NCBI GenBank assembly: GCA_963803145.1
Contig: CAWDLW010000042.1
Location: forward strand, 32,001 to 96,000
DNA from: Methanotrichaceae archaeon
GTDB lineage: Archaea > Halobacteriota > Methanosarcinia > Methanotrichales > Methanotrichaceae
Direction of reading: 5' to 3'
Length of the DNA: 64,000 nt
In this document: positions 1 to 64,000 of the stretch, piece by piece
Layout: each line of letters starts with the position of its first letter
Position numbering within the stretch: position 1 is the stretch's first letter
The notes under the pieces: model-generated
The model's database searches: none
What the model was told of the DNA's origin: nothing
Seen by the model: only the letters and a program-made list of their open reading frames with translations
Program-made: the position numbers and the translations under genes

Positions 1-577
1 TTACAAGCTGCCTTCCCGCCTCTTTTGCAGCCTTGAAGACATTATCTAAAACGGCCTTTCCAATGCCATCCATCAAATGTCGCATTGGTTCTGCGCCGGG
101 TCGCAGGAGTGCTCCTGCGAATTCAGATCTTCCATCAGGGCTTGCATAAATTGCTTTCATCTGGGCAAGAATGGGATCGAACATGGATGTATCCCAGGAC
201 CCGCTGGAGGAGACAAGAACGATCTTCTGTTTCTTGGCTGCCATTTCTCCTGACATGTGAAGCGGCAGCTGTCTATCCATCAGGTTCTTGAGAGGACCAG
301 TAATACCAGCGTAGTATACTGGGCTAGCCCAAACAATGACATCGGCCTCTTTAATCTTAGGGAGAAGCATCTGCATATCATCATTTTGTCCGCACTTTCC
401 AGGATTCTTGTACCAGCAGCTCATATCTCCATTGCAAGGTCCTATTTTCATCTTCCTGGTGTAGTAGACTTCAACATTAGCGCCAGCTTCCCTCATTCCA
501 TCCAAGAACTGATTCAGGATCATAGCTGTGTTTCCCTCATCCATATGTGGACTACCGTTAATTGCTATAACATTCAT
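1..577 (-). CDS. Flavodoxin-fold iron-sulfur flavoprotein (Isf-like / NADPH-dependent FMN reductase family), truncated by the window edge
   Basis: Not in the ORF track. Manual translation from ATG 577: MNVIAINGSPHMDEGNT...GPCNGDMSCWYKNPGKC...ADVIVWASPVYYAGITGPLKNLMDR, open to position 1; AGGAGA upstream. Confidence 0.85.
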   Translation of the reverse strand, partial: MNVIAINGSPHMDEGNTAMILNQFLDGMREAGANVEVYYTRKMKIGPCNGDMSCWYKNPGKCGQNDDMQMLLPKIKEADVIVWASPVYYAGITGPLKNLMDRQLPLHMSGEMAAKKQKIVLVSSSGSWDTSMFDPILAQMKAIYASPDGRSEFAGALLRPGAEPMRHLMDGIGKAVLDNVFKAAKEAGRQLV

Positions 578-795
578 TATGTATTCTCCTTGACTGTTGC
601 TAGGTTTGATGTTGCATAAATCTTTTGAGCCAGATGAACATCTCCCTTGAGGCCGAGCTGGGCGTTGAAGGGCCCAGAGCGGAGAGAAAAAGGGGGCGGC
701 CGAAGTCCATTCCTTGCTCGTTTTATTCTGTTATCAGGCAAAGTTGGCAATAGTTCTTATATTACGACTCGTCTTTGGCCACCATTAGAGAAACA

Positions 796-1629
796 ATGAA
801 GATAGATGCCAAAAAGATCGCTATAAATGGTACTGAACTCAAGTACATAGAGCGAGGCAGTGGTATTCCGGTTATCTTCGTTCACGGAAGCCTCAATGAT
901 TTTCGTACCTGGGCCTTTCAAATGGGACCCTTCTCAAAGTGCTATCATACTATAGCAATCAGTCGGCGTTATCATTACCCCAGTGATCTCATGGATGTCG
1001 GGTGGGATTATTCTGCCATTAATCACGCAGAAGATCTGGCGGAGTTAATCGAAAAGCTAGGGCTCGCGCCTGTACATATCGTTGGTCATTCATATGGAGG
1101 TTACGCTTGTGCAATCCTGGCAGTCCAACATCCGGAGCTTGTACGCACATTGGTCCTATGCGAGCCGCCGATAGTTCCCTTGCTTGACGCAGTTCCAGGA
1201 GGAAAATCAATTGTCTCCAATTTCATGGACCAGATCTGGAAGCCTGTAGAAGAAGCGTTCGGGAAGGATGATTTAGAGAACGGAGTAAGGTTGTTTATAG
1301 ATGGAATACAGGGAGCGGGCACCTTTGATAAACTTCCACCAGCAGTTCTCGATATGATTATGGACAATGCGTCCGCTATGAAGGCCCAGGCGATTGCAAT
1401 AAATCAGTATCCGGCGTTTAGTTGCCAGGATGCACAAAGAATAGAGAAGCCGGTACTTCTGGTGAAAGGGGAAAATAGCTATAAAATGCTCCATACCATT
1501 TTGGAGGAGCTAAAACGCTGTCTACAAAATAGCAAGATAGCTATGATTCCTGGTGCATCTCATAATATGCATGTTGCCAATCCAAATGCATTTAATGAGG
1601 CAGTACTTGATTTCCTAGCCCAGACGTGA
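796..1629 (+). CDS. Alpha/beta fold hydrolase
   Basis: FVHG oxyanion motif, GHSYGG nucleophile elbow, C-terminal GASHNMH; ATG 796 preferred to TTG 775. Confidence 0.9.
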   Translation: MKIDAKKIAINGTELKYIERGSGIPVIFVHGSLNDFRTWAFQMGPFSKCYHTIAISRRYHYPSDLMDVGWDYSAINHAEDLAELIEKLGLAPVHIVGHSYGGYACAILAVQHPELVRTLVLCEPPIVPLLDAVPGGKSIVSNFMDQIWKPVEEAFGKDDLENGVRLFIDGIQGAGTFDKLPPAVLDMIMDNASAMKAQAIAINQYPAFSCQDAQRIEKPVLLVKGENSYKMLHTILEELKRCLQNSKIAMIPGASHNMHVANPNAFNEAVLDFLAQT

Positions 1630-1827
1630 TCTGAACCTCGATGCTTGTATGACATCTATGAATTCTCAATAATGAAAATAGTCCCAGGATAGGAGCCATT
1701 TTCGTACAAACGTATGGAGGATTATGTGACTAAGGCCCTTGAATAGGTGATCTGAACAAATTAAGATCTTAACCTGTTAACGCCCGAAACAAACAATTAG
1801 TCCTGATATAAAGAGATCAGTCCAACC

Positions 1828-2340
1828 ATGTGCACCCTGTCCCCAAACAATCTTGGATCCTCAATCTCCATACGGCATGAGCTCCATCCAGGCGATGTTG
1901 GCTATATAACCTATCTCCATGGCACAATCTATGCCGAGGAGCAGGGATTCGACAATACCTTTGATGCTTATGTTGCGATCCCTCTATCCGAGTTTTCGAA
2001 ATCGCGTTCACATCGCGAACGCATCTGGATCGTTGAAAAGGAGGGGAAGATAGTAGGCTCAGAAGCCATCGTTAAGTTCTCGGAAAGCGAGGCGCAGCTC
2101 AGGTGGCTGCTGCTTGACAGAAGCATAAGAGGCATTGGCCTTGGGCGGCAGCTGGTAGATGAGGCTTTGAAGTTCAGCTTGGATGCTGGATATTCGTATG
2201 TGTTTCTTTGGACTGTTAAGGCGCTCGTAGTAGCTACCAAACTTTATGAATCCTTTGGATTCAGGAAGGCTCAAGAGGAGACTCATGAGATTTGGGGCGG
2301 CATTATTACCGAAGTTAGGTATGAATTGGGGTTGAAATGA
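1828..2340 (+). CDS. GNAT family N-acetyltransferase
   Basis: RGIGLGRQL acetyl-CoA motif, KLYESFGF. Confidence 0.9.
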   Translation: MCTLSPNNLGSSISIRHELHPGDVGYITYLHGTIYAEEQGFDNTFDAYVAIPLSEFSKSRSHRERIWIVEKEGKIVGSEAIVKFSESEAQLRWLLLDRSIRGIGLGRQLVDEALKFSLDAGYSYVFLWTVKALVVATKLYESFGFRKAQEETHEIWGGIITEVRYELGLK

Positions 2341-2690
2341 TTATTCCGAGATCTCTTTATATTAGACTCGATCATAATGCCAGCCCAACCTCTCGCATAA
2401 AAATCATTCCTTTATGTCTTCATGCCTCCCTATGAAAAAATCATATTGCGCATCGATTTTTCATACTTAGGGCACGATTCATAGAATCATGAGGATTTTG
2501 TAGTGAATTTAGTTTTGTTTCGTTACAACCATTCGAGCGAGGTTCAACCATAAAGAACATAAAGGACGCGTAAAGGATATTTTCTGTATAGCTGGATATT
2601 ACCAGGAAGGGATTTAGTACCAATTTCAACCTCTATTCTTAATCGCCCTATTTGCAGGGCAAAACAGATTAACTTGTAATATGTAATTAG

Positions 2691-2785
2691 GATAAGAGGC
2701 AAAACGCCTTGATTAAGGCCGAAGCCTCTATCTGCCTGGAGGTTCATTATTGTCCCTCCTACATCGCCTCCGGGCAGCACAATTT
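2691..2785 (+). ncRNA. Candidate small RNA: two hairpins, the second with a UCCCUCCUACAUC loop
   Basis: Stems GATAAGAGGC/GCCTCTATC and CTGCCTGGAGG(2732-2742)/CCTCCGGGCAG(2767-2777); 13-nt loop motif identical to 4826-4838. Confidence 0.45.
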
Positions 2786-2813
2786 TCACTCTGTATTCGC
2801 GAGTCTCACAGTT

Positions 2814-3368
2814 TCAAGATTCGTCGATTTTTGCTAGACAATAACTGCAATCTTCGCGCATTAAGCATGAACTGCATTTTCTCTTTGAATTATGGTTCCT
2901 TGTGGGATGGCCTCCATTCCAGCACATCCTCATTTCCTCAACAGTTGACAGCAGATCTTTCCTGAGTGCATCATCGAACTTAATCAAGTGCTGTTTTCCA
3001 TCGCCGTATACTAATATCCCGTAGGGAACAGTCTTGCTGTAGGTCTCCTCGATAAGAAGGCAGTAGGCTGCCAGCTGCAGCACATGGCCCCTGTGAGGTT
3101 GCTTCGCGCGTCCGCTTTTTAGCTCCACAGGTATGAGCACATTATCCTTGTCTTTGATTATGTAGTCGGGCTTGCCTGAGATCCCAAATCGCTTGGAGAA
3201 CAGAGGCTTTGCAGGCCTAACCAAGTCTGAGTATATCACCTTTCCATCATGAATACCATATTTTCTTCTAGTAGATTCAATAGCTGAGGACTTCCTTCTG
3301 GCAAAGGCATAAAATATCAGCGCTAAGGCAAATAGCAGCACAATCAAATATAAGATCGTACCAACCAC
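2814..3368 (-). CDS. cas4: Stand-alone Cas4-like PD-(D/E)XK nuclease, C-terminal part, with N-terminal TM helix
   Basis: GKPDY..ELKSG, QLAAY, C-terminal CxxCx5C; hydrophobic N-terminus; lacks the first Fe-S Cys. Confidence 0.8.
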   Translation of the reverse strand: MVGTILYLIVLLFALALIFYAFARRKSSAIESTRRKYGIHDGKVIYSDLVRPAKPLFSKRFGISGKPDYIIKDKDNVLIPVELKSGRAKQPHRGHVLQLAAYCLLIEETYSKTVPYGILVYGDGKQHLIKFDDALRKDLLSTVEEMRMCWNGGHPTRNHNSKRKCSSCLMREDCSYCLAKIDES

Positions 3369-3628
3369 CCGAATGCAGCTAAGGCGCCTATAAGCATCAG
3401 ATATTCCAGAATGCGTACTATCCTAAGAGACCTCTCCTGACTTTGAACCTGCAGTAGCCTCTTACCAGCCTCGATATGCTCGTATCTGCCCCTTTCAAGG
3501 CTGGGGGATTCCGGTATGCCGTCACACCTCTCAAGGTACCAGGCAACTGGACAATAAGCGTATTGCGATATCTCCGATGCTGTAATAACATCTCTTTTTG
3601 TGCCTCTTCTCATTGTGATCCCGCTCAA
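3344..3628 (-). CDS. Cas4 N-terminal fragment with C-terminal TM helix
   Basis: ITASEISQYAYCP..WY..G...H matches the Cas4 N-terminus; hydrophobic tail; overlaps the next gene by 25 nt; alternative ATG at 3613. Confidence 0.7.
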   Translation of the reverse strand: MSGITMRRGTKRDVITASEISQYAYCPVAWYLERCDGIPESPSLERGRYEHIEAGKRLLQVQSQERSLRIVRILEYLMLIGALAAFGWLVRSYI

Positions 3629-3713
3629 AGCGATTAGTATACAATAGCTCGTGGCCTAAAACAGTCTATGATCCGATAAGAGATATTAATGATCTGTTTC
3701 ATCTCCATCTTGA

Positions 3714-4739
3714 ATGTCGGGTTATCAAATGCAAGCCGGATCATTGGGCGTAAAGGTGCAGAGAGGCTGCGGCGAGAGATTTCGCCGCGCTTTGATAGAG
3801 CTTGAGCTTTTTGATCGTAATCGCAGGATTACATCCGATGAAAGCCACATCTATCTTCCAGTCTTACCGCTAAACAAGGATGCACAAAGCACGCTTCTGG
3901 AAATCGGAGACTTCGAGATAATTGAAGCTGACTTTAAGCCTGAAGATCGCATACTGAGCCCGGAGGACATACTGGGATACAAGCCCAGCTTTGAGGTCGT
4001 GGGTGATATCGCCATTGTAGAGGCTGAAAACGCCGAAAAGGCGGAAGAGGTTGCAGATGTGCTGATGTCCCTTTACAAAAGCATAAAGACTGTCATCGCC
4101 CCCATATCTGATGTCGAGGGAGAGTTCAGAACACGCAGGTTCAGGCATGTTGCAGGACAATTAGGTACTACAACCGTTCACAGGGAGCACGGCCTGAGAT
4201 ACTGCATCGATCTTGAGGGTGCTTACTTCAGCCCAAGACTTGGAACTGAGCGGCTCAGAGTCGCACGGCAAATCCATTCAGCCGATATCGTGCTTGACAT
4301 GTTTGCAGGTGTTGGGCCATTTGCTCTTCTTATCGCAAAAAAGGGCGCAAAGGTCATAGCCATCGATAAGAACCCCGTGGCTGTGAGATGCCTTAGAGAG
4401 AATGCTCGATTGAACAAAGTCCAGGCAGAAATCCTTGAAGGCGATGCCGCAGAGCTGGCATCGAGGTATGAGAATACGGCAGATCATGTCATCATGAATC
4501 TTCCCCACAGCGCATCTCGATTTCTGGCACCTGCTATAAAAGCCGTAAAAGCGGCGGGGGGGGTGGTGCATTATTACAGCATAGCATCCGTTGAAGATCT
4601 TTATGCAGATGCGGAGTTGATTAAAAAGGCTACGTCAAGTATTGGCGCTTCTGCGGAGATCTTATATCGAGGCATTGTGAGAAGTTATGCCCCAAGAAAA
4701 TACAATATAGTAATGGATTTCAGACTAATCAAGCCATAA
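3714..4739 (+). CDS. trm5: Trm5/Met-10+ family tRNA methyltransferase
   Basis: YFSPRLGTERLR, DMFAGVGPF, MNLP, VRSYAP. Confidence 0.85.
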   Translation: MSGYQMQAGSLGVKVQRGCGERFRRALIELELFDRNRRITSDESHIYLPVLPLNKDAQSTLLEIGDFEIIEADFKPEDRILSPEDILGYKPSFEVVGDIAIVEAENAEKAEEVADVLMSLYKSIKTVIAPISDVEGEFRTRRFRHVAGQLGTTTVHREHGLRYCIDLEGAYFSPRLGTERLRVARQIHSADIVLDMFAGVGPFALLIAKKGAKVIAIDKNPVAVRCLRENARLNKVQAEILEGDAAELASRYENTADHVIMNLPHSASRFLAPAIKAVKAAGGVVHYYSIASVEDLYADAELIKKATSSIGASAEILYRGIVRSYAPRKYNIVMDFRLIKP

Positions 4740-4790
4740 TCAGCCAAGAGCTATTATCGTAAAATTTATATTCAATGAGCATAGTATTAG

Positions 4791-4860
4791 TATTAATAGC
4801 AAAAGTCGTCCGATTTTAGATAGTCTCCCTCCTACATCCCTTAACGACTTTTGCTAATAC
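4791..4860 (+). ncRNA. Candidate small RNA, hairpin with anti-SD loop
   Basis: TTTATA at 4765; perfect 13-bp stem 4797-4809/4844-4856; loop contains GTCTCCCTCCTACATC. Confidence 0.55.
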
Positions 4861-4976
4861 ATATTATATACGTCTATTTAGTATTCGCAACCAATCGATG
4901 CTTCAGATAAGTTATGGATAGACAAGTTTTGGATGATCACATTAAATTAATTTAGGATCATTTCCAAGTTATAACT

Positions 4977-6320
4977 ATGAATAGTTTGAAACTTATTCCA
5001 TATACATTCCTTCTTACAGCGGTTCTTTTGGCGATAACCATCTACCTAAATCCTGCCACTGCATTAAGCGCAACAGCAAATGCATCTATCCCGCCAGGTC
5101 TCGAGAAGATAGAGCATTTCGTATTCATTATGCAAGAGAACCGCGCCTTTGATCATTACTTCGGGACCTATCCTGGAGCAGAAGGACTCTCACAGGGCAT
5201 ATGCCTGTCTGATCCCGTCGGCGGAGGATGTGTGGCACCTTACCATGACACGAACGATGTTAACCGCGGTGGTCCGCACGGGTGGGATAATGCCTGGGCA
5301 GATATCGATGGCGGCAAGATGGATGGATTTGTGGCGCAGGCCTACAAGGGCATAAGCGCAAAAGGCAGTGAGCCTTGTCTGCCTCCATCGCCCGACTGCA
5401 CCCCGGGCAGAAATCCCAGGGATGTAATGGGATATCACGATTACCATGAGATCCCCAACTACTGGAACTACGCACGCCTTTACGTTTTGCAGGACCATAT
5501 GTTTGAGTCCGTTGCATCTTATAGCCTTCCTGCCCATCTTTACATGCTCACAGCTCAGAGCGGAGGCTATACAGGAGCGGATAAGCAGCCAATGCCCTCG
5601 ACCTACAACTTCTCCGAAATAACTGAGCTTCTTACCAGCGACAAGATAGACTGGAAATATTACGTGACCTCGGGAAAGCTGCCGGATACCGAGGATGACC
5701 ATGTTGTGGGAAGCAAGGCACAGCAGGAGCAGGATCCTCATAAATACACTTTTTGGAATCCACTACCAGCATTTCCTAAGGTCAGGAATGATCCCGGACA
5801 AAATAGCAGGCTTGTGGACACATCGCAGTTCTATGAGGACGCGAGAAAAGGAACCCTTCCCCAGGTGAGTTGGATTATACCCTCGGGCAATGTCAGTGAG
5901 CATCCGCCTGCGGGAGTACGTGAGGGGATGGCCTATGTGACTGGCCTAGTAAATGCAGTTATGGAAGGTCCGGAATGGAACACAACTGCCATATTCATAA
6001 GCTGGGATGATTGGGGAGGATTCTACGATCATGTGCCTCCGCCGAAGGTTGATACTTATGGCTATGGCATAAGGGTTCCGGGATTGGTTATAAGCCCATA
6101 TGCCAAGCGGGGCCATATCGATAAGCACGTTTATTCCTTCGAATCCTGGCTGAAGATCGTGGAGGAACGGTTTGGCGTTAGTCCGATGACCGCTCGGGAT
6201 ACTACAGCTGGAGATATGCTCGATGCTTTCGACTTCAGCCAGAAGCCACGACCGCCCATAATCCTGAACGCAACTCGTGAGGGAACGCCATATCCTCTGC
6301 CTTTGAAGACGCTAAAGTAG
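4977..6320 (+). CDS. Secreted phospholipase C / acid phosphoesterase family protein
   Basis: Signal peptide, [36 protein letters not shown]. Confidence 0.9.
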
Positions 6321-6417
6321 GAGCTATACAGTTGAATTATATGTTGCCATTTTGGCGGAATAAAATTGATTAACCTCAGCTAACTTAAATGTAGCTTCTA
6401 TAGAGATGGCAGGATCT

Positions 6418-7437
6418 TCATGCTTTCTTCTTTTCCATCGAGCTAAAGATCTTCGACTTACGCAGAAGGAAGAAGCCAATCAACATCGGCAGCCAGAAAT
6501 CCAGCCCGCGGAAGGCCAATACTACAACAGTGGCAGTGGTGCCATGGACTCCCAGAGAGTTATAGGCAATGGCCATAACTCCTTCCACCAGCCCAATTCC
6601 CTGAGGCACGGGTGAGATATTCCAGAAGAGAATGCCTATGGCATATCCTGCTACCAATGGGCCGATGCTAATAGAGGTGTGGTAGGCGAGAAACAGGGCA
6701 TAGATGCTGGCAATATTGATCAGATGAGCGCTCAGCGCAGTCCCGAGGGTACGAGCCAGCCTCACAGGATGCACCTCTATGGCTTTTGCAGCATCGACGA
6801 AATCGTTCGCATTCTGTGAAGCCCAGCCGTCTTCCAGCAGCGGCTTATGCCTAATCCTGCAGGCCAGACTCCTTATGCCTCTCTGGGCTAGATTAAGCAT
6901 GCGTCCAAGAAGGGCTGGTCGAAACATGCCCAGAAGTAAAGCTGTGCTTAGGCCAAATAGCACTATTAACATTAACACAGCACCGATAATCTCGTAATCT
7001 TTCAGCTCCTCCTGTATGTAGAGATATCCCAGGCTTATAGCCAGGATAAAAGCGAAGGATACATAATCTGATATCTGAGCCAGGAGGGTTCCTGCGGTGG
7101 CCCGGGCCGGAGATTGGCCGCGATTGGAGAGGTCATCAATAAAGAGAGCTACTCCTCCCATTCCCCATGTAGGTGCTATTGTGTTGACGAACTGCGAGCC
7201 AAAGGTAAGGGGCAGGAGCTCATTTATACGGCTTTTAACTTCAACTGCCTTGAAGGCGAACCAGAACATAACTGTAAAGGCGGTGAAGTATGCTGCTTGC
7301 AGTAGTGCTGCGACAAGAATCCATTGCACGTTTCCCTTAATGAGAAGCTCTGCAATCCCCTTTATTTCGGCGAAGCTACTTACGATCAGCCAGACAAATG
7401 CCGCTGCCAAAAGCCAGAATATCCACCATCGTTTCAT
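6418..7437 (-). CDS. Lysylphosphatidylglycerol synthase TM-domain / flippase-like membrane protein
   Basis: Multi-TM; PQGIGLVE and FRGLDFWLP motifs. Confidence 0.8.
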   Translation of the reverse strand: MKRWWIFWLLAAAFVWLIVSSFAEIKGIAELLIKGNVQWILVAALLQAAYFTAFTVMFWFAFKAVEVKSRINELLPLTFGSQFVNTIAPTWGMGGVALFIDDLSNRGQSPARATAGTLLAQISDYVSFAFILAISLGYLYIQEELKDYEIIGAVLMLIVLFGLSTALLLGMFRPALLGRMLNLAQRGIRSLACRIRHKPLLEDGWASQNANDFVDAAKAIEVHPVRLARTLGTALSAHLINIASIYALFLAYHTSISIGPLVAGYAIGILFWNISPVPQGIGLVEGVMAIAYNSLGVHGTTATVVVLAFRGLDFWLPMLIGFFLLRKSKIFSSMEKKKA

Positions 7438-7567
7438 CTATGTCTCTTGCTAATCCAGGCATCTAAGAAATCAATGCCCAAAACCATTCAGCCTGATCTG
7501 TATTCTTTCTTTAATATACGTAGCGGCATCGGAAATAATTATCTATAGAGCGAAGGGATATTATTTT

Positions 7568-10084
7568 ATGGGCTCTGACCCACAAGCATTCTGGAGCATC
7601 TCAGCTGATGAGCAACTGATGCAGCTTAACACCAGCGCCAGCGGTCTAGCTGAATCTGAAGCTGATAATAGGCTCAAAACATACGGCCCAAATACGCTTA
7701 GAGAAAAAAAGGAGTCATCTGCACTAAGGCTACTACTCTCCCAGTTCAAGAGCCCCATCATCTTACTGCTGCTGTTTTCTGCAATTTTATCATTTTTCCT
7801 GAGCCAAGGAATTCAAGCTTTAATAATAGTAATAATATTATTAATAAGCGGCGTGCTGGGCTTCTGGCAGGAGTACACTGCAACTGATGCAGTATCCAGG
7901 CTTCTGGAGTTGGTTCAGGTCAAGGCTACTGTGCTGCGGGGTGAAGGTCAGAAGGATGTGCCTATTGAGGATATCGTGCCGGGGGATATTATCCTGCTCA
8001 GGGCAGGCGATATCATACCTGGAGACTCCATCATCCTCGAATCGAAGGACCTTTTCGTAAATGAGGCGACTCTTACCGGTGAGACTTATCCTGTTGAGAA
8101 GTTTGCTGGAGCAGTGCCCGGAGACACACCGCTGAATAGACGCATCAATAGCCTCTTCATGGGAACGAGCGCTGTTAGCGGAACGGCCAAGGCAGTGATC
8201 GTAAGCACAGGTCTCCAGACCGAGTTCGGCAAGGTCTCGCAGAGGCTGAGGTTCAGGCCTCCCGAGACTGAGTTCGAGCATGGAGTGCGCCATTTTGGCT
8301 ATATGCTGATGGAGATCACCCTCCTGCTGGTGGTAGCCATTTTTGCCATAAATGTCTACCTTACAAAGCCAGTCATCGATTCCTTCCTGTTCTCCCTTGC
8401 CCTGGCAGTCGGACTTACTCCTCAGCTTCTGCCCGCGACAATCAGCATCAACTTAGCACACGGAGCCAGAAGGATGGCTGCTCACAAGGTTATAGTCAAG
8501 AGGCTGGCTTCGCTTGAGAACTTCGGCAGCATGAATGTGCTCTGCTGCGATAAGACTGGCACTCTCACCGAAGGCGTTGTTCAACTACATTCCTCTCTGG
8601 ATGTGGAGGGCAACAGCAGTAATAAGGTCTTATTCTATGCCTATCTTAACTCCTTTTATGAGACTGGCTTTGCGAATCCAATAGACAAGGCAATTCTCAG
8701 CGCTGGCCCAATGGATATCTCAGGATACAAGAAGCTAGACGAAGTTCCCTATGATTTTTTGCGTAAGCGTCTGAGCATCCTTGTTTCAAAAGGTGATGAA
8801 CACCTCATCATAACAAAAGGCGCACTGTCAAACATCCTAGAAGTCAGTACAACTGCTGAAACGTCACAGGGAATAGTGGATATATCCACCATTAGCGAGG
8901 CAATTCAAAATAAGTATAACGATCTCAGCAATCAGGGTCTGCGCGTGCTTGGGCTGGCCGCTCGAAAGATCAATGCAAAGGTCTGCCTTACAAGAGACGA
9001 AGCTGATATGACCTTTCTAGGCTTCCTGGTTTTCAACGATCCTCCCAAAGCAGATGTAATCGAAGCCATCAGCAGCCTGAACCAACTAGGGGTCGAGCTC
9101 AAAGTGATCACCGGCGATAACCGAATAGTAGCTGCTAGCGTGGGAAAACAGGTAGGCATGAAAAATATGCGTGTGCTCACTGGCCAGGAGATTCTCAGGA
9201 TGAGCGACGGTGCACTCCTAAGACAGGTCCAGGATGCAGATATATTTGCAGAGGTCGAACCAAACCAGAAGGAGCGCATAATTCTGGCCATGAGAAAGGC
9301 AGGGAATGTTGTAGGCTACATGGGCGATGGAATCAATGATGCATCGGCTCTTCATGCCTCCGATATCGGCATTTCCGTTGACAGCGCCGTGGATGTGGCG
9401 AAGGAGGCTGCAGATGTAGTTTTAATGGAGAAGGATCTGAGCGTGTTATCCGAGGGCGTCATCGAAGGCAGAAAAACGTTCTCAAATACAATGAAATATG
9501 TCTTCATGGCCACAAGCGCTAACTTCGGAAATATGTTCAGCATGGCCGTTGTCTCCATCGTTATACCCTTCCTGCCGCTGCTTCCGACCCAAGTTCTCCT
9601 GACAAATCTTCTTCAAAACTTTCCGCAGATCACAATAGCGAGCGATAGCGTGGATGAAGAACTAATCGCAAAGCCGCGTCGCTGGTCGATAAGGTTTATC
9701 ACAGACTTCATGGTAGTATTTGGCATCATCAGCTCTCTTTTCGATTTCGTCACCTTCGGAGTGCTATTGCTTCTTCTGCACGCAAGCGTGGTTCAGTTCA
9801 GGACAGGCTGGTTCATAGAATCAGTGATATCTGCATCCATGGTAGTACTGATCATTCGCACAAGAAGGCCGTTCTTTAAGTCAACGCCAGGGAGATATCT
9901 GTTGATCACAACTATTCTGGTCGGCCTGGCCACGTTTATTCTGCCCTACACACCTCTATCGGGACCATTCGGATTCACTCCAATGCCTATGTATTTCTTG
10001 CTGATAGTGATTGCAATCGTTGCATTGTATATTGCATTAGCCGAGGTTGCAAAGAGATTTTTCTATCAAAAAATCAAATATTAA
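7568..10084 (+). CDS. mgtA: Magnesium-translocating P-type ATPase
   Basis: TGE, AVGLTPQLLP, DKTGTLT, GDGINDA, SANFGNMFS. Confidence 0.88.
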   Translation: MGSDPQAFWSISADEQLMQLNTSASGLAESEADNRLKTYGPNTLREKKESSALRLLLSQFKSPIILLLLFSAILSFFLSQGIQALIIVIILLISGVLGFWQEYTATDAVSRLLELVQVKATVLRGEGQKDVPIEDIVPGDIILLRAGDIIPGDSIILESKDLFVNEATLTGETYPVEKFAGAVPGDTPLNRRINSLFMGTSAVSGTAKAVIVSTGLQTEFGKVSQRLRFRPPETEFEHGVRHFGYMLMEITLLLVVAIFAINVYLTKPVIDSFLFSLALAVGLTPQLLPATISINLAHGARRMAAHKVIVKRLASLENFGSMNVLCCDKTGTLTEGVVQLHSSLDVEGNSSNKVLFYAYLNSFYETGFANPIDKAILSAGPMDISGYKKLDEVPYDFLRKRLSILVSKGDEHLIITKGALSNILEVSTTAETSQGIVDISTISEAIQNKYNDLSNQGLRVLGLAARKINAKVCLTRDEADMTFLGFLVFNDPPKADVIEAISSLNQLGVELKVITGDNRIVAASVGKQVGMKNMRVLTGQEILRMSDGALLRQVQDADIFAEVEPNQKERIILAMRKAGNVVGYMGDGINDASALHASDIGISVDSAVDVAKEAADVVLMEKDLSVLSEGVIEGRKTFSNTMKYVFMATSANFGNMFSMAVVSIVIPFLPLLPTQVLLTNLLQNFPQITIASDSVDEELIAKPRRWSIRFITDFMVVFGIISSLFDFVTFGVLLLLLHASVVQFRTGWFIESVISASMVVLIIRTRRPFFKSTPGRYLLITTILVGLATFILPYTPLSGPFGFTPMPMYFLLIVIAIVALYIALAEVAKRFFYQKIKY

Positions 10085-10164
10085 AGAACATAAAAATCAA
10101 AATGCTGAGATGTCTCGACGATATGATAAAATTAGCTTTATGGCAGTATTCCGCTATAATCCTC

Positions 10165-10524
10165 TCACAGCACACAATTGCTGCAATCCTGGCAGCTGCA
10201 CTCGATGTTGGTAATCTTCCATTTAAGAGCCCAGCGTTTCATATCCTTGATTATATCGATTATCTCAAGGCCGCTTTTTGTCAGAGCGTATTCGCTCTTA
10301 ACAGGAAATGATGTTTTATCTACTATATTCTCTATGAGCCCTTCTTTTTCTAGCTCCTTAAGTCGAATAGAAAGCACCTTTTGGGTAATGCCCTCCAGGC
10401 AATTCTTTAGCTCAGAAAAACGTCTTGTGTGCCCTTCACCCTTATATAGCTCTAAAAGGATCAACAGAGTCCATTTCCTTGCAATATACTTGACTGTCAA
10501 GTTCACAGTACATCCTTCCTGCAT
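10165..10524 (-). CDS. HxlR-family winged-helix regulator
   Basis: KWTLLIL, RFSEL, ITQKVLSIRLKELE, YALT; N-terminal Cys and Cys-rich tail. Confidence 0.88.
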   Translation of the reverse strand: MQEGCTVNLTVKYIARKWTLLILLELYKGEGHTRRFSELKNCLEGITQKVLSIRLKELEKEGLIENIVDKTSFPVKSEYALTKSGLEIIDIIKDMKRWALKWKITNIECSCQDCSNCVL

Positions 10525-10748
10525 GGTATACTTGTGGAAACATTCTAAGCTATATACTTTGGTATCTTTAGTATACTCGTGGCAGGGCAGAAACCCTGCT
10601 ACCGGATAAGAATGTGTTAGGCAGCCGGATAAGGCTGCAATAGCCTTGGATAAGGCTTTATTAAATTGAACATCTATGTAATAAACTTAGGAATGAAATT
10701 TCGTTAATTGATCCGGTTAGACTCTAAAAACCGATAAGGAGATACTAG

Positions 10749-12059
10749 ATGGCTGCCAAAGAGAAACCCGATATGTTCTGCTACCAGTGCTCTCAGACTG
10801 CGAGAGGAACTGGCTGCACCCTCAAAGGAGTATGTGGAAAAGAGGCTACTGTATCCCGATTGCAGGATAACCTGCTATTCGCTATTAAAGGCATTAGCGC
10901 CTATCTTTATCATGCGAGAGAGCTCGGGTATACTGATCCGGAGGTTGATGCCTTCATAGAAAAGGCCTTTTTCTCCACACTCACAAACGTGAATTTCGAC
11001 CCAGAATCATACATCCAGCTTGCTCTTGAAGCTGGAAAGATGAACATCAGGACAATGGAACTTCTCAAAAAGGCCCACATAGAAACCTTTGGTGAGCCGG
11101 TGCCAACGGATGTGTCGACAGGAACTGTGAAAGGACATGGAATTCTGGTCACAGGCCACGATCTAAAAGCGCTTCAAGAGCTTCTAAAGCAGGTTGAGGG
11201 AACAGATGTGATGGTGTATACACATTCAGAAATGCTTCCCGCTCACGGCTATCCGGGTTTAAAGAAGTACAAAAACCTGGTTGGAAATCTCGGCAAGGCA
11301 TGGTTTGACCAGAGGCAGCTATTCGAGAAGTATCCTATGGCAATCCTGGGAACTACCAATTGCTTCCTGATACCACGGGAGAGCTACCGTGACAGAATGT
11401 TCTCCATGGGTCCTGTCCAGCTTCCCGGCGTAAAGCACATCGAGGGGTATGATTACTCTCCCGTTATTGAGAAAGCTAAGTCGCTTCCAGAGCTAAAGGA
11501 TGAACCGGGAGAATATGTATTATCAACCGGCTTTTCGACATCAGTAGTCCTCTCCCTCAAAGACAAGATCAAGCAGCTTGTCCAGGAGGGCAAGATAAAG
11601 AGGTTCTTCCTCGTCGGAGGGTGTGATGCCCCTGGAACTAAGGGCAATTATTACCGCGAGTTTGTTCAGAAATTGCCCAAGGACACAATCATCCTTACAC
11701 TCGCATGCGGCAAATATAGGTTTAACGACATAGATTTCGGAAACATCGAGGGCATACCGCGCCTCATTGATCTTGGACAATGTAACGATGCTATTGTGGC
11801 TCTGGAACTGGCTCAAGCATTATCGAACCTGTTCGGCGTGAGCGTGAACGATCTGCCATTGACTTTGGTCATAAGCTGGATGGAGCAGAAGGCTGTGGCT
11901 ATCTTCTGGAGCCTTCTTGCGCTGGGGCTGAAGGGCATTTACCTGGGGCCGATTGTGCCTGCCTGGATCAATCAGGATATGCTGAATCTTCTTGTGGAGA
12001 AATACGATATTCGTTTGATAGGAAATCCTGAGGAGGATATCAAGAAGATGATAGGCTGA
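10749..12059 (+). CDS. hcp: Hybrid cluster protein (hydroxylamine reductase), short form
   Basis: [10 protein letters not shown]...[36 protein letters not shown]. Confidence 0.95.
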
Positions 12060-12073
12060 AAGTACTAGCACAA

Positions 12074-12107
12074 AGGCGGTATTTGGCCGCCTAACAAATG
12101 CTTTTTT
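12074..12107 (+). terminator. Hairpin plus T-tract after hcp
   Basis: AGGCGG..CCGCCT followed by TTTTTT. Confidence 0.5.
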
Positions 12108-12114
12108 ATTAGAA

Positions 12115-12336
12115 CCTTAACTCCGCACAATAGGGAATAAGAAAATCGCAGAAAATGAGGTTCTAGCGGCCTATTATTGATAAATTAATTTGCAAAATAG
12201 TTATTCCCTAATATGGGATACAACAAAGTGGCCACTTGAAGTCTCCTTAGGATGCCAGACCCCCGAATGCTATTGATTCTAGGATAATATGTCATAAGGA
12301 ATTTATATACTTATTCCCCAACTATCGGAGTTAAGG
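12115..12336. mobile_element. MITE (non-autonomous IS derivative, possibly IS1634-like)
   Basis: TIR CCTTAACTCCG/CGGAGTTAAGG extending imperfectly to GGGAATAA; direct repeat TTAGAA at 12109-12114 and 12337-12342; no ORF. Confidence 0.75.
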
Positions 12337-12393
12337 TTAGAATTCGCGAAGGTTTTTTATATGGTTCCTAACTGGCCGTCTCTCACTACTGTC

Positions 12394-12569
12394 GCCGAGC
12401 TTCAGCTATCATCGGCCGAAGGCTTCTTAAGCCCTCGCCATTCGAATTTGAAATCTTCGAATCGCGGTCTATTTCAATGGCTACAACAGCGATCTATTTG
12501 CAAGCCAGACCGAACCACAAGAGACAGGCATATCAAAAAGCGGGGTTTGATGATCTACTGAAGCTCGGC
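12394..12569. ncRNA. Candidate structured multibranch RNA
   Basis: Perfect 12-bp closing stem GCCGAGCTTCAG/CTGAAGCTCGGC, continued by ATCATC/GATGAT; three internal hairpins; TTTATA at about 12356. Confidence 0.5.
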
Positions 12570-12635
12570 TGAATAATCTACATCTTTATACATTCATGAA
12601 ATATGCTGGGATCTCATTCCCCTGCATCATTTCTC

Positions 12636-13454
12636 TTATAATGCTTTCTCGGTAAATAGAACAGCTCTACTATGGTAATAATCAAACAGCTCCCTGCCCC
12701 ATCTAACGGCACTCTCGCCCACACAAATCATATCCTTAGTCAAATCATAGCTCCCATCAAGCTCGAACAAACCCAAGGACAGGATCTTGTCAGTAACTGT
12801 AAACGCTACTTTTACGTCATCTCTTATGGTGTAAAGCTCGAAGTTGTCATATTTAAGCAACTCAAGCGGTCTCGGATCAACCGCAAGGATCTTTCTTAAT
12901 ACGTTCTCAGTCAATATGAGTTGCGCAGGCTTGCCTGCTTTTACCAGGGCGATAACCAAATCTACGTGACCTGGAGCTATAATGGGAGATACTCCCTGAA
13001 ATATAGTCGCCTTAGAGATCTCTTGGAGAAAGTTCTCATGAGGTTTGAGAAGATCTATTTCATCGGCCATTATTATCTTGGATTCCGATAGCATACTTAT
13101 CTTTTGCAACAGCTCTGCAGGTATACCCCTTATATCATGGTTGAGCCAGAACTCTTTTTTTTGGACTAAAACAGACAGGCTCAATATCGTGTTTTTTAGG
13201 ACTAGAGCTTGGAGATAACCGAGCGGTGTTAGATGATATAAGCCCTTACTTGTCCTAACGATCATATCATCATCGATCAGTTCTTTAAGAGCATGAGCTG
13301 TACTGGTTTCCCTGACATCCATCCGTTTTGAGAGTTCTGCGTTTCCTGCCTCACCATTCAGCAAATACAGTAGGATCTTTGATCTAATGCTCGATCTCAC
13401 TGCCGCCTTCAATTGGGGTTCTGCATCTTCCCAAGCTTCAACATCGCTTGACAC
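12636..13454 (-). CDS. ArsR-like wHTH regulator with DUF1724 (FilR1-middle-like) domain
   Basis: N-terminal HTH, FWLNHDIRGIP, LSLGLFELDGSYD, WGRELFDYY. Confidence 0.85.
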   Translation of the reverse strand: MSSDVEAWEDAEPQLKAAVRSSIRSKILLYLLNGEAGNAELSKRMDVRETSTAHALKELIDDDMIVRTSKGLYHLTPLGYLQALVLKNTILSLSVLVQKKEFWLNHDIRGIPAELLQKISMLSESKIIMADEIDLLKPHENFLQEISKATIFQGVSPIIAPGHVDLVIALVKAGKPAQLILTENVLRKILAVDPRPLELLKYDNFELYTIRDDVKVAFTVTDKILSLGLFELDGSYDLTKDMICVGESAVRWGRELFDYYHSRAVLFTEKAL

Positions 13455-13642
13455 GACGAAAATCGATTATCGTTTATGATATACTTATCGCGTTAAGCGA
13501 ATATTATAAATCTCCATTATCATCATCGTTTGCTATATCTCCTAGACCTTTGACGTCGGTTAACTTGACCCCGAGTACACAGCTACCTGGGCGATCAACA
13601 AGCCTAAATAAGCGGTTAGTCATGATTAATAGCGATCGAAGT

Positions 13643-14512
13643 ATGGAGCTAACACCTATTCAAAGAGATATATTGACTGCGCTGATAAACATTTACCGCA
13701 GAGATAACCGCGCGGTCAAAGGCGAGGAGATCGCTGAGATTATAGACCGCAACCCTGGCACTATAAGGAACCAGATGCAATCTCTGAAGGCGCTAAGCTT
13801 AGTGGAGGGCGTGCCGGGACCCAAAGGAGGCTATAAGGCTACAGGTTCAGCCTATCAGGCTCTCAACCTCGATACTGCGGGTGATGCAGTCACACCTATT
13901 ATGAAGAACGGAATTGTAGTCGATGGGGCTACCGCTAACGAAATTGTCTTTGATAAAGTCATGAAATCCAATGAATGCGATGGAACTGTGCGCATAATTG
14001 GCGACATCAGGGGCTTCAACATAGGCGATGAGATAAGGATTGGGCCCACACCAGTGAATAAGCTCTACATTCGCGGGACTATCGCAGCCAGAGACGATAC
14101 TATGTCCAGACTTATGTTCCACGTATCCGAGATAATTTCGGTGCCGAGGATTACCATCAAGGAGGTGGCGCAGCCTGCAGTCCATATCAACCCCAATGCA
14201 TCACTCCAAGAAACGGCTAGGATACTTATACGCAATGGGGTTCAGGGGGCATTAGTTGATGAGAGCTCTCCCGGCCTAATCAGCATGACCGATATAGCCA
14301 GGGCCATAGCGGATGATCGTAAAGAAATAAAAGTCAGTGAGATTACGACCCGCAGCTTCTTGACAATCGATTCCAAGGAACTCATCTATGAAGCTGTAAA
14401 GGTTTTAGGAAGGAATGACTTGAGCCAGCTTGTAGTAACAGACTCTGGAATGCCTTGGGGGATCATCACCGCAGCAGATCTAGTTCGCATTCTAGCTCCT
14501 ATCCGATCATAA
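13643..14512 (+). CDS. HTH (HrcA-like) plus CBS-domain transcriptional regulator
   Basis: MELTPIQRDIL..GEEIAE..RNPGTIRNQMQSLKAL..GPKGGY; C-terminal CBS pair. Confidence 0.88.
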   Translation: MELTPIQRDILTALINIYRRDNRAVKGEEIAEIIDRNPGTIRNQMQSLKALSLVEGVPGPKGGYKATGSAYQALNLDTAGDAVTPIMKNGIVVDGATANEIVFDKVMKSNECDGTVRIIGDIRGFNIGDEIRIGPTPVNKLYIRGTIAARDDTMSRLMFHVSEIISVPRITIKEVAQPAVHINPNASLQETARILIRNGVQGALVDESSPGLISMTDIARAIADDRKEIKVSEITTRSFLTIDSKELIYEAVKVLGRNDLSQLVVTDSGMPWGIITAADLVRILAPIRS

Positions 14513-14593
14513 TGATGCTGCGGATATCTCTAGAGAGCTAATAGAGTCAGATTATACCGTCAATTCTAAATAGTAATCAATGATAATACGTTT

Positions 14594-14715
14594 TGAGGCG
14601 GGAAAGCAAGATCAGATCGTTGTCGACCGTGTAGCGGTCATATGATGACGGGTCCCCGTAAAAAGGGCGCTGAGAAAAAGTTGGCGCTGATCTTGCGTAT
14701 GCCTCACTTGCTTTT
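14594..14715 (+). ncRNA. Candidate multibranch small RNA
   Basis: TGAGGC/GCCTCA plus 10-bp GCAAGATCAG/CTGATCTTGC closing stems, internal arms, CTAAATA upstream, TTTT downstream. Confidence 0.45.
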
Positions 14716-14787
14716 GAAAGCATCTTTAGTAACTTAAATACTTAGCATCATTATGGAAATCTTTATATTCGTCAAATGACGTATTAT

Positions 14788-14868
14788 TATTGGGCAAAGG
14801 TCGGTACAGTCTCCTCCCACACTAAGACTTTTCTAGGACTTTTGCCTCCTTATCCCAATTTCGTTTTT
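14788..14868 (+). ncRNA. Candidate small RNA, apparent homologue of the 4791 element
   Basis: TTTATATTC at 14762; stem GGGCAAAGGTC/GACTTTTGCCT; inner AGTCT/AGACT with loop CCTCCCACACTA; T-tract after. Confidence 0.55.
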
Positions 14869-15060
14869 GATGCATAGTTGGTGAAGCGTCTTCATAATTT
14901 TTCTCAACAAATTTTATTGTTCCAGCCATTGACAGAATTGACCAGAAGGCTTGAAAGAGAGTTTATATTGGATGACGGATTCGAAGGTTTGATATGAGAT
15001 GGCCCTTTCTTAAGGCGTCTTTGTGTAATATTACTATTATTGGAACTAGCGTGGGATTCT

Positions 15061-15342
15061 ATGATCACAAGGGAAGATGTGGAGCACATAAGCTGGCTTG
15101 CCAGCATCAAGATCGATGATGAAGAGAAGGATGAGTTAGTGGATCAGTTCAACTCCATCTTGGACTATTTCCACCAGCTTGACGAAGTTGATACAGAGGG
15201 CATAGAGCCCACCTATCGCGTAGTTGATCTATCGAACATATTCAGAGATGATGCCGCCTGCAAATCGCTCTCCCAGGATGAGGCACTTAAGAATGCGCCC
15301 AGGCGTGAAGATGGCTACTTCAAGAGCCCAAGGATTGTGTGA
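15061..15342 (+). CDS. gatC: Asp/Glu-tRNA amidotransferase subunit C
   Basis: MITREDVEHISWLA..LDEVDT..NAP..GYFKSPRI; adjacent to gatA. Confidence 0.95.
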   Translation: MITREDVEHISWLASIKIDDEEKDELVDQFNSILDYFHQLDEVDTEGIEPTYRVVDLSNIFRDDAACKSLSQDEALKNAPRREDGYFKSPRIV

Positions 15343-16757
15343 ATATGCTAACAGAGTTGAAAGAGCATCTTTTGGCGGGGTCGGCAGAGGAGTATCTAAG
15401 TAAGCTCTTTGATAAAATTGAGCACAGCAAGCTTAATGCCTTCACGACCTTGGCAAAGGAGAGTGCTTTTAAAAGAGCAAGGGAATTTGATAAAAAGCCC
15501 TGGGGCGGTCTAATGGCTGGAATCCCTATCGCAATCAAGGAGTGCATCTCCACCCAAGGGATAGAGAGCAACTGCAGCTCAAGGATTTTAAGAGGATATG
15601 TTCCGCCTTACGACGCACATGTTATAGAGAGGCTGAAGGCAGAGGGCGCAATCATCATGGGCAAGACAAATATGGATGAATTTGCCATGGGCACGTCTAC
15701 TGAGACCAGCTGCTTTGGACCAACAAGAAACCCTTGGGATCCACTTTGCGTCCCCGGAGGCTCAAGCGGAGGGAGCGCAGCAGCAGTTGCTGGTGGCGAG
15801 GCGCCGTGCTCACTCGGCTCTGATACCGGCGGATCTGTCCGCTGTCCCGCATCATTCTGCGGAATTGTCGGCTTGAAGCCGACCTACGGCCTGGTCTCGC
15901 GTTTCGGGCTCATCGCATATGCCAACTCTCTTGAGCAGATCGGTCCCCTCACGAACACCGTTGAGGATACAGCACTGCTAATGGAGATTATCGCAGGCCA
16001 TGACTGGAGAGATTCAACATCTGCCGAGAAGGGAAATTATCTTCCCGACCTTAAAAAGGGAATTAAAGGCCTGAAGATAGGCATTCCAAAAGAGTACTTC
16101 GGCGAGGGCGTAGATAAAAGTGTAGAAAAGGCCGTTTGGGATGCCGTTTCGACAATGGAAAGCCTTGGAGCTAGCTGGCAAGAAGTTAGCCTGCCCCATA
16201 CGAAGTATGCTCTGTCAGCTTATTACATCATTGCCATGAGCGAAGCATCATCAAACCTTGCGCGTTTCGATGGCCTTCGTTACGGCTTGCGCATCGGTGA
16301 AGACAAGGATTGGCATACAACCTTCTCAGAGATCAGATCTCAGGGCTTTGGGCCTGAGGTCAAGAGACGCATTCTACTCGGAACCTATGCCCTGTCAGCA
16401 GGCTATTATGGACGGTATTATCTCAAGGCGCTCAAGGTTAGAACTCTAATAAAGAACGATTTCCAGAAGGTCTTCAAGGATGTGGATATCGTGGCATCTC
16501 CAACTATGCCTCTTCCGGCATTCAAAATAGGCGAGCGAATAAACGATCCGCTATCACTCTACATGGCAGATGTATTTACAGTCCCAATCAATCTGGCTGG
16601 GGTTCCAGCGATATCAGTACCATGCGGGTTTGCGGGCAATTTGCCCATTGGGCTGCAACTTATTGGCAAGCACTTCGGTGAGGATACAGTACTTCAGGCT
16701 GCCCATGCTTATGAGGCTGCTACCCCTTATCACCTCCAGAAACCGGAGGCGATTTGA
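15339..16757 (+). CDS. gatA: Asp/Glu-tRNA amidotransferase subunit A
   Basis: Amidase signature GGSSGGS, GSDTGGSVR, SSNLARFDG. Confidence 0.97.
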   Translation: MNMLTELKEHLLAGSAEEYLSKLFDKIEHSKLNAFTTLAKESAFKRAREFDKKPWGGLMAGIPIAIKECISTQGIESNCSSRILRGYVPPYDAHVIERLKAEGAIIMGKTNMDEFAMGTSTETSCFGPTRNPWDPLCVPGGSSGGSAAAVAGGEAPCSLGSDTGGSVRCPASFCGIVGLKPTYGLVSRFGLIAYANSLEQIGPLTNTVEDTALLMEIIAGHDWRDSTSAEKGNYLPDLKKGIKGLKIGIPKEYFGEGVDKSVEKAVWDAVSTMESLGASWQEVSLPHTKYALSAYYIIAMSEASSNLARFDGLRYGLRIGEDKDWHTTFSEIRSQGFGPEVKRRILLGTYALSAGYYGRYYLKALKVRTLIKNDFQKVFKDVDIVASPTMPLPAFKIGERINDPLSLYMADVFTVPINLAGVPAISVPCGFAGNLPIGLQLIGKHFGEDTVLQAAHAYEAATPYHLQKPEAI

Positions 16758-18170
16758 ATGGGAGATGTAATAATAGGGCTTGAGGCTCACGTACAGATGA
16801 ATAAGCTGAACTCAAAGCTCTTCTGCGGATGCTCGACCAAATATCACAACGACGAGCCAAACACGCATACCTGTCCTGTGTGCCTTGGCCTTCCCGGCTC
16901 ACTTCCAGTGCTGAATCGCAGGGCTGTGGAATACGGCATTAAAGTTGGATTGGCATTGAACTGCACCATCGAGGAAGAGACGCTCTTCTACAGGAAGAAC
17001 TACTACTATCCCGATCTTCCAAAGGGCTTCCAGATAAGCCAGTATGATTATCCTCTTGCCACACACGGCCACCTCCTGATCAAGGGTGAAGATGGAATAG
17101 AGAGAGAAATCAGAATCACCCGGGCTCATATGGAGGAAGATCCAGGCAGGCTGGTGCACGCAGGAACCATAGATAAGGCGAAATACACCCTTGTGGACTA
17201 CAACCGCTGCGGAATGCCGCTTCTTGAGGTAGTAACTGAGCCAGACCTTCGGTCTCCCAAGGAGGCACGCGCATATCTGGATAAGCTGCGAAGCATACTG
17301 GAATATCTTGATGTCTTCGATGGAAGCCTCGAGGGCGCTATGCGAGTGGATGCGAATATATCACTTGCAGGCGGCGATAGAACCGAGGTCAAGAACATCT
17401 CCAGCTTCAAAGGTGTCGAGAAGGCATTATCATACGAGATCACACGCCAGAGGAACCTTAAGCGCAGAAATATCAAGGTCGTTCAGGAGACAAGGCACTT
17501 CGATGAGATCAGGAACTTAACCGTCTCCATCAGATCGAAGGAGGAGGCTCACGACTACCGCTACTTCCCAGAGCCTGATCTAGTGCCGATGCATATCGCG
17601 GATTGGGTGCCAGCGATAAAGGCCACGCTTCCAGAGCTACCCGACTCAAAACGTGCGCGCTTCATATCCCAGTATGGCATCACCGACGATCACGCAAAAT
17701 CGTTGATATCCGAGATAAAGGTCGCAAACTTCTATGAGAATGTAGCCGCAACCACACCGCCAAAGCTCGCTGCCGTCTGGATCGCCGATGTTCTCAAGGG
17801 CGAGCTGAACTATCGCAATATGACCATAGATCGCTTCAGTCCTGGTCACATGGCCGAGATCCTAAGCATGCTTTCTTCGGGCAGGATAGCAGAGGACGGA
17901 GCGGTGGAGATAATACGCTCAATTCTTGATAAAGGCGGCTCTCCCGATGAAATAATCAAGGCCCAGGGCCTCGGCAAAGCAGAGAATGAAACTGTGCAGA
18001 AGGCTGTTCGTGAGGCCGTTCTGGAATGTACTGCTGCCGTGGAGGACTACAGGAAGGGAAGCCCGAGGGCATTGAACTACATCGTCGGCCAGGTGATGAA
18101 GAAGACAAAAGGCCAGGCGGATCCTGGCGAGGTTCACAGATTGGTGGAGGCGGAGGTAGATAAGCTCTAG
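16758..18170 (+). CDS. gatB: Asp/Glu-tRNA amidotransferase subunit B
   Basis: IGLEAHVQ, RKNYYYPDLPK, DYRYFPEPDL. Confidence 0.97.
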   Translation: MGDVIIGLEAHVQMNKLNSKLFCGCSTKYHNDEPNTHTCPVCLGLPGSLPVLNRRAVEYGIKVGLALNCTIEEETLFYRKNYYYPDLPKGFQISQYDYPLATHGHLLIKGEDGIEREIRITRAHMEEDPGRLVHAGTIDKAKYTLVDYNRCGMPLLEVVTEPDLRSPKEARAYLDKLRSILEYLDVFDGSLEGAMRVDANISLAGGDRTEVKNISSFKGVEKALSYEITRQRNLKRRNIKVVQETRHFDEIRNLTVSIRSKEEAHDYRYFPEPDLVPMHIADWVPAIKATLPELPDSKRARFISQYGITDDHAKSLISEIKVANFYENVAATTPPKLAAVWIADVLKGELNYRNMTIDRFSPGHMAEILSMLSSGRIAEDGAVEIIRSILDKGGSPDEIIKAQGLGKAENETVQKAVREAVLECTAAVEDYRKGSPRALNYIVGQVMKKTKGQADPGEVHRLVEAEVDKL

Positions 18171-18264
18171 AGAGATTACCTCTGAACTTTTTTATATTTT
18201 GTTGACATGCGATCGATTCTTTTTTATTCAACCCGGGTATTCATTCCCACCAGGTTGATCATCA

Positions 18265-19569
18265 ATGTCAGGTTATTGGGACCCCCATATTGAAAGGATG
18301 CCTGCAGAGGACTTACATACTCTGCAGGAGGATCGCCTTAAGTCGATAGTGCGCTATGTTTATGACCATTCTGCTTTCTACAGGCAGAGGTTCAAGTCTG
18401 CAGGGATCGAGCCCGGGGACATAAAAAGCCTTAGTGATATCACAAAGTTGCCATTCACCCGCAAGGTCGATCTGCGAGATACTTATCCTACAGGCATGTT
18501 CAGCGCCCCAAAAAGCGAGGTTGTGAGATACCACGTATCCAGCGGCACAACAGGAAAGCCTACAGTAGTCGGTTACACTAAAGGCGATATCGAGGCATGG
18601 TCGGATTCTCTGGCGAGAGCACTTACATCCGTTGGCCTTGGACGCGATGATACAATGCAAGTTGCCTATGGCTACGGTCTCTTCACAGGCGGCCTTGGAC
18701 TCCACTATGGAGCTGAGCGCATAGGTGCCGCTGTACTGCCAGTTGGAACCGGCAATACAGAGCGTCAAATTGAGCTCATGCAGGATCTGGGGACTACTGC
18801 CATAGCCTGCACGCCATCGTATTTCCAGCACATTATGGAAACGGCAGAGAAGATGGGCGTCTCCATAAAAGATGATACATTGCTCAAGACAGGTATATTC
18901 GGGGCTGAGCCCTGGTCGCTTGAGACGCGAAAGCGCATCGAGAACGCAACAGGAATAAATGCCTATGATATTTATGGAACGAGCGAGATCAGTGGTCCTC
19001 TCTTCACTGAGTGCCTTCAAAAGAACGGCATACATATTTGGGGAGACATGTTCCTGACAGAGGTCATAGATCCCAAAACTGGTGAGCCCGTGGAAGATGG
19101 AGAGCGAGGTGAACTTGTATTCACTACGTTGAATAAGTTTGCACTACCTCTGATAAGGTACAGGATAGGTGATCTCTCAGTCCTTGATAGCGAGCCTTGT
19201 GAGTGCGGCCGTACACATCCGAGGATAATGAGGATTCTTGGAAGGACGGATGATATGCTCATCATTCGTGGAATCAACGTCTTCCCAAGCCAAGTCGAGT
19301 CTGTGTTGATGAATATCCCGGAGGTTGGAGATCACTGGCAGATACTTGTGGACAGGCAGGGATCGCTGGATAATATGACCGTGCGCGTCGAGCTTACGGA
19401 ATCAGGGTTCAGTGATAAAATCGGCGACTTGATGAAGCTCAAGAAAAAGGTTTCAAAGGAGTTAAAAGGCGTGCTGAATATAGCTGCTGAGGTTGACTTG
19501 GTCGAGGCGGGAACGATTCCTCGATCAGAGGGCAAGGCCAAGAGAGTTATCGATAAGAGAAAGGTGTAA
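18265..19569 (+). CDS. paaK: Phenylacetate-CoA ligase family protein
   Basis: SSGTTGKP, YGLFTGGLG, GAEPW, GRTDDMLIIRGINVFPSQVE. Confidence 0.9.
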   Translation: MSGYWDPHIERMPAEDLHTLQEDRLKSIVRYVYDHSAFYRQRFKSAGIEPGDIKSLSDITKLPFTRKVDLRDTYPTGMFSAPKSEVVRYHVSSGTTGKPTVVGYTKGDIEAWSDSLARALTSVGLGRDDTMQVAYGYGLFTGGLGLHYGAERIGAAVLPVGTGNTERQIELMQDLGTTAIACTPSYFQHIMETAEKMGVSIKDDTLLKTGIFGAEPWSLETRKRIENATGINAYDIYGTSEISGPLFTECLQKNGIHIWGDMFLTEVIDPKTGEPVEDGERGELVFTTLNKFALPLIRYRIGDLSVLDSEPCECGRTHPRIMRILGRTDDMLIIRGINVFPSQVESVLMNIPEVGDHWQILVDRQGSLDNMTVRVELTESGFSDKIGDLMKLKKKVSKELKGVLNIAAEVDLVEAGTIPRSEGKAKRVIDKRKV

Positions 19570-19575
19570 GGAGGG

Positions 19576-20016
19576 ATGGTAGTGGCAGAGATTAAGCAGC
19601 TATCGCTGTTTGTTGAGAACAGGCCTGGGCGGATGGCAAAGGTTTCTAAGACCTTATCGGATGCAGGCGTGAATATAAGAGCCATGACTATAGCAGAGGC
19701 AGGAGATTTTGGAGTTATAAGGATGGTCGTGGATGACCCGGAGATGGGCTACAAAGTGCTACACGATAATGGCTTCACAGTTTCCACGACCGACGTCCTG
19801 ACGGTCGAGATGAAGGATACGCCCGGAGGTCTCTACGAGATCGTGAATACCCTTGGGGAGAACAATATCAACGTCGATTATGCATATGCCTTTGTTACAG
19901 CAAAGGCCCAGAAAGCGATGCTTATACTCAGGGTGGATGATATAGCCAAAGCTAGACAGGTGCTGAGTGCAAAAGGCGTAAAGATTGCGACGAAAGAGGA
20001 GATCCAGGCAATTTAA
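19576..20016 (+). CDS. Tandem ACT-domain protein
   Basis: QLSLFVENRPG..NIRA..DTPGGL; usual partner of paaK. Confidence 0.9.
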   Translation: MVVAEIKQLSLFVENRPGRMAKVSKTLSDAGVNIRAMTIAEAGDFGVIRMVVDDPEMGYKVLHDNGFTVSTTDVLTVEMKDTPGGLYEIVNTLGENNINVDYAYAFVTAKAQKAMLILRVDDIAKARQVLSAKGVKIATKEEIQAI

Positions 20017-20122
20017 GGAGATCCAAGCGATCTGAGCTTGGACACTTCTTTTTCTATTTTAATATGGGCTTCTCTCAGCTTATTACCTTATACTTTTCCT
20101 GCCTTAGTTCCATGTTTTTCGT

Positions 20123-20199
20123 CGTTCTTGGTGGCTTTGTGCCTTTGTGTTTGGCTGTCACTGAACGCTCACCACAAAGACACGAAGGCACGAAGAACG
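20123..20199. repeat. Imperfect 27-bp inverted repeat built of 9-nt units (REP-like)
   Basis: CGTTCTTGGTGGCTTTGTGCCTTTGTG vs CACAAAGACACGAAGGCACGAAGAACG, between convergent genes. Confidence 0.75.
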
Positions 20200-20294
20200 G
20201 ACTTGGAAGCTTGAAATTATTGGGCAATTAGTCAAAAGAATGATTATAGTATTCAACTAACGAATACTTAAAATTCCAATTAGATATTCTCGAA

Positions 20295-20786
20295 CTATAT
20301 ATTCTCGTTTTGATAAACTCCAGAGTATGTCCTATCCGTCGCTCTTCCAAGTCTGAAAAACACAAGCTGCATAAGCCTCGCATTCTTCTTCAGCCTCAGA
20401 CCATGAGGATTGTAAACTACAAGGAGGCTCTGGCTGCGCCCCCGGTAGCCCGGATCCCACAGAGCCGTTTCAAGAGTTGCACCGCTTCTCAGAAGGCTTG
20501 ATCTCGGACGGGCTAAGGCTGCGATATCCTTCGGAACATCCACGATCTCATTGAACGTAATGAGATAAGACCCCTGTCCAAGCATTATCCAGTCCGACTC
20601 GTCAAACTCGAGCAGTTCCCTCTCTGGAAGCTGTCGCTCTTTATTATCGTATGCTAGTGCTCCTGCTGATAGGAAGCTTTCCACGCGGGCAAGCGTAAGC
20701 TCTATGCCGCACATCTGTGTCTGTATTCCCGCATCTATCATGGATTCCACGAGGCCGGCTGCCTCTGCGCCTGCGAGTATTGTCAT
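20295..20786 (-). CDS. Archaeal dUTPase (dCTP deaminase/dUTPase family)
   Basis: ARPRSSLLR, WDPGYRGRS, YSGVYQ. Confidence 0.85.
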   Translation of the reverse strand: MTILAGAEAAGLVESMIDAGIQTQMCGIELTLARVESFLSAGALAYDNKERQLPERELLEFDESDWIMLGQGSYLITFNEIVDVPKDIAALARPRSSLLRSGATLETALWDPGYRGRSQSLLVVYNPHGLRLKKNARLMQLVFFRLGRATDRTYSGVYQNENI

Positions 20787-20895
20787 AATGACACCCTGAT
20801 TACTATCAGCAAAGTTCAGCCAAGCCCATAAATAGCTGTCCATTTCAGAAAGACATATTAACTATTCCTGCTAAATTATTATAGGGTGCTCTAGG

Positions 20896-21702
20896 TTGTT
20901 CGACTTCCTTAATCTGCCGATATTCGCGTTGCCCATCACTATAATCCTTTTGCTTCTCATCATCATAATTCCCCTAATCATTATCTATCTGTTTCTGAGG
21001 CTCACAGAGGCTGCATTTGAACAGGTTGGCTTCGATCACCGGCATGCAACGCTTGCAGTCTTCGGCTCAATCATAGGAAGTCTGATTGATGTACCACTTC
21101 ATTTCGGTACTATCAGCTCCTATCCTGGATGGTACGTAACGCTCGCCAGCACGTTTACTCATGGGTTTCCGACAACCTTCCATCCCTTCTATCTGGCCAT
21201 CAACGTTGGAGGCGCAATAATACCTCTGATAATCTCTATTGACCTCATCGTAGCCCGCAGGGTATCGGCGTGGAAGGCAGCAATAGGTGTATTCATTGTG
21301 GCAATAATAACATATATCCTGGCGGCGCCTGTGCCAAATCAGGGAATAGTTCTGCCCATCTGGGTGTCTCCCACCTTGGCAGCGGTCTGCGGCCTGGTTA
21401 TATCACGCGGCTATGATGGCGCGCCATCGATTGCATATATAAGCGGCTCTATGGGAACTCTTTTGGGTGCAGATATCCTGAACCTCCTGACTCCAGGAGT
21501 CCTCCCAGCTCTCTCGCCCTTGGGACTGCAGACTACTAGGCCACTAACACTATCTATAGGAGGTGCGGGCGTATTCGATGGGATATTCCTAACAGGCATA
21601 TTAGCGGTGCTCTTCGCGGCAGGGATTGTGTGCCTCTTCCATAGATCATGCGATGGCGTAAAGATGCATAGGGACGTGCAAAAAGCCAAAAAAAGCTCTT
21701 AG
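20896..21702 (+). CDS. DUF1614 family membrane protein
   Basis: AINVGGAIIP, GTLLGADILNL, SIGGAGVFDGIFL. Confidence 0.85.
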   Translation: MFDFLNLPIFALPITIILLLLIIIIPLIIIYLFLRLTEAAFEQVGFDHRHATLAVFGSIIGSLIDVPLHFGTISSYPGWYVTLASTFTHGFPTTFHPFYLAINVGGAIIPLIISIDLIVARRVSAWKAAIGVFIVAIITYILAAPVPNQGIVLPIWVSPTLAAVCGLVISRGYDGAPSIAYISGSMGTLLGADILNLLTPGVLPALSPLGLQTTRPLTLSIGGAGVFDGIFLTGILAVLFAAGIVCLFHRSCDGVKMHRDVQKAKKSS

Positions 21703-21743
21703 TTTGAGGTATTGGCTAAAAACCAAAAATATTAGATTAAAAA

Positions 21744-21986
21744 TTAAAAGCCAAGCCCCATTAAATGTATTACTATCACTAGTATGGCACCGAGCACTCC
21801 GCCTATGGCACAGATGATTATGACCAGCCAACCATAGCCTATACCTAAGCCCAAAAACATGTTTGCCAGGAAAAGTATGACCAGGCCGATTACTGCATTG
21901 ACAACGAAATGGGTGACCGACCTCAAGAGTATAAATAAGCCGAATATTATAGCTATAATTAATATTACTATCGCCAGATCTATCAT
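21744..21986 (-). CDS. BofA-like small membrane protein
   Basis: Hydrophobic; NAVIGL..N and GGVLG pattern. Confidence 0.7.
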   Translation of the reverse strand: MIDLAIVILIIAIIFGLFILLRSVTHFVVNAVIGLVILFLANMFLGLGIGYGWLVIIICAIGGVLGAILVIVIHLMGLGF

Positions 21987-22004
21987 ACAACTGTTTAGAT
22001 ACCT

Positions 22005-25000
22005 CTAAGTATTTAAAAAGTTCTGGACCTTCAGCGGTTCAAGCTCACTTTCAAGCCTGTGTAGCTCCTTGGTATCCAAAGAGAGAGGATCGATATATAC
22101 AATCATCACGGCGTACTTTAATGCAATCTCATCTCTTTGTGACTGGATGAATCTGAGAACAGTTTCATAGTTGCTTTGTGTGATGAGATAGCCTACGCCC
22201 TCCAGCAATATTACAGGATAACTTACTCTCTCTAAGAAATCGGAAATTATGCTGCTGAGTCTGGGGAAGTTCGTAGGATCAACTGCTCTGCGCCCTGGTT
22301 CGCTTTTCTGTGTGAGCCAAATGACTGCTTCAATGGGTATGTTATATCTCTCATTTAACAAATCCGGATTGGATCTGCTTATGCATAGACCATCCATTTC
22401 GTGGTTAACAAGCTCGGCGAAAAGTTTGAAGCCCCGCCCCGGATTCTCCTCCTCAACCACATAGGTTGTTCCAGGAATAAGGGCAATTTCGTAAGGGCTT
22501 CTGCCATAGCTTTTCATGAGATCGATCACGGAGGACATGAGATCAAAGCTTTGATCATATTTCTTGATAATCCTTGCTAACCTTCGTATTGCAATGAAGA
22601 AACCGCGACGCGTAAGCACAAGTCCAGAGCTTATTTTTATATCAGATTCTTTCGATCTTACGGCCTCACGCATATCAGGCTCACATGCGAGCGTTGATTC
22701 ATCCCGAGGCGCTGCCTTGGCCTCTTCAAAGAGGGTGCCAGAGGATATGAGCGTATTCACCTCATCCACTACCTGACTTCTTATCGGCTCTTTGAGTCCT
22801 GACAGCATAGCCTCTGAGAATATCTTGAAGAGGTACCCAGATAAAGGTCCCAGAGTAAATAAAAGCTCCTTGACCTCGTTTACATCGTTTGGCAGATCTT
22901 TATGGACAAACTCGCGCCTTTCAGCTAAAAGCATGCGAGTCCCTTTGGAGAGGGTTTCTATCTCGTAGACGAAGTCGAGCACATCTCTTTCAGGAACTAT
23001 TCCAGCATTCTTATTCACAAGATACTCTATATTGTCTATAAGCACTATGCTATTTTTGCTCGACTCAATAAATGACCTGATAGTCATGAATAATAGGGGC
23101 AGGTTCGTTGGAGAGATGTATCGATCGTCCCCTTTCTCTTGGCTGAGTTTGATTATGGGCGTCTCTTTGAATCCCCATCTTACCCGCACCTCCTCCGGAT
23201 CCTGGCGAGTTACGCAGAGCCCCTCTATGCCGTGGGTTATCTGATCTTTGAAGACCTCATATGCCTTATCTGGCGCAATGTACATCTCTCCAGATTTCAG
23301 CACATATGCGGACTGTGTGGCTTCAGCAGCCTCAAGGACAGGTCTTATTGGGACCGTATCCTCAACGATCATCCTTGCAGCCGAGGACCCGATGGAGCCC
23401 GTCAATGTCTTCTCGAACTGTCTCCAAAGTTCTAATAGCCGTTTAGCATCAATCCTCTCGCGAGTAGTTCCAAGGCGCTCCAGGTCAGCATCTACAAGAA
23501 GCCTGGCCCTCTCCTCGCCAATATATCGTGCGAGAGTAGTCTCTAACTCATCGACGGTCCCAAGCTTAATATTCCCCATATCGACCTGCGAGATGCTAGT
23601 TCTCTTCTGGTATATATCGATGAATTGATCAGTGAGGGCAGCCTCATCGGCACTCGGTCTGGACATCAGGGATATAAGCACATACAGGATGCAGTTGGCC
23701 AGAAGCGACCAGAAGAGGGAATGCGTCCATATGTCCAGGTTCATCCCTAAAAGGGCGGTAGGTTTGAGAAGAGATATTCCGAATGGCCCGTTCTTCACGA
23801 GGTTTTCTGAAAGCCATCCTTCCCCAGCTATCGTCGGTATTAGAGCGGTATATATCCAGAGAAGAAAGCCTGTAGCGAGACCAGCTATGGCGCCTTTTCT
23901 GCTGCCCTTCTTCCAATAAAGCCCTCCCAGAGCGGCAGGTGCAAACTGGCTAACTGCCAGGAAGGAGACTATGCCTATATCCGCCAGGCTAAGGTATTCC
24001 ACTGCCTGGGAGTAGAGATAACCAAGGAGAACAACAAGAAGTATGTTCAGACGCCTCATGTTGAGCAGAAGGCTAGGGAGGTTCCTGCCGCCGCCTATGC
24101 GTCTCAGAAGATAGGGCAGCTCAACATCATTAAGCAGCATAGTGCCAACTGCAACCGATTCGACGAGAATCATGGCGGTCGCAGCAGAGGCGCCGCCCAA
24201 GAATATGAATAAAGCTAGAAGGTCCTGGCCATGTGCATATGGTATAGTGATTATAAAGGCATCTTTGAGCCCAGGAGCATTCAAAATGATTCCGCCCCAG
24301 GCTATTGCGGGTACGAAGATATTCATCAGCAAAAGATAGAGCGGAAAAAGCCACATCGCCCTCTTAATGTGTGCCTCTTCTGAGTTCTCAACAACCATGA
24401 CATGGAATTGCCTCGGAAGAAATAGAATTGCAAAAAAGGATATCAGTGTTAGTGAGAACCACATGGTGTAATCAACATCTGTTAGACCTGAATATTCAGG
24501 GCGTACGGCAATCTTATCAAGTATCGTTCCATAGCCTCCGAATATGCCATATGTGACATAGATTCCGGCGAGCAGGAATGCTATAAGCTTGATCATCGAC
24601 TCAAAGGCAACAACTGCAATCAGCCCTTCATGATGCTCCATAGGGTCCAGGTGTCTTGCCCCGAATAGGATAGCAAAGGCCCCCAGAAGTACGGCTACTA
24701 CCAGTTTCCTTTCTATTACCATTCCCGAAAAAAACAGATGTTGCCCGCTAAGAATATCTAACGATGTGGAGATGGCGATGAGCTGTAGAGCTACATAAGG
24801 TGTTATTGCCACCAGGCTAAAGATGGCGACTATGGCTCCGATGGTATAGCTCCTGCCATAGCGGAAACCTATGAAATCACTGATGGAGGTCAGACGGAAC
24901 TCCTTTGAGACGCGAATCATCTTTCTGATGAGAACCCAGCCCAGAAGCATTGCCAGGGTTGGTCCCAGGTAGATAGGCAGAAACTCTAGACCCGTAGATG

Positions 25001-25187
25001 CTGCTCTTCCAATAGAGCCGTAGAACGTCCAGGCAGAGACATATACGCATAGCGACAGTGCGTAGACGTAAGGGTTTGAAACCACACTTTTGCCGAAGAG
25101 TTTCTGCCTGACTGCATATTGGGCTATCCCGAAGAGCAGCAGGAGATACAGTACTAGAGATATGAGAGCTATATTCGGGCCGATCAA
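22005..25187 (-). CDS. SLC5/SSS transporter - STAC - two DUF835 domain fusion
   Basis: SAWTFYGSIGRAA, LPRQFHV, FAPA (CrbS/CbrA-type SLC5); LTGSIGSSAARM (STAC); two GLC(V/I)(T/S)R..PTN modules. Confidence 0.85.
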   Translation of the reverse strand: MIGPNIALISLVLYLLLLFGIAQYAVRQKLFGKSVVSNPYVYALSLCVYVSAWTFYGSIGRAASTGLEFLPIYLGPTLAMLLGWVLIRKMIRVSKEFRLTSISDFIGFRYGRSYTIGAIVAIFSLVAITPYVALQLIAISTSLDILSGQHLFFSGMVIERKLVVAVLLGAFAILFGARHLDPMEHHEGLIAVVAFESMIKLIAFLLAGIYVTYGIFGGYGTILDKIAVRPEYSGLTDVDYTMWFSLTLISFFAILFLPRQFHVMVVENSEEAHIKRAMWLFPLYLLLMNIFVPAIAWGGIILNAPGLKDAFIITIPYAHGQDLLALFIFLGGASAATAMILVESVAVGTMLLNDVELPYLLRRIGGGRNLPSLLLNMRRLNILLVVLLGYLYSQAVEYLSLADIGIVSFLAVSQFAPAALGGLYWKKGSRKGAIAGLATGFLLWIYTALIPTIAGEGWLSENLVKNGPFGISLLKPTALLGMNLDIWTHSLFWSLLANCILYVLISLMSRPSADEAALTDQFIDIYQKRTSISQVDMGNIKLGTVDELETTLARYIGEERARLLVDADLERLGTTRERIDAKRLLELWRQFEKTLTGSIGSSAARMIVEDTVPIRPVLEAAEATQSAYVLKSGEMYIAPDKAYEVFKDQITHGIEGLCVTRQDPEEVRVRWGFKETPIIKLSQEKGDDRYISPTNLPLLFMTIRSFIESSKNSIVLIDNIEYLVNKNAGIVPERDVLDFVYEIETLSKGTRMLLAERREFVHKDLPNDVNEVKELLFTLGPLSGYLFKIFSEAMLSGLKEPIRSQVVDEVNTLISSGTLFEEAKAAPRDESTLACEPDMREAVRSKESDIKISSGLVLTRRGFFIAIRRLARIIKKYDQSFDLMSSVIDLMKSYGRSPYEIALIPGTTYVVEEENPGRGFKLFAELVNHEMDGLCISRSNPDLLNERYNIPIEAVIWLTQKSEPGRRAVDPTNFPRLSSIISDFLERVSYPVILLEGVGYLITQSNYETVLRFIQSQRDEIALKYAVMIVYIDPLSLDTKELHRLESELEPLKVQNFLNT

Positions 25188-25408
25188 TCCATATGCCCCC
25201 TATCACTATGCCCCCTATCAAATAGATACATCAGCAGAATTATTAGCAGCCAGACTGCGGCTACCTGCACCAATACAAGCGGGACGCCAAATAGGGTTTT
25301 GCCCACGGTGAGCGTGAGAAGAGGCCAGTTGAACAGGACCCATCCTAGGATAAAGGAGAATGCCCAGAACTCGTCCTGGCTGAGAAGATCCTCTGCTGAT
25401 GGAGCCAT
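25184..25408 (-). CDS. Small two-TM membrane protein coupled to the SLC5 gene
   Basis: LFNWPLL..FGVP; 4-nt stop/start overlap with the SLC5 gene. Confidence 0.75.
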   Translation of the reverse strand: MAPSAEDLLSQDEFWAFSFILGWVLFNWPLLTLTVGKTLFGVPLVLVQVAAVWLLIILLMYLFDRGHSDRGHMD

Positions 25409-25410
25409 AT

Positions 25411-26088
25411 CTATAAACCTGGATATACCGTTAACCCCTTAACTGATATATCTACCGCGTTCTTCCCCAGATGGTGAGATGTGCCGCACATCTTTAGAAC
25501 CTCAATGGACCTTCTCCTTACCATATTGACTTCGGCGTTCTGCAGAAGTATTATTCCATCTGCCGCCCTCGCCATCTCAATAGGATAAGGTGTGCCTGGC
25601 ATTGAATCGCCTGTGATCAATGCAACAGCCTTGTGCTCCTTAATAATGGTCGAGAGCTTAAGAAGAAATCGTCTGAAATCCCCTTCGAGAGCCACCTCTA
25701 TGACCGAGAGGCTGTCGATCACCACACGTCTACATTGAAATCTCTCCAAATCCGATTGGATCGAATATAACATATCATCGGCGCTTCTCACAGACTCGAT
25801 TACTTTTTCCAGGTCGATATATTTTATCTCTTTTCCAAAATACCTCTTCTCAACAAACTCGTAAGTTGAGATGAATTTAATTACCCATTCGGGCGGCCCT
25901 CCGTAGGTCATGAAGTAGAGCCCTGACTCGCCAAGCTCTGCACCTCTGCATAGGAACTGGTTGCAAAGGGTTGTCTTACCTGAGCCCACATCTCCTGCGA
26001 GCAGTATCAGGGATGGCACAGGAAGGCCGCCCTCAATCATCTCGTCTAGCCCTGAAACCCCTGTAGATACTCTTTCAATCAAGCCCAT
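25411..26088 (-). CDS. Single-domain KaiC/RAD55-like ATPase
   Basis: STGVSGLDEM, GDVGSGKT, VVIDS, ADGII, LKMCGTSH. Confidence 0.9.
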   Translation of the reverse strand: MGLIERVSTGVSGLDEMIEGGLPVPSLILLAGDVGSGKTTLCNQFLCRGAELGESGLYFMTYGGPPEWVIKFISTYEFVEKRYFGKEIKYIDLEKVIESVRSADDMLYSIQSDLERFQCRRVVIDSLSVIEVALEGDFRRFLLKLSTIIKEHKAVALITGDSMPGTPYPIEMARAADGIILLQNAEVNMVRRRSIEVLKMCGTSHHLGKNAVDISVKGLTVYPGL

Positions 26089-26259
26089 GCTATGCCGTCC
26101 CTACCCAATTTACTGACCAAATTGCCCTGCCTCTCTAAAAAAAGGTCGAGCTGATTAGTGGCTGATTGAAATTTATTGTATCTTATCTTATTTGTTTTTT
26201 TGTACACATCGCCAGACTGCTTTTATATAAGGAGACCCTTCTTGAAAGGGTGAGATAAA

Positions 26260-27564
26260 TTGATCCTGAGAACTCATTACTCAAGCGATATAACCCCGGA
26301 TATGAATGGAGCTGAAGTATCTCTAGCGGGTTGGGCACATGAGGTACGCGATCTTGGCGGAGTATGTTTCCTTGTGCTGCGCGATCGTACAGGCATTGCA
26401 CAAGTTACCCTTGTCAAAAAGATGGTTGATAGGGCACTGTTCAATATGGTCCGATCCCTGAGCCGAGAGAGCGTTGTTACTGTGAAAGGAACCGTGAAGG
26501 CTGAACCCAAGGCCCCCAGGGGCTTTGAGATAATTCCATCGGAAATCAAAATCCTGAGCACCGCAGAGGTTCCCCTGCCTCTTGATACGACAGGTAAAGT
26601 AGACTGCGAACTTGATACGCGCCTTGACTCGCGCTTTATGGATATAAGAAGACCCTGCATACTTGCCGGCTTCGAGATTGAGAGCGCTGTTCTTAGAAGC
26701 ATCAGGGATTACTTCTATAGTCAAGGGATTACTGAGGTCTTCACGCCCAAGATTGTTGCAGCTGCGACTGAAGGTGGAACAGATCTGTTTCCCATAAGCT
26801 ACTTCGAGCGCGAAGCATTCCTCAACCAGAGCCCTCAGCTTTACAAGCAGATGCTTATGGCAGCTGGAATGGACAGGGTGTTTGAGATAGGACCCATCTT
26901 CAGGGCTGAGGAACACGATACTCGAAGGCACCTGAATGAGGCAATATCTATAGACATCGAGGTCAGCTTGTCGGATGATAAGGATGTTATGAATCTGCTT
27001 GAAGGTGCAATTGTCAGAGCCTATAGATATGTAACAGAAAACTGCAAACGCCAATTGGGCGTGCTTGGCTTGGATCTTGAGGTTCCGAAGACTCCTTTCA
27101 GAAGAATAACCTATACGGAGGCACTTGAGCTGGCCCGCGAAAAAGGCAATGTTCAGATGCAGTGGGGCGATGATCTGGATACAGAGACCGAGAGGTTACT
27201 TGGCAAAACCATAGGAGAGCATTACTTCCTGACAGATTGGCCTTCGTCAATAAAGCCGTATTATACACTGCCTTATGAGGATAAACCTGAGGTCTGCAGA
27301 GGCTTTGATCTGATGCACCCCAGGATGGAGCTTGCGAGCGGTGCACAGAGGGTACATGATTATGATCTCCTTGTGAAAAGGATAAAGGAGAAGGGGCTAG
27401 ATCCTGCTGGCTTTGAGTTTTACCTGAGAGCCTTTAGGTATGGCATGCCTCCGCATGCTGGCTGGGGTTTGGGATTAAGCAGACTTGTTATGACGATGCT
27501 CAACTTGGAGAACATTCGGGATGCTGTGATCTTCCCAAGGGACCGGATGCGGCTAGTTCCTTAA
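26260..27564 (+). CDS. aspS: Aspartate-tRNA(Asp/Asn) ligase, non-discriminating type
   Basis: [11 protein letters not shown] and KAP (His/Pro of ND enzymes), [24 protein letters not shown]. Confidence 0.95.
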
Positions 27565-27718
27565 GTGAGAGGGCATATTTCCTCTCTCGACACTTTTATT
27601 ATCATACCGCCTTAATAAATATATCCAATATAAGAATGATTCAAATAAGCCTTTTGTTATTCGTTTTAAGATTAACTTTATATAATTGCTCATTCAAAAG
27701 AAAACCGGGTTCAGTGTA

Positions 27719-28138
27719 ATGGTGAATAATAGCGTTAGCTTTAGCCATCTACGAATACTTCTTGCCGAAGATGACGCGACAACCAGAAAGGTCATTCTGC
27801 TGATGCTCGAGCGCTTAGGATATAAGGCGGATGTAGCTCTAAATGGTCTTGAAGTTTTACAGGCACTTGAAATGAAGCCATACGACCTAGTGCTCATGGA
27901 TATAGTGATGCCCAAAATGGATGGACTTGAGGCGGCCAGCAAGATCCGTAAGCGTTGGAAGGATTGGCCGAAGATAATTGCATTCACAGCATATCTGCTT
28001 CCCGATATAATGGAAAAGTGTACCGAGGCTGGTATGGATGGTTACCTTGCGAAGCCTGTACGCCTAAATGAGATGCAGGCTGTGCTCAAGCACTTTGATT
28101 TCATTACGGCAGCTAAAAATTCAGTGCCGCCACAGTAG
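27719..28138 (+). CDS. Single-domain response regulator
   Basis: LAEDD, DLVLMDIVMPKMDG, FTA, KP. Confidence 0.9.
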   Translation: MVNNSVSFSHLRILLAEDDATTRKVILLMLERLGYKADVALNGLEVLQALEMKPYDLVLMDIVMPKMDGLEAASKIRKRWKDWPKIIAFTAYLLPDIMEKCTEAGMDGYLAKPVRLNEMQAVLKHFDFITAAKNSVPPQ

Positions 28139-28368
28139 TATACCTTTTCGTTAACTTACTTTAAAATATAAGAATAATGGCTATATCAGGTTTTATTAAT
28201 GTACGCTATTTTTTGTAATATTAAAGCCTCTGATACATGAACGTAACATATGAAAATTATTCATCCTGAAGAGCACTATCAGGCTCTTTTAACCTGTAAA
28301 TGATTTCTATTATCCAAAAGAGCTTTGAACGTTGGGAAATATAATTTAATTTCTGCGGTGAGATTAAG

Positions 28369-29616
28369 TTGAAGATTATCTGCGCCTACAATGTGAACTT
28401 AGATGCCGTACACAGCATAAACGGAAACGAGATATCCGAGCTGATCAGCCGCATGGGTGTAAAGCCAACGCTCGCGCTTCCAGAGATCATATCAAGTATG
28501 GATGATTTTTTCTCGGGGCTTCTTTTCTGTATGAAAACAGGATCGGGAACTGAGCTGCTCATCGATAATCCCGAGGTTGCAGGCATAATCAAAGGCATAT
28601 TCACATGGACTGATCGGCTCGGAGGAAATGCAGGCAACATGGCGAATGCAATGGCTGCCCAGGGAGCTGAGCCTGTTCTAAATGTTCCTGCGCTCACAAA
28701 AAAGCTGTCGTCTCTGCTGGATCCGAATATTAAAGTTCCGAAGAAAGGTGAGCTTGTTTCTCCGGTCGAGGCAATTAGGGATGATGAGGGTCCTGTTCAC
28801 TTCGTTCTTCAGTTCGAAAAGGGTGCGGCTGCTAGCGTTTCTAGCGAAAAGATTGCCTCCCCAAGGGAGAACAGGCTTATAGCGACCTACGATGAGCTGA
28901 ACGGAAGGATCTATACCGATCCTGATTTCGATGCTTACTGTAGAGATAATATTGATAAAGTGGAGGGAGCCTTGGTTGGGGGTTTCCATCTCGTGCCTTT
29001 ATCGGATTATAGGAAGCTTCTTGATAGAAGGATCGATCAAATCGGCTCTTGGAAGGAGAGCAAGCCGGATTTATTCATCCATGCTGAGATGGGGAACTTC
29101 CAGAGGCCTGAGGCAATGATGTATCTGCTGGGACGCCTCAAGTCCGATAGCGTGGGAATGAATGAGGATGAGCTGGCGACGATTTACAGCTTCGTGCCCG
29201 GCTGGAGAGGTGTTCTTGGCGCTGTACAGGGTCTGCGCTCAAAGTTCAAATTTGCAAGGATCTGCGTCCACACTAGGGATTACATACTAAGCGTAATTCA
29301 TGATATACTCAGTCCTGATGAGGAAGTAGAGTCTCTGGCCTACGGGGCAGATGTAGCTGCAACGCTTGCTGCTACTGGAATAGTTATGAAGCCGTTATCA
29401 GGCAAGATAAATCCCATTGGGGCATCAATTGTTGAGGAGTTTTGCCGGTCTGGCGCAAAGCGGTCAGGCCGAGGAGCGTATTTACAATCAAATGATGATA
29501 ATATCTGCATAGTTCCATCTCAATCTGTGATGCACCCCAGGATAACCGTCGGTCTGGGGGATGTTATGACAGCCTCGGTCTTTTACCGCGAGGCTCTATC
29601 GCGACAGAATCATTAA
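28369..29616 (+). CDS. ADP-dependent glucokinase/phosphofructokinase
   Basis: AYNVNLDA, LGGNAGNMAN, GMNEDEL, TVGLGD. Confidence 0.9.
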   Translation: MKIICAYNVNLDAVHSINGNEISELISRMGVKPTLALPEIISSMDDFFSGLLFCMKTGSGTELLIDNPEVAGIIKGIFTWTDRLGGNAGNMANAMAAQGAEPVLNVPALTKKLSSLLDPNIKVPKKGELVSPVEAIRDDEGPVHFVLQFEKGAAASVSSEKIASPRENRLIATYDELNGRIYTDPDFDAYCRDNIDKVEGALVGGFHLVPLSDYRKLLDRRIDQIGSWKESKPDLFIHAEMGNFQRPEAMMYLLGRLKSDSVGMNEDELATIYSFVPGWRGVLGAVQGLRSKFKFARICVHTRDYILSVIHDILSPDEEVESLAYGADVAATLAATGIVMKPLSGKINPIGASIVEEFCRSGAKRSGRGAYLQSNDDNICIVPSQSVMHPRITVGLGDVMTASVFYREALSRQNH

Positions 29617-29638
29617 CCAAGAGATAGATGCGCCAGGT

Positions 29639-30475
29639 ATGAATAAGCTGGATTATACTATATTGATATTATTGGTAATATCCCTTCTTATGCCGGCCTA
29701 CACCTCCGAGAGTGCATGGACTGAGGTGCCATGGAATGATAATTCCTCGATAACCAAAGGCCAGGATTCGATTCTTCCGAATCTACTACCCTTTGATATC
29801 TCAGGCGAAGAGCCCCAGGCATTCTATCTTGGGAGCGAAGAGGTTCCATATTCAGAGTACACTTCCCATGCCAGATCCAGCGAGCTGTGGGTCAGGGATA
29901 ATGCCATAGTTAAAACTGGGAATAATACCAGTAGCAACGCAATATGGAAGCAATACATTCAGATACATCAGGGCGATAGGGTTGATCTTGTTGCCTATAT
30001 GCCAAGGGAAGGCCACGCAGATATCTACAGGATTTCCTACAGCAAAGGCATTACTTCCCATAAAGGGTATGACCTTTTTTCTGGCTATTATAATATGATG
30101 ATTGATGTTGATGAGATCGGCAGGATCTTCCTCCTTCTAGTTTCAGATAACCACCCAAGCGCCGTGATGCTGGATGTTCTGCCTGCGGTAGAGAAACCAT
30201 CCAGTGTACCGGTTGATGTAAGGGCATCGCTGCCCGGAAAAGCAAAGATAACCGTAGAATCTGAAAAAGTGAAGGGCTATGACGTATACGTCGATGGTGC
30301 ATTCTACAGCAGCGATATGGCCGATGACACAATGGATGGCATATCGACCTTCTACTTGGAGGGAGATAGGATGTATACGATAACCATCTCGAAAAGAGAT
30401 ATCACAGGCGCCGTCTACAAGAACGATTATAGAAGAAGCTTTAAGGGAGGAAATGCCTATATCCTGAGGATATAG
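29639..30475 (+). CDS. Secreted hypothetical protein
   Basis: Signal peptide, 278-aa ORF, beta-rich C-terminus (YDVYVDG). Confidence 0.7.
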   Translation: MNKLDYTILILLVISLLMPAYTSESAWTEVPWNDNSSITKGQDSILPNLLPFDISGEEPQAFYLGSEEVPYSEYTSHARSSELWVRDNAIVKTGNNTSSNAIWKQYIQIHQGDRVDLVAYMPREGHADIYRISYSKGITSHKGYDLFSGYYNMMIDVDEIGRIFLLLVSDNHPSAVMLDVLPAVEKPSSVPVDVRASLPGKAKITVESEKVKGYDVYVDGAFYSSDMADDTMDGISTFYLEGDRMYTITISKRDITGAVYKNDYRRSFKGGNAYILRI

Positions 30476-30508
30476 GCTTCAGTTATTATTATGACGAACT
30501 AACTGGTT

Positions 30509-31003
30509 TCAACGAACAGAGCCGAGAACGATTTTTCCTCCGGGCCCGCTATTGGATCTGCCCTTTGTGCCCATTACAAATGCGAAGTCGGTAGTAGTGC
30601 CCGTATTCTTGCCATCTGGTATTCTGGACCATGTGAAGTCGTTATGGCTTATATCGCTAAAGGAAGGTGTCTTATCAACTAAATTGCCGGCACTATCCGT
30701 GAGGGATACAGTTCCGTTTATGCTCTGGTCCCATCTAGGGTCGCCCTCTGCGACATAGAATCCCTTAGGGTCAATTGACCCTTTTAGTCCGATCGGCCCT
30801 GTCCAGGGTCCATCTATGATCGTAACCGTCCAGCCTGTGAGGTCTACCGCCGCATCGCCTGTGTTATAAAGCTCCACCCATTTGGTGCCGTTATCAGGAG
30901 GGCTCAGCTCCACCTCATTAACAACCACAGCGCAAAGTCCAAGGCTGCCTGCCAAAAGTACAACAAGCGATGCCAGAAGCATCTTTTTAATGATTGAACT
31001 CAT
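30509..31003 (-). CDS. Secreted lamin-tail-domain protein
   Basis: VVVNEVELSP..WVELYNTG..VDLTGW. Confidence 0.85.
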   Translation of the reverse strand: MSSIIKKMLLASLVVLLAGSLGLCAVVVNEVELSPPDNGTKWVELYNTGDAAVDLTGWTVTIIDGPWTGPIGLKGSIDPKGFYVAEGDPRWDQSINGTVSLTDSAGNLVDKTPSFSDISHNDFTWSRIPDGKNTGTTTDFAFVMGTKGRSNSGPGGKIVLGSVR

Positions 31004-31077
31004 ATGAACTCCACTCCTTGCGAATATCGATATCTTTTGCTAACGCAATATAGATCTTTTCTGAAGCAGATCTTTGC

Positions 31078-31551
31078 TTAAACCTGATTTGATCTGCCCT
31101 TGGTAGCATAGGCGAATCCCCAATCACCGTTAGTATTTGTGTTATGCCCATCGGGATTTCTTCCCCACGTGAGGTCATTATGGAGAGGATCCGTCCTATA
31201 AGGGGTCTTATCAATAATAGCCCCAGATTCCGAGTAAAGGGTTACAAAGCCGCCGTTGTCGTGATTCCACTGCTGGTTGCCGTTCAGAACGTAAAATCCG
31301 TTTGGAGGAATTATCGTTCCCGCAGGCACTATCATCTTGCCGACCCAGCCGCCATCGGTTATTGTGGCGCTCCAATTGCTTATATCAACGCTATCGTTGC
31401 CGCTGTTGTAAAGCTCAACCCAATTCAATCCGCCATCAGGCGGATTCAGTTCCATTTCATTTACAACCACACTACCAGTGGCGGTTGCTGCGAGTGCCAT
31501 AACGAATAGCAGATAGTAAATAGCCAGTGATTTTATCCTCAAGCAAAGCAC
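31078..31551 (-). CDS. Secreted lamin-tail-domain protein (paralog of the neighbour)
   Basis: VVVNEMELNP..WVELYNSG..VDISNW..TKGRSN. Confidence 0.85.
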   Translation of the reverse strand: MLCLRIKSLAIYYLLFVMALAATATGSVVVNEMELNPPDGGLNWVELYNSGNDSVDISNWSATITDGGWVGKMIVPAGTIIPPNGFYVLNGNQQWNHDNGGFVTLYSESGAIIDKTPYRTDPLHNDLTWGRNPDGHNTNTNGDWGFAYATKGRSNQV

Positions 31552-31749
31552 CTTTCCAACTTTGAACGTTATTCAGATCTTGAACGTTTTGGAGTTTGAA
31601 TGCATTTCAGAGCCTGTATTCTAGTATATTACAATATCGAGGCATCTGTTAGAGATCGATCCATAGAGGGCTATATAAGCAACCAAAAATTAATTAATCC
31701 TAAGAACGGTCCTAACTAAATATAGACTTAGATATTAAGGGAGGTAGAG

Positions 31750-32490
31750 ATGATCACATACTACAAAAGGGGCAGCCCAGTGGCGCTCTCTAAGTTGCTC
31801 TTTGTATTTTTTATATGCCTTGCGACGGCCCAATGTCAAGGTGCCAGTCCGGCATGCCATAGTATGGATATCGGAAATTATGCAAATGTGAGCTTTTGTA
31901 TACCTGCAGAGGCATCCGTGGTTCCAGGGACCTTAACAGAAGACAACTACTCTCAGGGTGAAGACGTGATAATGAGTCTGTTGCTGAACGGTAGCAAAGT
32001 AGGTCTGCATTTGCTTTATCCCTGTGAGATAAAAGAAGGTCTCACGCCATCAGGGCTTCGCGAGAGCGTGAATGCATTCGATCCAGAAATGGCTCAGGCC
32101 AATTATAACTTGACGCCAATGAACATCTCCGGCCAAAAGGCACTTTGGGCCGTGCTGGATAACATGACATTTGTGGTCTATCAGCCTGCAAATAACACTG
32201 TGGCAATCATATTCTTCGATGAAGATATGCCTTACCTAATGAAGTTAAGCTTCCTAGAATCGTTGAGGATAAATATAGGCAGTGAGTTGCCTGAGAGATA
32301 CTGCTCTCCATCTAAGGCTGAGTTTTCCCCAGTGGAAAAGGTAGGAAGCAATAGTATCTTTAACAACAGCACCGATAAAGAGTTCGGTCAGGATATGGAG
32401 GCAATGCTCACTGGACAAAAGATATCGCAGGAAGCCCTTATGGCCGATCAGCAGGTCAACAAGGAAGAGGCTGAAACTGCCCAAAAATAG
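31750..32490 (+). CDS. Secreted hypothetical protein
   Basis: GGAGGT RBS, signal-like N-terminus. Confidence 0.7.
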   Translation: MITYYKRGSPVALSKLLFVFFICLATAQCQGASPACHSMDIGNYANVSFCIPAEASVVPGTLTEDNYSQGEDVIMSLLLNGSKVGLHLLYPCEIKEGLTPSGLRESVNAFDPEMAQANYNLTPMNISGQKALWAVLDNMTFVVYQPANNTVAIIFFDEDMPYLMKLSFLESLRINIGSELPERYCSPSKAEFSPVEKVGSNSIFNNSTDKEFGQDMEAMLTGQKISQEALMADQQVNKEEAETAQK

Positions 32491-32569
32491 ATTCATGGTT
32501 AGAGGTCACAAGAGATCGATATTTGCAATATAAAACCAGGCCGCTATAAAAGAAATTGCAAAGGAAGGA

Positions 32570-33784
32570 CTATGCTCCTCGCAGATCCTCCCTTTGAGTA
32601 ATATTTCTGATCTCCTGTCTTAGCTCTTCTGGAAGACCCTTTATCTCCACATCCAGGAAGCCTCTGACTATTACACTAGTAGCCTCCTCAGATGAAAGCC
32701 CTCTTGCCATGAGATACTCGAGTTCCTCCTCAGAGATCCTTCCAACGGCCGCCTCATGGGACATATCCAGGTCCTTGGCTCTTCCATCAAGCTCTGGTAT
32801 AGAGTAGATGCGGCCCTTTTCAGATAGAAGCAATCCAACACATTCCAAATGCGCTCTCGCGCCGGGAACCATGCCGGTCATCCTGCCTCGAGCTATAACC
32901 TCGCCGCCAACTGAGACTACACGCGAGATGGATTCGGAGCTTGTTTCGGGTGCATTGAGAATTACATTGCTTCCCACATCGATATTTCCCATACTGGAGT
33001 AGATTACGGTGTTGAAGCTGGCCACGGCTCCCCGTCCGGCGAGGGTGGCTGTTGGGAATGTCTGAAGCGTCTTCACCGGTCTTAGACAAATGTAGTTATT
33101 CGAAAGAGAGCCTCCCTCATCGATGTATATTCCAGTCCTCGGCCTCACCTCGACCTCCTTACCCCAGCTATGAATCATTGTAAAGCTAACGTGCGCTCCC
33201 TTCTTGATGAAGAACTCCGAGACTCCGATATGTAGGCCGCGTTGAACATGCGATGGGGTTGTACAGCCGGTTATGACATGCAGCTCTGATCCTTCCTCTG
33301 CTATAATGATGTTATGGACGCGTTGGTTTAGGTTGGTTGTGCCCAAGTACAGACAGCTCTTGACTGGAAAAACTGTTTTAGTGCCCTTCTTGGCACGGAT
33401 GAAGTACCCAGCAGGCGGCGATCTTGCCACGTCTGCAACATATTTGTCTGCATCTGGGCTTACGAGCTTCCACCAGTAATCCTTAAGGCCGTCATATTTT
33501 TTTAGTGCAGTGGCAGTATCCAGGATCTCCACACCTTCGAAGAGGGATTTGGCGATAACAGGCGTCTGGTCCATCTGAACGAATGCTCCCGATTCTTCAG
33601 AATCAAGTTTGACACCTACGTCGAGCGCGGCCTTCTTAACCTCCGATGGAAGATCCTCAGGGCCCTCAACAACTGCGTGAGGCTTTGCCTCGGATTCATA
33701 GCTCTCCAGAGATACATCTGGGCCGTACATCGCCTTCTTTTCGCGTGCTTTCTGAGCTCTCTCCTCTATGTCGGACACAGGCAT
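32570..33784 (-). CDS. sufB: SufB/SufD-family Fe-S scaffold
   Basis: ITGCT, HLECVGLL, IPEL, SHEAAVG, YLMARGL. Confidence 0.9.
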   Translation of the reverse strand: MPVSDIEERAQKAREKKAMYGPDVSLESYESEAKPHAVVEGPEDLPSEVKKAALDVGVKLDSEESGAFVQMDQTPVIAKSLFEGVEILDTATALKKYDGLKDYWWKLVSPDADKYVADVARSPPAGYFIRAKKGTKTVFPVKSCLYLGTTNLNQRVHNIIIAEEGSELHVITGCTTPSHVQRGLHIGVSEFFIKKGAHVSFTMIHSWGKEVEVRPRTGIYIDEGGSLSNNYICLRPVKTLQTFPTATLAGRGAVASFNTVIYSSMGNIDVGSNVILNAPETSSESISRVVSVGGEVIARGRMTGMVPGARAHLECVGLLLSEKGRIYSIPELDGRAKDLDMSHEAAVGRISEEELEYLMARGLSSEEATSVIVRGFLDVEIKGLPEELRQEIRNITQREDLRGA

Positions 33785-34503
33785 GCTACACACCCCTCAT
33801 ATCCACTCTTCTTTATCTGCTGTAAAATCTCTGTCGGGTTTCCACTGCAAACTATTGTTCCACCAAGCATCACATGCGCCCTGTCTGTCTTAGTGTAGTC
33901 GAGGATATGGCCGAAATGCGTTATGATTATCCCCGATTTAGCCCTCAAGCTCGGTCTCTGATCTTTCTGAGTCAGTTGGTCTATGGCATTGCCAATGAGC
34001 TTTATATTCTCCAAATCTACACCGGAGTCAGGCTCATCAAGCATAACGAAATCAGGCTGCTGCGCCAAAAGCTGAACCATCTCGGACCTTTTCACCTCTC
34101 CGCCAGAGAAGCCGCGGTTGACATCACGATCTGCGAACGTCTCAAAGTCCATCTCTTTTAGAATGGCTTTTAAATCAGCTTTGGGATTGATGATCTTAAT
34201 AAGATCCTTGAGCTTCAGGCCGCGTATTGCAGGAGGACGCTGGAAGGCCATGCCAATACCAAGCCTCGCCCTCTCATCCATTGACTTATGGGTTATATCT
34301 ACTCCTTTGAAAACGATCCTCCCGCTATCAACAACATACCTAGGAATGCCGGCGATGGCATTCAGAAGCGTCGTCTTGCCCGTCCCATTTGGCCCAAAGA
34401 GTGCGTGGGTCTCGCCTCGGCCTATTCTTAAGTTGACATCTTTGAGAACTTGTTTTCCACCGATGCTGACAGATAGATCCTCAATCTCAAGCAGCCATAC
34501 CAC
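33766..34503 (-). CDS. sufC: SufC ABC ATPase (start uncertain)
   Basis: [30 protein letters not shown]-terminal CxxC. Confidence 0.9.
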
Positions 34504-34593
34504 CTCCAAATCAACAATAATGGTCGGGCCTGTAAACATAATATACTTTTGGGAGCGGAAGATCCAAATAAAGAGGCAGTGAATCTCTGCTGC

Positions 34594-35088
34594 ATGATCA
34601 AGGGTCGGGCGTGGGTCTTTGGAGATGATGTGGACACTGATGTCATAATTCCTGGCAAATATCTGAGGACCAAAGATCTCTCAACTTTAGCAGAGCATGT
34701 CATGGAAGGGCTGGACCCGCAGTTTGCCTCGAAGGTCAGAAAGGGCGATGTGGTAGTGGCCGGACGCAACTTCGGCTGCGGATCATCGCGAGAACAAGCG
34801 CCTCTGGCTCTCAAGGAGGCTGGCGTTTCGGTAGTAGTTGCAAAATCGTTCGCAAGGATATTTTATAGAAATGCAATAAACATTGGCCTGCCGCTTGTCG
34901 AGGCCAATGTGAGCTGTTCAGAAGGGGACGAGATTGAGATAGATCTCGCAATAGGAACCGTCAGGGTTGGAGATTCAACCATCCAGGGAACAAAGCTTCC
35001 GGATTTTCTGCTCAAAATACTTCAGGACGGTGGGCTAGTGGCTCATAGAAGAAAGCAAATGCATGACCCAAGCATAACGCTTGACTAA
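34594..35088 (+). CDS. Isopropylmalate/homoaconitate hydratase small subunit (YLRT loop suggests homoaconitase AksE)
   Basis: [39 protein letters not shown]. Confidence 0.9.
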
Positions 35089-35136
35089 TCAACGTAGGAC
35101 TAACTAATGTAGGACTGACATAAGGCAGAAATTACC

Positions 35137-35955
35137 ATGATCTTTCCCGAGGATTATAAGCTAGTAGGTGTGAAGGACAAAGAGCGGCCTGGTGAGCCGA
35201 TCTACTTCTCAACGCAGTATATGCTATTTAGGGACGGCCCCAGGCTCTACAGCGTGAGCAGCAGCGGCGTAGGCTTCATGCGGACTGTTGAAAAGATGGA
35301 GCTGATTGCCTCAGGCTCCCAGATAGTTGAATACCCTACTAGGGTGGATACGAGAGATCGGGCAAGATTGATAGAACTTGCAAGCAGTATATGTAGTGGC
35401 GTTGTGAATACAGTGATATTTCAGGGGCCGGATGAGCACATAACCTTCGTTCATGAGCCTGATTTAAATGCAATCCTGAACATTGAAATTCTTGATGTGC
35501 TTCCTCCTGATCCGCCCTGGCTTATGCACGTAATCGATAGATTGGAGCATTGCGGAGTCCTGGGAGATCTAACAGTGAAGTTCAGACCGAGAGTCCTCGA
35601 CCTGCGAATGTTTAATTGCGACTGCGTTTACTACCCATGCCGCGCTTCTGGTCTCGGCAGATCATTGGATTCTGATAAGGTTGTACACGATCATCCGAGG
35701 ATCGTCGGGTGTGAAATATCAAGGGAGATCTTTCTGGCAACATCACAGCGAGGGGATTACGATTTCGTAAATATTTGTCCTCTAAGCAGCCTTGAGCCTG
35801 GAGGGCCTTTTATAACGAGATGCTGCCGCTCTGAGAGACGAGGGTTGATTAAAAAGAATGGATTTCAGGGGGTTGTTGTACATTGGGGTGACGGCCCCTG
35901 GAAAATAGCTGAGGCAATAAGATGTCTGGTGAGCGCCATAAGAGGAAACGAGTAG
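35137..35955 (+). CDS. Cys-containing hypothetical protein
   Basis: 272-aa ORF within an operon; YPCRASG, GCEIS, CP, RCCR, VHWG. Confidence 0.75.
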   Translation: MIFPEDYKLVGVKDKERPGEPIYFSTQYMLFRDGPRLYSVSSSGVGFMRTVEKMELIASGSQIVEYPTRVDTRDRARLIELASSICSGVVNTVIFQGPDEHITFVHEPDLNAILNIEILDVLPPDPPWLMHVIDRLEHCGVLGDLTVKFRPRVLDLRMFNCDCVYYPCRASGLGRSLDSDKVVHDHPRIVGCEISREIFLATSQRGDYDFVNICPLSSLEPGGPFITRCCRSERRGLIKKNGFQGVVVHWGDGPWKIAEAIRCLVSAIRGNE

Positions 35956-36908
35956 CAATTGTAAGAGGAGACGGCATAGGTCCAGAAGTGATAGAGAGCG
36001 CTTTGGCTGTTCTTCATGCAGTTGACGCTGATATAGACGAGGTTCCAGTAGAGATTGGTTTTGGCAGATGGAAGCGCACAGGCGCTGCTATGGGCGATGA
36101 GGATTTTGAAACGATAAAGGAATGCAGTTGCATCCTTTTCGGGGCTATAACAACTCCACCGGACCCTAATTACAGGAGCGTTCTTCTGAGGATCAGGAAG
36201 GGACTTGATCTCTATGCAAATATTAGGCCCTTTAACAGCAAGCATGTGGACATGATAATAGTAAGAGAGAATACCGAAGGGCTCTACTCAGGGATAGAAG
36301 AGCTTGGAGAGGAAGAGTCGAGAACGTCCAGGGTCATAACACACTTTGGTTCTAAACGGATCGCCGAGAAAGCCTGTGATATTGCTGCAAACCGTCGGAA
36401 ACTTACCATCGTCCATAAATCCAATGTTCTGGGGAGCGATCGTCTTTTCCTGAAGACATGCGAGAATGTAGCAGAAGATCGCGGCATTTCATATGACGAT
36501 ATGTATGTCGATGCCGCAGCATACAACCTAATAGTGAGACCAGAAAAGTTCGATGTTATCGTGACGACAAACCTCTTCGGAGATATTCTGAGCGATGAGG
36601 CCGCGGGCATAGTTGGAAGCCTTGGACTTTGCGCCAGTGCAAATATTGGCGACGGTCGAGCGCTATTCGAGCCTATTCACGGAAGCGCGCCGGATATTGC
36701 AGGAAAGGGCATAGCCAATCCCGTCGGCGCAATCAGAAGCGCGGCAATGATGATGAGCTGGCTCGGCTTTCCAGAAAAGGCAAAAAGGATAGATGCGGCG
36801 GCAAACTGGTCCCTGGATGAAGGTATACTTACCCCAGATCTTGGGGGCAGCTGCAAGACTCAGGATGTGACAATGGCTATTGTCGGCCGCCTGAATGCCT
36901 CAGGCTAG
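35922..36908 (+). CDS. Isocitrate/isopropylmalate dehydrogenase family (probably homoisocitrate dehydrogenase AksF)
   Basis: GDGIGPEV, VRENTEGLY, NLFGDILSD, EPIHGSAPDIAGKG. Confidence 0.9.
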   Translation: MSGERHKRKRVAIVRGDGIGPEVIESALAVLHAVDADIDEVPVEIGFGRWKRTGAAMGDEDFETIKECSCILFGAITTPPDPNYRSVLLRIRKGLDLYANIRPFNSKHVDMIIVRENTEGLYSGIEELGEEESRTSRVITHFGSKRIAEKACDIAANRRKLTIVHKSNVLGSDRLFLKTCENVAEDRGISYDDMYVDAAAYNLIVRPEKFDVIVTTNLFGDILSDEAAGIVGSLGLCASANIGDGRALFEPIHGSAPDIAGKGIANPVGAIRSAAMMMSWLGFPEKAKRIDAAANWSLDEGILTPDLGGSCKTQDVTMAIVGRLNASG

Positions 36909-36916
36909 ATTTAAGC

Positions 36917-37456
36917 CTAGATCTTAACTATCTTACCAGTGTACTCTATTTGTGCAGTCTTCACAAGCTGCGCGTTCAGAGCTTCATCGGTAAAGTGAGC
37001 TAGGATTGCGAAATCTCTCTGTGCGACCGCGCCTGATGGCAGTGCAGCTATGCCGCCGTAACAGACCTGTTTGGAAAAGCCGTGTTCAACCCTTGCTTTC
37101 CCTGTGCCTATGAACCCGCTCATTCCCGATACCGTGGCTTGTTTGATATCGACCATAGCGCAGGAGATTTTCATTAGGGTCCATAATCTATCATTTAGAT
37201 CGAACATCTGAGGTGTTTGATACTCATAGAGATATACAGTGGCATAATCGGTATCATTATCTCCCTTGAAGGTTATGGAGTGAAGTATTGTATCCATTGT
37301 CGAGCTGGACTGCATAGGCTCGACTGTGACCTCCTTATTGCCGAAATCCAGAGATACATTGTAGTCTCGGAGCGATACGACCTTCTGTGCGCCTATTGCA
37401 GGTATGGCAGTAAGCATCAATGTGGCTACTGCTACAACTAATATTACTAACCTCAT
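36917..37456 (-). CDS. Secreted hypothetical protein
   Basis: Signal peptide; paralog of 37538-38065 (ARVEHGF..CYGGI). Confidence 0.8.
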   Translation of the reverse strand: MRLVILVVAVATLMLTAIPAIGAQKVVSLRDYNVSLDFGNKEVTVEPMQSSSTMDTILHSITFKGDNDTDYATVYLYEYQTPQMFDLNDRLWTLMKISCAMVDIKQATVSGMSGFIGTGKARVEHGFSKQVCYGGIAALPSGAVAQRDFAILAHFTDEALNAQLVKTAQIEYTGKIVKI

Positions 37457-37537
37457 TCATCAAACCCCCATGCCTAAAAGATATAGGACTAAATAATGCT
37501 TGCGGAAATACTTAGCCCGAGAGAAGCAGGGCTTAGT

Positions 37538-38065
37538 TCATCCGGAATAATTGATATTTGCGGTCTTAACGAAACGCTGGTTGAGCGATTCGTTTGTGAA
37601 ATGGCCAATAACCACGAAGAATGTGTTCTCGTTTGCTCCCAGCGACGCAAGCTGAACTATGCCGCCGTAACAGTTCTGGCCGAATCCGTGCTCCACTCTG
37701 GCCTCGCCTATTGCTACAAGTCCCCTTTGGCTGCCGATGTCTCCGGGATTTATCCTGATAGCCTTGCATGACGGCATCATAAGCGACCTGAGCGTGTCCT
37801 CCATCGGCACAGAATAGGATGGATTACTGCTATCTATGAGATAGATGGACCCCCAATCTGCAGCCGAACTGCCTCGGAAGAACAATGAATGCACTGTACC
37901 GTAATCATCTGAGGTCACAGGCCGAGTCTCTACTGTCGTGTTCTTGCTGCCGAGATCCAGGGAGGCATTGTAATGCCAGATAGGAAATGTCTGATACTCT
38001 CCAAGGCAGGGACTCAATTGAAGTGTTATCAGGGCAATCAGACATAACAATGCTTTAGTGCTCAT
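37538..38065 (-). CDS. Secreted hypothetical protein
   Basis: Signal peptide; shares YNxSLD, ARVEHGF, CYGGI, HFT..LN..VKTA. Confidence 0.8.
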   Translation of the reverse strand: MSTKALLCLIALITLQLSPCLGEYQTFPIWHYNASLDLGSKNTTVETRPVTSDDYGTVHSLFFRGSSAADWGSIYLIDSSNPSYSVPMEDTLRSLMMPSCKAIRINPGDIGSQRGLVAIGEARVEHGFGQNCYGGIVQLASLGANENTFFVVIGHFTNESLNQRFVKTANINYSG

Positions 38066-38151
38066 TTCTATATCCTCTAGGTATGGAAGATCGATTCAGG
38101 AGATAACCCTTGCGAGCGGATTTAAAATAACAGAGAATCATACGTATAAAC

Positions 38152-38352
38152 ATGACAGGTATAAGTACGGACTGCGATATGAATACGTTCCTCATCGATC
38201 TTGGCTTCTCTAGAGATGAGATTGATAAAGCATTCTATGAGCTTGATGAGTATAGAAGCATACCTGGAACAACGTTAAAAAAGTATCTCAGTTATCTTTT
38301 TCGAGAAGCTCGATCAACTCATCCATCGTATGCCTGGCCATCAAATCTATAA
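38152..38352 (+). CDS. Small hypothetical protein (uncertain)
   Basis: TTTAAAA about 25 nt upstream of the ATG; 3' end overlaps the convergent regulator by 65 nt. Confidence 0.35.
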   Translation: MTGISTDCDMNTFLIDLGFSRDEIDKAFYELDEYRSIPGTTLKKYLSYLFREARSTHPSYAWPSNL

Positions 38353-38794
38353 GTTTCAGAGTTTGCTCATAAAAACGTCTTATCTTGCTTAATTTATCCC
38401 TGAAACTTTGCGTATCTGGCTCGTGCCCCCTTAGGTCCCTCTCAGTCAAATCTAGAGCATCAAGTATCAGCTGAATCTCATTTTTTATATTTGCAAGCAT
38501 AACTGTTCTAAGAGAATCAGTATCAGTTACGGGAGCGTAATAATACCTTTTATCACCCGGTATGACGATGCGTTTAGCCATCCCCAAGTTTTCCAGAATG
38601 CCCATGTTTGCACTGACCGTGGATTTGCTATACCCTGTCTCCTCCACAAGCTGATCCATGGACATTGGCTCAAGTGCCAGAAAGATTGTGCCCCTGAGGA
38701 CGCCAGATGCGTCGCTGAGCCCTTTTGCATTGGCAGCCTTAACGCATGCATCTACGATATGCTTCTTCAATGCCTCTCTGTCGTCCCTGTTCAT
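38288..38794 (-). CDS. GbsR/MarR-family regulator
   Basis: EPMSMDQLVEETGYSKSTVS..PGDKRYYY; divergent from the RND gene. Confidence 0.85.
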   Translation of the reverse strand: MNRDDREALKKHIVDACVKAANAKGLSDASGVLRGTIFLALEPMSMDQLVEETGYSKSTVSANMGILENLGMAKRIVIPGDKRYYYAPVTDTDSLRTVMLANIKNEIQLILDALDLTERDLRGHEPDTQSFRDKLSKIRRFYEQTLKLIDLMARHTMDELIELLEKDN

Positions 38795-38885
38795 CGCTTA
38801 GGAATAGACCACAAGTTTTATGTACTTTTCGCATGTTCTCGAACGTCCGATAAGACCCGAACGCAAAGCATTGCTAGGTGACCTC

Positions 38886-41207
38886 ATGAAAAGTGTGGAA
38901 AGGCTTGGAGAGTGGATTGCCGGAAACCCAATAATAATCATAGCAGCTGCAGTGCTTCTTACAGTCGCTTCCATCCATTATGCAACGCAGATAGAAGCAC
39001 AAGGAATGAATACGGAAAGCATGGTGGGAAAGGATTCGCCTCTCTATCAGCTTTACGATCACCTCTATGTTGAAAAGTTTGGAACTGAATCCATCGCAGT
39101 TCTCGTTGAAGGTGACGGCATAACAATGCCTGAAACCCTGAAGGCTATGCTGCGATTCTCGGATAAGATGAAGGAGCCAACGGAAGTGATCGGAGTGCAG
39201 AGCATTGCCGATGTTGTGGCCAACTCTGAGAAGATCCAGACTGGCGTTAGGGATATTCCTTCCGAGGATAGGATAAACGAGATTCTTTCGAGTCCTGAAA
39301 ATGCTGGAATCGTAAATGCCATGATGCCTGATAAAAGGCATACGATGATCTCAATTGAGCTGCCTGTGTCTATTACTGATGCTCAACTAAATGAGATTAA
39401 TGCAGAAACAAACGAACAGGTAAAAATGGCTGATTTCCCGCCTGATATCGGAGTCACCGTTACAGGCAGAGCTGCGCTCATGACATCTATCATGAGTTAT
39501 ATAAATGACAGCAACGGTCCAGTTCTCGGTTTAGCAGGAATTTTGATGATCTTGGCCTTGCTGCTCACCTTCAGGCATGTGAAATGGCCGCTTTTGCCTA
39601 TACCTATTGTATTCCTGGGGATAATCTGGACGTTTGGAGCCATGGGGTTTTTACATATACCCTTTACCATGGTATCCATGTCAGCCTTCCCTGTGCTTAT
39701 CGGAATCGGCATAGATTATGCTATTCAGTTCCATAATAGAATAGATGAGGAGTTCTCAAAAGGTCAGACTTCAGTTAAAGCAGTAATAGAGACTGTCAAC
39801 CACGTCTCAATTCCTGTCATGATAGCCCTGATCATAACTGCTATGGGGTTCGTCTCACTCATGACTTCATCAGTCCCTATGACCCGCGACTTCGGGCTGA
39901 CCTGTCTTATTGGGCTCTTTCTTTGCTACCTTTCAGCGCTCTTTGTAGGCGTAACTTTCCTTCAGATAATCGAGAGGAGAGGATCTTCGAAGAAGAGAGA
40001 TATCGAGAAGGAATCGGGACTCAATGTACCAAAGGAGACTGCTATCGGGCTGACTATAGAGAAGATCGCAATGTTTTGTATCCAAAGATGGCAGTTCGTG
40101 CTGGCTCTTGCACTCCTGTTGTCGCTCATAGGGACCTATGCAGATACCCAGGTTCTTGTGGATACTGATTTCAAGAACTATTTGCCCTCGGACATGCCGA
40201 CTTTGATAGATTTCAGACATATGAGCGATATCTTCGGAGGCACAGATACAATTAACCTTCTTATCCAGGGTGATGATCTAACAGATCCTAATACTCTTAA
40301 GTGGATGGATGATTTCAGCACATATCTTATGAACTCGCGGGGCCAGATTGAAGGTGCCTCAAGCATCGCCACCTATATCAAACAAGCAAATGGCGGCGTT
40401 ATGCCTCAGGACCAGACAACAGCTCGGGATCTGATAAACAGCTTGCCGGCTGCAATACGAGACAGATATCTGGATGGTCATGATACAGCCATCATCAATC
40501 TAAACGTAGGTCAGACATTATCTGAATTAGGTGCCGAGGGTACAGATCGTCTCATCAAAGAGATCGATAAGGACATCGCCTGGTATCCGCCCCCGCCAGA
40601 TGTATCCGTCAGAGAGACCGGAGATTCAGTAGTGATGACAACGGTCATTGCGGCCTTGACAACAGGAAGAACGCAGATGACACTGCTTGGGCTCTTGCTG
40701 ATCTTTATCGTGCTTCTGATCATTTACCGAGATCCGATCAAAGCCCTTCTGCCAGTACTTCCCATGATGGTAGTTATCGGCTGGATGGGCGGGGTAATGT
40801 ATTTGGCAGACCTAAAGTACACGCCCTTGACTGCTACCTTAGGCGCCCTCATCCTTGGAGTCGGTTCAGAGTATGCCATATTGATGATGGAACGCTTCTA
40901 CGAGGAGTTGGGGAAGGTTGGAGATCCTATGGAAGCGCTTGGAATTGCTTCACGCCGTATAGGCTCAGCCCTGATAGCATCTGGTATGACAACAGTGTTC
41001 GGTTTCGGAGCTCTAATGGCATCTCCGTTTATCTTGACCAGCAACTTTGGGCTAGTCACCGTTATGGCGGTGATATTCGCCCTGCTAACTACCTTCACGG
41101 TGTTTGTTGTGCTCATGCTGCGCATGGAGGTCCGGCGTGAAACCATGGAGAACGCTAAGTATGAGCTCATGAAAGCCCTTAAACTCATCAGCGCAAGAGG
41201 AGATTAA
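38886..41207 (+). CDS. RND/MMPL (HAE3) transporter
   Basis: Two repeats, GIGIDYAIQF and GVGSEYAI. Confidence 0.9.
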   Translation: MKSVERLGEWIAGNPIIIIAAAVLLTVASIHYATQIEAQGMNTESMVGKDSPLYQLYDHLYVEKFGTESIAVLVEGDGITMPETLKAMLRFSDKMKEPTEVIGVQSIADVVANSEKIQTGVRDIPSEDRINEILSSPENAGIVNAMMPDKRHTMISIELPVSITDAQLNEINAETNEQVKMADFPPDIGVTVTGRAALMTSIMSYINDSNGPVLGLAGILMILALLLTFRHVKWPLLPIPIVFLGIIWTFGAMGFLHIPFTMVSMSAFPVLIGIGIDYAIQFHNRIDEEFSKGQTSVKAVIETVNHVSIPVMIALIITAMGFVSLMTSSVPMTRDFGLTCLIGLFLCYLSALFVGVTFLQIIERRGSSKKRDIEKESGLNVPKETAIGLTIEKIAMFCIQRWQFVLALALLLSLIGTYADTQVLVDTDFKNYLPSDMPTLIDFRHMSDIFGGTDTINLLIQGDDLTDPNTLKWMDDFSTYLMNSRGQIEGASSIATYIKQANGGVMPQDQTTARDLINSLPAAIRDRYLDGHDTAIINLNVGQTLSELGAEGTDRLIKEIDKDIAWYPPPPDVSVRETGDSVVMTTVIAALTTGRTQMTLLGLLLIFIVLLIIYRDPIKALLPVLPMMVVIGWMGGVMYLADLKYTPLTATLGALILGVGSEYAILMMERFYEELGKVGDPMEALGIASRRIGSALIASGMTTVFGFGALMASPFILTSNFGLVTVMAVIFALLTTFTVFVVLMLRMEVRRETMENAKYELMKALKLISARGD

Positions 41208-41209
41208 AA

Positions 41210-42274
41210 ATGAAGTTCACCTTATGCCTCTGCCTGTTAGTAGTATCATTGATCGCTGTACAGGCAGATACGACCTACCAGTCACCTGAAGAGACTGCGA
41301 ACAACTACATCCCCCCAGTGGCGCTTGATAACTACTGGTACACTTACGGAGGACCCCTGTTCACTGCGGATATCACAGGCACGAACGAGTTCTCCCGAGG
41401 GGATACTGTCACGCTTTACGTGGGTTTAACGAACAACGGAAAGATCATGGGATTCAAGCAGGATAAAATGGCAAATACGCCAACTGAGTATGCCCTTGCC
41501 AATCAGGAGCAAAAGCTTGAGGCAGCAAGGACTACTGCTCTCTCAATAACCGGCACCCTCATTTCAAACACATCTCAGATCGATGTCCAATCGGGAGATC
41601 AGGTGATTCAATCCTTGCAATCAGGCCAGAAGGCTGGAGCACCGCTGACGTATACCATAAAGATTGCGAAGCATGCGCCTGCGGGTGTGTATCCTCTGCA
41701 GCTTAAGCTGAACTACGATTATCAGTACAACGTAGAGGTGTACGCCAACAGCATCGATCCACAAACGAGCCAGCTTTCCGGCTACCAGACATCATACTGG
41801 TATCAGCATGCGAACCAGTCGATCCCCATAGAAGTGTATGTCAAAAAGGCTGCAGACTTCGAGATAACTAAGGCTAATGGTACACTGGCTGTGGGCGAGA
41901 AGAAGGGGCCTGTTGAGGTCACATACAAGAACGTAGGTGAGGACCCTGTGACCGATGGGGTGGCAAGGCTCAGCATCTTCAAGCCGTTCTCATCAACGGA
42001 CGATCAGTCATATATCGGCAATCTGGCACCTGGCGAGGAGAAGACTGTCATATTCAGGGTGGATACAGATTCAGATGCAACTCCCAAGGATTACGGCATC
42101 AACAGTGAGATCAAGTACACAGATGCCAAGGGAGATACAGTGATATCAGAGAGCATGAAAATACCAGTCCAAGTCAAACCAGAGTCAGCGTCTATGCTCG
42201 TGCCGGGCATCGCAGCTCTTGTGCTCATTGTTGCCGCGGGCGGGTACTTCTACAGAAAGAGGCAGAAGGCATAA
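41210..42274 (+). CDS. S-layer-domain (COG1361-like) surface protein
   Basis: Signal peptide, Ig-like modules (IGNLAPGEEK), C-terminal TM plus basic tail. Confidence 0.8.
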   Translation: MKFTLCLCLLVVSLIAVQADTTYQSPEETANNYIPPVALDNYWYTYGGPLFTADITGTNEFSRGDTVTLYVGLTNNGKIMGFKQDKMANTPTEYALANQEQKLEAARTTALSITGTLISNTSQIDVQSGDQVIQSLQSGQKAGAPLTYTIKIAKHAPAGVYPLQLKLNYDYQYNVEVYANSIDPQTSQLSGYQTSYWYQHANQSIPIEVYVKKAADFEITKANGTLAVGEKKGPVEVTYKNVGEDPVTDGVARLSIFKPFSSTDDQSYIGNLAPGEEKTVIFRVDTDSDATPKDYGINSEIKYTDAKGDTVISESMKIPVQVKPESASMLVPGIAALVLIVAAGGYFYRKRQKA

Positions 42275-42315
42275 GCCAGAGCCTCCTCTGCGTTTTATTT
42301 TTTATACCTGTTTTG

Positions 42316-42732
42316 TTATACTTGTTCTGGCGGTGAATCAAAGTGCTTCTCATAAGGTTTGATATCCAGAATAGGCGTACCATCCAAGGCATCGAGGTAT
42401 TTGACCCTTATTCTGCTTCCGCGCACCTCCAAAACCTCGACTACTGTTGCGCCTATCGGGTTAGGCCTGCAGGGGCTACGAGTTGAGAATACTCCGCGCG
42501 CGGGGATATTCGGATCTCCATGCGGATGAACCCTTGGCACATAACCTGGAGATCTGTCGATATGGTATAAGACGATCAAATATTTGAAACGCTCAATGCC
42601 ATCAAGGGCAGGGATATAACTTTCATCCAGCAGCAGGACTGATTCAGAGCTCCTGATTCTTTCGGGCTCACTGGGCTGATTAAAGCTATTCATTACAATT
42701 CCTACTGGATGATAGATTATCGTCTCTGTCAA
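42316..42732 (-). CDS. tsaA: TsaA/TrmO tRNA m6t6A37 methyltransferase family
   Basis: GVFSTRSPCRPNPIG, LDALDGTPILDIKPY; start uncertain (TTG 42732 or ATG 42768). Confidence 0.88.
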   Translation of the reverse strand: MTETIIYHPVGIVMNSFNQPSEPERIRSSESVLLLDESYIPALDGIERFKYLIVLYHIDRSPGYVPRVHPHGDPNIPARGVFSTRSPCRPNPIGATVVEVLEVRGSRIRVKYLDALDGTPILDIKPYEKHFDSPPEQV

Positions 42733-42953
42733 GGCTGATCCCAAGTATATGATGATCCAGCAGAACATGAGCTTTGTTATCTCCCGTGATTATAGGAGAA
42801 GCCGCGCAGAATAAATATAATGATATTATGATAATTATGCTATGAAATATAAAAAGGGGGATCGCACACTGATGCTGACGATAAGTAACACTATGCGCGA
42901 CCTTTAACAGATTGGTGATTTACATAGTGTTACGGTATTAGGTATTGATGGCC

Positions 42954-43508
42954 TCATGTCATGGCCATCAATTCAAGCTTCACTCGGTCTGATTCGCCAG
43001 AGCTGGAATCGGCCTCTGCTGTCTGGCCGTCCTCATCAGGCACATATGCCAGATAAAGCTTTCTTCTCTTTCCCTGGGTTATCTTGACATGCTTCGGATC
43101 CAGATCCACCGCTCGCTTCATAACGCTGATAACTGTCGTCTTATTCAGACCGAGCATATCCACAAGCTCGCTGGTTGTATATCGTCCAGGCCTTTCTGTG
43201 ATGATATCTATCAATGTCCTGGCATGGTTATCAAGAGCTTTGCTCTCGCTTGTGCTCTGCTCTTGGACAGGAGCGACCCGTCCCTGTCTCGCCTTGAGCT
43301 GGCTCTTCAGGTCGGCAACATCCTTTGACAGACGGTCTACCTGGTCTATTAGCCTGCCTAGGAGTTCGACATCATGCTGCTTGGAGCCAAGTTCTGTAGT
43401 TATCTTGTCCATTGCAGTTATGAGCGCGATCATCCCCTGCGTTTCTTTTCTTTGCTTTTCTATTTCCGCAAACTTTGTTTTGTATAACTCTAAAAGCTCC
43501 TCGAACAT
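42954..43508 (-). CDS. Coiled-coil plus HTH hypothetical protein
   Basis: Heptad N-half; YTTSELVDMLGLNKTTVISVM HTH-like. Confidence 0.7.
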   Translation of the reverse strand: MFEELLELYKTKFAEIEKQRKETQGMIALITAMDKITTELGSKQHDVELLGRLIDQVDRLSKDVADLKSQLKARQGRVAPVQEQSTSESKALDNHARTLIDIITERPGRYTTSELVDMLGLNKTTVISVMKRAVDLDPKHVKITQGKRRKLYLAYVPDEDGQTAEADSSSGESDRVKLELMAMT

Positions 43509-43730
43509 CTATAAGCTACTCCTGATGCCTTCTAATCCTGTCTAGTTTCGAAGGTATTCAAAAGATTGACGGATATGACTGTACTATATTAGTATAAATA
43601 CTTTTCTTAGTATTGTTTGGAAATGGTGACTTCTACAGAGTATATCAGTATTTTGTCTTAGTAGAATAAATAATAATAATAATCTATTTCAGGTAGATCG
43701 ATATGGTGATATAACGATAATGCCCCCAGG

Positions 43731-44522
43731 TTAGGCTGCAGTGCACCTTAGAAATTCCGGCAGTTCCAATATATCCTTTATCACCTTATCGGCAATCTTG
43801 GTGAGATTTATTGGAGGACAGTTGTTCTGCTGGGTTGTGAGAACTCCCAGATCAGCTGCTTCCAGGGCATATAGATCGTTCAGTCCATCTCCGACCATTA
43901 CAACTTTACTATATTGCTTCTTCAGCAGGGATACTATCTCACGCTTTCGCTTAGGAGCTGCAACCGGATAGATGTGATTCGGCTTGATGCCATAATCTAC
44001 CAGATGTGAAAGGCCGCGCATGCTATCTCCTGATGCCACATAAATATCAGCACCAAGATCCTTCAACTGATTCAGGACAGAGCGAAGGCCTGGAAAAGGA
44101 GTGCCTCCTGTGCTTATAGTATAGGCAAGTTCATTGAGTTCGACATCGATTATCATACCAGAGCTGCTGTAGGTATCTGGGCACCTGGCTTTAACGGCGC
44201 TATAGGTCTCCTGGACATCAGCCATTTTGGTATCTGAGTTATAGAGGATTTCAATTGCTTTCTCCCTGGAGATGGGAGTGCTTGCGCAGCTTATCTCTAT
44301 GGAATTCTTGTCCAGGAGAGATCTGATGGGCGTATCTGGGCTGCAGGATACGATCAAATTAGTATCAAGCTGAGGAACGATAAGAGCACGTCCGTGCTTT
44401 TCCATAACGAGATCGGATGTAAGAATATCCTTCAGCAGAATGCCGCGGCGTATATCCTTTGCCACGCGATAAGTTTTTAATATTGTGCCGGCTGAATCGA
44501 AGACCACTGCAAGGTTCTGCAT
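43731..44522 (-). CDS. HAD hydrolase (soluble P-type ATPase-like)
   Basis: VVFDSAGT, ASGD, MVGDGLND. Confidence 0.85.
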   Translation of the reverse strand: MQNLAVVFDSAGTILKTYRVAKDIRRGILLKDILTSDLVMEKHGRALIVPQLDTNLIVSCSPDTPIRSLLDKNSIEISCASTPISREKAIEILYNSDTKMADVQETYSAVKARCPDTYSSSGMIIDVELNELAYTISTGGTPFPGLRSVLNQLKDLGADIYVASGDSMRGLSHLVDYGIKPNHIYPVAAPKRKREIVSLLKKQYSKVVMVGDGLNDLYALEAADLGVLTTQQNNCPPINLTKIADKVIKDILELPEFLRCTAA

Positions 44523-44616
44523 CTATGCTAATAGGGTAAAAGAGGAAGATCAAGCTATCGGTGGATTCTCGATTATCTTGATCACCATCAGAGACCAAAG
44601 AGAGAACAAATACGAA

Positions 44617-45138
44617 TCACCACCCTTCCAGATGGATCCTATCTACGTTGTATCTATCCTCCCTGTGTTTATCCTCTGCAGGATAGCCTAGGGCTATAAG
44701 GGCAAAGGGCACAACATTATCTGGTATATTGAAGAGCCTTCTAAATTCATTTGTTCTATCTTCTCTGGGACAGATTCCGAGCCACACAGCGCCAAGCTCC
44801 TTTGCACGCGCTGCGATGAGAATGTTCTCAGTTGCTGCTGAACAGTCCTGCACCCAGAACCCAGTATGTTTTTCGATGGCCAGATCTCCGCATACAAGTA
44901 TGGCGACAGGGGCTTCTTTTAGCATTTGAGAATGTGGATGGATCTGAGTTATTCTGTTGAGGGTGACTTTATCTTTGATGATTATGAAATGCCAGGGCTG
45001 CTCATTTCCTGCAGAAGGCGCAGCCATCCCCGTTCTCAAAAGTTCATATATCACCAAATCCGGAAGAGGTTCGTCCCTATATTTGCGAATGCTTCTGCGG
45101 GTGAGGATCGCGTCTATGGCATCCATGCTTTTCACCAT
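44617..45138 (-). CDS. Nitroreductase family protein
   Basis: RRSIRKY, APSAGNEQPW, LGAVW. Confidence 0.92.
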   Translation of the reverse strand: MVKSMDAIDAILTRRSIRKYRDEPLPDLVIYELLRTGMAAPSAGNEQPWHFIIIKDKVTLNRITQIHPHSQMLKEAPVAILVCGDLAIEKHTGFWVQDCSAATENILIAARAKELGAVWLGICPREDRTNEFRRLFNIPDNVVPFALIALGYPAEDKHREDRYNVDRIHLEGW

Positions 45139-45141
45139 AGT

Positions 45142-45351
45142 TCAATCTGTCGCGATCATAACATTCGTTGCCTTTATGACTGCGTATACCTCTTTTCCCT
45201 CTTTGAGATCGAGGCTATCGACAGAGGTTTTGGTTATCACCGATACTATTGTTTCTCCGCCTTGAAGCTCGACTGAGACCTCTGCACTGACAAGTCCTCT
45301 GGTTATGCTCTTGACCTTACCTTTTAGAATATTACGGGCACTTATTTTCAT
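45142..45351 (-). CDS. Mop/TOBE molybdate-binding protein
   Basis: MKISARN.LKG..SVIT..AVIKA. Confidence 0.92.
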   Translation of the reverse strand: MKISARNILKGKVKSITRGLVSAEVSVELQGGETIVSVITKTSVDSLDLKEGKEVYAVIKATNVMIATD

Positions 45352-45517
45352 ATAATCACTCTTTATTGATATATCCTTCAGGGATATTTAACCTTGATCA
45401 TTATTTAATCTTCACAATTCTAATAGCCAAACATATCTACAATAACGCCAGCTTAAATGGCATTACTACTACATCATAGCAAAAAGTCTATGAACAAAAA
45501 AATTTATTTTAGTCCTA

Positions 45518-46219
45518 ATGATCTACAAGCTAGTGGGCATCCTCACATTGTTCATAGCTTTGTCTCAGGGCGCCATATTAAGCGTCGGCCCAGGTGATAG
45601 CATCCAGGCCGCCATTTATGCAGCACATCCCGGCGATATCATAGAGGTCAAGGGAGGCACTTATTATGACCATCTGAAGGTTGATAAGTCAATCACACTC
45701 AAGGGCATAGGCATGCCTGTTCTGGATGCTACAGCCAGCGGCAGTGGAGTCACTATTACCTCTGATGAGGTGCAGTTTGAGGGCTTTAGGATAATAAACT
45801 CGGGAAGTATGCTCGGCGGTATGCCAGGGATTTTGCGCGATGAACCAGAAGCTGGCATTAAGGTTCTATCAAAGAATAACATAATAAGAGATAATAATGT
45901 GAGCAATAACTTCAACGGGGTATACCTCTCTCATTCCAGCAACAATACGATATTCAATAACATTGTGAAGGATAATCTCGGATTTGGGATCAGGCTGGAA
46001 GGGTGCATGAATAATACCGTTTACGCAAATAGCTTTGCGGATAACTATGGGCAGAATGCCTACGATGATAGCTCAAATCAATGGGATAACGGCTCAATAG
46101 GCAACTACTATAGTGATTTCAGCTGCATTAATAGAAAAGACGGGATCTGCGTCTCAAGCTATCCAGTGCCGGGCGGCAAGAATATCGACCGATATCCTAC
46201 TCTTAGAATATTACGATGA
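45518..46219 (+). CDS. Secreted NosD/CASH right-handed beta-helix protein
   Basis: SIQAAI..GDII, Asn-rich repeats, WDNG..GNYYSD..DRYP. Confidence 0.85.
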   Translation: MIYKLVGILTLFIALSQGAILSVGPGDSIQAAIYAAHPGDIIEVKGGTYYDHLKVDKSITLKGIGMPVLDATASGSGVTITSDEVQFEGFRIINSGSMLGGMPGILRDEPEAGIKVLSKNNIIRDNNVSNNFNGVYLSHSSNNTIFNNIVKDNLGFGIRLEGCMNNTVYANSFADNYGQNAYDDSSNQWDNGSIGNYYSDFSCINRKDGICVSSYPVPGGKNIDRYPTLRILR

Positions 46220-46334
46220 TGAATACTGCCCTTGCCCCAATAACTTTTTTATCTAGAAGGTTGTAATAAGACCTTGTACTATCAAAGTACGGGGTAGAAG
46301 GACGAAGGGAGCAGCGATAGCGGCACCAATAGCT

Positions 46335-47039
46335 TTGTTGCTATTCTCTCTTCTGGTCAGCGGCATAACAACAGGCACACCAGCAATTAAAGAGCCGGTC
46401 CAGGATGGGGATTTCTGCAATAATCTAAAGGTGACTGGAACTGGCAGCTTCGAGGTTGGAGTATCTGTAAAGGATAAGGAACTGGCCCTGAATTACGATA
46501 GCTACATGCAGGGCGATGGCGATCTCGAGATGGATACCACGACCGCCGAGGCACAGAAGGCCGCCAGAATTCCTGGAGCTACAGGAAAAGCGAATGACTC
46601 AGCTGTACCTCTCAACCTCGTCGAGGGCAACAGATTAACCTATTCGGGAAAAACTCCTCTTGTGGGATTTAAGCACATTAAATCCGATGCTTTCTGGGGC
46701 GGCATAGGTGCGGATATCACGGAAAGCTTCTCAGTGACGCAGATGGATAGAGAGGAGAATACGTACTTCGCCTCGACAAACCCCGCGAGCTATATCACGG
46801 ATCCAAAGAAGATCGCTGAGGTACTTGCCACAAGTCCTGTACAAGCGGTGGGAATGAGCACGAAGAACGCCTTCAATGGAACATGGACATTGGATTCAAG
46901 GATGCATAAGTTCATGTCCAAGGACGTAAAGTCGCATCAGTCCTTCACAGGGGCGTTCGAGGTGGATAATCAGGTCAAGTTCCACGACAACCCTGTGCCT
47001 GAAAAGGAGAATATAGGGTGTGAGGGCATAGATTGCTAA
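46335..47039 (+). CDS. Secreted hypothetical protein (true start probably upstream)
   Basis: 234-aa ORF; frame open upstream through RGRRTKGAAIAAPIA. Confidence 0.7.
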   Translation: MLLFSLLVSGITTGTPAIKEPVQDGDFCNNLKVTGTGSFEVGVSVKDKELALNYDSYMQGDGDLEMDTTTAEAQKAARIPGATGKANDSAVPLNLVEGNRLTYSGKTPLVGFKHIKSDAFWGGIGADITESFSVTQMDREENTYFASTNPASYITDPKKIAEVLATSPVQAVGMSTKNAFNGTWTLDSRMHKFMSKDVKSHQSFTGAFEVDNQVKFHDNPVPEKENIGCEGIDC

Positions 47040-47793
47040 GATCCCTCATTCATTCCTTACATTTCTCTGTTTTTCGGTTAAGATGGTCTTGAATAAACTC
47101 TGGGTAACATTGGCGCTTCTTCTTCAACTGCTCTGTCTCTGCAAGAGGAACAGTACGCCCATCTGGAAGTAAGGTGATTCCATTTGCTTTCATAAAGTGT
47201 GAATTCGATGGTAAGCCCTGTTCACCAAATATTAACACGATTAAGTATCACTACCCACAATATTGTTGCGATTCACGCTCGTTTACCTGGGTAGTGCATA
47301 AAGCTAGAAAAGGAACGCATAAAGTAGCGATTATCTGGGGCATGGGCAATCCTACTGCGATCGTTGTTAGCCAAAGGACATTGATAGTAGAAGCAGCAAC
47401 ATTGGAATGAATTCGGCAACAAGTATCGGGATCATGGCGAATATGCTGAATTGATAAAACGCCCGTATGATGGGGAAAGGCCGGCCATGTTAAATCGAGT
47501 ATTTTTGGAGGCATACGCGCAATTATCATGGCCCACCATCGGAGTTAATCCGATATATCATCAATTGCTTGCTATTAATTTATAAATTTTTAGATATTTT
47601 ACATTCGTATAAAGTTTTCTTCATGCCTTGATAGAACCAATGATCGGGATAATTAATTCTTACAGAAGCTATTTTGATTGATATGATTATGTTGCATTAG
47701 AATTACAGACAACAGTACTTAATTCGAGTATTGACTGTGTCTACTTAATTAAATTTCGCAACATTTTATTAAAGATAAATACAAACTTACTGT

Positions 47794-47853
47794 AACATTC
47801 CCGAAAGGGCTTGTCCTCCTTGAGGGATGTTGAGGAAATCTATTAGGAGGCAA
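47794..47853 (+). promoter_or_regulatory. Structured 5' leader with anti-SD sequence
   Basis: TTTATTAA at about 47765; TTGTCCTCCT (47811-47820) complementary to AGGAGGCAA (47845-47853). Confidence 0.5.
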
Positions 47854-47856
47854 GTT

Positions 47857-48675
47857 ATGAATGATTGTATAGCAATGCTCATCGTTGGCTCTTTGCTGCT
47901 GGTTTCCGCAGCTGCTGCAACGGGCAGTAACAACCAGATATCTGTTGATATCCATCAAGAGGCAAAAGGAAACTGCAACACTGGGAATGTCTATATTGAC
48001 CAGGAGACTTATGCTATCGCTAATGTTCAGGGAAACAACAATTATGTTAGCCAGCATATAGATGCATATGCTGATGACAATAGCTTAACAAGTAGAAACA
48101 ACCCTGCCGGCATAACTCAAATCTGCAGCATTATGGGCAATATAACTGGTAATAACAACCATCTTGAGCAAAACATTGAAGCAAAGTTAAACAATAATAG
48201 TATAGTCGAGAGCACCTTATCTCAGCGCGCGGCTCAAACAGCTGATATCGTCGGCTCATATAATAGTGTTTACCAGGCAACTTCTGTTAATTCAAATAAT
48301 AATAAACTCACTCTGAGCGATTTAAAGCAGTTCTCATTCCTTGCAGCTTCCTGCTTAAATGGCAATTATAATTGGCTGGATCAACGAGTAAGCCAAAGTG
48401 CGAATCGTACCAGCTTAACCGGTTCAAAGTTATGGCAGGTTGCAAAAGACAGTGCAATCTTCTTCGGCAGCAAAAATAACGTAGATCAGCAGGCTACTAT
48501 CAGTGCGAATGGTGCTAGACTGACTTATGCCCAAGAATATCAGGAGATCCTCGAGAATGCAAATATTCTTGGGAGTGGCAATTCCGTAACACATAATCTA
48601 ACTTTGAATGGAGCGACAAACAGTCTAGTCGTAGCTTCACTTATACAGAAGGCAAATACGACAACGAATCTCTAA
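47857..48675 (+). CDS. Secreted Asn/Gln-rich repeat protein (curlin-like)
   Basis: AGGAGG RBS, signal peptide, about six 35-aa repeats GxxNx(V/L)xQ..NxLxxSxLxQ. Confidence 0.75.
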   Translation: MNDCIAMLIVGSLLLVSAAAATGSNNQISVDIHQEAKGNCNTGNVYIDQETYAIANVQGNNNYVSQHIDAYADDNSLTSRNNPAGITQICSIMGNITGNNNHLEQNIEAKLNNNSIVESTLSQRAAQTADIVGSYNSVYQATSVNSNNNKLTLSDLKQFSFLAASCLNGNYNWLDQRVSQSANRTSLTGSKLWQVAKDSAIFFGSKNNVDQQATISANGARLTYAQEYQEILENANILGSGNSVTHNLTLNGATNSLVVASLIQKANTTTNL

Positions 48676-48694
48676 GCGCACGCCGCTATATCTA

Positions 48695-48724
48695 AAGGAA
48701 GGATTGGATTTCTGATCCTTCCTT
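48695..48724 (+). terminator. Hairpin downstream of the repeat-protein gene
   Basis: AAGGAAGGATTGG/CTGATCCTTCCTT. Confidence 0.5.
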
Positions 48725-48931
48725 GTTATATTAATTAGGAGAATTAATAAAAGAATCATGATCCTAAAGTATATATCGATAATTCTTCCAGGAGATATAT
48801 CAACGATTATTTAGGATCTTTCCTATTTTGGAGTAAGTGAAGCTATTAGCCTCATTGGAGGGATGCAAGGGCATGTTCATTGATTATGGAGTAATTAGAA
48901 AAAGCAAAACTGGAGTAGACTATAATCAAGT

Positions 48932-49559
48932 TCACCCCAGCTTTGTATAGGTATTAGCCTTGCTATTATCAGTTGCATTGCTTGATCCCTTTACCTCTAT
49001 CTGCATTGCATCATTGAATGTCTTTGATGCACCTGATGCAGATGCTACAATAGTTGTATTATAAGTCCCTGTAGCAATGCCAGCATTCCAGGTCCCTACA
49101 AATTCTCCTCCAGACGAGTGCTCTAGAGCCACATTGCCGACCTGTACGCCCATTGAGTCTTTGATGATCGCAGAAGCCGTCATATTCTCTACGTTGCTAA
49201 GGACTGCAGTGATCTCAACAGGGCTTCCGGGATTTGCGGGATTCGGCATGGCGCTTATATTTTGAAGATCAATGTTAATCGCTGGTGTTTGCTCGATATT
49301 GCTAGCAGTGTTTGCCGTATTTGGGCCGCTGGCATTATTATTTTGTGCTCCTTGTTTACTGAACTGAGAGTTTGTCCCTCTGGTAACTGCAGGACCAAAG
49401 GCCTGTGGATTGGGCTCCTGCACAGCGGAGTTTCCTATCTCATCCAACTTCTGCATAGGAATCCCAATTCTGATCTAACTGTGCACTCGTGATGGCTATG
49501 ATGCCTACTACGGCCACTACAAGGCATATTAAAGCCAGAACAAGTATCGACTTTGACAT
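48932..49559 (-). pseudogene. Frameshifted secreted protein with Ig-like C-terminus
   Basis: GGAGG plus ATG 49559 gives signal peptide MSKSILVLAL..QNWDS, stop at 49440; continues in another frame as MQKLDEIGN. Confidence 0.7.
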
Positions 49560-49826
49560 AATACCTCCTTTATCACATCACTGGTAATGGCAAGCGCACT
49601 CTTTAAAGAAGCCGACTCTGCCACTAATCCCTAAAATCGGCATTCTATATAAAGCATCTTGTATGTGGGTGGTTGTATTACGGCTCATGTCGATATCGGT
49701 GGAATCGCCCTGGCTAAAGAGGCAGTACTGGCGATATTGCGATTGTTTTTAGGATTTAACCCAAGGATATTGACTATAGATAACGCCTTGATCCTTAATT
49801 TTGAATTTGAGACCACAAGAATCATG

Positions 49827-49892
49827 CTTTGCTGTCATAGTATGGATAGTACACTTTTTCTCTATTTTACCCCCACATAAAAAGAGAGTATA
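49827..49892. repeat. Imperfect direct repeat, copy 1 (possible att/end site)
   Basis: CTTTG..CATAGTA..TAGTAC..CTATTTTACCCCCACATAAAAAGA..AGTATA; second copy at 56015-56078. Confidence 0.65.
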
Positions 49893-49945
49893 ATAGCCAT
49901 TCCAATAAAAGGAAGTCCTCGGTCTAAATTTGGACCTAAGTTCGC

Positions 49946-50110
49946 TTACAGAACCAGCAGTCTTTCATATTTCTCGCGTTTGACCTTATCCGCAACATGC
50001 AAGTATCGGGCAGTGGTCGCTAGGTTCTGATGGCGCATTAGCTCTTTTATGGTTAGGAGATCGCAGCCATTTTTAATTAGGATTGAAGCAGGAGAATGCC
50101 TAGCAAAGCT
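49946..50110 (-). pseudogene. Tyrosine recombinase (XerC/D-like) C-terminal remnant
   Basis: FARHSPAS..NGCDLLTIKELMRHQNLATTARYLH with catalytic R, H and Y; N-terminal part absent. Confidence 0.85.
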
Positions 50111-50172
50111 TTTGAAAGCCAGGGTGCAAATGGAGCCAGGGTTCACTAAAAAATGGATCAAATCCTAAAATT

Positions 50173-50607
50173 TTAGACCCCACCAAGGAAGTCCGATCCC
50201 ATGGCTTTTCCCTGGTCGGATGAAGCATATTTCGATATGGCTGAATCCGGCATGAGGTTAATATCATTGGTGGTATATTTTGATACACTATCCATCGTAT
50301 GGGTTATGCCGTTGCTTGTGGTATTCTTGTCGGCTGCCATATAGGGTTTCTGCAAATTGAGCGGCTCCGCCATCTTGCTCATAAGCAAAGTAGTATCATT
50401 TCCAAAGTTCTTAACTACCCATGCATTCCACTGATCGACAAGGGCATTAAATGCCGGAATATTTTGTCCTTGGATGGCTTTATCGTATGCCTGACCTAGT
50501 TGGAAGGACAGACGTACGCCATCAATTGTCGTTTGCTGTTCTGGAGTATAAGCCGCGGCCAGAGAAACCGCTACAAAGAGGCTTAAAAGAATTATAATTG
50601 CCTTCAT
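50173..50607 (-). CDS. Secreted hypothetical protein
   Basis: Signal peptide MKAIIILLSLFVAVSLAAA from ATG 50607. Confidence 0.75.
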   Translation of the reverse strand: MKAIIILLSLFVAVSLAAAYTPEQQTTIDGVRLSFQLGQAYDKAIQGQNIPAFNALVDQWNAWVVKNFGNDTTLLMSKMAEPLNLQKPYMAADKNTTSNGITHTMDSVSKYTTNDINLMPDSAISKYASSDQGKAMGSDFLGGV

Positions 50608-50919
50608 ATGCGATGAGTCTTCGTCGGGGTTATTAATACTTCTTGGTCTGCGCCAGAAATCACTTTCACAGTGCATGGATGACATTCTTAAACTATTATT
50701 ACTATTTTTCAGGTAGAGATGGCACACCTCATTTGGTACCCCCTCGGGGCCGTCTCCAATCATCCCTTTTAGGCGGTGATAGCAGTATATGATTTAGTGA
50801 TTTCACCAGAGCCGTTTGTTGAGAAATGCAAAAGCTTGGCCAAAGCAAAGAATCCTTGTCTGGAAGTTGTAGATGGCCGCGTTCGATTGGCATAGATAGA
50901 TGGCAGTACTGCTGGTTTC

Positions 50920-51180
50920 ATGGAAAGAGCGGATTCGATCGACCTTAGAACATCCTATGACATGCTTCTTGATGCTCTTTTTGAGGCGGGAGAATCTTCC
51001 CAAAGGCCGCTGATAAGATCCTGTGGACACTGCCCACCAATGGCCAAAGGATGAAGAGAAGTGATCTTAGGCGGCGCTACTGGGTTATGGATACAAGAGA
51101 TTAATCCTATACTTGAGGACTTGGAAAGAGAAGGCCGGATCAGGATAGATACAAAGACATCGATGATGTTGCTCAAGAAT
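50920..51180 (+). pseudogene. Degraded small winged-helix protein
   Basis: Across frames: ADKILWTLPTNGQRMKRSDLRRR / EINPILEDLEREGRIRI. Confidence 0.45.
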
Positions 51181-51219
51181 CGATATCCTTTTAATCATTT
51201 AAGGGCCAATGGGATATTG

Positions 51220-51678
51220 ATGAGACAGCTTGTAATGTGTGCATTACTCCTTCTGGCATTTTCTCTTAATTGCATGGCAATTGCACCAGTCCAGATTGGC
51301 GGAATACATGGCCAAAACAATTCATCAATGATATCCTATAACCCATTCACGGCAAATAACCGGGATAGAGGAGACCTCTGGAGTTGGGGCAGTGGTCCGG
51401 TAGGTTACGGACAGTTATTTCCAGCGGAATCCAATAGTTTTGGAGAATGGGCTCCGTTTGACGAGACGCCGCTGAATTATACATCGAATGAAACTCCGCC
51501 TGGCTACGCAGCCAATGAAATTAAGCGGCTGTTCTCAAAGGATGGACAATCCGAAGTCACTCAATATTGGTTAACCGGGGGAGTAAATTCAATTTATGAT
51601 ATACCAAATGAACCACCTCGGTTATCTCCCAGCCAGGGATTTTTCAGTGGTTATGGAGATTGGGGACCCTCTATTTGA
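51220..51678 (+). CDS. Secreted hypothetical protein
   Basis: Signal peptide from ATG 51220; DLWSWGSGPVGY. Confidence 0.7.
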   Translation: MRQLVMCALLLLAFSLNCMAIAPVQIGGIHGQNNSSMISYNPFTANNRDRGDLWSWGSGPVGYGQLFPAESNSFGEWAPFDETPLNYTSNETPPGYAANEIKRLFSKDGQSEVTQYWLTGGVNSIYDIPNEPPRLSPSQGFFSGYGDWGPSI

Positions 51679-51840
51679 AAGCATGATGATACAATTGGCA
51701 TAATCCTGAAGCAATTCCATAAATCCAATAGAATTATTTTTTAGAACGCCATTTAGTTCCCGAAGTATTAGCCTTAATAGAATCAAAGGACATGCCTATA
51801 GATGGCTTGAGGGCTAAAGAATAGCCTAAAATGGAGCGCA

Positions 51841-51936
51841 GAAAAGGGAGTGTGAGGGGGTGGCGAAGGGCGAAAATAATGCATTAGGAGTGAGTTTGAT
51901 CTATTGCTTAAAGGGAGTGTCCTGCCCTTCGCATCT
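51841..51936 (-). ncRNA. Candidate small RNA with three CACUCC motifs
   Basis: TATATA on the minus strand at about 51959-51964; stem GCGAAGGGC/GCCCTTCGC; ACACTCCCTTT twice; ends in TTTT. Confidence 0.5.
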
Positions 51937-52029
51937 TAATTACTTATAACTGTTAGGATATATACTTTTACTTGTATATATATCGCTTGATGGTGAGATG
52001 AATATGATAAATAGGCAGGATACGCGGCC

Positions 52030-52112
52030 GAGAGGAAAGCGAAGGGACACAGCAGGAGGGAAATATTTTATGCTGAGGTCTCATCTGCTGAGCGGTTATC
52101 CCTTCGCTTGAA
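52030..52112 (-). ncRNA. Candidate small RNA hairpin containing UCCCUCCU (strand uncertain)
   Basis: 11-bp stem 52037-52047/52099-52109, inner CAGCAG/CTGCTG; stem sequence resembles the neighbour's. Confidence 0.4.
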
Positions 52113-52262
52113 ACAGATCTATGCATTTGAAAGTATTTAGAGAGCTGGTATTGCAATCAATGACTTTTCACTGTGGCCATTGCAAGAGTCTTAAAAGAGT
52201 TAACAATAAGCAACCTTTAAATCTAAGTAGGATATGCTGTTGCAAAAAATGAGGCAAATATT

Positions 52263-52560
52263 ATGAAAAGCTCTCTAGCTGTAGGATTGGTACTCATATC
52301 TGTCCTTTTGGCGTTCTCTTTAGGTGCAGTCTTTGCAGAGGTATCTAAAGATAAGGTAAATGCTACTACCTCAATGATATAACAAATACAACTAAGAATA
52401 TTACTAATACCACATCTTTCAAAAACCCAATTGAAATTAGACCTATAAATACAACAAACAATTTTACCAATGTTACATCCATCAATATAACAAACGAAAC
52501 TATGCCTCAAAATGCAACAATGTGACTAATCCTTTCGCAAAGGTAATGAGAAGAAGAGGC
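52263..52560 (+). pseudogene. Frameshifted secreted Asn/Thr-rich protein
   Basis: MKSSLAVGLVLISVLLAFSLGAVFA.. stops at 52382; NxT-rich continuation in a second frame to 52525, then NVTNPFAKV in a third. Confidence 0.65.
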
Positions 52561-53224
52561 CACTGCAAAAGCCGAAAGGTAGCACGACATTATCATAATT
52601 GCTATGCTGTATCACTCTATAAACTCATGAGCCTCCCTAATCACGGCTAAGAGCTCCCTTCCTCTCTCTGTGGTTTTATACTTTCCATCTATTGCGGTAA
52701 TGAATGCTTTTTTCGTTAGAGAATCAATGTACGAGGTAGCGGTTCTAAAGTATGGATTGCTTCAATAAACTACGCGCGTTTTGCTGGCTCCGATTAGGCA
52801 GACCTCTAAGACCCTAGCTATAATCTCTCCCTACTCCGCTCCATAATCTCAAGTACTTACTTGAAGTATCTGTATTAGACGTATTTCCCTTGAGGATATT
52901 AGAACTCGCTGAGCGTGGAATGGATCTGCAGCTTGATATCCTTATGCTTGTGTGCATGCTCTCCAAGCAGCATATCCATAATATCGAGCCAAAAGCTCAA
53001 GAAGATACTTAAAGTTCGAATCCATCTCTTCTTATTACAACCATGCCTTTGGCCATTGCTAAAGATTTTTTATGTATGCGATAGGCGAATGAAATCCGAT
53101 TTGCTATTTGTAGTGAAATCGAGAGTCTTTACTGCAATAAATTGATCGATGGATAATCACTTATAATAGTAATTAATATTAAGGCAGATCACTTGGTTAA
53201 TTCTTTAGCCATGAGGTAATAATT

Positions 53225-54394
53225 ATGAAATTTGGTTCTGGCTTTGATAATGCAACTCCATCAGGTCTACAAGCACCTCTAGGAATAGGTCCCGTATTAG
53301 ATTTCGATTTTGCCAATCATATGGTAGAATCTATCGGCCAGAGCTTATTGGCTATTGGGGAAGATTGGCGATTTGACTATTTTAATCCAGCCTTTGCTAA
53401 ACTAGTTGGTTGCTCCTTGGAGGATTTGGTTGGCAAGTCATTGGATGATTTCATCTACCAGGAGGATCTGGGAGTTCTTAGTGATGCCAGAATAACGCAA
53501 GCAACTGGTGAGACTAACACTTGCGAGATCAGATTGATTAGGTCTGACGGCAAGGTAATTTATGTCCAGATCACCGGAACGCCTCGTTGGAATCTAGGAA
53601 AAGTCGTAGGCTCATTCATGGTCATTACCAATCTAACCGATCATTATACTGTGGAACTGGAGGAAAGGGTTTATGAAAGGACCGCAGCGCTGGCCAAAAC
53701 AAACGAAATTCTACTGACAGAGATCATCAAAAGGAAGAGAGCAGAGGAGATGCTCAATATGACTTTGGAGGATAAGGAGACAATTCTCAGGGAGATTCAT
53801 CGCAAGGTTAAGAATAATCTGGAATTGATCTCTTCTTTGCTTTATCTTCAATCCGTAAGGACAATTGATGAGCGGCCTTTGGATATAATAAAGGATTGCC
53901 AGAATAGGGTTAAATCTATGGCTATGATCCATGATAAGCTAAGTAGTTCTCGAGATTTGACCAAGATAAATCTGGAAGAGTATGTAAAAAGCCTAGTCGA
54001 TAGTCTTTACCAAATCTATAAAGTTCGTCGTGATAGAATCGATCTAACTCTCGATGTTGATAAGATATTAATCGGAGCAGACACTGCAATCTCTTGTGGA
54101 TTTGTAATTAACGAGCTGGTCTCAAACTCCCTCAAGCATGCGTTCCCTGGAGACAGAACTGGCGTGATTTACATAGAGTTCCACTCCGAGGGCGAGAAGG
54201 GCTTTAGAATGGTTATCGAAGATAACGGAATCGGGTGCAAGAGCAATAAAGATCGGAAGAAATCAAATGCTTTGGGACTACAACTGGTAAGCGCGGTGAT
54301 GAAGCACATTGATGGTAGCATCAAGCTGGACAGCACTGGAGGGACTAGGTTAGAAATCGCTTTCCGTGTACCAATTTACGGTGATTACTCTTGA
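53225..54394 (+). CDS. PAS-domain HisKA_2-type histidine kinase with altered H-box
   Basis: PAS, EIHRKVKNNL, NELVSNSLKHAF, DNGIG, LGLQLV. Confidence 0.88.
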   Translation: MKFGSGFDNATPSGLQAPLGIGPVLDFDFANHMVESIGQSLLAIGEDWRFDYFNPAFAKLVGCSLEDLVGKSLDDFIYQEDLGVLSDARITQATGETNTCEIRLIRSDGKVIYVQITGTPRWNLGKVVGSFMVITNLTDHYTVELEERVYERTAALAKTNEILLTEIIKRKRAEEMLNMTLEDKETILREIHRKVKNNLELISSLLYLQSVRTIDERPLDIIKDCQNRVKSMAMIHDKLSSSRDLTKINLEEYVKSLVDSLYQIYKVRRDRIDLTLDVDKILIGADTAISCGFVINELVSNSLKHAFPGDRTGVIYIEFHSEGEKGFRMVIEDNGIGCKSNKDRKKSNALGLQLVSAVMKHIDGSIKLDSTGGTRLEIAFRVPIYGDYS

Positions 54395-54562
54395 AGGCAT
54401 GGGAAGAAGTCGCATTTGCCATTAATTGCCTTACCTGCAAGGTAGACTACCTTAAGCTATGTATTGAATTAAGAGAAAATAGGTGAGGCCTCGGCTTGTG
54501 CTGAGACCTATCTATCCATTAATAATAGCCGATAGCAGCATAGTTTTAGCGGGTAGCCGTGA

Positions 54563-55318
54563 TTAAGCTAAATAGCCACTATTTGTAGGATATGAGTAGC
54601 CTGTTGGTGGGTTATACATCATCGGGCGAGAATATCCAGTGGGTGCATTGCAGGCAGTTGGACAGACATGGCCAGTTATACATCCCTCGCTAGTGGGGCA
54701 GAATCTCCCTGTAAAACAGTTGACACCTGTTGGGCAACAGGTATCTGTCATGCAACCAGCCCCAGTTGGGCAACCGCAGTCTGTTGGACATTTGGAGCCT
54801 GTCACGCAGCAGTTACACGTTGTGCATTTATCGCCTGTTGGACAATTAGCGCCTGTCAAGCACTCTTTGCCTGTCGGACAGCAAGAATCCGTCGCACATT
54901 TCTCACCTGTCGGGCAACAGGAACCTGTCGCACATTTATCGCCTGTTGGACAATTGCAGCCTGTCAAACATTCTTTGCCTGTCGGACAGCAGGAGTCTGT
55001 TGCACATTTACTATCTGTTGGGCAGCATGATCCCGTTGTACAATCAGCACCTGTTGGACAATCAGAGCAGGTCGGACAAGTGGCGCCTGAGGGACATTCG
55101 TAAGATGTGGGCATACATGCGCCGGTTGGATATGCATGGTTCGTATTTGATTCATAGTTTGATGGATATGTTTGTGTTGGATATGTATTACCTATTGGTG
55201 CATCATTCGGATACGCAGAGTACATTTGATCTTGATACCCATAGCCTTCCATTGCGTATACGCCGTTAATTACGATAAACATAATGGCCATTGTTATTAA
55301 AAACAGTTTGGTTTTCAT
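54563..55318 (-). CDS. Secreted Cys/Thr-rich repeat protein
   Basis: Signal peptide; 12-aa repeats CPTGxxCxT(G/D)xx; about 37 Cys by manual count. Confidence 0.8.
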   Translation of the reverse strand: MKTKLFLITMAIMFIVINGVYAMEGYGYQDQMYSAYPNDAPIGNTYPTQTYPSNYESNTNHAYPTGACMPTSYECPSGATCPTCSDCPTGADCTTGSCCPTDSKCATDSCCPTGKECLTGCNCPTGDKCATGSCCPTGEKCATDSCCPTGKECLTGANCPTGDKCTTCNCCVTGSKCPTDCGCPTGAGCMTDTCCPTGVNCFTGRFCPTSEGCITGHVCPTACNAPTGYSRPMMYNPPTGYSYPTNSGYLA

Positions 55319-55603
55319 AAACTTACCTTCGATGTTTTTAGAAACTGTGATTACTCTTGATGAGATATAGCCTTACACTAATGTTTTGATCTTATTAAAT
55401 ATTGTAACCTCTTCTTCGGTAACGATTTACTTATTTTATTTTATGAGGTTCTCCCGAAACCTCCTCCCAAATGATAAAAGCACAAGCCATCTGTCCAAGC
55501 TCTAGATAAGAATCCAATCTTCGCTCCTCTTCTTTGGAATTAAAGCAGTCTTGATTCCAACATTATAAATCCAATCAAAGATATGTAAGGGTTGGTGAGT
55601 TTT

Positions 55604-55852
55604 ATGGATGACACCGATATGAATATCCTCAAAGCGATTAATGAAGTCTCCCCGAAGTCCTTTATCAGCCCTGTCAAGGTTAATGAGATTCTTAAACTGG
55701 ACTCAACCCTACTTGGAAACCGCTTGATGCTCTTGAAGAATTCCGGTCATGTCGATATTATGACCAGTGAATATCCCTCTAGTCTGACCCTTCCTAATGC
55801 TATTTCAAAGGTTTATCTCACAGATCTGGGACGCAACACACTGATAGGATAA
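55604..55852 (+). CDS. Small winged-helix-like protein
   Basis: MDDTDMNILKAI..LGNRLMLLKNSGHV..VYLTDLG; GGTGA RBS. Confidence 0.65.
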   Translation: MDDTDMNILKAINEVSPKSFISPVKVNEILKLDSTLLGNRLMLLKNSGHVDIMTSEYPSSLTLPNAISKVYLTDLGRNTLIG

Positions 55853-56014
55853 GAAATCGGCTTGCTATGACATAATAAAGGGATCTCGAACGGCAGATGA
55901 TAATGCACCCAAGGTCGAGTTTCTTAAGGATTTGATAAATTACCAAGATGGCTCGACTTTAATGAGGTCTTGTGGATACTGGACGTGCTAAACATACGGC
56001 TTCGAAATGATGCC

Positions 56015-56078
56015 CTTTGTTTCATAGTACACTTAGTACGGTTTCCCGCTATTTTACCCCACATAAAAGAATAGTATA
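56015..56078. repeat. Imperfect direct repeat, copy 2
   Basis: CTTTG..CATAGTA..TAGTAC..CTATTTTACCCCACATAAAAGA..AGTATA. Confidence 0.65.
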
Positions 56079-56125
56079 GTAAACTAAAGTTGGTATCAAA
56101 ACCTCAAGGGATTTGTGGCGTAGAC

Positions 56126-56205
56126 TACGTAGCTTACGTAACAGTTACGTAGTGTTCTAAGTGTGTAAAATCAATATTAGTAAATATAATTACGTAATAT
56201 ACGTA
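56126..56205. repeat. Cluster of five TACGTA palindromes
   Basis: TACGTA at 56126, 56135, 56146, 56191 and 56200. Confidence 0.75.
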
Positions 56206-56391
56206 GTAGACAAGGATAAGGGGTTAGGAGCACACCAAGCGATGTCCAACTATCCATTTTCTATTTAATGTTTCGTATTGAGCAATTATAGCGCCCTTCC
56301 TAACCCACCGCTGGCAGGATAATCACAGCTGAAGGGCAACTTATAGATAATAAAACATAATTACGTGTTTCAGTTAGTGCCGGGGAATAAA

Positions 56392-59300
56392 ATGGCGATT
56401 GATAACCTCTCCCAAAGGATCTCTGAGCTTTCCGAGCGTTTAGAGGAACTCCAGATAAAGTGTGTGAGCGATCCAGCAAATGCGCCCGAAGTCCTATCCG
56501 ATGCCTTGGAGAGTCTTCAGGCCAGCATTGAGGAGCTATCAGTTGCAGATGAGGAGCTTATGCAGCAGAATGAAGCACTCATGCGCGCTCAGTCAGAGCT
56601 GCAGGAGAGCGAGTCCATTCTGCACAGTTTCTTCGATAGCCCAGGAGCAATGCGGGGTATCGTCGAAGTAATTGCCGATGATGAAGTTAGGCACATTGTC
56701 GATAACGAAGTTACGGCGGGCTTTCTGGGGCTGACCCCGGAGGCAATGAGAGGCAAGTTAAGTAGTGAACTAGGCGAACCCCAGGAGATATTGCGAGTCT
56801 GGGTCAGCCATTACAGGCAAAGCCAGCTCACAGGGAAACCGGTAAGCTTCGAATATCAGGATAAGCGGGGAGACAATGAGGCATGGCTGTCTGTCACTGT
56901 TAACCGTCTGGGAGCAACGTCTGAGAGAACACAAAGGTTTTCCTATATCGTCAACGATATTACTGAGCGCAAACAAGCGGAAAGGTCGCTGCATGAAAAC
57001 GAGCATCGTTTGCAGCAAGCGCAAGAGCTTTTAGAATCTGTAACGAAAGGGACGGACGTCATCATTGCGGCTATAGATACTAACTTCTGCTACACCCTAT
57101 TTAACAAGGCCTATCAAGAGGAGGTAAAGCGGCTTAGCGGTATGGATATTCACGTCGGCGCAAGCATAGTCGAAACATTTGCTCACCAGCCGGAGCAGCA
57201 GAAGATTGTCGTGGAGCAATGGAGCGAGGTCCTGGAAGGTAAGAGCACAAACAAAATGCTGGAGTTCGGGGATCCCGGTCTCTACAGGAGACTCTACAAT
57301 GTCCTTCACACTCCCATCAGGGACGCCGAAGGTAAAATCGTGGGGGCTGGCGAGGTTGCCTATGACGTCACGGAAAAAGTGCGCTCTGCCGAGGCGCTGC
57401 GTGAGAGCGAAGAAAAATTGTCAGCTCTATATGCTTCGATGGTAGAGGGAATTGCGCTACACGAGATTGTTTATGATAAGGCAGAAAACCCCGTAGACTA
57501 CGTAATAATAGATGTAAATCCTTCGTTCGAAAAAATCACTGGACTATCAAGAGACAAAGCCTTGGGCCAAAGGGCTTCAGCGCTTTATGGCACAGGAGCG
57601 GCCCCTTTTTTGGATATCTATTCCAGAGTCGCTTCCTCCGGCAAGCCGGAGTCGTTTGAAACTTATTTCGAACCGATGAGAAAACATTTCAATATATCGG
57701 TCTTCTCACCGGCCCGAGGTAAATTTGCGACTGTATTTTCGGACATAACCGAACATAAGCGCCAAGAGGAGAAGATTGCCAAACTGACTCGGCTCTATGC
57801 AGTGCTTAGTCGGGTGAATGAGACAATTGTCCGAATCCATGACGTGAATTCATTGTACATAGAGGTCTGCCGTATCGTGGCGGAAGTTGCTGGCTTTCCT
57901 CTAGTCTGGATCGGCCACGTGCAACAGCATCTGGTTGTTCCAGTCGCCTGGTCTGGTCCCGCAGCTGACTACTTGAAAGATATTAAGGTAGAGGTGCAAG
58001 GCGAGTTTAGCAAGGGCCCGACAGGCACCTGTATCCGGGAGAACCGGGCAGTAGTCAACGATGATTTTGCGACAAACCCCACTACTTTGCCGTGGCGCGA
58101 ATCGGCCCTACGCTGTGGGTTTCACGCATCGGCTGCATTTCCCTTGCACCGCCAGGGCAGGGCTATAGGTGCTTTCACGTTCTATGCCTACGAGCCCAAC
58201 GCCTTTGATCCTGATCAGGTTGAACTGCTCGAATCGCTGAGCTCCGACATTTCTTACGCTTTGGATGCCCTTGACCAGGAGCAACTACGTATTAGGGCCG
58301 AGGAAGACCTGCGCGAAACCAGAGATTATCTGGAAAACTTGATAGATTATGCCAATGCACCTATTATTGTCTGGGACACTGCATTCAAGATTGTTAGGTT
58401 CAACCACGCCTTTGAGCGTTTAACTGGACTTAGAGCGGCCGAAGCTATTGGAGAGCCCCTGAATATGCTCTTTCCAGAGAGCAGCCAGGTGGAATCTTTG
58501 GAGCACATCCACAACGCTATGTATGGAGAACAATGGGATGCTGTAGAGATTCCCATTCTAAGAACTGATGGGTCTGTAAGGATCGTATTATGGAATTCGG
58601 CTAATATCCACGATAAAGATGGGAAAAAGGTCGCAACTACCATAGCCCAGGGCCAGGACATCACAGAGCGCAAGAAGGCCGAGAAGGCACTAAAGAAGGC
58701 GCATGAGGAGCTTGAGCAAAGGGTCAAGGAAAGGACCGCTGAGCTATCTGATGCAAAAGAGAACCTCGAAGTGATCAACGAAGAGCTTCAAGTGGAGATC
58801 TCAGAGCATGAGAAGACAGAGAAAGAGCTTATGGCTGCCAAGGAGGCTGCAGAGGCCGCAGTCGAGGCCAAAGCAGCTTTCCTGGCAAACATGAGCCATG
58901 AGCTTAGGACGCCCCTAAATGCAGTGATTGGTTTCTCAAGCCTCCTCCTGGATGATAATCTCACACAGGATCAGAAGGAGAACATTGAGAGAATCAGGAA
59001 CGGTGGCGAAGCTCTCCTATCAATCATCAGCGATATCCTGGAGTTTTCGAGGGCAGAGAAGGAAAAGGTAAAGCTTGAGCTTCAACCCTTCAGTCTTAAG
59101 CACTGTATCGAGGAATCTCTCGGAATGGTGGCTGTCCAGGCCAATGATAAGGGCTTGAATCTGGCGTATACTATGAGCTATGGTATGCCAGATACTATCA
59201 TCGGTGATCAGGGGAGGCTTAGACAAGTGCTTGTAAATCTCCTCTCGAATGCTGTCAAGTTCACGGATGAGGGAGATATATCAGTATCTATCTCTTCAAA

Positions 59301-59994
59301 AGCGATTGTTGGCAATAAGCGCAATATAACTTTTGCAGTCAAGGATACAGGAATCGGAATGCCTCAGGATAAAATGGATAGGCTATTCCAGCCCTTCTCA
59401 CAACTTGAATATGTAATAAGCCGCAAGCGTGATGGCGCTGGATTGGGACTCGCCATATGCAAGGAGATAGTTGAACTCATGGGCGGAGAGATTCGGGCCG
59501 AAAGTGAGGAGGGCAAGGGCTCTACTTTCAGATTCACTATTCCCGTAGAGACTATCCCAGGAAAGCAACTGGACTTAGGTGAGAAGGATAAAGCTGCTGT
59601 CTACGAGAACCTCGCGGCTCAAAAGCCACTGAGCATTCTTGTCGCTGAAGATAACCCTTCAAACCAGAAGGTACTCGTCGAGATGCTGAAACGCCTAGGC
59701 TACAGGGCGGACGCTGTTGCTGATGGTGTCGAGGTTCTGCAAGCACTTAAAATCCGGCCTTACGACCTGGTATTCATGGATATCAAAATGCCTGAGATGG
59801 ATGGACTCACTGCCACTAAGGAAATACGTAAGCTATGGCCAGATAAAGGGCCGAATGTGGTAGCCATCACAGCTTTCTCAATGGATGGCGATCGAGAACT
59901 GTGTCTCGAAGCAGGCATGGATGGTTATATAGCAAAGCCTGTGAAGCTGGGAGAGCTGGCCGAGATCCTAATGAAATATGTCCCGAAAACATAA
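56392..59994 (+). CDS. Hybrid multi-PAS/GAF histidine kinase with receiver domain
   Basis: Several DITERK PAC ends, GAF, FLANMSHELRTPL, NLLSNAVKFT, DTGIG, GAGLGL, REC (AEDN, MDIKMP, KP). Confidence 0.95.
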   Translation: MAIDNLSQRISELSERLEELQIKCVSDPANAPEVLSDALESLQASIEELSVADEELMQQNEALMRAQSELQESESILHSFFDSPGAMRGIVEVIADDEVRHIVDNEVTAGFLGLTPEAMRGKLSSELGEPQEILRVWVSHYRQSQLTGKPVSFEYQDKRGDNEAWLSVTVNRLGATSERTQRFSYIVNDITERKQAERSLHENEHRLQQAQELLESVTKGTDVIIAAIDTNFCYTLFNKAYQEEVKRLSGMDIHVGASIVETFAHQPEQQKIVVEQWSEVLEGKSTNKMLEFGDPGLYRRLYNVLHTPIRDAEGKIVGAGEVAYDVTEKVRSAEALRESEEKLSALYASMVEGIALHEIVYDKAENPVDYVIIDVNPSFEKITGLSRDKALGQRASALYGTGAAPFLDIYSRVASSGKPESFETYFEPMRKHFNISVFSPARGKFATVFSDITEHKRQEEKIAKLTRLYAVLSRVNETIVRIHDVNSLYIEVCRIVAEVAGFPLVWIGHVQQHLVVPVAWSGPAADYLKDIKVEVQGEFSKGPTGTCIRENRAVVNDDFATNPTTLPWRESALRCGFHASAAFPLHRQGRAIGAFTFYAYEPNAFDPDQVELLESLSSDISYALDALDQEQLRIRAEEDLRETRDYLENLIDYANAPIIVWDTAFKIVRFNHAFERLTGLRAAEAIGEPLNMLFPESSQVESLEHIHNAMYGEQWDAVEIPILRTDGSVRIVLWNSANIHDKDGKKVATTIAQGQDITERKKAEKALKKAHEELEQRVKERTAELSDAKENLEVINEELQVEISEHEKTEKELMAAKEAAEAAVEAKAAFLANMSHELRTPLNAVIGFSSLLLDDNLTQDQKENIERIRNGGEALLSIISDILEFSRAEKEKVKLELQPFSLKHCIEESLGMVAVQANDKGLNLAYTMSYGMPDTIIGDQGRLRQVLVNLLSNAVKFTDEGDISVSISSKAIVGNKRNITFAVKDTGIGMPQDKMDRLFQPFSQLEYVISRKRDGAGLGLAICKEIVELMGGEIRAESEEGKGSTFRFTIPVETIPGKQLDLGEKDKAAVYENLAAQKPLSILVAEDNPSNQKVLVEMLKRLGYRADAVADGVEVLQALKIRPYDLVFMDIKMPEMDGLTATKEIRKLWPDKGPNVVAITAFSMDGDRELCLEAGMDGYIAKPVKLGELAEILMKYVPKT

Positions 59995-60388
59995 TAGGGG
60001 AGAGATTACATTAGCAAACGCCGCTGTCTCCCTAAGCATATCAGGTTGATGCAGTTCCTACATGATATTTGCCTTCCAACCCATTTACTTCGGCACCTAT
60101 AAGTTGAAATAGTAATAACTCCCATAATATTGTTGAGGTGCGAAAATGGACTACAGGACTCTCTGTATCTATACTTGCATCGCCCCTGTAACTGCCAGCC
60201 TTCTCCAAGATGATCCGCCTGATATTCTTCTACAGCTTTCCTTAGGATTCTAGCGGGCTTAGCTGCCGCGACATACACTGTGGTGACCTAAATGCAAAAC
60301 AATTTTTTATTAATAATGTAATAATATACTTTTTGCTCTACTCCAACCAATGGATATTAGTACAAAATGATAAAAAACATAATTTGTT

Positions 60389-60979
60389 ATGATCCTCCCT
60401 CAAGCTTTTTACGAGCAAGACACGATCGCAGTCGCAAAGAAGCTTCTAGGATGTTATCTTGTACATATCGAAGATGAGGGGACGGCTATCGGGAGGATAG
60501 TTGAAACTGAAGCATATATCTCGAACGATCCCGCCTGTCATGCATTTAGAGGCAAAACAAAAAGGAATAGCGTTCTCTTTGGCCCAGCAGGGCATGCCTA
60601 TGTGTATTTGATCTACGGAATGTATTACTGCTTCAATGCGGTAACTGAACAAGTGGGAACAGGGCAGGCTGTTTTGATACGAGCATTGGAACCTGTGAAA
60701 GGAATCGAGTTGATGCGAGAAAGGCGTGGGACAAATGAACTGAAGCTCTTATGTAATGGTCCCGGGAAACTGACGCAAGCACTTGCAATAAACATATCCT
60801 TTAACGGTTTGCCCCTTTTTAGCGGCCCTATTCAAATATGGTCTTCGGAGAGTCTGCCTGGCTCTGAGGCTATAGGGGCTGATGATATTATACAGACAAC
60901 TAGAATTGGAATTTCACAAGCTAAAGATGACCTTCTGAGGTTTTACTTGAAAGATAATATGTATATTTCTAGGAAGTAG
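60389..60979 (+). CDS. mpg: DNA-3-methyladenine glycosylase (MPG/AAG type)
   Basis: IVETEAY, YVYLIYGMY, AVLIRALEP, NGPGKL, RIGIS. Confidence 0.92.
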   Translation: MILPQAFYEQDTIAVAKKLLGCYLVHIEDEGTAIGRIVETEAYISNDPACHAFRGKTKRNSVLFGPAGHAYVYLIYGMYYCFNAVTEQVGTGQAVLIRALEPVKGIELMRERRGTNELKLLCNGPGKLTQALAINISFNGLPLFSGPIQIWSSESLPGSEAIGADDIIQTTRIGISQAKDDLLRFYLKDNMYISRK

Positions 60980-61248
60980 TTTGAGATAAACGATGGGGAT
61001 ATATGCCTAAGATATTCAGTCTTCGGTGTCGAGCGATACTTTATGAAACAGATTTTTTCTAACTGTAGAGTCTCATAAATGACCTGAAAGTGCATTCAAT
61101 ATGTATCGCAAGACGTTCGCAAGGGTTGCTTTAAAAATGATTATTGGAATTCAGACATTCCATGAGCATTTCATGAATCGATCATCTCTTACCTTTTTAG
61201 AATGAAATATTATTTAATCATCAGCTATACTTTAGTTGTACGTAAATG

Positions 61249-61345
61249 TATGGAGAACAACTCTGGAAAGGACATTTTCGCAGGGCTGTGGAATGCATAT
61301 GGAGAAATTGGATGACTTTGGTGCATAGGTCGTTGGAAGCGAAAG
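61249..61345 (+). pseudogene. Possible zinc-ribbon gene remnant
   Basis: FSQGCGMHMEKLDDFGA* resembles CQSCGMP....FG zinc ribbons. Confidence 0.3.
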
Positions 61346-61494
61346 CTTGTGGCAGATTAGGTGAAGATTATCATTGAGGGTGTAGACATAGCTACAATTG
61401 GAATAATAGAAATGCCTAGGCAAAAGTGCCCTTATTTGGTCTTTTCGAAGCTTTTCAGCTTAGGGATCGATACTCAACAGGAAGCAGCCGGACT

Positions 61495-62844
61495 ATGAAG
61501 CTTACCTTTGATCGAGGCACCATCCTGATCAGTGGGAACATCAGAGTCCCGAACTCCTCATGGGATGAGCGATCAGGAGCCTTCAGGGCAATGGCCCTGC
61601 ATTATAAGGATATTATCGATTTTCTAACAATGTCCAGCTTTGACTATAATGATTACGTTCTCAATCTCATACCCTGTCCTGAACTTCAAAGCAAGATTGC
61701 ATTGAGGGATTACCAGAAGCAAGCATTGGAGGCATGGACTGCTAACGGCAAATGCGGCGTAATTGTACTTCCAACAGGAAGCGGCAAAACAATTATCGGC
61801 CTGAGCGCCATATCATTGCTGAATACACCAGCAATAATAGTTGCTCCAACCCTCGATCTCGTGGATCAATGGCACTCTAAGCTTGAGGAAGAGTTCAAAG
61901 TTGAGGTGGGAACTTTAGGCGGAGGAGAACAGGAGATAAAGGCCTTAACAGTATCCACCTACGATTCTGCATACATCCATGCAGATAAGCTCGGGAATAA
62001 GTTTGGTTTAATAATTTTCGATGAGGTCCATCACCTCCCTGCAGAGGGCTACAGAAACATAGCTGAGATGTTCGCCTCTCCTTTTCGGATGGGCTTAACA
62101 GCCACATTTGAGCGGGAGGATGGTTTACATAAAGAGCTTAACCGGCTTGTAGGGGGAAAAGTCTTCGAAAAAAGGGTGGTAGATCTTGCTGGATATTATC
62201 TATCGCCCTTTAGGCTCGAGAAGATTGTAGTTGAGCTAACCGAAGAAGAGAAAGATGAGTATGCAAAAAACCAGAAACTCTTCTTGGATTATCTTGTAAG
62301 AAGCAACCTCACAATGAATAACCCCAATGGCTTCCAGAAGCTGATTATGAGGAGCGGAAGAGATCCTGAAGCCAGAAAAGCACTGCTTGCCAGAAATAAG
62401 GCAAGGGACATCGCCTTTAACAGCATCTCGAAGATAGAAAAGCTATCAGAGATTCTGAAAAGGCATAGTGCAGGCAGGATATTCATTTTTACGGAACATA
62501 ACAAGCTGGTTCACAAGATCTCAAAGGAATTTCTCATACCATCTATAACTTACAAAACCCCTGACAAAGAGAGAGGCGAGATTCTGGATGGGTTCAGATC
62601 GGGCACATATAGAGCAGTTGTCACCTCGAAGGTCCTTGATGAGGGCATAGATGTTCCTGACGCTGATGTTGGCATCGTTTTAAGCGGGACTGGAAGCGAA
62701 AGAGCCTTCATACAGAGACTGGGGAGAATCCTCCGAAAGAAAGAAGGAAAAAAAGCAGTCATGTACGAGATCGTATCGGCAGAGACAAGCGAAATCAACA
62801 CCGCAAGGAAAAGAAAGAGATCATTTAGACAATATAAGCAATAG
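61495..62844 (+). CDS. xpb: XPB/Rad25-family helicase
   Basis: LRDYQ, PTGSGKT, DEVHH, GLTAT, LDEGIDVP, QRLGRILR. Confidence 0.9.
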   Translation: MKLTFDRGTILISGNIRVPNSSWDERSGAFRAMALHYKDIIDFLTMSSFDYNDYVLNLIPCPELQSKIALRDYQKQALEAWTANGKCGVIVLPTGSGKTIIGLSAISLLNTPAIIVAPTLDLVDQWHSKLEEEFKVEVGTLGGGEQEIKALTVSTYDSAYIHADKLGNKFGLIIFDEVHHLPAEGYRNIAEMFASPFRMGLTATFEREDGLHKELNRLVGGKVFEKRVVDLAGYYLSPFRLEKIVVELTEEEKDEYAKNQKLFLDYLVRSNLTMNNPNGFQKLIMRSGRDPEARKALLARNKARDIAFNSISKIEKLSEILKRHSAGRIFIFTEHNKLVHKISKEFLIPSITYKTPDKERGEILDGFRSGTYRAVVTSKVLDEGIDVPDADVGIVLSGTGSERAFIQRLGRILRKKEGKKAVMYEIVSAETSEINTARKRKRSFRQYKQ

Positions 62845-62867
62845 GAAATAAACGATAGGAAAATAAA

Positions 62868-64000
62868 ATGCTGACAAGCGATCTGCTTATTACAAGAGTT
62901 CATAGCGGGAAGATAGAGCCTGCTTATGCGAACCTAGATCAGGAGAGCCAGGATATTGCCGGTTCAGTTATAGATGTTTTCGATAGGCATGTAGGAAGAA
63001 CCTATGGGGAGCTTATTGAAGAGATGAATGGTCTTGAGGAGATCAACTATCGCTTTGTCAGGGGGCTGGCACAGATTCTTGAGAGACGATGTATAATCGA
63101 AAAGGATTCCGTTATTGATCCAACTGCTGCCAGGAAGGCGGTTTTTAGGGAATCCAGGGGACTTGTTACCTGTGTGGAAGAAAGGACAGAAGTTCTAAAC
63201 AGGGCTTCAGGAACGCTCGCAATAAAACCAGACGATCTTGAGAAGGCTCTATGGGCAGACCTAGAAGAAAATCTTGTCATAAAAGAGTTTCAATCAATGA
63301 CCCCTGAGGAACTTCTAAAGCAGTATAACCTCTCCCTTGCTCAGACTTTGCTATTCAAGGCTACAGGAATGGAGATTCAGATAGAGGATAACTACCAGCA
63401 GATCTTCAGAAGAATCAAACAGCTTGGTCTCATGTATTCCATTGCTGATGGCAAAATATACCTGGATGGGCCTATTTCCCTGTTTAAGCTAACAGAGAAA
63501 TACGGCACATCCCTTGCAAAACTGCTGCCGACAATTATGATCTCCACAAGATGGAGCCTGAAGGCGACCATTCTCAGAAAAACATCACAGGGAAAAAGGG
63601 TTTATGATTTCACCCTTGACCATACAAAGAAATCGATCTTCGATGCAGAGCTTGGAATCAATGGGCGTGTTGATTTCGATAGTGCTATTGAAAAGGATTT
63701 CTACAATCTCGGCTTCAATGGCTGGATAGTCAGCAGAGAGCCAACAGTACTTAAAGCCGGCAAATATGCCTTTATTCCAGATTTTTCACTCGAGAAGAAC
63801 GGCACTAAGATGTATGTCGAGATCATCGGCTTCTGGACGCCCGAATATCTCAAAAACAAAATTAAGAAGATAAACCAGTTGGATGAAAAAGAGCGCATAA
63901 TCCTCCTGATAGATAGGAGCCTTGCATGCTCCGGCTCTGAGTTCAAAACTGAAAACCTCATTTTCTATGATAGAAAAATCCCTCACTTAGAGATAATCAA
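62868..64000 (+). CDS. bax1: Bax1 / DUF790 endonuclease, truncated by the window edge
   Basis: Not in the ORF track. MLTSDLL..QYNLSLAQTLLF..DGP.SLF..TEKYG..PDF..EIIGFWTPEYL; follows xpb. Confidence 0.88.
   Translation, partial: MLTSDLLITRVHSGKIEPAYANLDQESQDIAGSVIDVFDRHVGRTYGELIEEMNGLEEINYRFVRGLAQILERRCIIEKDSVIDPTAARKAVFRESRGLVTCVEERTEVLNRASGTLAIKPDDLEKALWADLEENLVIKEFQSMTPEELLKQYNLSLAQTLLFKATGMEIQIEDNYQQIFRRIKQLGLMYSIADGKIYLDGPISLFKLTEKYGTSLAKLLPTIMISTRWSLKATILRKTSQGKRVYDFTLDHTKKSIFDAELGINGRVDFDSAIEKDFYNLGFNGWIVSREPTVLKAGKYAFIPDFSLEKNGTKMYVEIIGFWTPEYLKNKIKKINQLDEKERIILLIDRSLACSGSEFKTENLIFYDRKIPHLEII

Follow-up and report, generated by a model that had tools for sequence, protein, structure and literature searches.

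A probable two-subunit, membrane-anchored solo Cas4-family nuclease encoded by overlapping genes in a Methanotrichaceae archaeon and its relatives

Cas4, Dna2, AddB and EXO5 have been studied as soluble, single-chain Fe-S nucleases. In Dna2, AddB/AdnAB and EXO5, as in Cas4, the cluster acts as an 'iron staple' by which the two ends of the nuclease domain are clamped together. Cas4-family genes located away from any cas gene are termed solo in the usage of Hudaiberdiev et al. 2017, and the gene pair described here is solo in that sense. The soluble solo-Cas4 of M. mazei is reported in PMC12501428 to be an Mn/Mg-dependent dsDNA nuclease that is induced in stationary phase, and PMC13621843 and PMC12501428 report that its nuclease activity persists after mutation of cluster-ligand Cys residues. 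These accounts indicate that solo forms can be active nucleases, while having no bearing on a membrane form. The available text of Hudaiberdiev et al. 2017 (PMC5704561) makes no mention of transmembrane, split or Methanothrix and uses 'membrane' once, in a gene name, and that of Rentz et al. 2025 (PMC12501428) makes no mention of membrane, transmembrane or split. No published description of a membrane-bound or split Cas4 was found in the literature, although the supplements of PMC5704561 may list such family members; likewise, no published description was found there of the unsplit, membrane-inserted relatives considered below.

The window, a stretch of 64,000 nucleotides from a Methanotrichaceae archaeon (contig CAWDLW010000042.1 of GenBank assembly GCA_963803145.1), contains two ORFs on its minus strand that overlap by 25 nt (3344–3368), with the second lying in the -1 (= +2) frame of the first. 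An earlier note on this DNA had described two overlapping ORFs between which the Cas4 motifs are divided, with a transmembrane (TM) helix in each, and this observation proved right in every detail. The features of the pair, here called the N-half and the C-half, are as follows.

3344–3628, minus strand: N-half gene, 94 aa from TTG 3628, with its TGA stop at 3344–3346 and a C-terminal TM helix
3613, minus strand: in-frame ATG of the N-half, 5 codons after the TTG
3551–3580, minus strand: ASEISQYAYC motif, ending in Cys26, the first of four presumed [4Fe-4S] ligands
3476–3478, minus strand: codon of the invariant His51 of the N-half, the presumed metal-binding His of a composite active site
3359–3424, minus strand: TM helix 1, the predicted C-terminal tail anchor of the N-half (approximately residues 69–90; hydrophobic 17-mer, mean KD 1.96)
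3344–3368, minus strand: 25-nt overlap from N-half stop to C-half start, in which GTG 3368 is position -21 and TTG 3347 overlaps the stop (TTGA)
2814–3368, minus strand: C-half gene, of 184 aa if started at GTG 3368 and of 177 aa if started at TTG 3347
3300–3365, minus strand: TM helix 2, the predicted N-terminal anchor of the C-half, followed by RRK (KD 2.88)
3117–3167, minus strand: invariant PD-(D/E)XK residues D68, E82 and K84 of the C-half
3063–3077, minus strand: QLAAY (QhxxY motif), C-half residues 98–102, with Q and Y invariant
2847–2876, minus strand: C165-x2-C168-x5-C174, the three presumed C-terminal cluster ligands of the C-half, all invariant

The N-half ends in ...IVRILEYLMLIGALAAFGWLVRSYI and the stop, its hydrophobic stretch being IVRILEYLMLIGALAAFGWLV, which is followed by four residues. 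The C-half begins with MVGTILYLIVLLFALALIFYAFARRK, in which the hydrophobic stretch VGTILYLIVLLFALALIFYAFA precedes RRK; further on, D68 is held in KPDY, and E82 and K84 are held in ELK.

The assignment of both halves to the Cas4 family is based on profile matches that adjoin one another. The N-half matches positions 1–50 of the cas4 model TIGR00372 (E 8.9e-5; 22.4 bits, below the 65-bit cut-off), and the C-half matches positions 57–179 of the same model (E 4e-24; 85.4 bits, above the cut-off) as well as PF01930 (E 4e-10; 40.4 bits, above the 22.7-bit cut-off). Since one part of TIGR00372 falls on one ORF and the rest on the other, a single Cas4 domain is divided between the two ORFs. In contrast to the one soluble polypeptide chain of Cas4, there are here two ORFs in different frames with a hydrophobic helix on each at the break. 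The residues expected of the family are retained on both sides: D68, E82, K84, Q98, Y102 and the three Cys are invariant in C-halves (alignments of 18 and of 35 sequences), while among 35 N-halves C26, W30, G47, H51 and G55 are invariant and A17, S18, E19 and I20 are at least 90 % conserved. The 1 + 3 Cys pattern of a putative [4Fe-4S] cluster is thereby distributed over two chains, with C26 contributed by the N-half and C165, C168 and C174 by the C-half, all of them invariant, and His51 of the N-half probably corresponds to the metal-ligating His of solved Cas4 structures.

Searched against PDB sequences, the C-half profile matched 8d3l, 4r5q, 7mi4 and 4ic1, and the N-half profile matched nothing significantly (best E 0.31). 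The Cas4 fold test was run on a fused relative, P0077, in place of the two chains of the window. Its AF2 model (mean pLDDT 86.9) contains a helical hairpin formed by helices 40–84 and 88–119, and the top Foldseek match was the type I-C Cas4 8d3l (E 1.8e-8, TM 0.66 on target), with further matches to Dna2, Cas4-Cas1 (7mi4/7mi5), ACE1, SSO0001 (4ic1) and 4r5q. The break in the window coincides with the turn of the P0077 hairpin; it lies between Cas4 model positions 50 and 57, and unsplit relatives have a TM hairpin inserted exactly there.

The split is a recurrent property of this group. A search with the C-half ORF yielded 430 relatives, and 116 of the 120 best have 137–211 aa, a length that corresponds to a C-half without an N-half. 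Of the four longer matches, two are genuine single chains whose N and C motifs are separated by a pair of hydrophobic helices (P0077, 266 aa, and P0088, 290 aa), and two, P0078 and P0080, have extra N-terminal residues without the Cas4 N motif; P0118 (205 aa) is a single chain without a hydrophobic insert. Unsplit relatives with a membrane insertion include P0077, P0145, P0216, P0195, P0255 and P0266 with two helices, P0206 with about four and P0258 with eight or more.

Eighty loci, taken from contigs of one genome per species, were compared; they belong to Methanotrichaceae, Methanofollis, Methanoregula, Ca. Mnemosynella, Thermoplasmatota, Chloroflexota and a Syntrophobacterales bacterium. 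Two ORFs with the frame offset of the window were found at 66 of the 80, fused N- and C-parts at 4, an in-frame stop between the parts at 3, an offset of +1 at 3, and no N-part upstream at 4. Inspection resolved the 80 into 66 with the same split, 6 with another two-gene junction or a disrupted N-half, 3 in which the halves are unlinked, 1 at a contig end and 4 fused. The departures from the common arrangement are varied. At L074 and L079 the junction reads ...GG-TAG-cggcgg-ATG, with the ATG 6 nt past the TAG in the same frame, at L076 it reads TGAgATG, at L080 the ATG lies 8 nt past the N-half stop, and L077 has an in-frame TAA between the parts. The N-half of L057 is cut off by the contig end, yet its stop is visible and the junction is as in the window, as is that of L067, which has an additional disruption within the N-half. 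The N-half ORF stands directly upstream of the C-half at 71 of the 80 loci. In the Chloroflexota genomes of L070, L071 and L078, whole-genome searches found exactly one N-half and one C-half per genome, on different contigs in all three cases.

N-halves are also found as genes in their own right. That of G001, one of these three Chloroflexota genomes, is a lone 94-aa gene with a hydrophobic TM tail, followed by an unrelated ORF. A profile of 35 N-halves, searched against 1.84 billion cluster representatives, returned 1230 matches at E <= 0.001; among the best 150 of these, 141 have at most 140 aa, 132 of these 141 short matches carry a hydrophobic 17-mer in the last 40 residues, and 8 of the 150 exceed 200 aa and are single chains by reading of the sequence. 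The recurrence of the same split, together with the occurrence of N-halves as own genes, indicates a stable and widespread gene arrangement rather than an assembly error or a pseudogene. The earlier note had regarded single-ORF orthologues as evidence against its reading; the orthologues prove to be mostly split, with 66 of the 80 loci split alike and 4 fused. An unrooted tree, calculated after removal of two short loci, L053 and L064, and two masked ones, L074 and L079, needs at least three changes between the fused and split states and does not give which state came first. In this tree the fused L039 is the sister of the split L038, and L039 may be an assembly error, as its contig title gives a coverage of 2.2.

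A hydrophobic end is present on each side of the break in all 67 split pairs (the 66 loci and the window). In 62 of the 67 pairs, the N-half carries more positive charge ahead of its helix than in the tail, and in 67 of 67 the C-half is the more positive on the side that follows its helix. According to the positive-inside rule, the positively charged flank of a TM helix sits in the cytoplasm. The charge bias thus suggests that both soluble parts would be cytoplasmic, with the break outside.

Assembly of the halves was approached by complex prediction, one of the checks proposed in the earlier note, using two alignments as input, with the 4Fe-4S cluster included and in three runs. The chains were predicted to assemble, TM helices included, with a complex score of 0.79 in each run, whereas the best control scored 0.00. 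Of 80 solved complexes, 58 attained this mark, as did 2 of 110 mismatched pairs, although the score may come from the model's memory of solved single-chain Cas4 structures and so shows likeness, not binding. Contact agreement between the runs was at least 94 %, partner pLDDT was at least 75, and there were 164 confident contacts. The predicted contacts join residues 1–30 of the C-half with residues 64–89 of the N-half, helix to helix, and residues 23–34 of the N-half, which include Cys26, with residues 157–169 of the C-half in the CxxCx5C region. The prediction supports the view that the N-half and C-half could reassemble a Cas4 fold.

The pair most probably represents two subunits of one membrane-anchored solo Cas4-family nuclease whose cytoplasmic fold would have a composite active site and an Fe-S cluster common to both chains. 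The earlier note's reading of a heterodimer tethered to the membrane and bridged by its cluster is thus supported by the conserved split, the invariant residues in both halves and the predicted assembly. In the proposed mechanism, one mRNA would give rise to the N-half and C-half as separate polypeptides, translation of the C-half starting either from the GTG at -21 relative to the N-half stop or from the TTG that overlaps this stop, by stop/start coupling. The N-half would be tail-anchored and the C-half signal-anchored, with both soluble parts facing the cytoplasm and the two TM helices paired in the membrane. The halves would then rebuild one Cas4 fold, in which the N-half supplies one Cys ligand to the [4Fe-4S] cluster and the C-half the other three, and in which the His of the N-half joins the D/E/K residues of the C-half to complete the metal site. 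Neither half would be functional by itself; the existence of fused forms implies that a single chain also works. The enzyme would most likely be a metal-dependent DNA exo- or endonuclease at the inner face of the membrane that is independent of Cas1-Cas2, and it may process or destroy DNA entering at the membrane or take part in membrane-linked repair; the earlier note had suggested that it could act on DNA at the membrane in uptake or defence. For the window pair itself, we infer nuclease activity, Fe-S cluster and topology.

In its genomic surroundings the pair is not linked to CRISPR. The earlier note's statement that the window holds no cas1 gene stands, and the window also contains no CRISPR-like direct repeats; neither the window nor the sequence flanking the pair at the 80 loci contains a cas gene. 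Neighbours in the window comprise Trm5 (divergent), a GNAT acetyltransferase, a hydrolase, a phosphoesterase, a lipid-synthase-like membrane protein and a P-type ATPase. ORF clustering over the 80 loci and the window revealed no neighbours common to different clades and no cas or defence genes; the neighbours are housekeeping genes. Trm5 occurs in 34 instances, at 33 loci and in the window, and 27 loci have a 226-aa gene; these two genes are confined to Methanotrichaceae and allied loci. Thermoplasmatota loci have Pelota-like, saccharopine dehydrogenase and ABCE1 genes nearby. A proposed check on whether split and synteny are conserved was borne out for the split, whereas gene neighbours are not shared between clades. 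From the PADLOC defence library, only Cas4 and DruK-type nuclease models matched, without system context. Within the family of the window, the split gene is carried by 50 of 105 genomes, always once, in 6 of 16 genera, and by 30 of 64 high-quality genomes. Patchy carriage and the lack of cas linkage characterize the gene as accessory and not tied to CRISPR.

A role as an accessory of CRISPR adaptation, in which the pair would trim prespacers for Cas1-Cas2 in trans at the membrane, is consistent with its membership of the Cas4 family, with adaptation Cas4s as its closest solved structures, and with the distribution of cas1, which is present in 88 of the 105 genomes of the family and in 44 of the 50 carriers of the split gene. 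The genome that contains the window has two cas1 genes itself, but they are located on other contigs (C18 and C12, as against C42 for the window in this draft of 51 contigs) and each stands beside a canonical cas4 of its own. Moreover, the pair never adjoins cas genes in the 80 loci, 6 of the 50 carriers have no cas1 match, among them two genomes that are 93 % complete (G012 and G085; the other four are 62–82 % complete), and in one genus cas1 occurs in 13 of the 16 genomes and the split gene in 0 of 16. A role of this kind is accordingly considered improbable.

The junction between the halves was examined with respect to the alternative offered in the earlier note, namely one chain with a TM hairpin that arises by frameshifting in the 25-nt overlap; programmed -1 ribosomal frameshifting or transcriptional slippage might yield such a chain as the sole or as an extra product. 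A frame relation of -1 that is constant in 66 of the 80 loci would suit such a process, and natural single chains with the hairpin exist (P0077, P0088, L043 and L052). However, a fixed -1 offset is to be expected from overlapping stop/start pairs anyway, as the offset is locked once the genes overlap. The window's overlap contains no X_XXY_YYZ heptamer; such heptamers occur in 7 of the 67 offset-2 loci (66 loci and the window), at unrelated, non-homologous places 15–249 nt before the stop. The stop is embedded in TTAA at fifteen Methanothrix-type junctions, and in 13 of these the sequence is tat-ttt-TAA with a run of five T, where a P-site -1 slip at the stop is conceivable. Junction sequences vary from clade to clade. 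The same frame relation and adjacency are not found everywhere: five loci have an offset of 0 or +1, with an ordinary ATG or an in-frame stop, and in three genomes the halves are unlinked on different contigs, and a -1 shift could reach neither.

Start codons at the junction also bear on this alternative. Initiation of the C-half at a canonical start is available in most cases, with ATG, GTG or TTG at the junction in 58 of the 67 offset-2 loci and a start codon at -21 in 36 and at -12 in 33 of them. In the window, the overlap of stop and start (GTG at -21 and TTG within TTGA) is of the kind expected for a split protein with translational coupling and may serve that function. At 9 of the 67 loci there is no ATG, GTG or TTG ahead of the C-half helix; this would favour frameshifting there, and if the C-half is separately translated, its initiation at these loci must be non-canonical. 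Among the sequencing runs listed as containing this DNA, 10 were DNA runs and none was an RNA run. Contigs of four runs matched positions 2700–3750 at 99 % or better, with 3276–3347 uncovered and none spanning 3344–3368, and so are uninformative on the junction. In the absence of a conserved slippery site, with variable frame relations and with halves unlinked in some genomes, the frameshifting alternative fared poorly and is judged quite improbable, and two separately translated subunits remain the preferred reading.

It may also be asked whether the C-half alone is a working enzyme, with the N-half as a dispensable remnant or a protein of unrelated function. The C-half by itself scores above the Cas4 cut-offs and carries the D, E, K and QhxxY residues, and M. 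mazei solo-Cas4, according to PMC13621843 and PMC12501428, is nuclease-active despite mutated cluster-ligand Cys residues. The invariance of the N-half Cys and His in 35 sequences speaks against a remnant, as do the N-half ORF directly upstream in 71 of the 80 loci, the persistence of unlinked N-halves, with one N-half and one C-half in each of three genomes, and the extensive predicted interface of 164 confident contacts, and this explanation is regarded as very improbable. A pseudogene or assembly error, through a single-base deletion in a once intact gene, can be practically dismissed: one base added in the overlap would restore a single frame and the source is a draft genome of 51 contigs, but the split recurs alike in 66 of the 80 loci of independent assemblies, down to approximately 40 % identity, its carriers include complete single-contig genomes, functional residues are invariant in both halves, standalone N-halves dominate their family, and the split is also present in L001 and L002, the closest relatives.

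A two-piece, membrane-tethered enzyme, conserved in its split form among many archaea and in some bacteria, is thus very probably real. One Cas4 domain is here cut at an inserted membrane hairpin, so that cluster and active site would be shared by the subunits, and the split arrangement is stable across archaeal and bacterial phyla. If this reading is true, the pair constitutes a natural inter-subunit 'iron staple' and a nuclease anchored on the cytoplasmic surface of the membrane, and the poorly understood solo-Cas4 group gains a concrete, testable cell-biological setting, that of DNA at the membrane. There is also a consequence for annotation, as the N-halves of 90 aa score too low for the curated cut-offs and the C-halves carry the name 'Cas4' like complete proteins. 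More speculatively, the split Cas4 might provide the catalytic activity of a hitherto undescribed pathway that handles DNA at the cell envelope in archaea and some bacteria. It would cut or resect DNA emerging on the cytoplasmic side during viral entry, conjugation or natural uptake, and would function either as a CRISPR-independent innate barrier or as the nuclease still missing from archaeal DNA uptake, where it would process the DNA in the cytoplasm, the assembly of the halves through helix pairing and the shared Fe-S cluster being the control point; this proposal is tentative and rather unlikely.

Among known systems, the Fe-S PD-(D/E)XK domains of Dna2, AddB/AdnAB and EXO5 were Foldseek matches of the P0077 model (E 5e-7 to 3e-3). 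They are soluble, unsplit and embedded in large helicase-nuclease proteins, whereas the window form is split and membrane-anchored. The archaeal solo-Cas4 forms treated in PMC5704561 and, for M. mazei, in PMC12501428 resemble the window pair in being Cas4-family genes outside cas loci in a methanogen; according to the latter account (Rentz et al. 2025), M. mazei Solo-Cas4 is a single soluble chain that forms a large oligomer, whereas the window form would consist of two membrane-anchored chains.

CRISPR-associated Cas4 (8D3L, type I-C; 7MI4, a Cas4-Cas1 fusion; 4R5Q, Pcal_0546; and 4IC1, SSO0001) shares with the window pair the D/ExK and QhxxY motifs and the 1+3 Cys, and its fold is that predicted for the fused relative P0077. 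The window form differs from it in being encoded by two genes, with a TM helix on each side of the break (model positions 50–57), and in not being linked to cas1, cas2 or a CRISPR array. The unsplit membrane-inserted relatives such as P0077 have the same N and C motifs, the same insertion site and an even number of hydrophobic helices; they form one chain, whereas the window form is cut in the turn of the hairpin.

In the Thermoplasmatota-type loci, the N-terminal half (N-half) of the split Cas4 ends in GAGGTGAT(n3-4), and an ATA triplet overlaps its stop codon as ATAG or ATAA at the following junctions with the C-terminal half (C-half).

L045-L050, L055-L065, L069 and L073 (for example, L047, about 3810-3835): Thermoplasmatota-type junctions with ATA at the N-half stop

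The ATA at this position is found in 18 of the 67 loci with the same frame offset (the window included), half of which (9 of 18) contain no ATG, GTG or TTG ahead of the C-half helix, while the C frame of these nine is still open and hydrophobic. Here the C-half looks as if it were initiated at AUA, via a strong Shine-Dalgarno match located inside the upstream gene. In the neighbour L077, a one-base shift results in an in-frame TAA, which is followed by ATT.

L038 and L039, two Methanofollis records, are sister sequences (SH-aLRT support 99). The former is split; the latter is one continuous ORF, and its loop spans the stretch that forms the overlap in L038. Since the record title of the L039 contig gives a coverage of 2.2, this fusion may have arisen in the assembly and not by re-fusion in nature. 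In L067, from an uncultured archaeon, the N-half is itself divided between two frames (about 3700-3950), with ASEI...C in one and the His and the TM tail in another; this copy is either decaying or misassembled.

A further nuclease gene may adjoin the membrane Cas4 on its downstream side.

L036:4519-5199, same strand as the C-half and directly downstream of it: gene for a 226-aa protein, present also in 26 other Methanothrix-type loci

The N-terminus of this protein is hydrophobic, and comparison with Pfam and PDB sequences returned no match. The ESM Atlas grouped it with 'thermonuclease family' clusters (score 0.93), in which PF00565 (SNase) is found on 57-100 % of the members, and the protein may thus be a secreted SNase-like nuclease. 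Both homologues of the gene in the window's own genome are located on contigs other than that of the window, so its linkage to Cas4 is lineage-specific.

Two further features were recorded in the window and its genome.

window:54825-55062: tandem repeat, period 36, 5.2 copies, 67 % matches
G000:C8:139139-139375 (L086, window's genome): fourth PF01930 match, weak (E 1.2e-5), model positions 81-158

The repeat, which also reads as period 108 (2.2 copies, 83 % matches) and has a unit rich in CCTGTCGGACA-like words, is not CRISPR-like. The PF01930 match sits in a 261-aa open frame. Among the best matches to Cas1 in genomes of the family to which the window belongs, many fall in open frames of 550-690 aa; plain Cas1 is about half that length, and fused Cas1 proteins therefore seem, on frame length, to be common in the family.

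Four Anaerolineae loci carry another gene next to the split Cas4.

L080:1032-1694, also in L074, L075 and L079: 220-aa gene immediately upstream, overlapping the start of the N-half

This gene is a translin/TRAX-like nucleic-acid-binding partner gene, matching Pfam Translin weakly (E 0.014) and the archaeal TRAX homologue AfTRAX (3zc1) with an E value of 1.3e-20.
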